Positions 1 to 32,000 of a stretch of 32,000 nucleotides of DNA are shown piece by piece. Origin of the DNA: Delftia acidovorans NBRC 14950 (GTDB taxonomy: Bacteria; Pseudomonadota; Gammaproteobacteria; Burkholderiales; Burkholderiaceae_C); the NCBI RefSeq assembly GCF_001598795.1, contig NZ_BCZP01000027.1, forward strand, positions 1-32,000, read 5' to 3'. The translations under genes and the position numbers were made by a program. The notes under the pieces were generated by a model, which saw only the letters and a list, made by a program, of their open reading frames with translations, was not told where the DNA came from and ran no database searches. Each line of letters begins with the position of its first letter. Position 1 is the first letter of the stretch.

Positions 1-213
1 GCGACCCCTTCGCTGCGCTGCGGGGCAACCTGCGTCGGGCCGCCTGCGGGGTTCGCCGCAGAACTCACTGCGCGCTGCGCGCTCCGTTCAGACAACTGCG
101 GCGAGTCAGTTGACGAAGCAGTCCTGTCCTTCGGCAGGACTGCAACCCCGCAGGCGGCCCGACGCAGGCGCTGACATACGGGGGGTGGGCTCGGGCCTTT
201 GCTGCGCTCGGCC
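1..213 (-). repeat. Structured extragenic repeat, copy A (inverted relative to copy B at 1861-2077; may continue left of the window)
   Basis: The reverse complement of 1-213 aligns end to end with 1861-2077. By hand count there are roughly twenty substitutions plus a ~4-nt indel. It contains nested hairpins such as gcagtcctg..caggactgc and long arms cctgcgtcgggccgcctgcgggg / ccccgcaggcggcccgacgcagg. Confidence 0.85.
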
Positions 214-222
214 TGGTGTTTT

Positions 223-1113
223 TTAGCGGGGCATGTTGGTTCTGGTGGCGGGGGCCAGTTGCGCCGCGAACTCGCGCGCGGCCGCACTGTAGCTGGCGCC
301 TCGGCGCCACAGCAGGCCTGCCGTGCGGATGAGCTGGGGGGCGACCAGGTGGATGGCCACCATGTCCGTGGCCTGCTGGGCGGCGCGTTCGGGGACGATG
401 GTGGCCATGTCGCCCCAGCGGCACAGCGCGATCAGCGATTCCACCGAGCCCATTTCCGCGCGCAGCAAGGGCGTGACGCCTGCGGTGCGCAGTCCGTCCT
501 CGATCAGGCTGCGCGTGTAGAACGTGCGCGGCAGCAGGGCCAGGGGCACGCCGGCCAGCGACTTGACGGACAGCGTGCGGCGCCCGGCCAGTGGGTGCGA
601 TGGGTTGACCAGCAGCATCATGCGTTCGTCGAACAGCGGCAGCGCGTCCAGCTCGGCGCGCTGGGGCGGGTGAAAGCTCACGCCCAGGTCCAGGCTGCCG
701 TCCAGCAATCCCTGCTCCACGGGCGGGGCCAGCAGCTCGATCACCACCACGTTGACCTTGGGATAGGCGCGCATGAAAGCCGCCACGGCCGGGGCGACCA
801 GGGTGTTGAGGAAGGTGGGAATCACGCCGATGGTCAGCGTGCCGGTCTGCAGCTCGCTGAGGTCGGCCAGCGCCATGCGCCCGGCCTCCACCTCATGCAG
901 CGCACGCTCCGCATAGTTGCGGAACACCACTCCGGCCTGCGACAGCTTCAGCCCCCGGCCAATGCGCTCGAACAGCGCCATGCCCAGCTCCTCTTCCAGT
1001 TGGCGCAGTCCATGCGAGAGCGTGGACTGCGTGACATAGAGGTTTCTGGCCGATGTCGTCAGGTGCTCGGTCTTGGCGATATCGACAAAGTAGCGCAGCT
1101 GGCGCAGTTCCAT
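223..1113 (-). CDS. LysR-family transcriptional regulator
   Basis: N-terminal wHTH MELRQLRYFVDIAKTEHLTTSARNLYVTQSTLSHGLRQLEEELG and a LysR substrate-binding-type C-terminus. The track start at 1125 is TTG, so I prefer the ATG at 1113. Confidence 0.9.
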   Translation of the reverse strand: MELRQLRYFVDIAKTEHLTTSARNLYVTQSTLSHGLRQLEEELGMALFERIGRGLKLSQAGVVFRNYAERALHEVEAGRMALADLSELQTGTLTIGVIPTFLNTLVAPAVAAFMRAYPKVNVVVIELLAPPVEQGLLDGSLDLGVSFHPPQRAELDALPLFDERMMLLVNPSHPLAGRRTLSVKSLAGVPLALLPRTFYTRSLIEDGLRTAGVTPLLRAEMGSVESLIALCRWGDMATIVPERAAQQATDMVAIHLVAPQLIRTAGLLWRRGASYSAAAREFAAQLAPATRTNMPR

Positions 1114-1177
1114 GGGTGAAGGCAAGGGGGTGTTCGGCGGGCCAGTTTCTCACAGAGATACGGGCGCGCCGTACAGT

Positions 1178-1576
1178 TCACTCGCCGTCGTCCTGGTCCA
1201 CGAACTCCACCAGCTCCGGCAGCATCTCCAGTTGCTGGATGGCGTCCTTGAGCCGCAGGCCAAAGCGTGATTCCGGCCGCCCGAAGGCGCCCTGCGCCAG
1301 CCGCAGCGCCGCCGTTGCCTTGATCCACTCCACCTCGAAGGCATAGCGGTCCGCATGCTGCTGGACACTCATGCGCTTGATGTGCTCCAGCGCCAGTTCC
1401 ACGGCGCAGTCCACATCGATTTCACTGTCGTCCCTGTCGGGATCGTCGACCATCAGATCGATCAACTGCTGCAGCGTGCTCTGCACCAGGCCCAGCGACG
1501 CATGCATGGCCTGCCGCCAGGTGGGAAGAAAAGGTGGTTGGGGAGGGGCCGCCTGAGCGGCGATGAGGGGGTGCAT
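1178..1576 (-). CDS. Hypothetical acidic protein (about 132 aa)
   Basis: Internal ATG (MHPLIAAQ...) of ORF 1178-1753. The upstream part of that ORF runs through structured non-coding-looking sequence. No family recognised. Confidence 0.5.
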   Translation of the reverse strand: MHPLIAAQAAPPQPPFLPTWRQAMHASLGLVQSTLQQLIDLMVDDPDRDDSEIDVDCAVELALEHIKRMSVQQHADRYAFEVEWIKATAALRLAQGAFGRPESRFGLRLKDAIQQLEMLPELVEFVDQDDGE

Positions 1577-1860
1577 ATCTTGGTTCCTGCGTGAATCAAG
1601 AGAACCACTCGCTACCCTACGACAGGCGACGGGTGGACGGGATGTTCGTAACACGCACGCAGACGTGCGGCCATCCTTGCGGGTAGGCCCATCCCGTCCA
1701 AAACCGATCGAAGCGAATGCGTGCTGACGCACCCGCCCCAGGTATCTGGACATGACAAAGCCCCCTTTAAGGTGGGGGCTGCACCTCTACGTGTTTGGTG
1801 TTACGACACACCAAGCCTTTCGGCTCGCCGCAAGTTTAACGGCTGCGTATCAAGAAACCG

Positions 1861-2077
1861 GGCCGAGCGCAGCGAAGGCCCGAGCAAGCTCCCCGTATGT
1901 CAGCGCCTGCGTCGGGCCGCCTGCGGGGTTGCAGTCCTGCCGAAGGACAGGACTGCTTCGTGATCTGACTCGCTGCGGTTGTCTGAGCGGAGTTCACGCA
2001 GTGAACGCAGCGAGTTCCGCAGCGAACCCCGCAGGTGGCCCGACGCAGGTTGCCCCGCAGCGAAGCGAAGGGGTCGC
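1861..2077 (+). repeat. Structured extragenic repeat, copy B
   Basis: Inverted copy of 1-213. It has an internal long imperfect palindrome (about 1903-1927 pairs with about 2025-2047) and central hairpins at 1931-1956 and about 1990-2006. It generates several spurious track ORFs. Confidence 0.85.
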
Positions 2078-2292
2078 GGACATCCGGGTCGCCTTTTCTT
2101 GGCCTACGTTCTTTTGGCGAAGCAAAAGAAGGTAGGTCGGCCGCCGGGCCGAAACCCGGCCTCGAAAAACAACCCCCCGGCAGGGACAAAAAACGGCACT
2201 GGGCCAAGACCAGAACAAGCCCCCCCACCTGTCACACCCCTGTAAACCCCCACCACCACACTCACCCCCTTCACCATCCCCACAAAAACCAC

Positions 2293-4371
2293 ATGCCGCT
2301 GAGCAAACTCCCCACATTGCAATCCCTGCTCCTGTCCCGCCGCCTGGCGCTGAGCGTCCTGGCCAGCGCCGCGCTGGTGGCCGCCTGCGGTGGCAGCGAC
2401 AGCAACGACAGCACGACGCCCCCGGTGGCCAGCCAGCCCGCGACGGCCACGCTGGCCGTGCTGGAGACCACGGATCTGCACTTCAATGTGCGCAGCTATG
2501 ACTATTTCAAGCTGGCCGAGGATGCCTCCTACGGCTTCGAGCGCACGGCCACGCTGGTGCGTGCGGCGCGCAAGGAGTTTGCCAATACGCTGCTGGTGGA
2601 CAACGGCGACACCATCCAGGGCACTGCCCTGGCCGATTACGAGGCCGAGGTGGCCAAGATCCCCTGCACGCAGCAGCTGTCCATGTACAAGGCCATGGGC
2701 GCTCTGGGCTTCGATGCGGGCACGCTGGGCAACCATGAGTTCAACTACGGCCTGCCCTTCCTGAACCAGGTGCTGGGCGGCGGCCTGGATGTGGACGGCG
2801 TGGACAAGGCGCTCAAGTGCGCGGGCAATGGCTTTCCCATGGCGCTGTCGAATGTCTACAGCAGCAAGACCAAGCAGCCGCTGGTGCAGCCCTACGTGAT
2901 TCTGGAGCGCAAGATCGCTGCCAAGGACAAGGATGGCAAGGCGGTGGAGCTGCCCATCAAGATCGGCGTGATCGGCTTCACCACGCCGGGCATCATGAAC
3001 TGGGACAAGCGCTATCTGGAAGGCAAGCTCTACACCGAAGGCGCCGTGGAGTCCGCCCAGAAGTACCTGCCCGAGATGCGCGCCAAGGGCGCCGATGTGG
3101 TGGTGGCCATGCTGCACGGCGGCCTGGACGGCGCGGCCTACTCGCCGACGATGGAGAACCCCGGCCTGCACCTGAGCAAGGTGGCCGGCATCGACGCCAT
3201 GGTCATGGGCCACCAGCACAGCGTGTTCCCCGATGCGGCGGCCACGCCGGCGTTCACGCAGGCGGGCGTGGACAACAAGGCGGGCACCATCAACGGCGTG
3301 CAGTCGGTGATGGCCAGTTCCTGGGGCAAGGCGCTGGGCGTGATCCAGCTGGCGCTGAAGTGGGACGGCAAGCAGTGGAGCGTGGACAAGAGCGCGGGCA
3401 AGAGCGAGCTGCGCAATATCCAGACCGGCAAGGACGCTGCAGGCAAGGCCACCTACGTGGCCGTGGACCCGACGGTGGCGCCGCTGATCGAGAGCCAGCA
3501 CCAGGCCGCCATCCAGTACGTGAAGACGCCCATCGGCAGCACGGATTTCCGCATGAGCACGCTGTTCGCCGATGTGGGCGACCCGGGCGCCATCCAGATC
3601 GTCAACCAGGCGCAGCGCGACTATGTGGCCGACTATGTGAAGGCCAGCCTGCCGCAGTACGCGCAGCTGCCCGTGCTGTCGGTGAGCGCGCCGTTCAAGT
3701 CGGGCTTCCAGGGCGGCGCCGACTACACCGACGTGGCCGTGGGCCCGCTGGCCATCTACAACGCGGCCGACCTGTACCTGTACCCCAATACCGTGTATGC
3801 GGTGAAGGTGAATGGCGCCGACATCAAGGACTGGCTGGAGGCCGCCGCCAAGCGCTTCAACCAGATCGACCCGGCCAAGACGGGTGAGCAGCAGCTGATC
3901 AGCACCTTCCCGGGCTACAACTTCGACATGTTCACCACGGCCGATGTGCAGTACGAGATCGACGTGACCCAGCCCGTGGGCAGCCGCATCAAGAACCTGC
4001 AGTACCTGGGCAAGGCCATCGACCCGGCGCAGGAGTTCGTGATCGCCACGAACAACTACCGCGCCACCAGCGGCAAGAGCTTCATCGCCAAGCTCGACGG
4101 CTCCAGCGCCATCTGGGCCTCGCCGGACGCCAACCGCGACGTGGTGATCGGCTACGTGCGCAAGAAGGGCAGCATCACGCGCGCTGCCAATGGCGCGGCC
4201 AAGAGCTGGCGCTTCACCAAGGTGGCCACCTCGGCCAACGTGGTGTTCAGCTCCGGCGCCAACGCGCTGCCGGTGGCGCAGGCGGCGGGCCTGGCCAACA
4301 TCTCGCTGGTGGCGGCCGATGACGGCTCGGGCAAGGGCACGTCCAAGTACCGCCTGGATCTGTCGAAGTAA
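2293..4371 (+). CDS. cpdB: Bifunctional 2',3'-cyclic-nucleotide 2'-phosphodiesterase/3'-nucleotidase-like metallophosphoesterase (5'-nucleotidase family), predicted lipoprotein
   Basis: Calcineurin-like motifs VDNGDTIQG and GNHEFNYG plus a 5'-nucleotidase C-terminal-type region. Signal peptide with lipobox LVAAC|GG from the ATG at 2293. The ORF part at 2035-2292 overlaps the repeat and is rejected. Confidence 0.85.
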   Translation: MPLSKLPTLQSLLLSRRLALSVLASAALVAACGGSDSNDSTTPPVASQPATATLAVLETTDLHFNVRSYDYFKLAEDASYGFERTATLVRAARKEFANTLLVDNGDTIQGTALADYEAEVAKIPCTQQLSMYKAMGALGFDAGTLGNHEFNYGLPFLNQVLGGGLDVDGVDKALKCAGNGFPMALSNVYSSKTKQPLVQPYVILERKIAAKDKDGKAVELPIKIGVIGFTTPGIMNWDKRYLEGKLYTEGAVESAQKYLPEMRAKGADVVVAMLHGGLDGAAYSPTMENPGLHLSKVAGIDAMVMGHQHSVFPDAAATPAFTQAGVDNKAGTINGVQSVMASSWGKALGVIQLALKWDGKQWSVDKSAGKSELRNIQTGKDAAGKATYVAVDPTVAPLIESQHQAAIQYVKTPIGSTDFRMSTLFADVGDPGAIQIVNQAQRDYVADYVKASLPQYAQLPVLSVSAPFKSGFQGGADYTDVAVGPLAIYNAADLYLYPNTVYAVKVNGADIKDWLEAAAKRFNQIDPAKTGEQQLISTFPGYNFDMFTTADVQYEIDVTQPVGSRIKNLQYLGKAIDPAQEFVIATNNYRATSGKSFIAKLDGSSAIWASPDANRDVVIGYVRKKGSITRAANGAAKSWRFTKVATSANVVFSSGANALPVAQAAGLANISLVAADDGSGKGTSKYRLDLSK

Positions 4372-4386
4372 GCCGGACCGACCATC

Positions 4387-4420
4387 AAAAAGCCCCGTGC
4401 CTGGCGCACGGGGCTTTTTG
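4387..4420 (+). terminator. Rho-independent terminator after the cpdB-like gene
   Basis: aaaagccccgtgc / gcacggggctttt stem followed by a T-run. Confidence 0.8.
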
Positions 4421-4480
4421 CATTGGTGGCGGCTTTCTGCGTGTTGAACGTGTTGAGCGTGCTCGGCTTGTTCAGCGTGC

Positions 4481-5101
4481 TCACCGAGCAGGAGGCATCT
4501 CGAACACCAGGCAGGTGGTGGTGGCGTGGGCGTAGAGCGTGCCATCGGGGCCGACCAGGCGCGCCTCGGCCGTGGCCAGCTGGCGGCCGCAGTGCAGCAC
4601 GCGGCCTTCGGCGCGCACGCGCGGCACGCGCGGGGTTAGGGCCTTGACCAGGTTCACCCCCAGCTCGGCCGTGGTGTAGCCCCGGCCCGGCGGCATGCAG
4701 GTGTGGACGGCGCAGCCCAGCGCCGAGTCCAGCAAGGTGGCGAACCAGCCGCCGTGCACCGTGCCCATGGGGTTGAGGTGGTTGGCGCCGGGGCGGCCCT
4801 GGAAGACGGCGCTGCCTTCGCCCACGGAGATGAGCATGAAGTCCAGCGTGCGTGCAATGGGCGCGTAGGGCAGCTCGCCGCGCAGCATGGCCTGCATCAG
4901 CTCCAGCCCGCTGCGGCCTGCGACCTGGTCGGGGCGCGATACGCCTGCGCCGGGGCCGGCGTCCAGCCGGAGGGTGACCGCCTGTTCCTCGTCCAGCCAG
5001 GCTTGCAGGGCAGGGGAGATGGCGCCGGAGGTGGCGCTGGAGATGGCGCTGGAGGTGAGGCTGTGGGCGGCCTGCTCCGGGGAGTGGGTGCGGGTGTCCA
5101 T
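4481..5101 (-). CDS. PaaI-family (hotdog fold) thioesterase
   Basis: NPMGTVHGGWFATLLDSALGCAVHT motif typical of PaaI/YigI thioesterases. Start chosen at MDTRTH (ATG 5101, preceded by AGAGAG). The ATG at 5119 is an alternative. Confidence 0.85.
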   Translation of the reverse strand: MDTRTHSPEQAAHSLTSSAISSATSGAISPALQAWLDEEQAVTLRLDAGPGAGVSRPDQVAGRSGLELMQAMLRGELPYAPIARTLDFMLISVGEGSAVFQGRPGANHLNPMGTVHGGWFATLLDSALGCAVHTCMPPGRGYTTAELGVNLVKALTPRVPRVRAEGRVLHCGRQLATAEARLVGPDGTLYAHATTTCLVFEMPPAR

Positions 5102-5164
5102 GGAATGTCTCTCTTTCATTGGGAAAAGTGCGGGCGCCAGGCTGTCTGGGATGGCGGCGTGGAT

Positions 5165-5199
5165 ATTATTGTATCTACAACAGTTGTATATGCAATAAT
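5165..5199. promoter_or_regulatory. Imperfect 35-bp palindrome in the divergent thioesterase/marR intergenic region; candidate MarR operator
   Basis: In attattgtatctacaacagttgtatatgcaataat, 15 of 17 half-site positions are self-complementary. It is AT-rich in a GC-rich context and lies 8 bp upstream of the marR ATG. Confidence 0.55.
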
Positions 5200-5206
5200 C
5201 TGCGCC

Positions 5207-5713
5207 ATGCCAGTGAATCCAGACATCCTCGCCGTGCCCCAGGGCTGCACCAACCACCGCGTGCGCCAGCTCATGCGCAGCGTGGGCCAGGTGTATGACG
5301 CCCATCTGAACGAGACGGGGCTGCGCATCACGCAGTACTCGCTGCTCAGCCACGTGCTGGCCGCCAGTCCGGTGCGGCCCTCGGACCTGGCGCGGCGCAT
5401 GCGCATGGACGCCTCGACGCTGACGCGCAACCTCAAGCCGCTGATCGACGCCGGCTGGGTGCGCATGGGCCAGGGCGAGGACCAGCGCAGCCGCCTGGTG
5501 CACATCACCGACGCGGGCCAGGCCAAGCGCGAAGAGGCCAAGCAAAGCTGGAAGACCGCACAGAACGAGCTCAACGCCCGCGTCGGCCTGGAGCGCGTGG
5601 CGGCCCTGCATGCGCTGATCGACGAATGCCTGGTGCTGCTCGATGGCGGCAATGGCGATGGCGCTGGTGGTGGCGCTGGCGACGGCAACGCTGCAGACGG
5701 CCCGCAGGCGTAG
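5207..5713 (+). CDS. MarR-family transcriptional regulator
   Basis: wHTH region ITQYSLLSHVLAASPVRPSDLARRMRMDASTLTRNLKPLIDAGWV, followed by a Gly/Asp-rich tail. Confidence 0.9.
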   Translation: MPVNPDILAVPQGCTNHRVRQLMRSVGQVYDAHLNETGLRITQYSLLSHVLAASPVRPSDLARRMRMDASTLTRNLKPLIDAGWVRMGQGEDQRSRLVHITDAGQAKREEAKQSWKTAQNELNARVGLERVAALHALIDECLVLLDGGNGDGAGGGAGDGNAADGPQA

Positions 5714-5749
5714 GCCCTACCGAATTCCCAACCCCCCGAAGAGACTCCC

Positions 5750-7033
5750 ATGCTCTCCAACTCCACGGCGCGCTGGCTGCAGCGGCGCGGCATCCACTAC
5801 GGCTGGCTGGTCGCGGCCATCACTTTCCTCACCATGCTGACCATGTCGGCGGCGCTGGGCCTGCCGGGCGCCATGCTGCAGCCGCTGTCGCGCGAGTTCG
5901 GCTGGAGTACGGAGCAGATATCGAGCAGCCTGGCGCTGCGCTTTGCACTGTTCGGCCTGCTGGGGCCGTTTGCGGCCGTGATGATGGAGCGCTTCGGCCT
6001 GCGTGCCGTGATGTGCATGGGCCTGGCCCTGGTGGGCGGCGCCATGGCGATGGTGACGCAGGCCACGCAGCTGTGGCATCTGTTTTTGCTGTGGAGCCTG
6101 CTGCTGGGCATGGGCACGGGCCTGACGGCGCTGGTGCTGGGCGCCGTGGTGGCCAACCGCTGGTTTGCGGCGCGGCGCGGGCTGGTCATCGGCGTGCTCA
6201 CGGCCAGTGCGGCCACGGGGCAGCTGGCCTTCCTGCCGCTGGCCGCCTGGATGATCGAGCACTGGGGCTGGCGCTCGGCCACGGTGCCGGTGTTCGTGGC
6301 CAGTGCCCTGATCGCGGTGCTGGCCCTGCTGTTCGTGCGGGACCGGCCTTCGGACCTGGGCCTGGCGCCCTTTGGCGGCGATGCATCAGCCCCGCCGCCG
6401 CCGGCCATGGCCATGAACTTCGGCACGCCCTTCAAAGTGCTGGCCGAAGCCGCGCGCAACCGCACCTTCTGGCTGCTGGCGGGCACCTTCTTCATCTGCG
6501 GCCTGTCCACCAACGGCCTGGTGCAGACGCACTTCATCTCGCTGTGCGGCGACAACGGCATGGGCGCGGTGCCCGCCGCGTCGGTGCTGGCCATGATGGG
6601 GGCCTTCGACTTCGTGGGCACCGTGCTGTCGGGCTGGCTGTCGGACCGCTACGACAACCGCAAGCTGCTGTTCTGGTACTACGGGCTGCGCGGCCTGTCG
6701 CTGTTCTGGCTGCCGCATTCGGAGTTCACCTTCTACGGCCTGGGCCTGTTCGCCATGTTCTACGGGCTGGACTGGATCGCCACGGTGCCGCCCACGGTCA
6801 AGCTCACGGCCCAGCATTTCGGGCCGCAGAAGGTGGGGCTTGTGTTCGGCTGGATCTTCGCGGCCCACCAGCTGGGCGCGGCCACCGCTGCCTGGGGCGC
6901 GGGCCTGACGCGCACGTTGCTGCTGACCTATACGCCCGCGCTGTATGCGGCCGGCCTGGCCTGCCTGGTGGCGGCGGTGATGGCGCTGGTGATAGGGCGG
7001 GCGCGCAAGGCGGCGGCGGTGGCCGCGGCCTGA
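5750..7033 (+). CDS. MFS transporter
   Basis: 427 aa with about 12 hydrophobic segments and the typical MFS loop pattern (GLLGPFAAVMMERFGLR). Confidence 0.9.
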   Translation: MLSNSTARWLQRRGIHYGWLVAAITFLTMLTMSAALGLPGAMLQPLSREFGWSTEQISSSLALRFALFGLLGPFAAVMMERFGLRAVMCMGLALVGGAMAMVTQATQLWHLFLLWSLLLGMGTGLTALVLGAVVANRWFAARRGLVIGVLTASAATGQLAFLPLAAWMIEHWGWRSATVPVFVASALIAVLALLFVRDRPSDLGLAPFGGDASAPPPPAMAMNFGTPFKVLAEAARNRTFWLLAGTFFICGLSTNGLVQTHFISLCGDNGMGAVPAASVLAMMGAFDFVGTVLSGWLSDRYDNRKLLFWYYGLRGLSLFWLPHSEFTFYGLGLFAMFYGLDWIATVPPTVKLTAQHFGPQKVGLVFGWIFAAHQLGAATAAWGAGLTRTLLLTYTPALYAAGLACLVAAVMALVIGRARKAAAVAAA

Positions 7034-7063
7034 GCCCCATCACCGTTCACGCCATCCGCGCCC

Positions 7064-7723
7064 TCAGTACAGCTGGCGCTTGCCCGGCTGCAGCAGGACG
7101 ACCAGGGCGCCCGCGCCACCTTCGGCCGGGCGGGCCTGCACAAAGGCCAGCACTTCCTTTTTCTGCACCAGCCAGCGCAGCACGCGGCCCTTGAGCACGG
7201 GGGTCTTGCCCGGCGAGCCCAGGCCCTTGCCGTGCACCACGCGCACGCAGCGTATGCCGGTGCGGTGGGACAGGCGGATGAACTGGCCCAGCGCCTCGCG
7301 CGCCTCGTCCACGCGCAGGCCGTGCAGGTCCAACTGGCGCTGGATGCTCCACTGGCCGGCGCGCAGCTTGTGCGTCACGTCCAGGCCGATGCCGGGGCGC
7401 CGGAAGCTGAGCTGGTCGTCGGTGTCCAGCAGGGTGCTGACGTCGAACTCGTCGCTCATGGCCTCCTGCAGCACGCGCTGCTCGTCCAGCTCCAACTGCA
7501 GGGGCAGCGGCTCGGGGGGCTCGGGGGCATGGAGGTGGCGGGCGTGCGCGGACTTGAGCGCATGCACCGGGCCCACGGTGTTTTCGAACAGCTTTTGCTC
7601 GGCCAGGAGGCGGCGCGCCGCCTCGGCGCGCTGCTGCTGGAGCAGGGCCTCTTGGGCGGCGGCTTCGGCCAGTGCGCGGCGCACTGGCGCGAGGTCCTGC
7701 AGGCTGGTGGCTTTCAAAGTCAT
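7064..7723 (-). CDS. Smr/MutS2-C domain protein
   Basis: C-terminal Smr motifs LDLHGLRVDEA and VVHGKGLGS. Start at MTLKAT (ATG 7723). Confidence 0.85.
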   Translation of the reverse strand: MTLKATSLQDLAPVRRALAEAAAQEALLQQQRAEAARRLLAEQKLFENTVGPVHALKSAHARHLHAPEPPEPLPLQLELDEQRVLQEAMSDEFDVSTLLDTDDQLSFRRPGIGLDVTHKLRAGQWSIQRQLDLHGLRVDEAREALGQFIRLSHRTGIRCVRVVHGKGLGSPGKTPVLKGRVLRWLVQKKEVLAFVQARPAEGGAGALVVLLQPGKRQLY

Positions 7724-7791
7724 GGTGACGCCGGTTGTACCGCAATTTCGGCACCCCGGCGGCCATGGCGCCCTCTCAATGGCCGGCGAGC

Positions 7792-10362
7792 CTAGAAGCG
7801 ATAGCGGGCGCTGACCTGGACGTTGCGCGGCGCGCCATACATGCCCGAATACCACCAGCCCGACATGGCCGCTATGTACTTGCGGTCGAACAGGTTGTTG
7901 ACGTTCAGCGTCAGCGACAGCTGGTCGCTCACGTCATAGCGCGCCATGAGCCCGGCCACGGCGTAGGAGGCCTGGCGTGCGCTGACCTGCTTGCCGACCT
8001 GCCAGGCTTCGCCGCTGTACTCGATGCCGCTGCTCCAGTTGACGCCACCGCCCAGGGTGAGGCGGCGCCATTCGCCGGGCATGCGGTAGGTGGTCCACAG
8101 GCGGGCCATCTGGCGCGGGAAAGTGGTGTTGATGCGCTGGCCCGTGGCGTCTTCGGAGGCGCTGAAGTTGTAGGAGGCGGCAATCGACCATTGGCGGTTG
8201 ATGGCGCCGTTGACTTCCAGGTCCAGGCCCCGCGTCTTGGCGCCCTTGATGGCGCGCGAGGCGGTGGTGGTGGTGCCCGGGATGAACTGGCCGGGATCGG
8301 ACTCGGCCAGGTTGTCCTGGCGGATGAGGTAGACGGCGGCGCTGGTGGCCAGGCGCCCGTCCAGGAATTCGCTCTTGATGCCGGCCTCGTAGGTGTTGCC
8401 TTCCTGCGGGTCCAGGAAGGAGCCGTTGCGGTCGCGCGAGGTCTGCGGGCTGTAGATGGTGGCAAAGCTGGCGTACAGCGTGTGCTGCGGGTTCAGCGTG
8501 TAGACCAGGCCTGCGTAGGGCGTGAACACGCGGCGTTCGGACGAGGGCGAGGTCTGGTGGTATCCGTCCGTGGTGTCGGTGCGGTAGTCGCTGTCGTAGT
8601 TGAACAGCTTGCCGCCCACGATGAGCTTGAGGTCGTCGGCCAGCGCGAAGCGGCCGGCGCCGTACAGGCTGGTCTGGCGGCGCGTGCTGTCGAAGACCAC
8701 GAAGCGGTCGCCGAACACCGGGCTGCCGCTGCTGTCCCACTGGTAGATGTTGACGGGCTTGTTGCGCAGGCCCGTGATGTCGAAGCTGCCGTCGGTCAGG
8801 CTCTGGAAGTCGGTGTAGTCGAAGCCCAGCACCGCCTCGTGCTCGCGCCCGCCCAGGTTGAAGGGGCCGCGCAGGTTGATGTCCACGGATTTGTTGCGCA
8901 GCCGGTAGTCACGCCGCTCGGCGTTGAGCGACAGGCCATCGCCGGTCTCCCGGTCGAACAGGCTGTTGTTGACGGCCAGGTAGACCGCGTCTTCGCGCTG
9001 GTTGGAGCGCAGGTAGTTGGCCGAGAGCTTGAGCTGCCATCGGTTGGCCAGCGCCTGCTCCAGCGTGACGAAGGCGCTGGTGGAGTCGGTGTTGAAGCGG
9101 TTGTCGCGGCTGGCCGGGTTGAAGGAGACGGGGAAGTCGGTCTGCCGCCCATCACTGCTGAACAGCGGAAAGCCCAGGTAGGCCATGGAGCCGCGCGAGC
9201 GGCCGCGCTGGTGGTCCAGCCCGGCGGTGAGCTTGAGCGTGGAGGTGAGGTCGGCCTCGATCACGCCATAGAGCACGTCTTTTTTCTTGCTGTAGAAGTC
9301 GATGTGGCTGTCGCCCTCCTGGTGCACGGCGACCAGGCGGCCGCGCACGCTGCCCGAGGCGTTGAGCGGCGAGGACAGGTCCAGCACGCCGCGCCGGTTG
9401 CCCCAGGAGCCCACGCTGGCCTCGGCCGAGCCCTGGAACTGCGCCGTGGGCTTCTTGCGCACCATGTTGACGATGCCGGACGGATCGCCCGCGCCCGTGG
9501 TCAGGCCCGAGGCGCCGCGCAGCACCTCGATGCGGTCGTACAGCGCCATGTCGGCAATGCTTTGCGTGGGCAGGGCGTCCAGGCCCAGGAATTCGGTGTG
9601 CGTGCTGACGCCGTCGAGCTGGTAGTTGGTGATGGGGTAGCCGCGCGCATTGGCGTTGCTGCGCTCGGTGCCCAGCGCCGAGGTGGAGATGCCCGGCACG
9701 CGCGCCAGCACGTCGCTGATGCTGGTGAGGTTTTCGTCCTCCATGCGCTGCTGGGTCATCACGCTGACCGACTGCGGCGTGTCGCGCACGCTCAGCGCCA
9801 GGCCCGTGGCCACGCCGCTGGGGCCGCGCGCGGTGTAGCTGCCCGTGCCTTCGGTCGTGCCTGCCCGGTCGGCCTGGGCGACCACCTTGACCTCGGCCAG
9901 CGCATGGTCCTGGGCGCGGCCCGGCGCTGCCGTGGCCGTTGACGCCGCGGGCGCGGCGGCGGAGGCCAGCACCGTGAGCGTGCCCTGGGGCGTGCGTGCC
10001 AGCCGCAGCCCGCTGTCGGCCAGCGCCAGCTGGGCGGCCTGCTCCACGCTGTAGCTGCCCCGGATGGCGGGCGCGCGCTTGCCGGCCAGCAGGGCCGGGT
10101 CGGCGCTGATGCTGCGCTGGGCCTGACGGGCGATGCGCGCCAGCGAGTCGTCCAGCGCGCCGGCGGGCAGGTCCCATTCCAGCGTGGCGGCTGCCTGCGA
10201 TGTGCTGGCCGCCGCCGGCTGTGCCCAGGCCTGCGGCGGTGCGGACAGCGACCAGGCCAGCGCGGCGGCCACGGGCAGCAGCAGCGAGGGCGGGCTCAGC
10301 CTGCGGTGTGCGGGCGTGCTGCCAGGCTGCGGGATACGGAGAGGGCGGCGTGCGGAGGCCAT
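7792..10362 (-). CDS. TonB-dependent siderophore receptor/transducer with N-terminal STN signalling domain (FecA/FpvA type)
   Basis: Signal peptide, STN-like segment (LEWDLPAGALDDSLARIARQ...IRGSYSVEQA), plug (DTPQSVSVMTQQRMED), long beta-barrel and terminal ...ARYRF. Confidence 0.95.
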   Translation of the reverse strand: MASARRPLRIPQPGSTPAHRRLSPPSLLLPVAAALAWSLSAPPQAWAQPAAASTSQAAATLEWDLPAGALDDSLARIARQAQRSISADPALLAGKRAPAIRGSYSVEQAAQLALADSGLRLARTPQGTLTVLASAAAPAASTATAAPGRAQDHALAEVKVVAQADRAGTTEGTGSYTARGPSGVATGLALSVRDTPQSVSVMTQQRMEDENLTSISDVLARVPGISTSALGTERSNANARGYPITNYQLDGVSTHTEFLGLDALPTQSIADMALYDRIEVLRGASGLTTGAGDPSGIVNMVRKKPTAQFQGSAEASVGSWGNRRGVLDLSSPLNASGSVRGRLVAVHQEGDSHIDFYSKKKDVLYGVIEADLTSTLKLTAGLDHQRGRSRGSMAYLGFPLFSSDGRQTDFPVSFNPASRDNRFNTDSTSAFVTLEQALANRWQLKLSANYLRSNQREDAVYLAVNNSLFDRETGDGLSLNAERRDYRLRNKSVDINLRGPFNLGGREHEAVLGFDYTDFQSLTDGSFDITGLRNKPVNIYQWDSSGSPVFGDRFVVFDSTRRQTSLYGAGRFALADDLKLIVGGKLFNYDSDYRTDTTDGYHQTSPSSERRVFTPYAGLVYTLNPQHTLYASFATIYSPQTSRDRNGSFLDPQEGNTYEAGIKSEFLDGRLATSAAVYLIRQDNLAESDPGQFIPGTTTTASRAIKGAKTRGLDLEVNGAINRQWSIAASYNFSASEDATGQRINTTFPRQMARLWTTYRMPGEWRRLTLGGGVNWSSGIEYSGEAWQVGKQVSARQASYAVAGLMARYDVSDQLSLTLNVNNLFDRKYIAAMSGWWYSGMYGAPRNVQVSARYRF

Positions 10363-10460
10363 GGAGTCGGAGGTCCTTGTCGTTGCGGTGGAAATGAAGG
10401 GCTTTCATTCCGTATGTGCGACAAGGGCGGCAAAACCCCTCACGCGGCGCAAAAAAAGAC
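10363..10460 (-). promoter_or_regulatory. fecR-receptor intergenic region; candidate ECF (FecI-type) promoter
   Basis: On the minus strand a GGAAT element sits inside the imperfect palindrome 10390-10411, about 45 nt upstream of the receptor ATG. Assigning it as a -35 box is inference only. Confidence 0.3.
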
Positions 10461-11453
10461 TCAAGCGGGCCGGTCTCGCACGTCGATCACCGTCAGCCAG
10501 TCCCCCCAGCGGCGCACGCTGACGGGATGGGTGTCCACCAGGTCCTGCAGCACCTGGTCGGGCCGGGCCAGCTGGAACACGCCGAAGATCCGCAGGCGCG
10601 CGGCCTCGGGGCTGATGCGGATGATGCCGGCCTGGTAGGGCCGCAGCGCGTCGATCACCTCGCCCAGCGGCTGGTCGCGCACGTCGATGACGCCGTCGGC
10701 CCAGGCGGCCGGCGCCAGGTGGGCGGTGTCCTGCGTGCGGATGCCGTCGGCGTCGATCCAGGCGCTGCGGCCCTCCTGCAGCCGGTGCTGCCGGCCGTTC
10801 AGGCTGGTGAGCAGCACGCTGTGCTCCAGCACATGCACCAGGGTGCTGCCCTCTGCCTGGCGCACCATGAAGCGCGTGCCCAGCGCCTGGGCCGTGCCCT
10901 GGGCGCTTTGCACGACAAACGGGCGCAGGGGCTGGCCCGGCGCGCTGGCAGCCACCTGCGCCAGCAGCGCGCCTTCGCGCAGGCGCACCAGGCGGCGGGT
11001 GTCGCTGTAGGCAATGTCGGCGGCCGAGCGGGCGTCCAGTTCGATCTCGCTGCCGTCCGGCAGCCGGTGGTGGCTGCGCTGGCCGGTGCCCGTGCGCAGG
11101 TCGGCGGCCAGCGTGGTCAGCGGTGTTTGCCGGTGCACCAGCCATGCCGTGGCGGTGCTGGCCAGCAGGGCGGCCAACCCACCGCGCAACAGGCTGCGCC
11201 TGCGCGCGGCCTTCGGGATGGGCGCCACCAGCGCCTGCAGGCCCAGGGCCGCCGTGCCCCCGCCCTGCCGGCGCAACTGCACAAGGGCGGGCTCCACCCC
11301 GGCGGACAGGCGTTGCTGCACCATGGCCCAGGCCTGGGCATGGCCGGGCGACTGGCGCAGCCAGTGGGCGAAGGCGCGGCGGTCGTCATCGCTGGCGTGG
11401 CCCGAGTCCAGACGCACCAGCCAGTCGATGGCCTGATCGGTGGCGGCATCCAT
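10461..11453 (-). CDS. fecR: FecR-family anti-sigma/sigma regulator (transmembrane sensor)
   Basis: N-terminus DQAIDWLVRLDSGHASDDDRRAFAHWLRQSPGHAQAW, a single TM segment and a FecR periplasmic domain. Start at MDAATD (ATG 11453). Confidence 0.9.
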   Translation of the reverse strand: MDAATDQAIDWLVRLDSGHASDDDRRAFAHWLRQSPGHAQAWAMVQQRLSAGVEPALVQLRRQGGGTAALGLQALVAPIPKAARRRSLLRGGLAALLASTATAWLVHRQTPLTTLAADLRTGTGQRSHHRLPDGSEIELDARSAADIAYSDTRRLVRLREGALLAQVAASAPGQPLRPFVVQSAQGTAQALGTRFMVRQAEGSTLVHVLEHSVLLTSLNGRQHRLQEGRSAWIDADGIRTQDTAHLAPAAWADGVIDVRDQPLGEVIDALRPYQAGIIRISPEAARLRIFGVFQLARPDQVLQDLVDTHPVSVRRWGDWLTVIDVRDRPA

Positions 11454-11461
11454 GCAGGCGA

Positions 11462-11974
11462 TCAGCCGGGGAAGGCCAGCGGCGAGAGGTACAGGTGCAC
11501 CAGGGCCTGCTTCATGTAGCGCTCCACCGTGGCAATGGACACGGCCATGGCTTCGGCGATCTCGGCGTGCCTGAGGCCGTCGAGCCGGCGCAGCAAGAAG
11601 GCCTGCCGCACCTTCGGGGGCAGGCCGTCCAGCCATTGGTCCAGGGCCTCGATGGCTTCGCGCACCAGGGCGTAGTCCTCGGGGGAGGGCGCCACTTCCT
11701 CGGGCAGCGTGGCCAGCGCATCGAGCCAGGCCTGCTCCAGTTCGCGCCTGCGCCAGAAGTTGTAGAGTACCCGCTGGGCCAGCGTGGTCAGGTAGGCGCG
11801 CGGCTCCTGGATGGCATGGGCCTGCCGGGACGCCACCACGCGCTCGAAGGTGTCGTGCGCCAGGTCCTCGGCCTGGTGGGAATTGCCCAGCTTGCGCCGC
11901 AGCCAGCCGTGCAGCCAGTCATGGTGGGCGACGTAGAGCGTGTGCACCGGGTCGGCGGTGGACGGGGAGGGCAT
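11462..11974 (-). CDS. fecI: ECF sigma-70 factor, FecI-like
   Basis: Region 2 (DLAHDTFERV) and region 4 HTH (LRHAEIAEAMAVSIATVERYMKQAL). The track start at 11992 is TTG inside the Fur box, so I prefer the ATG at 11974. Confidence 0.9.
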   Translation of the reverse strand: MPSPSTADPVHTLYVAHHDWLHGWLRRKLGNSHQAEDLAHDTFERVVASRQAHAIQEPRAYLTTLAQRVLYNFWRRRELEQAWLDALATLPEEVAPSPEDYALVREAIEALDQWLDGLPPKVRQAFLLRRLDGLRHAEIAEAMAVSIATVERYMKQALVHLYLSPLAFPG

Positions 11975-11990
11975 GGTGCAGCGGTTTTGC

Positions 11991-12011
11991 AAATGAGAAT
12001 TTTTCTCATTT
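11991..12011. promoter_or_regulatory. Fur box (perfect 9-3-9 palindrome)
   Basis: aaatgagaa-ttt-ttctcattt resembles the Fur consensus core AATGAGAAT..ATTCTCATT. It lies 17 bp upstream of the fecI ATG. Confidence 0.7.
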
Positions 12012-12023
12012 TACAGAGTCTGC

Positions 12024-12704
12024 CTACATCAGCCCCTCGCTGGCCATGGACAGCGAGGCACCGGGCGCCACGATCACATGGTCCAGCACCTGGATGTCCA
12101 CCAGGCCCAGGGCGGCCTGCAGGCTCTGCGTGACGGCCTTGTCGGCGGCGCTGGCCTGGACCTGTCCGCTGGGATGGTTGTGGGCCAGGATGACGGCGCC
12201 CGCATGGTGGTTCAGGGCGCGCAGCACCACCTCCCGGGGGTAGACGCTGGTGCGCGTGAGCGTGCCCCGGAACATTTCTTCCAGCGCGATCAGCCGGTGC
12301 TGGCCGTCCAGGAACAGCACGGCGAAGACCTCATGCTGGCGCGCCGCCAGGTGCAGCTGCAGGTAGCGCGCCACGGCCTCGGGCGAGGCCAGGGCCGGGC
12401 GCTCGCGCAGTTGCTCGGCCATGGCGCGGCGCGCCAGTTCGAGCACGGCCAGGAGTTGTGCGCACTTGGAAGGCCCCAGCCCCTTGATGGCCTTCAGGTC
12501 GGCGTGCCCGGCCTGCAGCAGCCCGGACAGGCCGGCCCGGCCGGGCAACTGCAGCAGTTCCTGGGCCAGCTGCAGCACGCCCTTGCCGGCCATGCCGGTG
12601 CGCAGCACGATGGCCAGCAGTTCGATATCGGAAAGCGCCGAGGGGCCGCGCGCCGCGAGCTTTTCGCGCGGCTGGGCCTGGGCGGGCAGGTCTTTGAGAG
12701 CCAT
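12024..12704 (-). CDS. radC: RadC-family JAB/MPN domain protein
   Basis: N-terminal HhH-like region ([14 protein letters not shown]) and JAMM motif ILAHNHPSG. Confidence 0.9.
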
Positions 12705-12800
12705 GGTTCAGCCAGGTGGGGGCGCCGCAGGGACACCGTTGCACGGGGCGTGGGGGCATGGATGTTTTTCTACAATACGGGCCAGTTTATCGGGACTTCC

Positions 12801-13271
12801 ATGACCTCTAGCGCTTCTTCCTCGGCCCTCCCCACGGTCCAGACCGGCTCGTTCCTCACACTGCACTACCGCCTGTCCGGGCCTGCAGGCGATGTGATCA
12901 ACACCTTCAACGACAAGCCCGCCACGCTGTCCCTGGGCGCGGGCGAGCTGTCGCCCGCCGTCGAGCAGCGCCTGCTGGGCCTGGCCGAAGGCACGCGCAC
13001 CACATTCGAGATGCCGGCCGGCGAAGCCTTTGGCGAGCGCAACGGCGACATGATGCAGTGGGTGGCGCGCAAGCTGATGAACGAGCTGGGCGACCCGCAC
13101 GAGCAGTACGCGCCCGGCGACGTGGTGCAGTTCCCCACGCCCGACGGCCTGGGCAGCTACGCGGGCGCCGTGGTGCAGGTGCGCGAGGACGGCGCCGTGC
13201 TGTTCGACTTCAACCACCCGCTGGCGGGCCAGCCGGTGACGTTCGAAGTGCAGATCATCGGGGTGCTCTGA
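12801..13271 (+). CDS. fkpB: FKBP-type peptidyl-prolyl cis-trans isomerase (SlpA/FkpB type)
   Basis: FKBP core with insert-in-flap and ending [18 protein letters not shown]. It sits immediately upstream of ispH, as in the lspA-fkpB-ispH arrangement. Confidence 0.85.
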
Positions 13272-13272
13272 G

Positions 13273-14271
13273 GTGCTGGATTCGACCTCGCCCCAGGAAA
13301 TCCTGCTGGCCGAGCCCCGGGGCTTCTGTGCCGGCGTGGACCGCGCCATCGAGATCGTGGAGCGTGCGCTGGCCAAGTTCGGCGCGCCCATCTACGTGCG
13401 CCACGAGATCGTGCACAACACCTTCGTGGTCAACGATCTCAAGGCCAAGGGAGCGATCTTCATCGAGGAACTGGACGACGTGCCGCCCGGCTCCACCCTG
13501 GTGTTCAGCGCCCACGGCGTGAGCCGGGCGGTGCAGGAAGAGGCGCGGCGGCGCGGTTTCTCCATCTTCGACGCCACCTGTCCGCTGGTGACCAAGGTGC
13601 ATGTGGAAGTGGCCAAGCTCGCCAAGGAAGGCTACGAGTTCCTGATGATCGGCCACAAGGGGCACCCCGAGGTCGAGGGCACCATGGGCCAGCTGTCCGA
13701 GGGCATCCACCTGGTCGAGGACGAGGCCGATGTGGCCCGTGTCACCCCCCGCCAGACCGAGAAGCTGGCCGTGGTCACGCAGACCACGCTGTCGGTGGAC
13801 GATGCCGCCGGCATCACGGCGGCCATCCGCGCCCGTTTTCCGCAGGTGCGCGAGCCCAAGCAGCAGGACATCTGCTACGCCACGCAAAACCGCCAGGACG
13901 CCGTCAAGGTGCTGGCGCCGCAGGTGGATGTGCTCATCGTCGTGGGCAGCCCCACCAGCTCCAACAGCAACCGCCTGCGCGAGCTGGCCGCACGCCTGGG
14001 AACGCCCGCCTACATGGTGGACAACGCGGGCGAGCTGTGCGAGGAATGGTTTGCCAATGCCGGGCGCGTGGGCCTGACGGCTGGGGCCTCTGCCCCCGAG
14101 GTGCTGGTGGACGAGGTCATCCAGCGCCTGCGCCAGCTGGGCGCGCTGTCGGTGCGCAAGATGGATGGCATCGAGGAGACCGTGAAGTTCCCGCTGCCCA
14201 AGGGCCTGAAGATCGACGCGGCCACTGGGCTGGAGATCTCCGTGGGCAAGCAGCCCGAGACGGGCGGCTGA
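13273..14271 (+). CDS. ispH: 4-hydroxy-3-methylbut-2-enyl diphosphate reductase
   Basis: [22 protein letters not shown] and SAHGVS motifs. GTG start 2 nt after the fkpB stop. Confidence 0.97.
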
Positions 14272-14303
14272 GCCGCAGGCGCAGCGGACATTGGCCAAAA
14301 AGC

Positions 14304-14327
14304 AAACGGGCGCCTGGCGCCCGTTTT
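14304..14327. terminator. Bidirectional rho-independent terminator between ispH and the convergent CBS gene
   Basis: Perfect 11-bp stem aaacgggcgcc / ggcgcccgttt flanked by A-run and T-run. Confidence 0.85.
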
Positions 14328-14347
14328 GCATGGTGGGGCCGAAAGCC

Positions 14348-16516
<2,169 letters not shown>

Positions 16517-16533
16517 TTCAGCTTCGACGCTGC

Positions 16534-16623
<90 letters not shown>

Positions 16624-16635
16624 ATGTGTCAGCAA

Positions 16636-16663
16636 ACAAGCGCCTTCCGAGGCGCTTTTTTGT
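16636..16663 (+). terminator. Rho-independent terminator after tRNA-Ser
   Basis: aagcgcc-ttccga-ggcgctt stem-loop followed by ttttttg. Confidence 0.8.
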
Positions 16664-16698
16664 TGTGCCCATCAATCTACCCATCATTGGATGAAGCG

Positions 16699-17223
16699 AT
16701 GGCAGGCTTAGCGAAACGACCTGGTTTCCATGACGACCAGGAGCGAACGACGCCCATGGGGTTGGTCCGCTACGGGTATGAGTTCTTGGAGTCTGCTTTC
16801 GTTATGTACGAGCGTGCGGCCCAGCCAAGACCTCCACTGGTTCCGTGTCCACCAATCCCAGTCTTGTATCTTTTGGGGCATGGGTTGGAGCTCACCTTCA
16901 AGGCTTTTCTACTGAGCAAGGGTGTCACTCTCAAGCACATTCGCTACGAGCTGGGCCATGATTTGGAGGGGGCATTCAGCAGCAGCAAGGAAAACGGCCT
17001 TGGCACAGTACTTCAATGGCAAGCTTCTGATGAGTCTGCGCTGACTTTGTTCAATGTGATGTACAAGGCGAAGGAGCTGGAGTACATAGTGACAGGAGCA
17101 AAGACCATCCCTTACTACCCACTGCTGCAGAACTTCTCTATCAAGCTGTTTGATGCGGTTGCTACCCCCATCGGCTTCCGGAAGCGTCTTGCCACGTGGA
17201 CCTTGGATGAGTCGCCAGTTTGA
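16699..17223 (+). CDS. Hypothetical protein, possible HEPN-domain protein
   Basis: Lower-GC ORF. The segment GHGLELTFKAFLLSKGVTLKHIRYELGHDLEGAF resembles the HEPN helix pattern (..E.aLKAlL...G......HDL..L) and contains an R-x4-H spacing (RYELGH). The start is uncertain: ATG 16699, or ATG 16756 preceded by AGGAG. The track ORF begins inside the tRNA and is trimmed. Confidence 0.5.
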   Translation: MAGLAKRPGFHDDQERTTPMGLVRYGYEFLESAFVMYERAAQPRPPLVPCPPIPVLYLLGHGLELTFKAFLLSKGVTLKHIRYELGHDLEGAFSSSKENGLGTVLQWQASDESALTLFNVMYKAKELEYIVTGAKTIPYYPLLQNFSIKLFDAVATPIGFRKRLATWTLDESPV

Positions 17224-17290
17224 CGTATTGCTGAGCATCGTCAGGTGCGATGGCTGGACGTTAAAGCTTTAACAAAGAATCAAAGAATCA

Positions 17291-17340
17291 AAACGCCCCG
17301 AAAACCCGCATGGATGCTGGGTTTCGGGGCGTTTCTGTTT
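17291..17340 (+). terminator. Rho-independent terminator
   Basis: aacgccccgaaaaccc / gggtttcggggcgtt long stem followed by tctgttt. Confidence 0.7.
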
Positions 17341-17463
17341 GATTAACAAAATTCAAACGGGGGAATTTTTTGCGCGTGCGGAACAGGGCGGCTTAGGCCG
17401 GCAAGGGCTGTGGACTTCGGTCCACCCACTGCCCTACGATCACCAGACACCAAGGAGGCATCG

Positions 17464-17898
17464 ATGATTAAGGTCTACGTGGACACAGGGGGCGAGATGC
17501 CGGGTCTGAAACACCTCAGGGCGCGAGGCTTGGCGGGTTCGGTCCATTTCCCTTATGAGCAACGCCTCAAACGCATTGACACGACTGCAAAGCCATCCAA
17601 TCTGTCTTGGGGCGGCAGCGCGGCGTCTCATGCCGATCTCGCAGGCATGTCTTGGTCCGACACTGGCGAGAAGCCGATGCATGCGGCGATCGCAAAGGTT
17701 ATTGGCGCGCACAACGTGGCCGACGTTCAACACCTAGCCTCTGCCCATGCGGCCGGCTGCGACGCTATGCTCACCTCCGACAAAGGCGACATCTGGCGTC
17801 ACCGCGACGAGCTGCACGCGCTGCTCGGCATCCGCGTCTTTCATTCCGCCAGCGAATGGCCAGATTTCGTGGTTTTCTGCGAGAACAGCGCCTCCTAG
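17464..17898 (+). CDS. Hypothetical protein, possible PIN-like nuclease fold
   Basis: Strong RBS (AAGGAGG 6 nt upstream). N-terminal MIKVYVDTGG and C-terminal DVQHLASAHAAGCDAMLTSDKGDI match the spacing of conserved acidic residues in PIN-like domains. This is by-eye only. Confidence 0.55.
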   Translation: MIKVYVDTGGEMPGLKHLRARGLAGSVHFPYEQRLKRIDTTAKPSNLSWGGSAASHADLAGMSWSDTGEKPMHAAIAKVIGAHNVADVQHLASAHAAGCDAMLTSDKGDIWRHRDELHALLGIRVFHSASEWPDFVVFCENSAS

Positions 17899-18004
17899 CA
17901 CCCGCGCCCTCTCCCTTTGCTGGCCCGACAATGCCTCTGAGGCGCGTCAGCCAGGCTCAGGCGCTTACGATCAGGCTCCCCTATCACCGAACGATGGAGT
18001 GCAA

Positions 18005-18295
18005 ATGGAGCAATCTCAGGACTACAGGCTTGTCCTCTCTGCCAGGATTTCAGCGCTGGAGAAGGTTGTGGAGCAATTGGCTGTCCAGCAACTATCTGGA
18101 ATGGACAACGCGGCGCAGCTGGTGGCGGAGATGCGAAGGGCGGCGATTGCTTCTTTGGAGATCGCACCGATGAACACAGGCGGCGTCCATCTCACGCCTC
18201 AGCAACAAGAGTGGCTCAGAAGAGAAAACATCCAGAGCAAGCACCAGACGGAAAAGCTCTTTTCTGCAGTGGAGCGCTCTTTGAGCACCAGCTAG
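18005..18295 (+). CDS. Hypothetical small helical protein (96 aa)
   Basis: ATG preceded by GGAG and helical/coiled-coil-like composition. No family recognised. Confidence 0.45.
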   Translation: MEQSQDYRLVLSARISALEKVVEQLAVQQLSGMDNAAQLVAEMRRAAIASLEIAPMNTGGVHLTPQQQEWLRRENIQSKHQTEKLFSAVERSLSTS

Positions 18296-18306
18296 CCCCG
18301 AACAAG

Positions 18307-18343
18307 CAAAAGCCCCGCTGGGCGAGCCATGCGGGGCTTTGTT
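18307..18343 (+). terminator. Rho-independent terminator
   Basis: aaaagccccgc / gcggggctttg stem with a 12-nt loop. Confidence 0.6.
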
Positions 18344-18362
18344 GCGTCTGGGCCTGCGGTAG

Positions 18363-18503
18363 TTACGCGCGCACGCCCTTGACCACTGCGAATGTCTGCG
18401 GGTAGGGGATCACCACATCAGCGCGGACGTGGCAGGCAAAGCCGATTTCGCCGGTGGATGTGAATACCTCGCGCAGTAGTTGGATTCTCACGTTCTCGCG
18501 CAG
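18363..18503 (-). pseudogene. Possible 3' gene remnant (C-terminal about 45 codons, no start codon)
   Basis: Open frame ...LLRENVRIQLLREVFTSTGEIGFACHVRADVVIPYPQTFAVVKGVRA* with coding-like third-position G/C bias. It has no ATG and its upstream end runs into the H-NS terminator. Confidence 0.25.
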
Positions 18504-18520
18504 CAGGGAGTTGCAGCCAT

Positions 18521-18546
18521 AAAAAAGGCCCGCGTTGGCGGGCCGT
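18521..18546 (-). terminator. Rho-independent terminator after the H-NS-family gene
   Basis: Minus strand: GGCCCGC-CAAC-GCGGGCC followed by TTTTTTAT, 3 nt after the stop. Confidence 0.8.
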
Positions 18547-18548
18547 GC

Positions 18549-18830
18549 TCAGATCTCGAGGGCCTTGCGGTCCTTGCCTTCAATCCAGCGCGGCGGTTTG
18601 CCCCGGCCGGTCCAGGTGGCTCCGCTGGCGGGGTCGCGGTATTTGGCCACGCCAATGCTGGCGGACTTGGCCTTGCCGGTGCTGAAGATGTCATCCTGGG
18701 TCAGACCGAACTGCTCGACGAGTTCGCGGACCTTGGCGATGACTCCGCCTTTTTCCGCCTTCAGGGTGGCGGCGATCTTTGCCTCAAGCTCGGCCTTCTG
18801 CTGGAGGAGGGTTTTGTAATCTGCTGTCAT
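18549..18830 (-). CDS. H-NS-family nucleoid-associated / xenogeneic-silencing protein
   Basis: N-terminal coiled coil (LLQQKAELEAKIAATLKAEK) and C-terminal DNA-binding motif YRDPASGATWTGRGKPPRW (TWxGRGxxPxW). Confidence 0.9.
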   Translation of the reverse strand: MTADYKTLLQQKAELEAKIAATLKAEKGGVIAKVRELVEQFGLTQDDIFSTGKAKSASIGVAKYRDPASGATWTGRGKPPRWIEGKDRKALEI

Positions 18831-18964
18831 GTATTCCTCATGGATAGTGTGCTACACAATGACGCATTCTATGGAGACAGGGCCCATGTCGCATGTGGGA
18901 CATCGTTGGTGTTTGCACCTAGCCTCTGCTCCGCCTGCCCCCAGGCGCTGTGCGCGGACCGGGC

Positions 18965-19324
18965 CTAGGCCTCTGCAAATTCGCGCCTGGCGCTGAAGTG
19001 CAGGATTTCGGAATCCTGCGCTCCCCCCTGTCTTTGAATGACGATGGTGCCGTTGGAATGCAGATAGATGCGGATGCCCGGCAGGGTGTCCGAATCCAGA
19101 TGGCAAGGGCTTTTGTCGAGGTTTTTCCAGCCATGTTCTGCGCACAGCGTGCGTTGCCGCATGCGATTGAGCAATTCCCGGCGAGCGCCAGCGCCTTCGC
19201 AGATGCGCATCCAGAGCAGCAGCAGCATGTCGTGTGCCTCCTGGCGGGATGAGCAGGGAGGCATGTGCTTCAACTGGTTCAGCAGGGTGAAGAACCGTTC
19301 CTCTGCGCTGATTTCGAGTGCCAT
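18965..19324 (-). CDS. Hypothetical protein (119 aa)
   Basis: Internal ATG (MALEISAEERFF...) preceded by AGGAGG. The longer track ORF to 19696 overlaps the next gene out of frame. Confidence 0.5.
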   Translation of the reverse strand: MALEISAEERFFTLLNQLKHMPPCSSRQEAHDMLLLLWMRICEGAGARRELLNRMRQRTLCAEHGWKNLDKSPCHLDSDTLPGIRIYLHSNGTIVIQRQGGAQDSEILHFSARREFAEA

Positions 19325-19475
19325 GTTTGCCTCCTGTGTGCCTGGATATGCATCAAAGTGTAGGCAGGCCCGGTTCCGCGAAGGTGCGGCGTTTGGCGAC
19401 AGCGCCGGTGGCGTTTTTTCCTGCGTGTTTGCAGGATTTCTGCCAGGGCGGCTGTCATGGCCCATGCCAGCCGTG

Positions 19476-19826
19476 TCAGTGCGACTGCATGCCCATGAGA
19501 TTGCACGACATGGCGCATTGCTGGCAGGCTGCCGCGCAGGTCTGGCAATGGTCGTGGGAATGCTTGCTGCATTCGTCGGCGCAGGCTTGGCAGATCTGGG
19601 CGCACAGGCGGCAGATGTCCGGCGCATGCGGGCTCTGGCGCGCCATTGCGGCCACGGCCAGTTCGCAGATCTGCGCGCATTCCAGGTCCTGGGCAATGCA
19701 GGCGGCCATCATCTGGACGTCTGACTCCTCCAGGCAGGCGGCGGCGCAGGTATTGCAGGCAATGACGCAGGCCTGGCAGGCGTCCATGCAGGCCTTGTAG
19801 TCGATGGCAGGTGGGGTGGTATTCAT
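19476..19826 (-). CDS. Cysteine-rich four-helix-bundle copper-binding protein (DUF326 / Csp3-like), no signal peptide
   Basis: 19 Cys in 116 aa arranged as repeated CxxxC/CxxC spacings on predicted helices (ACMDACQACVIACNTCAAAC... CRLCAQICQACADEC...CQTCAAACQQC). GGAGAA RBS. Confidence 0.8.
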   Translation of the reverse strand: MNTTPPAIDYKACMDACQACVIACNTCAAACLEESDVQMMAACIAQDLECAQICELAVAAMARQSPHAPDICRLCAQICQACADECSKHSHDHCQTCAAACQQCAMSCNLMGMQSH

Positions 19827-19906
19827 GGCAGTTCTCCAGGAATGAGGGAGTGAAGTCGCGCAGGGCGTTCTTCCTTGGCCATTCGCTGGCAGCTATCCGC
19901 ACCAAA

Positions 19907-19930
19907 GAAAACGCCCCGCGAACGGGGCTG
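19907..19930 (-). terminator. Rho-independent terminator after the PRC-barrel gene
   Basis: Minus strand: GCCCCG-TTCG-CGGGGC followed by GTTTTCTTT. Confidence 0.75.
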
Positions 19931-19955
19931 TGTCAAAGACCGCAAGGGTCGGGAT

Positions 19956-20312
19956 TTACAGGTAGGGAACGCCGTAGTAATCGTTCACGCGGCGGCCATA
20001 TTCATCGGTGTATGCCGGAGCCGTATCGCGCTCGTAGCGGGGCGCGTTGTCCAGTTGCTCACGCGTCAGCGACACCACGTAGCCATTCATGTTGGGCTCG
20101 TACTTGAGGGATTCCCAGGGCAACGGATAGCGATCCGTGCCGATGCCCAGGAAGCCGCCGAATTCCATGACGGCATAGCGCACCTTGCCGGACAGCTTGT
20201 CGATCATCAGCGTGTCTATGGTCCCCAGCTTGTCGCCTGCCGGGTTGTAGACATTGGTGCCGCTGACGGTTTCAGAAGAAATGACGCTCGATGCGGTGTT
20301 GGGTGTGACCAT
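19956..20312 (-). CDS. PRC-barrel domain protein
   Basis: GTNVYNPAGDKLGTIDTLMIDKLSGKVRYAVMEFGGFLGIGTDRYPLPWESL is the typical PRC-barrel pattern. Confidence 0.85.
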   Translation of the reverse strand: MVTPNTASSVISSETVSGTNVYNPAGDKLGTIDTLMIDKLSGKVRYAVMEFGGFLGIGTDRYPLPWESLKYEPNMNGYVVSLTREQLDNAPRYERDTAPAYTDEYGRRVNDYYGVPYL

Positions 20313-20714
20313 GACGTTCTCCAGTGAGTGGGTTTGTGCTGACCCGCCAGCGCGGTGCGTCTGGCGGCTGAGCGATGCGGCTTTGAATGGGGCGCGGTAG
20401 CCGGCCTGTCAAGAAAACCTGTGCATCGCCTGGCGAAGTCGAAGCCTGTGTGCTTCTGGGTTCTAGCTTAGGACGGCATCTGCGGGCACCGGGTAGTCTG
20501 GCCGCCGCGACGGGCGTAGGAGGTGCCTTGGGCGGCGGAGGCCAGTTCCTACGAGCCCCTGTAGTCAAGGTCGGCGGGGCTGCGGGCCTTGGCTGACGCG
20601 GGGCAGCAGCCTGGGCCGGCTGCGGCGCGGCAGGGCGAGGCGTACAACAAAACGACAGGGCAATGAAGCGCAGGCAGTCCCGCATGCGTGTGGCATGCCC
20701 CGAAGGAGAGCCCC

Positions 20715-21092
20715 ATGAATGCAAGCAACAAGCCATCCATCCAGCCCATCCAGCCGGTGTCCACGGATGCTCCCGAGGATGAAGACCTTGCCGAGCAGGC
20801 ACGCCCCGGCCACGGTGTTCCTTCGCAGGACCCGGATGCATCCGCGCAGTTCGAACTGTCGCCCGAGGATGCAGAGCGCGAGTCGCGCTCGGTATTCATC
20901 GGCGGCGGCGTGCTGGCCGGAGCCGCTGCAGGCGCTGCGGCGGGTGCTGCGATTGCCGGCCCGGTGGGCGTGGTGGTCGGCGGCACGGTAGGCAGTGTGG
21001 CCGGTGCGCTGGGCGGCGCGGCCGCTGGCGCCGTGGCACCTGCGCAGGGCGCGGAAAAACCGTCGCACCCCGGCAGCAAGTCTTCCGGGTGA
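20715..21092 (+). CDS. Glycine-zipper membrane/stress-type protein
   Basis: AAGGAGAG RBS, acidic N-terminal half, then GGGVLAGAAAGAAAGAAIAGPVGVVVGGTVGSVAGALGGAAAGA. Confidence 0.65.
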   Translation: MNASNKPSIQPIQPVSTDAPEDEDLAEQARPGHGVPSQDPDASAQFELSPEDAERESRSVFIGGGVLAGAAAGAAAGAAIAGPVGVVVGGTVGSVAGALGGAAAGAVAPAQGAEKPSHPGSKSSG

Positions 21093-21192
21093 CAGGGAAG
21101 GGGTGGTGGCGGGCCCTGTGTAGCGCAGCGGCCATGGACGGGTGTGGGTGCATCCCGTATACAGAGGCCTGTCCACTTTCTTCCCACCCCAG

Positions 21193-21543
21193 ATGGCCAA
21201 CGTACTCATCGGCATCGTCGCCGCAATCCATGTCTACATCCTCGTGCTGGAGATGTTTCTCTGGGACAAGCCGGCCGGACGCCGCGCGTTTGGCCTGACG
21301 CCCGAATTTGCCCAGCAGACCAGGACACTGGCCGCCAACCAGGGCCTGTACAACGGCTTTCTCGCCGCCGGGCTGATCTGGGGGCTGGCGCAGGGGGCCG
21401 ATGGCCTGGGCTTCAAGTACTTCTTCCTGATCTGCGTGCTGGTGGCCGGCGTGTATGGCGCCGCCACGGCCAGCCGCAAGATCCTCTGGGTGCAGGCCGT
21501 GCCGGCTGCTGTGTCGCTGATTGCGCTGTACCTGGGCCTTTGA
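21193..21543 (+). CDS. DUF1304-family small membrane protein
   Basis: MANVLIGIVAAIHVYILVLEMFLW... with four hydrophobic segments, as in DUF1304 proteins. The track GTG at 21142 is rejected. Confidence 0.75.
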   Translation: MANVLIGIVAAIHVYILVLEMFLWDKPAGRRAFGLTPEFAQQTRTLAANQGLYNGFLAAGLIWGLAQGADGLGFKYFFLICVLVAGVYGAATASRKILWVQAVPAAVSLIALYLGL

Positions 21544-21545
21544 GC

Positions 21546-21572
21546 GCGCCCAAAGCGCCCAAAGCTCCCAAA
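21546..21572. repeat. Three tandem 9-mers (gcgcccaaa gcgcccaaa gctcccaaa) filling the gap between convergent genes
   Basis: Read directly. No hairpin terminator is evident in this 33-bp gap. Confidence 0.9.
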
Positions 21573-21576
21573 GCGC

Positions 21577-22218
21577 TCAGGGCGAGCTGGCCGTGAAGGT
21601 GACCTGCCCGGTGTAGGTGCCTGCCCTGCGGGAGGCCAGGTTGGCATAGGACAGGGTCCAGTTCGCCGTGCGCTGGGTGACCAGCCCCGCAAAGGCGGTG
21701 GCCACCACGTTGACCGCTGCGCCCGTTCCCGTATTGGGTATCAGCGGCGCGGGCAGGTTGCTGTCGCTGGTGGCGATGGTGATCTCCGACAGCGGGATGG
21801 TATTGGCCCCGCTGGCCAGCGCCGTGGTGGCGGTGGCGCGCAGCGTGACCTGGCCTGCGTTGCTGCGCACCTCCACCGGCAGCACATTGCCGCTGGGCGT
21901 GATGCTGAAGCTGGGGGCCGCGCCGCTCCAGTTCACCGAGGTGTTGCTGCCCGCCACGGGCGTGGTGGGCACGCCAGGGATGGACGGGGCGAGCACAAAG
22001 GCCACGCTGCTGGTCGTGCCGCCGGGCGTGGGCCATGTGCCGTCGCCTATGCGAAAGAAGATGAACTTGTCGATGGCGATGGTGAAGTCCAGGTTCACCG
22101 AGGTGCTCAGCGGCACCAGCAGGCTGGGGCCTGTGGTGCTGGACGCCGCATGCACGGTGTGGCCCAGGCCGCCCAGCGCCATGGACAGGGCCAGCCACGC
22201 CATCGGCCTGGTTGCCAT
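21577..22218 (-). CDS. Secreted pilin-like subunit paralog F (213 aa)
   Basis: Signal peptide (..GHTVHA|ASS). It shares SIPGVPTTPVAGSNTSVNWSGAAP with the protein at 24123-24734. The C-terminus AGTYTGQVTFTASSP resembles the G-x-Y-x-G-x-V-x-F terminal strand of chaperone-usher subunits. Its ATG overlaps the upstream stop (TGATG). Confidence 0.7.
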   Translation of the reverse strand: MATRPMAWLALSMALGGLGHTVHAASSTTGPSLLVPLSTSVNLDFTIAIDKFIFFRIGDGTWPTPGGTTSSVAFVLAPSIPGVPTTPVAGSNTSVNWSGAAPSFSITPSGNVLPVEVRSNAGQVTLRATATTALASGANTIPLSEITIATSDSNLPAPLIPNTGTGAAVNVVATAFAGLVTQRTANWTLSYANLASRRAGTYTGQVTFTASSP

Positions 22219-23024
22219 CACTTCAGTTCCACATCGATCTTGAAGCTGCCTTTTTCCCAGTCCAGGCTGCCCTTGGCCTTGACCGGATACGCGGGCTGCG
22301 GGGCGGGCTGGCCGTCTTCGCCCTTGGGCATGAGGGCCAGCGTGCGTGTCTGGCCGGGCAGTATGGGCGTGCCTTCCGGTACCAGTTCGAAGCGGCGGCC
22401 CTTGTTGTCCACGGCGTCCAGGCTTCCTTCCAGCCGGCCATGGGCATCGCCGGTGTTGCTGACGGTGACCAGGGCGCGGCGCGTCTTGCCGTCTTCGGCC
22501 ATGGAAAGCTGGCGAATGTCCAGCTGGGGCGCAGCGCCTCCCAGCGTCAAGTAGACGGCCACCGCGATGCGGCCCGTGACAGGCAGGCTCAGGCTGGCGC
22601 CGCCGCTGCGTATGACGGTCTGCTGCGCGGGCTCCACGCCTTCGATGGCGATCATGAAGCGGCATTCGCCGCGCGGCGCATCGGCAGGCGGCTCCACCTG
22701 GAAACGGAAGGCCTTCTTGCTGCGGCCTGCAATCGTGACGCTGCGCCGCTCCAGCAGCACCCAGGGCCGGCAACTGCCGGGCAGCAGTTCGTCGTGGTAG
22801 GTGATGTCGCCCGTGTCGGAATAGGTCCAGTCGATGGTGCGCATGGCCACCTCGGTGGGTGCCGAGGCCAGGTTGTGGATGTCCAGCGATTGGCCCGTGC
22901 GCGCACCCGGCTTGGCCGACAGCTCGAAACGCGAGGGCGCCACGGCCAGCTCGAACGGTGCGGCGGCGGCGCCGCTGCAGGCGATCAGAAGGGCCAGTGA
23001 AACGGCGATGGGAGGAGCTTTCAT
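22218..23024 (-). CDS. Candidate PapD-like periplasmic chaperone (268 aa), possibly lipidated
   Basis: Signal peptide with lipobox-like LIAC|S. First-strand motif VAPSRFEL..GQSLDIHN resembles the chaperone P-x-R-h-h-h...q-s-l-x-l-x-N pattern. The size suits two Ig-like domains. Its ATG overlaps the upstream stop (ATGA). Family assignment is by eye. Confidence 0.55.
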   Translation of the reverse strand: MKAPPIAVSLALLIACSGAAAAPFELAVAPSRFELSAKPGARTGQSLDIHNLASAPTEVAMRTIDWTYSDTGDITYHDELLPGSCRPWVLLERRSVTIAGRSKKAFRFQVEPPADAPRGECRFMIAIEGVEPAQQTVIRSGGASLSLPVTGRIAVAVYLTLGGAAPQLDIRQLSMAEDGKTRRALVTVSNTGDAHGRLEGSLDAVDNKGRRFELVPEGTPILPGQTRTLALMPKGEDGQPAPQPAYPVKAKGSLDWEKGSFKIDVELK

Positions 23025-23506
23025 GGCAGGGTCTCGATCTCGAAGTAGGACTCGAAGCTCAGTGCCGAGCCCTGGGTCAGGCGCAGCTCGGCGGGGTCGA
23101 TGTGCAGCGTGAGGTCGAAAACCTCGGCCATCCAGGGCGTGCGGACCACGCCGTTCCAGACCTGGACCCGATCGCCGGGCCGGCCCGTGCCGCCCGCAAA
23201 GACGCCATTGCCGCGCCACTGCACCTGCATGCCCGCAGGTGAGCGCAGGCCCGTGACCAGGGCGGGAATCACATAGAAGATGCGCGCCGTGCGGCCGACA
23301 TGGGGCGCCGTGGCCAGCCGGTATTCGATGCGTCCCATGGGCAGCTCCAGCAGCCGCTCGCCGACGACCCTGGCCCGGGCGAAGTCGCTGCGGACCTGGG
23401 ACCGGGGCGAAGCCGAGTCGTCCAGCCGCGCCACTTCGGCATGCGCCGCGAGGGCCGTGGCCCAGGCCAGTGCCATGCACAGGAGCGGCCAGGCCAGCGG
23501 CCTCAT
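23021..23506 (-). CDS. Secreted hypothetical protein (161 aa)
   Basis: Signal peptide (..ALAAHA|EVA). ATGA overlaps at both ends. No family recognised. Confidence 0.6.
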   Translation of the reverse strand: MRPLAWPLLCMALAWATALAAHAEVARLDDSASPRSQVRSDFARARVVGERLLELPMGRIEYRLATAPHVGRTARIFYVIPALVTGLRSPAGMQVQWRGNGVFAGGTGRPGDRVQVWNGVVRTPWMAEVFDLTLHIDPAELRLTQGSALSFESYFEIETLP

Positions 23507-24123
23507 ACCATCGATGCCGTGAAGCGCACGGTGCCCTTGTAGTTGCCGCCCGGGTAGACCACGTCGTTGTCGTAGGTGAACTGCAGCACGGTGCCGGTCA
23601 GTTGCCGGGACTGGAAAGTCCAGCCCAACGCAGGGCAGAGGATGCCCGTGCAGAACGAAGCATTGGCGTTGTAGCTGGCGATGGTCTGGCTGGCGCTGGC
23701 GGTGAAGCGGCCGCTCTGTATGTCGCCGGAGGCGGCGGTGTCGTTGCCGGTGGCCACCCAGCTGATCTTGCTGAAGGGAATCGTCGCGCTACCGCAGCCT
23801 CCCGACTGGCATGCCAGGGCGGTGCTCGAATCGACGACCAGCGTCACGGGCCTGGAGATCGCCGTGCCCAGCATGGGGCGTGTGGGCGCCACGGAGATGC
23901 CGATGCTGGGCGTGCCCGTCACAGGGGCCGGCGTGAGGCCGACATTGGCCCCCGTGACGCTGAAGGCCACGGTATCGACCGTGGCGCCGGCCGTGCCCAC
24001 GCGCAGCGTCAGGCTGTAGTTGAGGGGATCGTTGTCGGTCACGATGGTGAAGACGGCCTGCACGGGCGGCACGGCAACGGCAAGGGCCGCTGCGGCCAGC
24101 AGGCGAGGCAATGCCTTGTCCAT
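23503..24123 (-). CDS. Secreted pilin-like subunit paralog C (206 aa)
   Basis: Signal peptide (..PPVQA|VFT). It shares LTLRVGTAGATVDTV with LLRVGSTNTTVDTV of paralog B, has four Cys, and has the C-terminus GGNYKGTVRFTASMV. Confidence 0.7.
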   Translation of the reverse strand: MDKALPRLLAAAALAVAVPPVQAVFTIVTDNDPLNYSLTLRVGTAGATVDTVAFSVTGANVGLTPAPVTGTPSIGISVAPTRPMLGTAISRPVTLVVDSSTALACQSGGCGSATIPFSKISWVATGNDTAASGDIQSGRFTASASQTIASYNANASFCTGILCPALGWTFQSRQLTGTVLQFTYDNDVVYPGGNYKGTVRFTASMV

Positions 24124-24734
24124 CAGATGCCCTGGGCCGTATACGTGATGACGTTGGTATAGGTATTGGCAGCCCAGCTGGCCGGCGTACCTCCCAGCGC
24201 ATACGCCCAGGTTCCCGTCGCAACCACGTTGGAGGGGAACGAGGTGGATGCGCAGGCACCCAGATTGGGCCCGGGGTGGGGCAGGTTACCGGTGGTCGTG
24301 ACGGTGAAGTCCGCGTTGGCGGGGCCGCCCGTGGCATTCCAGGCGCCGACCGCGCAGTTGATGGTGCCGGCGCCGGCATTGGTCCAGGCATAGACCGTGA
24401 GCGTGGCGGCAGCCGAGGCGGTGGCCACGGTGGGCGCGGCGCCGTTCCAGTCCACGTTGGTGTTGTTGACGGAGGCCAGCGGCGTGGTGGGTACGCCGGG
24501 GATGCTCAGCGTTGAGGTCCAAGTCACCGTGTCCACCGTGGTATTGGTCGAGCCCACGCGCAGCAAGATGAGCTTGGGCACGGTCACGCTGAGGTTGACC
24601 TTGGCCTGGGCCGTGATGGTTCCGGTGCCCGATCCGTACTGGCTCTCGGCCATGGCAGGCAACGCGGTCAGGGCCAGGCCGAGGCCGCCGAGCGATGCGG
24701 CCAGCAGGCGTTGGGCGATGGGTGTTCGGTTCAT
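24123..24734 (-). CDS. Secreted pilin-like subunit paralog B (203 aa), first subunit gene
   Basis: Strong RBS AAGGAGA and signal peptide (..LPAMA|ESQ). The N-terminal alternating strand TITAQAKVNLSVTV resembles a donor strand. Also has SIPGVPTTPLASVNNTNVDWNGAAP, two Cys and the C-terminus NTYTNVITYTAQGI. Confidence 0.7.
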   Translation of the reverse strand: MNRTPIAQRLLAASLGGLGLALTALPAMAESQYGSGTGTITAQAKVNLSVTVPKLILLRVGSTNTTVDTVTWTSTLSIPGVPTTPLASVNNTNVDWNGAAPTVATASAAATLTVYAWTNAGAGTINCAVGAWNATGGPANADFTVTTTGNLPHPGPNLGACASTSFPSNVVATGTWAYALGGTPASWAANTYTNVITYTAQGI

Positions 24735-24803
24735 GGAATCTCCTTGGATGGAACGGGTTGCCTGGGAAACCTGTGCGCCTCAATCACTCACTCAGTCAGT
24801 CAT

Positions 24804-27155
24804 TCACTCGCCCACCTTGACCACGGCAATCGACGCCGAGGCCTGGCCGCGCAGGGGCACGTGCACGCTGCTGGTGTTGTCGCCGGAGGCGCCCCAGGGC
24901 AGCGGTACGCTTTCCTGGGTGAGCGACAGCCGGTGGTGGCCCGTGGGCACCACCGGGAATTCGAACTGACCATCGCGGTCGGTCACCGTGCGGTAGCGGC
25001 CGTCAAGCACCACCTCGACGCCGGCCACGCCCACCTCGCCCGCCTGCTGTTCGCCGTCGCGGTTGGCGTCGTAGAACACGCGGCCGGACAGGCTGCCGCC
25101 GCCCACGCCTTCACCGGGTGCGCCTGCGGCCGCATAGGCCGTGCCCGCGCTGCCTTCCCAGCGCAGGTAGACATAGGCGGTCTTCTCGTCGCTGCGGTAG
25201 AGGTTGGGCAGGGAAGAGGGCGTGGGCAGCAGCGAGGACCGGGCCTGGTTGAAGTGCGCCATGAAGCCCATGCGCCAGCCCCAGCCCAGTTCCTTCTCGG
25301 CCGACAGCGAGCCCGACAGGCCCCGGCTGGTGTAGAGGCTGCCGCTTTGCGAGGTGTAGCGCAGGTTGCCGGCCAGCTGCAGCCCGCTTTCCAGCCAGTA
25401 GCGCCATTGCAGCCCGGCCGTTGGATAGTTGCGCGACATGCCGCCGCTGCGGTCGCGCGCATAGCCCAGCGTGGTGGTGAGCTCGGACCGCAGCGTTGCC
25501 TGGCGTGCACCAGCCCAGTCCTGCTCCCACTGCACCTCCTGGCCCGTGGCGGAGGAGTCGCCCAGCACGATGAGCTCGTTGCGCCGAACGGTCAGCATGA
25601 AGCGGCTGCGCGGCCAGTCGAAAAAGCGGGTCTGGTAGAACGCGCTGCCATAAAGGCTGCGCGATTGGCCGCCGCCTGCGGTGCCCGCATCGTTGCGCGT
25701 CTGGTAGGCGCTGAAGCTGCCGCCCACGGCCGTGTGCCGGTCGAACTGGTATTGGGCATTGCCATTCGCCCCCAGGCGGCGGTAGCCCGACAGTTGAAAG
25801 CCTGCATCCTGCGCCGTGGTTTGCGGCGTGCGTTCGTAGTCCAGCCCCATGCCCCAGCTCAGGCGGGTGACATGGCGGTCCACGCGCCAATAGGCGCCGC
25901 GCGCCGCGCTGGACAGCGCGTAGTCGCCAAAGTGCAGCTGGGGCTGGGCTGCATGCAGGCCGAATTCATGGCGGTAGGCGCCCGCGCGCGCGCTGGCCTC
26001 GATGAACAGGCCCTGGGCGCTGCGGCCCTCCGTGCCGGCGGTGCCTGCCGCTGGAGAGGACAGGGGCGCGCTGGTACGGCTGCCCAGCAGCGTGGTGCGG
26101 AGCCTGAAGTCGCCATCGCGCAGCACGCCGCGCCCGTAGCCCAGCGAAGCGGCCCAGCTGGTCACGCGCTTGCTGCCCAGGCCCAGGGCGGAGCCGGGGT
26201 CGTATTGCGTGTCATCGCCGGGGTAGTGCCTGGGACTGTAGTAGGCGGGAATATCGTCGGCCTGGTCCAGCTGGAAGGCGGCAAACCAGGGGCCATCCAG
26301 CCGCACGGTGGCGCCCAGCCAGCCCAGCGTGCCCTGGTTTTTCTCGAACCCGGGGTAGGGCCCTCCCGTGAGAAGGCCGCGCTGGCCGTAGCCCGCGCGC
26401 ATGTCCAGATCCGGGCGGAAGATGCGCGCCGAGGCGCCGCGCACCGTGGTCGAGCCCAGCGACAGCCGGTAGTTGCGCGCCAGGCCATCGGTCAGCTCGC
26501 TGTAGAGGTCGCCCACGGCCGTGTCGGCAAAGGTTTGCGTGGTCAGCGGAAAGCCAAGGTTGCGCAGCGTGAAGCGCTCGCTCGTGGCTTGCCGGGCATA
26601 GCCCAGGCCGCCAATACTCAAGCCGCCAGTACCCAGGCCGCCCATACCCAGGCCATTGCCAAAGTTGTCGCCGCTCAGGTGCCGGCCTTCGGCCTGCAGG
26701 GTGAACTCGCCGTAGTTCAGTGTCTCGCGGCGGTATTCGAGGCGCTGGCCGATTTCGGTGGCGCGCTGGCGGCCATGGCCGGTGGTGCGGGATTCGCCCA
26801 GGCCCAGGCGGCTTTCCACCACCCAGGCGCGAAAGCCCTCGGGCTGCTCGGCTTCGGGCTCGGCGGCAGCGGACTGTGCGATCTCGTCCGGACCCATGAA
26901 ACGGTCCTGGTAGGCAGGGGCGGCCCCTTCGGAGAGTGCCTTGAGCCGGGCCTGCTCGGCCTGGTCGCGGTCCAGGGATTCGATGCGTGCCTCAGCCATG
27001 GAGGTACCGGCAACGGCCGCCGAAGAAGGTGTTTGCGCCTGTGCGCCGCATAGAAAGACGGGAGCGGCTGCCAGGCTCCACCCAAGGCACGCGAACGGCA
27101 GGCGCGACCAGACTCCAGCGGGGCCGGCAACGGTCCGCGGCAGCGTTCGAATCAT
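24804..27155 (-). CDS. Large outer-membrane beta-barrel-like protein with C-terminal SdrD-B/Cna-B (carboxypeptidase-regulatory-like) domain; candidate export/assembly platform
   Basis: Signal peptide (..LCGAQA|QTP) and an acidic Ala/Glu-rich linker. About 600 aa of alternating aromatic/Gly strand-like repeats (RLEYRRETLNYGEF, GLDYERTP, SLYGSAFYQTRFF, GLQWRYWLE). Then GRVFYDANRDGEQQAGEVGVAGVEVVLDGRYRTVTDRDGQFEFPVVPTGHHRLSL. The ATG at 27155 is preferred over the TTG at 27158. Confidence 0.75.
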   Translation of the reverse strand: MIRTLPRTVAGPAGVWSRLPFACLGWSLAAAPVFLCGAQAQTPSSAAVAGTSMAEARIESLDRDQAEQARLKALSEGAAPAYQDRFMGPDEIAQSAAAEPEAEQPEGFRAWVVESRLGLGESRTTGHGRQRATEIGQRLEYRRETLNYGEFTLQAEGRHLSGDNFGNGLGMGGLGTGGLSIGGLGYARQATSERFTLRNLGFPLTTQTFADTAVGDLYSELTDGLARNYRLSLGSTTVRGASARIFRPDLDMRAGYGQRGLLTGGPYPGFEKNQGTLGWLGATVRLDGPWFAAFQLDQADDIPAYYSPRHYPGDDTQYDPGSALGLGSKRVTSWAASLGYGRGVLRDGDFRLRTTLLGSRTSAPLSSPAAGTAGTEGRSAQGLFIEASARAGAYRHEFGLHAAQPQLHFGDYALSSAARGAYWRVDRHVTRLSWGMGLDYERTPQTTAQDAGFQLSGYRRLGANGNAQYQFDRHTAVGGSFSAYQTRNDAGTAGGGQSRSLYGSAFYQTRFFDWPRSRFMLTVRRNELIVLGDSSATGQEVQWEQDWAGARQATLRSELTTTLGYARDRSGGMSRNYPTAGLQWRYWLESGLQLAGNLRYTSQSGSLYTSRGLSGSLSAEKELGWGWRMGFMAHFNQARSSLLPTPSSLPNLYRSDEKTAYVYLRWEGSAGTAYAAAGAPGEGVGGGSLSGRVFYDANRDGEQQAGEVGVAGVEVVLDGRYRTVTDRDGQFEFPVVPTGHHRLSLTQESVPLPWGASGDNTSSVHVPLRGQASASIAVVKVGE

Positions 27156-27764
27156 CAACCAAGATCCCTGCTTTATTCATCGGATGCCAAGCCATCTGGC
27201 CAAAACAACTGATCACAAAACCGCGGAAAATGGCTGAATGCGTGCAGCCACCAATTGAGCCCTGCAAATACCGGCGCTGCACTTCAAAGACCGGCCGTTG
27301 TCAATGGTGTGCCGAATGAGAGGTATTCAGGGTGAATATCATCGTTCCCTAAATGGCATGGTTTATCCAGTAGGACGACATGCTGCCGGATGGTAGGGGA
27401 AATGGTGATGCCATTCGATGTTCATCTGTGGAGCTGCGGTGCCTGGCTGGCATTGCCCAGAGGGCGGTTGGCGGGCTTTGCTTTTTGGCCATGGATGGGT
27501 TTCAGGTTTTCTATTGATAGCAATGAATCATTTGTTTTTCATGCGGCAATAGAGGCTGCTGGGCGTTATCTCCGTATTCGGGCAATGCATCTGTTGGAAA
27601 ACGAGGGTTCTCATCAGATTCCGGCTGCTGGAGAATCACGGAATGGCGCAACTGAAGTGCGCCAGGTTCTGATTGGTTTTTGGACTGGTATCAGGCCAGG
27701 TTCATTGATGCAGGCTAAAGCACCTGCACCAATGCAAGCTGCCGCAATCATTTGCCCTGTCTTC
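27156..27764 (-). promoter_or_regulatory. Long AT-richer leader/promoter region of the fibre-like operon
   Basis: About 600 bp without a convincing host-like ORF. It is visibly lower in G+C than either flank. The promoter was not pinpointed. Confidence 0.5.
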
Positions 27765-28445
27765 ATGAACTCTCAGGCGCATCACAGGCAAGGCCAACGC
27801 AGACCCCGGGCACCCTGGAGGGCGCTCGTGGTCATGGCGTTGGCTGTCGTTGTGACCCTGGTGGCAGGCCTGTACCCCTGGAATGCCCCGCAGCATGGCA
27901 AGGCGGCAAGCCGCATGGAAGGCTTTGCAGGCGGCGCGTCCCTCATGACCAAGAAGCGCCAGTTCCATGTGGTCCAGCGGCTGAAGACCCACCGCCTGGC
28001 CGAAGCCGAGCGGCGCCAGTTGCTGGCCCATGACACCGGCGTGCGGAATGTGCGGGAGGCGTGGCAGGCACGGGAGGTGCGAGAGTTGCGTGCGTTGTCA
28101 GAGGTGCGGGAGGTGCGCGCGATGGCCGGCCCGCTCTCAGTCCACCAGCGCCTGTATGGCCTGCAACTGCGCCGCCAGCCCGGGCCGCGCGGCTGGAAAA
28201 GTCTCCTCGAAGGCGGCGGTGCCTATCGTGAAACCCGCGGCACCGCTGGCAAGCACGGCCGCGATGCGTTCGCTGCGATCAATGGAGCCGGCCACGACCA
28301 CGGGTTTGTCCACCGCATCGCAGACCGCCTTGATCAGGGCCGGCACGTCGCCCCGGAAACGGTAGGCCAGCAGGTCCAGGCCATGAACGCCCTCCAGCCC
28401 CGCGATGCGGCGCGCGCTGGCCACGATGTCCTCGGCCGGCCCTGA
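27765..28445 (+). CDS. Uncertain ORF: small membrane-anchored protein candidate
   Basis: From ATG 27765 there is a basic N-terminus, a TM helix (ALVVMALAVVVTLVAGLY) and a charged helical segment. Third-position G/C bias is strong across 27800-28136. However, the frame only closes at 28445, about 309 nt inside the convergent gene. Confidence 0.3.
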   Translation: MNSQAHHRQGQRRPRAPWRALVVMALAVVVTLVAGLYPWNAPQHGKAASRMEGFAGGASLMTKKRQFHVVQRLKTHRLAEAERRQLLAHDTGVRNVREAWQAREVRELRALSEVREVRAMAGPLSVHQRLYGLQLRRQPGPRGWKSLLEGGGAYRETRGTAGKHGRDAFAAINGAGHDHGFVHRIADRLDQGRHVAPETVGQQVQAMNALQPRDAARAGHDVLGRP

Positions 28446-29849
28446 AAGCACGCTCGGATGCCCGCTGATCCTGCCGGGAAACGGATAGTAGGCAATGCCG
28501 CTGCCGCGCAGCACGGGCAGCACCGCCTCGGGGCGCGTGCCGCCCATGAGAACGTCCACCCCGAGCTCGACCGCCGCGCGGGCCGAAGCCACCTCGCTGG
28601 CCTCGTCCAGGCTGACGACTTCCAGATAGACCCTGGCACCGCCCGCGCGGATGTCCCGGGCCAGTTCGCGCAGCTGGGGCAGGGGCAGGCCTATGTCCTT
28701 GAAGCCCACATGGCGCACGCCCTGGGCCAGCACTTCGCGCAGACGCTCGCGCGCATCGGCAATGGTCTTGTCCTGCTGCGTGAGCATGAAGATGAAGTCC
28801 GGGCGCTGCGCCTGTCCGCTGGCGCCGGAGCGGCCCGCCTGCACCATGGCCGCCGCCTGGCGCAGCGCGCAGGCCAGGCTGGCATGGTCCGCACGGCCCG
28901 TGCCGGCGATGTCGAAGGCCGTGCCGTGGTCCACCGAGGTGCGCACGAAGGGCAGGCCCACGGTAATGTTCACGCCCTGCTCGACGCCCAGGTACTTCAC
29001 GGGAATCAGCCCCTGGTCATGGTATTGGGCGACCACCACGTCGAACTCGCCCCGGCGTGCCCGCATGAAGACCGTGTCGCCCGGCCAGGGGCCGTTGGCG
29101 TCTATGCCTTCGGCCCGTGCGGCTGCAATGGCGGGGATGATCACCGAGCGGTCCTCGTCCCCGAACAGCCCGTTCTCGCCGGCATGCGGATTGAGCCCCG
29201 CCACGGCCACACGGGGCCGGGCGATGCCGAACGCCCGGCAGGCCCGGTGCGCAAGGCGGATGGCACGCAGTTCGTTGTCCGGCGTGACTGCGGCAATGGC
29301 CTGCTGCAGCGGCACATGGATGGAGACCAGCAGCACCCGCAGCTCGTCATTGGCGAGCATCATGGCGAAGTCGCGTGTGCCCGAGCGCTCGGCCAGCATC
29401 TCGGTATGGCCGGGGTGGGGGCAGCCCGCGGCGCGCAGCGCCTCCTTGTGGATGGGTGCGGTCACCAGGCCTGCGACTTCGCCGGCCAGGGCCAGGTCGA
29501 TGCCGCGCTGTATGTAGGCATGGCAGGCGGCCCCGGCGCGCGCATCGATGCGTCCCCAGGCCAGGTCCGCGGGCAGCCGGTCCCCGGTCTGGAGCACGAA
29601 GAGGGTGCCGGGTGGCACGGTGGCGGGAACCTGGGCCGGCGTATCGATGGCGTGGATGCGCGGCTGCACGCCCAGCATGTCGGCTGCCCGCTGCAGCCGC
29701 CCCGTGTCGCCGATGACGAAAAAAGGCGCACGGGGCCGGGCGGGGTCCATGGCCAGTTTGACGATGATCTCGGGGCCTATGCCCACGGGATCGCCCATGG
29801 TGATGGCCAGGGGTGCGGGGGCGATGGCGGGGGCTTCATTCATGGTCAT
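28137..29849 (-). CDS. PdxA-family NAD-dependent dehydrogenase (4-hydroxythreonine-4-phosphate dehydrogenase-like) fused to a C-terminal ~230-aa alpha/beta (TIM-barrel-like) domain of unknown function
   Basis: PdxA motifs TMGDPVGIGPEI, HPGHTE, GLNPHAGENG, YHDQGL and TSVDHGTAFDIAG in the first ~335 aa. The rest has repeating beta-alpha units (FIFMLTQQD, HVGFKDIG, VYLEVVS, VDVLMGG, VVVAGSI, GFTIGTA). Start at ATG 29849 or 29843; the track start at 29894 is GTG. Confidence 0.8.
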   Translation of the reverse strand: MTMNEAPAIAPAPLAITMGDPVGIGPEIIVKLAMDPARPRAPFFVIGDTGRLQRAADMLGVQPRIHAIDTPAQVPATVPPGTLFVLQTGDRLPADLAWGRIDARAGAACHAYIQRGIDLALAGEVAGLVTAPIHKEALRAAGCPHPGHTEMLAERSGTRDFAMMLANDELRVLLVSIHVPLQQAIAAVTPDNELRAIRLAHRACRAFGIARPRVAVAGLNPHAGENGLFGDEDRSVIIPAIAAARAEGIDANGPWPGDTVFMRARRGEFDVVVAQYHDQGLIPVKYLGVEQGVNITVGLPFVRTSVDHGTAFDIAGTGRADHASLACALRQAAAMVQAGRSGASGQAQRPDFIFMLTQQDKTIADARERLREVLAQGVRHVGFKDIGLPLPQLRELARDIRAGGARVYLEVVSLDEASEVASARAAVELGVDVLMGGTRPEAVLPVLRGSGIAYYPFPGRISGHPSVLSGPAEDIVASARRIAGLEGVHGLDLLAYRFRGDVPALIKAVCDAVDKPVVVAGSIDRSERIAAVLASGAAGFTIGTAAFEETFPAARPGLAAQLQAIQALVD

Positions 29850-30005
29850 TGCTGAAGGCTCAATCGATGGAGGTACTTTGCATGAAAATCGCACTGCAGA
29901 AAATCGATATGGATTCAGTATTCAGTTGATCAAAAGTCAATTGAAATTTCTCTCCACTCCCTTTCTTCGATGTGTCCGATGTGTCCGATGCCGCCCTCCA
30001 GTCCC
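29850..30005. promoter_or_regulatory. AT-rich divergent control region between the PdxA-fusion gene and a LysR gene
   Basis: Contains tandem attcagt attcagt, the palindromes TTGATCAA and CAATTG, and a T-N11-A dyad TGATCAAAAGTCA typical of LysR boxes. Confidence 0.5.
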
Positions 30006-30908
30006 ATGGCCCCACCCACCCATATGCCGCCGCTGTCCGCCCTGCGTGCCTTCGAGGCCACGGTGCGCCACGGCAGCGTTTCCAAGGCCGCGCGCGAGCT
30101 GCACCTGACCGATGGCGCCGTGAGCCGCGCCGTGCGCGACATGGAAGAGGCGCTGGGCTTTGCGCTGTTCCAGCGCAGCAACCGCAGCATCATTGCCACC
30201 CCTACGGCGCGTGTGCTGGCCGAGGAGGTGGCCCTGGCGCTGGAGCGCCTGCGCGGCGCGCTGGGCCGTGCGCGGCAGGCCGCCGGGCCGGACCGGCCGC
30301 TGGTGCTGTCCTGCGAGCCCACCTTTCTGATGCGCTGGCTGATTCCCCGCCTGGGCGGTTTGCAGGAAGCGATCGGCACGCAGCGCGAGCTGCGCCTGGT
30401 GTCGGCCGGCGGCTCGGTGCCCTTTGCGCGCGAGGGCATCGATCTGGCCATACGCCGCGCGGATTTCGACATGGGCGCCGATGTGGTTGCCGAGCCCTTT
30501 TTGCAGGAGCACGTGGGCCCCGTCTGCAGGCCTGCACTTGCGAAGACGCTGGCACGCTCCGGGCCGCTGGGCTGCGTGCTGCTGCACACAGCATCGCGCC
30601 CGGACGCATGGCGGCATTGGAGCGAGCTGACCGGCGTGCCGCTGCAGCCCGGGCGCGAGGCCCGCTTCGAGCATTTCTACCTGAGCCTGCAGGCCGCCGT
30701 TGCCGGGGCGGGCATTGCCATCGGGCCGCTGGCGCTGGTGGCCGACGATCTGGCCAGCGGCACCCTGTGCGCGCCGCGCGGCTTTGTGGCCGACGGCTCG
30801 CACTACGTGCTCATGTCACCCAGGCCGGTGCATGACGAGGCCCGCTTCGCCCTGGTGCTGGAGTGGCTGCGCACGCAGACATTGCCGCTGGCGCGAGCCG
30901 ACGCATGA
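30006..30908 (+). CDS. LysR-family transcriptional regulator (GcvA-like N-terminus)
   Basis: MPPLSALRAFEATVRHGSVSKAARELHLTDGAVSRAVRDMEEALG. Possible starts are ATG 30006 or 30024. The track start at 29970 lies in a 9-bp tandem duplication. Confidence 0.88.
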   Translation: MAPPTHMPPLSALRAFEATVRHGSVSKAARELHLTDGAVSRAVRDMEEALGFALFQRSNRSIIATPTARVLAEEVALALERLRGALGRARQAAGPDRPLVLSCEPTFLMRWLIPRLGGLQEAIGTQRELRLVSAGGSVPFAREGIDLAIRRADFDMGADVVAEPFLQEHVGPVCRPALAKTLARSGPLGCVLLHTASRPDAWRHWSELTGVPLQPGREARFEHFYLSLQAAVAGAGIAIGPLALVADDLASGTLCAPRGFVADGSHYVLMSPRPVHDEARFALVLEWLRTQTLPLARADA

Positions 30909-30925
30909 CTTGCGCCTGCCCGGCT

Positions 30926-31837
30926 TCACTGGTCGTGCTCGGACAGCTCCCGCCAGTGCGTGCGGGTGAATGCATAGACGGTTTCCAGCGCCGGTGACAG
31001 GCTGCGCGCGCCCATGCGCGCCATGCCGTAGCGGCCGCAGCGCCGGGGATCGGCGGGCAGGGGCACTTCGGCCATGGTGCCGCTGGCGCGCTCCTGGCGC
31101 GTGATGGACAGCACGCCGAACAGCAAGGTGTCCGTGGCCAGGGTCACGCTGCGCAGCAGTTCCAGGTTGTTGCAGTGCAGGGTGAACAGCTTGTCGGGCT
31201 CGGCTCCCTCGCCCCACAGCTCGGCCAGCTGCCGCGCCATGGCCGTGCTCAGCGTGGTGGTGGCCAGGGGGTAGCGGCGGATCTCGTCCATGCCGGGGTT
31301 TTGCAGCACGGGGTGGCCCGCGCGGCAGACCAGGCCGGCGGGCAACTCGCCCAGCAGCTCCATGTCCACGTCCTCGGCGGCGCGCAGCACATAGGCGTCG
31401 CCGACGATGGCGTCTATCGACTCATTGCGCAGCAGCTCCAGCAGGGCGCTGGTGGCACCCATCTCGGTGCGCACCTTGATGCGCGGATGCGCCTGCGCCA
31501 TGTGGATCAGAAAGGGCTTGAGCAGCAGTGCCGCCGGGGCCGGCGCCACGCCAATGGCCAGTGCACCCTCCTGGCCGCCGCGCAGCAGCTCCAGGTCGCG
31601 TCGCAGCTGGGTTTCCTCCAGCCGCATGCGGCGCGCGCGCTCGGCCACCAGTTCGCCGAAGACCGTCAGCCGGGCGCGCCGCGCGCCCCGGTCGAACAGC
31701 TGCGCCCGGAGCTCGTCTTCCAGCGCGCGGATGCTGCGGCTCAGCGCCGGCTGGGTCAGGTGCACGGCGCGCGCCGCGTCTGAAAAAGTGCCGTGCTCGA
31801 CGATGGCCAGCAAGTGCCGCAGCTTCTGGGTATCCAT
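30926..31837 (-). CDS. LysR-family transcriptional regulator
   Basis: MDTQKLRHLLAIVEHGTFSDAARAVHLTQPALSRSIRALEDELRAQLF. It is convergent with the previous LysR gene (17-bp gap) and divergent from the gene at 31979. Confidence 0.9.
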   Translation of the reverse strand: MDTQKLRHLLAIVEHGTFSDAARAVHLTQPALSRSIRALEDELRAQLFDRGARRARLTVFGELVAERARRMRLEETQLRRDLELLRGGQEGALAIGVAPAPAALLLKPFLIHMAQAHPRIKVRTEMGATSALLELLRNESIDAIVGDAYVLRAAEDVDMELLGELPAGLVCRAGHPVLQNPGMDEIRRYPLATTTLSTAMARQLAELWGEGAEPDKLFTLHCNNLELLRSVTLATDTLLFGVLSITRQERASGTMAEVPLPADPRRCGRYGMARMGARSLSPALETVYAFTRTHWRELSEHDQ

Positions 31838-31978
31838 GCGAAGTCCTCATGGTTTGTTGGCAAATTTCTCATTTGAATTATAGGTAGGCACTTCCTAAGA
31901 TCGCATCCATGGACATTGAAACGTCCTATAGAGCGGCCACAACCGCCAACTCTTTCATCGGAGCAAAGGAGACAAATC

Positions 31979-32000
31979 ATGCTCAAGCTGTTCATCGGCA
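31979..32000 (+). CDS. 5' end of an unidentified gene (MLKLFIG...), truncated by the window
   Basis: ATG preceded by AAGGAGA at good spacing. Only 7 codons are visible. Confidence 0.4.

Follow-up and report, generated by a model that had tools for sequence, protein, structure and literature searches.

A widespread six-gene secreted operon of Delftia acidovorans: a candidate non-canonical chaperone-usher-like pathway featuring a WxL-interacting-protein homolog

A single operon of six genes in Delftia acidovorans NBRC 14950 probably encodes a non-canonical chaperone-usher-like pathway that assembles or exports a WxL-like/pilin-like surface structure, a reading to which we assign a probability of roughly 0.55. 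The locus resides on the minus strand at positions 21577–27155 of contig NZ_BCZP01000027.1 (the window analyzed is the stretch of 32,000 nucleotides at positions 1–32,000 of this contig). The operon represents an uncharacterised but widespread envelope system, its biological role being likely adhesion or biofilm-matrix interaction.

Organization and distribution of the operon

The six ORFs are co-directional, in the order A-B-C-D-E-F. Gene A (24804–27155, 783 aa from the ATG at 27155) encodes an outer-membrane protein, genes B (24123–24734, 203 aa) and F (21577–22218, 213 aa) secreted pilin-like/WxL-like subunits, gene C (23503–24123, 206 aa) a secreted subunit paralog, gene D (23021–23506, 161 aa) a secreted orphan protein, and gene E (22218–23024, 268 aa) a periplasmic two-Ig-domain protein, a candidate chaperone. 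Stop and start codons overlap by 1–4 nt at the B/C, C/D, D/E and E/F junctions, a pattern indicative of translational coupling. By a simple heuristic, Sec-type signal peptides are predicted in all six products, each N-terminus featuring positive charge, a ~12-residue hydrophobic core and an A-x-A-type cleavage site, and none of the six proteins has a transmembrane segment after the signal peptide. ORF coordinates and signal peptides agree with the original prediction of six co-directional, all-secreted minus-strand genes. About 1 kb of non-coding DNA upstream of the operon (27156–28136, minus strand), lower in G+C content (57%), is its presumed promoter/regulatory region; neither an Rfam family match nor a sigma-70 consensus was found there.

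The module is present in at least 485 species genomes, mainly of Burkholderiales (genera Variovorax, Comamonas, Xenophilus, Ramlibacter, Hydrogenophaga, Acidovorax and others), the neighbourhood being kept in Comamonadaceae and beyond. Since the same module is found in Variovorax, Comamonas, Xenophilus and other genera, the six ORFs are not a chance set. Of the 79 loci fetched, 62 are complete, with A, D, E and two or more genes for subunits. Gene orders vary (ABCDEF, ABBCDEF, ABCDFE, FF(C)(D)EA), as does the number of subunit paralogs per locus (2–5); A, subunit and E genes remain together despite order changes, down to ~25% identity. In one very distant locus (L099), five subunit genes are followed by E and then by A, and gene D was not detected.

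The outer-membrane barrel A

Protein A comprises a signal peptide (residues ~1–40), a conserved helical N-terminal segment (63–96), a predicted barrel (109–670) and a C-terminal beta-sandwich. The AlphaFold2 model, of moderate confidence (pLDDT 75.7), features 26 DSSP strands, and A is predicted to be a large 26-strand outer-membrane beta-barrel with one C-terminal beta-sandwich. The latter is an SdrD_B/CarboxypepD_reg-like domain (residues ~686–780; 24816–25100, minus strand), matching PF17210 at 1.4e-8 over residues 689–747, and the B domain of SdrD in the PDB at 2.9e-6 (1.9e-7 with the family profile). As the number of strands is even, the domain is periplasmic by topology. Ushers have 24 barrel strands. 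Both the plug and the usher N-terminal domain are absent from the A model, so that gating and chaperone docking would need another mode. FimD and PapC are the best Foldseek matches of the model (E 2e-12, but TM 0.27–0.44), TonB-dependent receptors scoring nearly as well. The usher Pfam model is not matched by A, hhalign comparison to six E. coli ushers gave Prob 0.1, and neither Pfam nor the family-profile search assigns the barrel to a family.

A barrel of no assignable family could also be part of a curli/Fap-like functional-amyloid system or of a nutrient-uptake system. A would then serve as secretion channel or porin, and amyloid subunits, accessory factors or substrate-binding proteins would be found among the small proteins. 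The fapABCDEF and csg operons are likewise all-secreted, with an outer-membrane channel, a layout which the six genes resemble. The hypothesis is nevertheless most improbable, as no Fap, Csg or transporter family is matched, the subunits lack imperfect amyloid repeats and are modelled as beta-sandwiches, E is a WxLIP-type Ig-domain protein (see below), and no resemblance to solute-binding proteins is seen in any of the small proteins.

Protein E and the WxL-interacting proteins

Profile comparisons reveal a significant, albeit remote, homology of E to the Gram-positive WxL-interacting protein (WxLIP; DUF916+DUF3324). The E family profile retrieves EfmWxLIP1 from the PDB (9i25_C, 9i1y_A) at E 1.3e-6, and is aligned by hhalign to eight WxLIPs over 208 columns covering both domains (Prob 97.6, E 2.8e-12), with a score of 90.5 vs. 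13.5±2.5 for shuffled controls. Sub-threshold matches to PF06030 were observed in 19 of 50 family members. A C-terminal hydrophobic segment is found in all eight Gram-positive WxLIPs and in none of 86 E homologs; judging from the sequences, E is soluble, the membrane anchor of WxLIPs having been lost in diderm homologs.

E had been originally taken for a PapD-like chaperone candidate. Kinship to PapD could not be demonstrated, homology to WxLIP emerging instead: hhalign comparison to E. coli chaperones gave Prob 9.5, out of register, and one of 50 family members matches PapD_N, at 0.056. Some E homologs are named 'PapD chaperone' or 'fimbrial biogenesis chaperone' by the JGI and NCBI pipelines, and 'fimbrial chaperone' in independent source annotations.

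A hairpin of E (residues 128–152, EGVEPAQQTVIRSGGASLSLPVTGR; 22569–22643, minus strand) is a candidate donor strand. It lies between two core strands, includes an alternating hydrophobic S-L-S-L-P-V stretch, and is nearly invariant in close homologs but variable in the wider family. The profile alignment pairs it with a segment of WxLIP1, and it presumably corresponds to the WxLIP hairpin that, in the AlphaFold prediction of Hassan et al. 2023 (PMC10599100), inserts into WxL and completes the WxL sandwich with one of its strands.

Subunits B, C and F

The three subunits, B, C and F, are paralogs with a beta-sandwich fold and a length of about 180 residues. The paralogy originally proposed for the three ~200-aa proteins is supported by both BLASTP (B vs. 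F, E 3e-16) and hhalign comparison of family profiles (C vs. F 99.5%, B vs. C 97%). Two motifs are conserved in 32 diverse subunits, A-G-x-Y-x-G-x-V-x-(F/Y)-T-A-x-x-(P/L) at the C-terminus and h-h-L-R-V-G at the N-terminus; they correspond to the G-x-Y-x-G-x-V-x-F-T strand and the L-R-V-G site noticed earlier. F is the best conserved of the three. C carries a conserved pair of cysteines, CxSGGCG, together with an IPFSxISW motif, and has no counterpart of the long N-terminal segment present in B and F. No Pfam family was found for B.

The AlphaFold2 model of F is of moderate confidence (pLDDT 75), N-terminal residues 31–52 being unplaced. Nearly all its top 50 Foldseek matches are donor-strand pilins (AbpA, CfaB, FimA/G, CupE, Csu, PapE), but the matches are weak (E at least 2e-3, TM at most 0.49). 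The F profile scores 36.3 with the WxL domain and 31.6 with type 1 pilins, over backgrounds of 12±2 (shuffled) and 14–24 (cross-family). At the profile level, the subunits show a weak resemblance both to type 1 pilins and to the small WxL domain; the link of F to small WxL is no more than suggestive (hhalign Prob 55, P 1.2e-4), and the profile labelled A6 aligns with E. coli pilins at Prob 38. The Pfam WxL model PF13731 matches none of the 32 subunits. Some F homologs are independently annotated as 'WxL domain-containing protein' in their source records.

WxL/Csc clusters of Gram-positive bacteria are defined by one WxLIP-type gene and at least two genes for secreted single-domain proteins (PMC10599100). 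The Delftia operon is similarly arranged: the gene for E, whose homology to WxLIP extends over both Ig-like domains, lies in one cluster with genes for at least two secreted single-domain proteins of ~180 residues, and every component is Sec-secreted. Subunits and small WxL proteins have co-linear motifs at both WxL motif positions (VEVRSNAGQVTL vs. VQVTDxRGxxGWxL at the first, AGTYTGQVTFTASSP vs. AxxYxTTLxWxLxxxP at the second), yet the literal Trp-x-Leu motifs are replaced in the subunits. The operon further differs in its diderm host, in the missing C-terminal transmembrane helix of E, in having neither a large WxL protein with adhesin domains, nor an LPxTG protein, nor a sortase, and in the addition of the 783-aa barrel A and the orphan D.

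Relation to the chaperone-usher pathway

Searches with Pfam models (E ≤ 1–5) covered the proteins of the window as well as homologs, 50 of E, 32 of the subunits and 6 others. Except for the single PapD_N match mentioned above, PF00577, PF00345, PF02753, PF00419 and PF05229 are matched by none of them, and usher, PapD, fimbrial, SCPU and DUF4402 models are reached by none of the six proteins. The searches, like the negative hhalign comparisons to E. coli ushers and chaperones, uphold the earlier view that usher, PapD, SCPU/Csu and DUF4402 signatures are absent, and that the operon is not assignable to a described fimbrial class. Of the original interpretation, a chaperone-usher-like but unassignable module stands, and the PapD kinship of E does not.

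As in the chaperone-usher pathway (Fim/Pap, CFA/I, Csu/CupE), the conserved secreted module combines a two-Ig-domain periplasmic protein with several paralogous Ig-like subunits that end in the G-x-Y-x-G-x-V-x-F-T strand, and with a very large barrel in the outer membrane that carries a C-terminal beta-sandwich on its periplasmic side. The best-matching folds in the PDB are FimD/PapC for A and donor-strand pilins for F, though with low scores. In contrast, no component is a member by sequence or profile, the C-terminal domain of A is of the SdrD_B/CarboxypepD_reg type, in one copy (two in the A homolog of L099), the chaperone-like protein comes from the WxLIP lineage, the barrel gene is first in Comamonadaceae, and D is extra. 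The fold matches of A and F, the A6-pilin alignment, the names given by pipelines to some E homologs, and the order subunits-chaperone-barrel of distant loci, typical of ordinary fimbrial operons, would all fit a very divergent archaic (sigma: Csu/CupE/spore-coat-U) or alternative chaperone-usher operon, drifted beyond HMM detection. We regard such an origin as unlikely, given the Pfam and hhalign results, the significant homology of E to WxLIP, and the 26 strands of A, vs. 24 in ushers, with neither plug nor usher N-terminal domain.

In the PapD-pilin mechanism, a chaperone strand caps the incomplete pilin sandwich. On this ground, and on that of the AlphaFold prediction for WxLIP and WxL, in the preferred chaperone-usher-like pathway the hairpin strand of E would cap the incomplete sandwich of each subunit in the periplasm. 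E-subunit complexes would dock onto the periplasmic C-terminal domain of A, and the subunits would cross its wide 26-strand pore; at the cell surface they would be either displayed or polymerised, possibly via donor-strand exchange. The major subunit may be B or F, and C may have a specialised role.

In a diderm cell, peptidoglycan is located in the periplasm. WxL domains bind peptidoglycan non-covalently, a property experimentally supported (PMC9772566, PMC10599100), and by this token the subunits would be periplasmic, which counts against export. With E as stabiliser, B, C and F might then bind peptidoglycan and link it to the C-terminal domain of A in an envelope-spanning complex with no exported fibre, either an envelope tether or a scaffold for a transport function of A. 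Sec delivery of all six proteins to the periplasm, the predicted topology of A, the homology of E to WxLIP and the weak WxL resemblance of the subunits are in line with this lesser possibility. A 26-strand barrel is, however, much larger than a mere anchor requires; 2–5 subunit paralogs and pilin-dominated fold matches better suit a polymer or displayed array, and the membrane anchor is lost from E, as expected of a diffusible chaperone.

Other donor-strand systems

Pam pili of the Candidate Phyla Radiation are a recently described non-canonical donor-strand-exchange system, and show that chaperone-assisted donor-strand systems exist beyond the classical pathway (bioRxiv 10.64898/2026.03.03.709456). 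Ig-like pilins are encoded in the Pam operon along with PapD-like chaperones of two domains, which have a C-terminal membrane helix as WxLIP does. Unlike the Delftia components, Pam pilins reportedly occur in CPR bacteria exclusively, and an outer-membrane barrel is not involved. Beta-sandwich subunits joined by donor strands also make up archaeal filaments (AbpA, 7ueg; Sulfolobus threads; cannulae). 7ueg (AbpA bundling pili) is the single best Foldseek match of the F model, and cannulae are also listed, but the similarity is very weak (TM 0.26–0.29), and archaeal filaments differ in being chaperone-free and devoid of an outer-membrane component.

The orphan protein D

D has no assignable role. 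No family is matched above the Pfam curated cut-off, the only sub-threshold match being to DUF4148 (E 0.0036) over signal-peptide residues 9–50; a PDB relative was not found, and D is unrelated to B, C and F. In the proposed pathway, D would be an accessory factor specific to the system, acting as adaptor, initiator or terminator. The protein features conserved RLDDSASPR and FESYFEIE motifs, and in most loci of Burkholderiales its gene accompanies the rest of the module.

Organization of the operon

Six open reading frames, A to F, are arranged head-to-tail on the minus strand of the window. They encode an outer-membrane barrel protein (A, 783 aa, 24804-27155), the subunits B (203 aa, 24123-24734) and C (206 aa, 23503-24123), an orphan protein (D, 161 aa, 23021-23506), a chaperone-like protein (E, 268 aa, 22218-23024) and the subunit F (213 aa, 21577-22218). 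Stop and start codons overlap by 1-4 nt at the B/C, C/D, D/E and E/F junctions, the usual mark of translational coupling. A simple check of hydrophobicity and cleavage sites predicted a Sec-type signal peptide in each of the six products, and its hydrophobicity part detected no further membrane segment in any of them, so the proposal of a six-gene operon with all products secreted holds. Protein A shares 98% identity with a Delftia protein, and F shares 99% with one from D. acidovorans; current annotations of all six are 'hypothetical' or generic domain names.

The NCBI protein of the Delftia A ortholog is 731 aa long and covers 93% of the query, as expected if translation began at the internal Met53 (ATG at 26999, minus strand), a start that would leave A with no signal peptide. 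With the longer start (ATG at 27155 or TTG at 27158) a signal peptide is present, and A homologs of 750-770 aa align along the whole query (100%); the public annotation is therefore probably N-terminally truncated. A 780-aa ORF on the plus strand (24711-27053) is antisense to A, and B to F are overlapped by long ORFs of the same kind, as is usual in high-G+C DNA, where antisense frames contain few stops; protein-level conservation in other genomes was found for the minus-strand frames only.

Conservation and gene order

Relatives of E are found in at least 485 species-representative genomes, scanned with a narrower E alignment as the wide one was too divergent. The best 79 loci belong mostly to Comamonadaceae and other Burkholderiales, a few to Thiolinea, Steroidobacteraceae and Usitatibacteraceae. 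Of these 79 loci, 62 have A, D and E together with two or more subunit genes, and the order is ABCDEF in 39 loci; the neighbourhood is kept across Comamonadaceae and beyond, a question that the original prediction had raised. Other orders among the 79 loci include ABBCDEF, ABCDFE and tandem duplications, divergent loci being arranged as subunits-(D)-E-A. Flanking genes vary between genera.

In a distant metagenomic locus (L099), where E is only ~25% identical, five subunit-like genes precede E, their 140-170-aa products having the C-terminal end ...GTYxxTVxYTLTAP; after E comes an A-like barrel gene, whose 787-aa product has two C-terminal SdrD_B/CarboxypepD_reg domains. D is not recognisable in this locus, and subunits, E and A thus make up the invariant core. 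Profile-profile comparison (hhalign; Prob is its probability, in %) shows D to be unrelated to B, C and F, and the candidate identities of D as a diverged subunit or chaperone were rejected (Prob < 4). The D profile matched nothing in the PDB, and 22 D homologs fell into no curated Pfam or NCBIfam family. D is a lineage-restricted accessory.

In some genomes the system is present as two adjacent copies. Two tandem ABCDEF sets reside in Comamonas sp. JUb58 (L021), and an ABCDFE set is followed by a divergent subunits-E-A set in two Hydrogenophaga/Burkholderiaceae loci (L067 and L070), which indicates duplication and diversification of whole modules.

Relationship of protein E to WxL-interacting proteins

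The E family comprises 1807 clusters at 50% identity (E-value <= 1e-3). A profile of 54 diverse members matches in the PDB the solved WxL-interacting protein (WxLIP) of Enterococcus faecium, EfmWxLIP1 (9i25_C, 9i1y_A; E-value 1.3e-6); a PDB search with the single E sequence gave nothing useful. For further comparison 8 WxLIPs and 11 small WxL proteins were collected from annotated plasmid loci of five Gram-positive genera (Enterococcus, Lactococcus, Lactiplantibacillus, Melissococcus and Vagococcus). The E family aligns to the 8 WxLIPs with Prob 97.6 (E-value 2.8e-12) along 208 columns spanning both DUF916 and DUF3324, the score being 90.5, whereas column-shuffled targets score 13.5+-2.5 and the reversed target 16.7. 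Matches to PF06030 recur below threshold in the family, with a best score of 24 bits vs. a gathering threshold of 27.3, and PF11797 is matched by one member; as Pfam gathering thresholds are not reached, the relationship is one of remote homology, not of Pfam membership. Judged from these profiles, E is a WxLIP homolog across DUF916 (PGBD) and DUF3324 (HBD).

E had been put forward as a candidate PapD-like chaperone, an assignment replaced by the one to WxLIPs. The PapD models PF00345 and PF02753 do not match E, and only one of 50 E homologs matches PapD_N, at 0.056. Alignments of E. coli K-12 proteins from the fim, sfm, yad, elf, yeh and yra loci (6 ushers, 6 chaperones, 13 pilins) were used as references; E aligns to the 6 chaperones with Prob 9.5, and out of register.

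A C-terminal hydrophobic segment is found in none of 86 diderm E homologs from the fetched loci vs. 8 of 8 Gram-positive WxLIPs, and E is therefore a soluble periplasmic version of WxLIP. Hassan et al. 2023 (PMC10599100) reported confident AlphaFold predictions in which a DUF916 hairpin provides a strand completing the WxL beta-sandwich, in effect donor-strand complementation. Residues 128-152 of E align to the DUF916-domain part of EfmWxLIP1 and are taken to be the equivalent of this hairpin; the alternating S-L-S-L-P-V in this segment is nearly invariant among close homologs and variable across the wider family. The segment is a candidate donor strand.

The signal peptide of E in the window contains a lipobox-like L-I-A-C (residues 13-16, 22977-22988). 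The notion that E is a lipoprotein was rejected: the motif is found in only 10 of 86 homologs, which makes cleavage of E by signal peptidase I probable, lipidation in Delftia itself being conceivable. A distant E-like gene (~29% identity; L101, 2266-4711) sits immediately upstream of the genes for T2SS-F and the pseudopilin T2SS-G, with no barrel gene beside it; WxLIP-like proteins may thus serve other envelope systems.

The subunits B, C and F

Paralogy of the three subunits was confirmed, B and F being related at the BLASTP level (3e-16), and C joining them at the profile level (Prob 99.5 with F and 97 with B). Motifs shared in an alignment of 32 diverse subunits are h-h-L-R-V-G near the N-terminus, I-P-x-S-x-I in mid-protein and W-T-F-x-Y...A-G-x-Y-x-G-x-V-T-(F/Y)-T-A-x-x-P at the C-terminus, in agreement with the G-x-Y-x-G-x-V-x-F-T-A-S type of terminal strand described earlier. 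The long N-terminal segment of B and F is absent from C, which has a conserved cysteine pair.

The subunits had been said to lack the signatures of spore-coat-U (SCPU)/Csu and DUF4402 proteins. Indeed, neither the 32 subunits, at E-value <= 5, nor 6 further homologs match PF00419, the SCPU model PF05229 or DUF4402. The subunits belong to no Pfam family, their profile found no relative in the PDB, a single-sequence search with F gave nothing useful, and the F family aligns to the 13 E. coli pilins with a Prob of only 38. In the AlphaFold2 model of F (pLDDT 75), residues 31-52 at the N-terminus are not confidently placed. The top 50 Foldseek matches of this model in the PDB are almost all donor-strand-exchange pilins (archaeal AbpA, CfaB, CS17, FimA/F/G, PapA/E, SafA, CupE, Csu), the matches being weak (E-value >= 2e-3, TM <= 0.49).

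The F family aligns locally to the 11 small WxL proteins with Prob 55 (P 1.2e-4, score 36.3) over 92 co-linear columns reaching the C-terminus, and with Prob 84 in global mode. As background, shuffled targets score 12+-2, the reversed target 20, and pairs of unrelated beta-sandwich families 14-24. VEVRSNAG-QVTL falls on the first WxL motif (VQVTDxRGxxGWxL) and AGTYTGQVTFTASSP on the second (AxxYxTTLxWxLxxxP), both motif positions being aligned with Trp/Leu replaced. Three UniRef homologs of F are named 'WxL domain-containing protein'; the Pfam WxL model PF13731 matches none of the 32 subunits, nor the WxL-named homologs, and a small WxL protein used as single query retrieved no WxL chain from the PDB. 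The data suggest, short of establishing it, that the subunits are pilin-like beta-sandwiches, probably remote WxL relatives.

Cell-wall binding is a known biochemical property of WxL domains, and would suit a periplasmic, peptidoglycan-binding complex tethered to the barrel A, a reading considered rather unlikely. An amyloid or uptake system is highly improbable: as to amyloid (curli, Fap), rejected as an identity, the six proteins match no Csg or Fap family, the subunit alignment reveals no internal repeats, and F is modelled as a beta-sandwich.

The barrel protein A

The only significant Pfam/NCBIfam match of the six proteins is that of residues 689-747 of A to the SdrD_B/CarboxypepD_reg-like domain (1.4e-8), so that PF17210, one of the models proposed for the search, hit the C-terminus of A alone. 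The absence of usher motifs noted by eye was substantiated: neither A nor the A-like protein of the metagenomic locus matches PF00577 at E-value <= 1, and the A family (55 sequences) aligns to the 6 E. coli ushers with Prob 0.1. In the PDB, the A profile found the SdrD B domain only and no barrel relative, the single sequence nothing useful.

In the AlphaFold2 model of A (pLDDT 75.7, pTM 0.72) the N-terminus, which bears the signal, is disordered. It is followed by two conserved helices (63-96), by 26 long beta-strands in succession (109-670) that no plug domain interrupts, and by a single C-terminal beta-sandwich (686-780). Ushers consist of a 24-strand barrel interrupted by a plug domain, with one periplasmic domain at the N-terminus and two, likewise periplasmic, at the C-terminus. 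A differs, in a predicted model and not a solved structure, by its 26 strands, the missing plug, the helical segment at the N-terminus and the one C-terminal sandwich. An even number of strands would by topology leave both termini on the periplasmic side, and the sandwich domain with them.

FimD and PapC rank first among the Foldseek matches of the model (E-value 2e-12 to 1e-8), with TM of only 0.27-0.44 and TonB-dependent receptors close behind. The model supports a very large barrel with an appended sandwich domain; homology to ushers is not established by the fold matches. That the six genes are merely a very divergent archaic or alternative chaperone-usher operon appears improbable. Usher, PapD, fimbrial, SCPU and DUF4402 models are unmatched even at E-values <= 1-5 by the window proteins and by 50 E (apart from the one PapD_N match), 32 subunit and 22 D homologs, the same set hitting a curated Pfam or NCBIfam family only at the C-terminus of A. 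Given these searches and the negative hhalign comparisons, the operon falls outside the chaperone-usher family at the sequence level, and the view that it cannot be assigned to a canonical fimbrial class was right.

Proposed mechanism and comparison with known systems

We favour, at odds slightly better than even (about 0.55), an assembly and export system for a surface structure; that the operon builds an actual donor-strand fibre is less probable than this. Each step is inferred from the parts list, the homologies and the co-occurrence of the genes. After Sec export, E would bind each subunit in the periplasm via its hairpin strand, and the C-terminal domain of A, on the periplasmic side, would be the docking site of the complexes. 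Subunits would then cross the wide barrel, to be exposed on the cell surface or assembled into a polymer there, possibly through donor-strand exchange. C, given its lack of the long N-terminal segment and its cysteine pair, would be a specialised subunit (tip or base).

The kinship in logic with chaperone-usher systems originally predicted stands, the operon resembling them in its way of working, but it failed all sequence-membership tests. One component of the operon has a clear homolog in Gram-positive WxL clusters, and a second probably has one, whereas the WxLIP membrane anchor, the large adhesin and the LPxTG partner are missing, no large multidomain WxL protein or LPxTG protein being found at the operon, and an outer-membrane barrel is added. 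With one E gene and three small subunit genes in the diderm Delftia, plus the barrel, it is not a WxL cluster as such. A comparable non-canonical donor-strand system, with membrane-anchored two-domain chaperones and donor-strand pilins, has recently been reported in the Pam pili of CPR bacteria (bioRxiv 10.64898/2026.03.03.709456). The literature searched contained no description of a Gram-negative WxLIP/DUF916 or WxLIP-barrel system, or of this Comamonadaceae operon.

More tentatively, the operon may represent an unrecognised, widespread outer-membrane pathway of diderms, separate from the classical chaperone-usher one and a sister of Gram-positive WxL clusters, in which a WxLIP-type chaperone hands donor-strand-deficient, WxL-like subunits to a plug-less 26-strand barrel. 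WxL clusters would then be chaperone-assisted donor-strand assemblies, and not simple peptidoglycan-bound adhesins. If so, this would be a second Gram-negative lineage of chaperone-plus-barrel machinery for surface structures, independent of the classical one and found in hundreds of Burkholderiales, environmental as well as opportunistic (Delftia, Comamonas, Variovorax, Acidovorax) and in more distant taxa; A would be a new type of large outer-membrane translocon. It would also connect, for the first time in both evolutionary and mechanistic terms, the donor-strand chemistry of pili, which is well understood, with the WxL/WxLIP clusters of enterococci, listeriae and lactobacilli, which are poorly understood, and WxLIP function could be tested in a genetically tractable diderm.

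Sequences flanking the operon

About 1 kb (27156-28136) separates A from the upstream gene, with a G+C content of 57% vs. ~69%. No convincing ORF, Rfam match or sigma-70 consensus was found in this interval, and Rfam, promoter and terminator scans of the operon and of 1 kb upstream yielded nothing. The interval may be a long regulatory region or leader of the operon. In both Variovorax and Comamonas (L001, L003, L004, L005) htpG (HSP90) lies divergently upstream of the operon, other flanks differing; the 1 kb non-coding stretch occupies this position in Delftia.

The upstream gene (28137-29894, minus strand) encodes 585 aa, with a complete PdxA domain (residues 58-347) and a C-terminal TIM-barrel-like region weakly matching NMO and His_biosynth, a fusion unusual for a PdxA-family dehydrogenase. 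On the other side, a tRNA-Ser(CGA) gene (16534-16623) is followed by ~4 kb of lower G+C content (57-61%; region 16000-20500), ending in two small minus-strand genes, one (19476-19826) for a Cys-rich DUF326 protein, the other (19956-20312) for a PRC-barrel protein. The region 16000-20500 may be an integrated island adjoining the operon.
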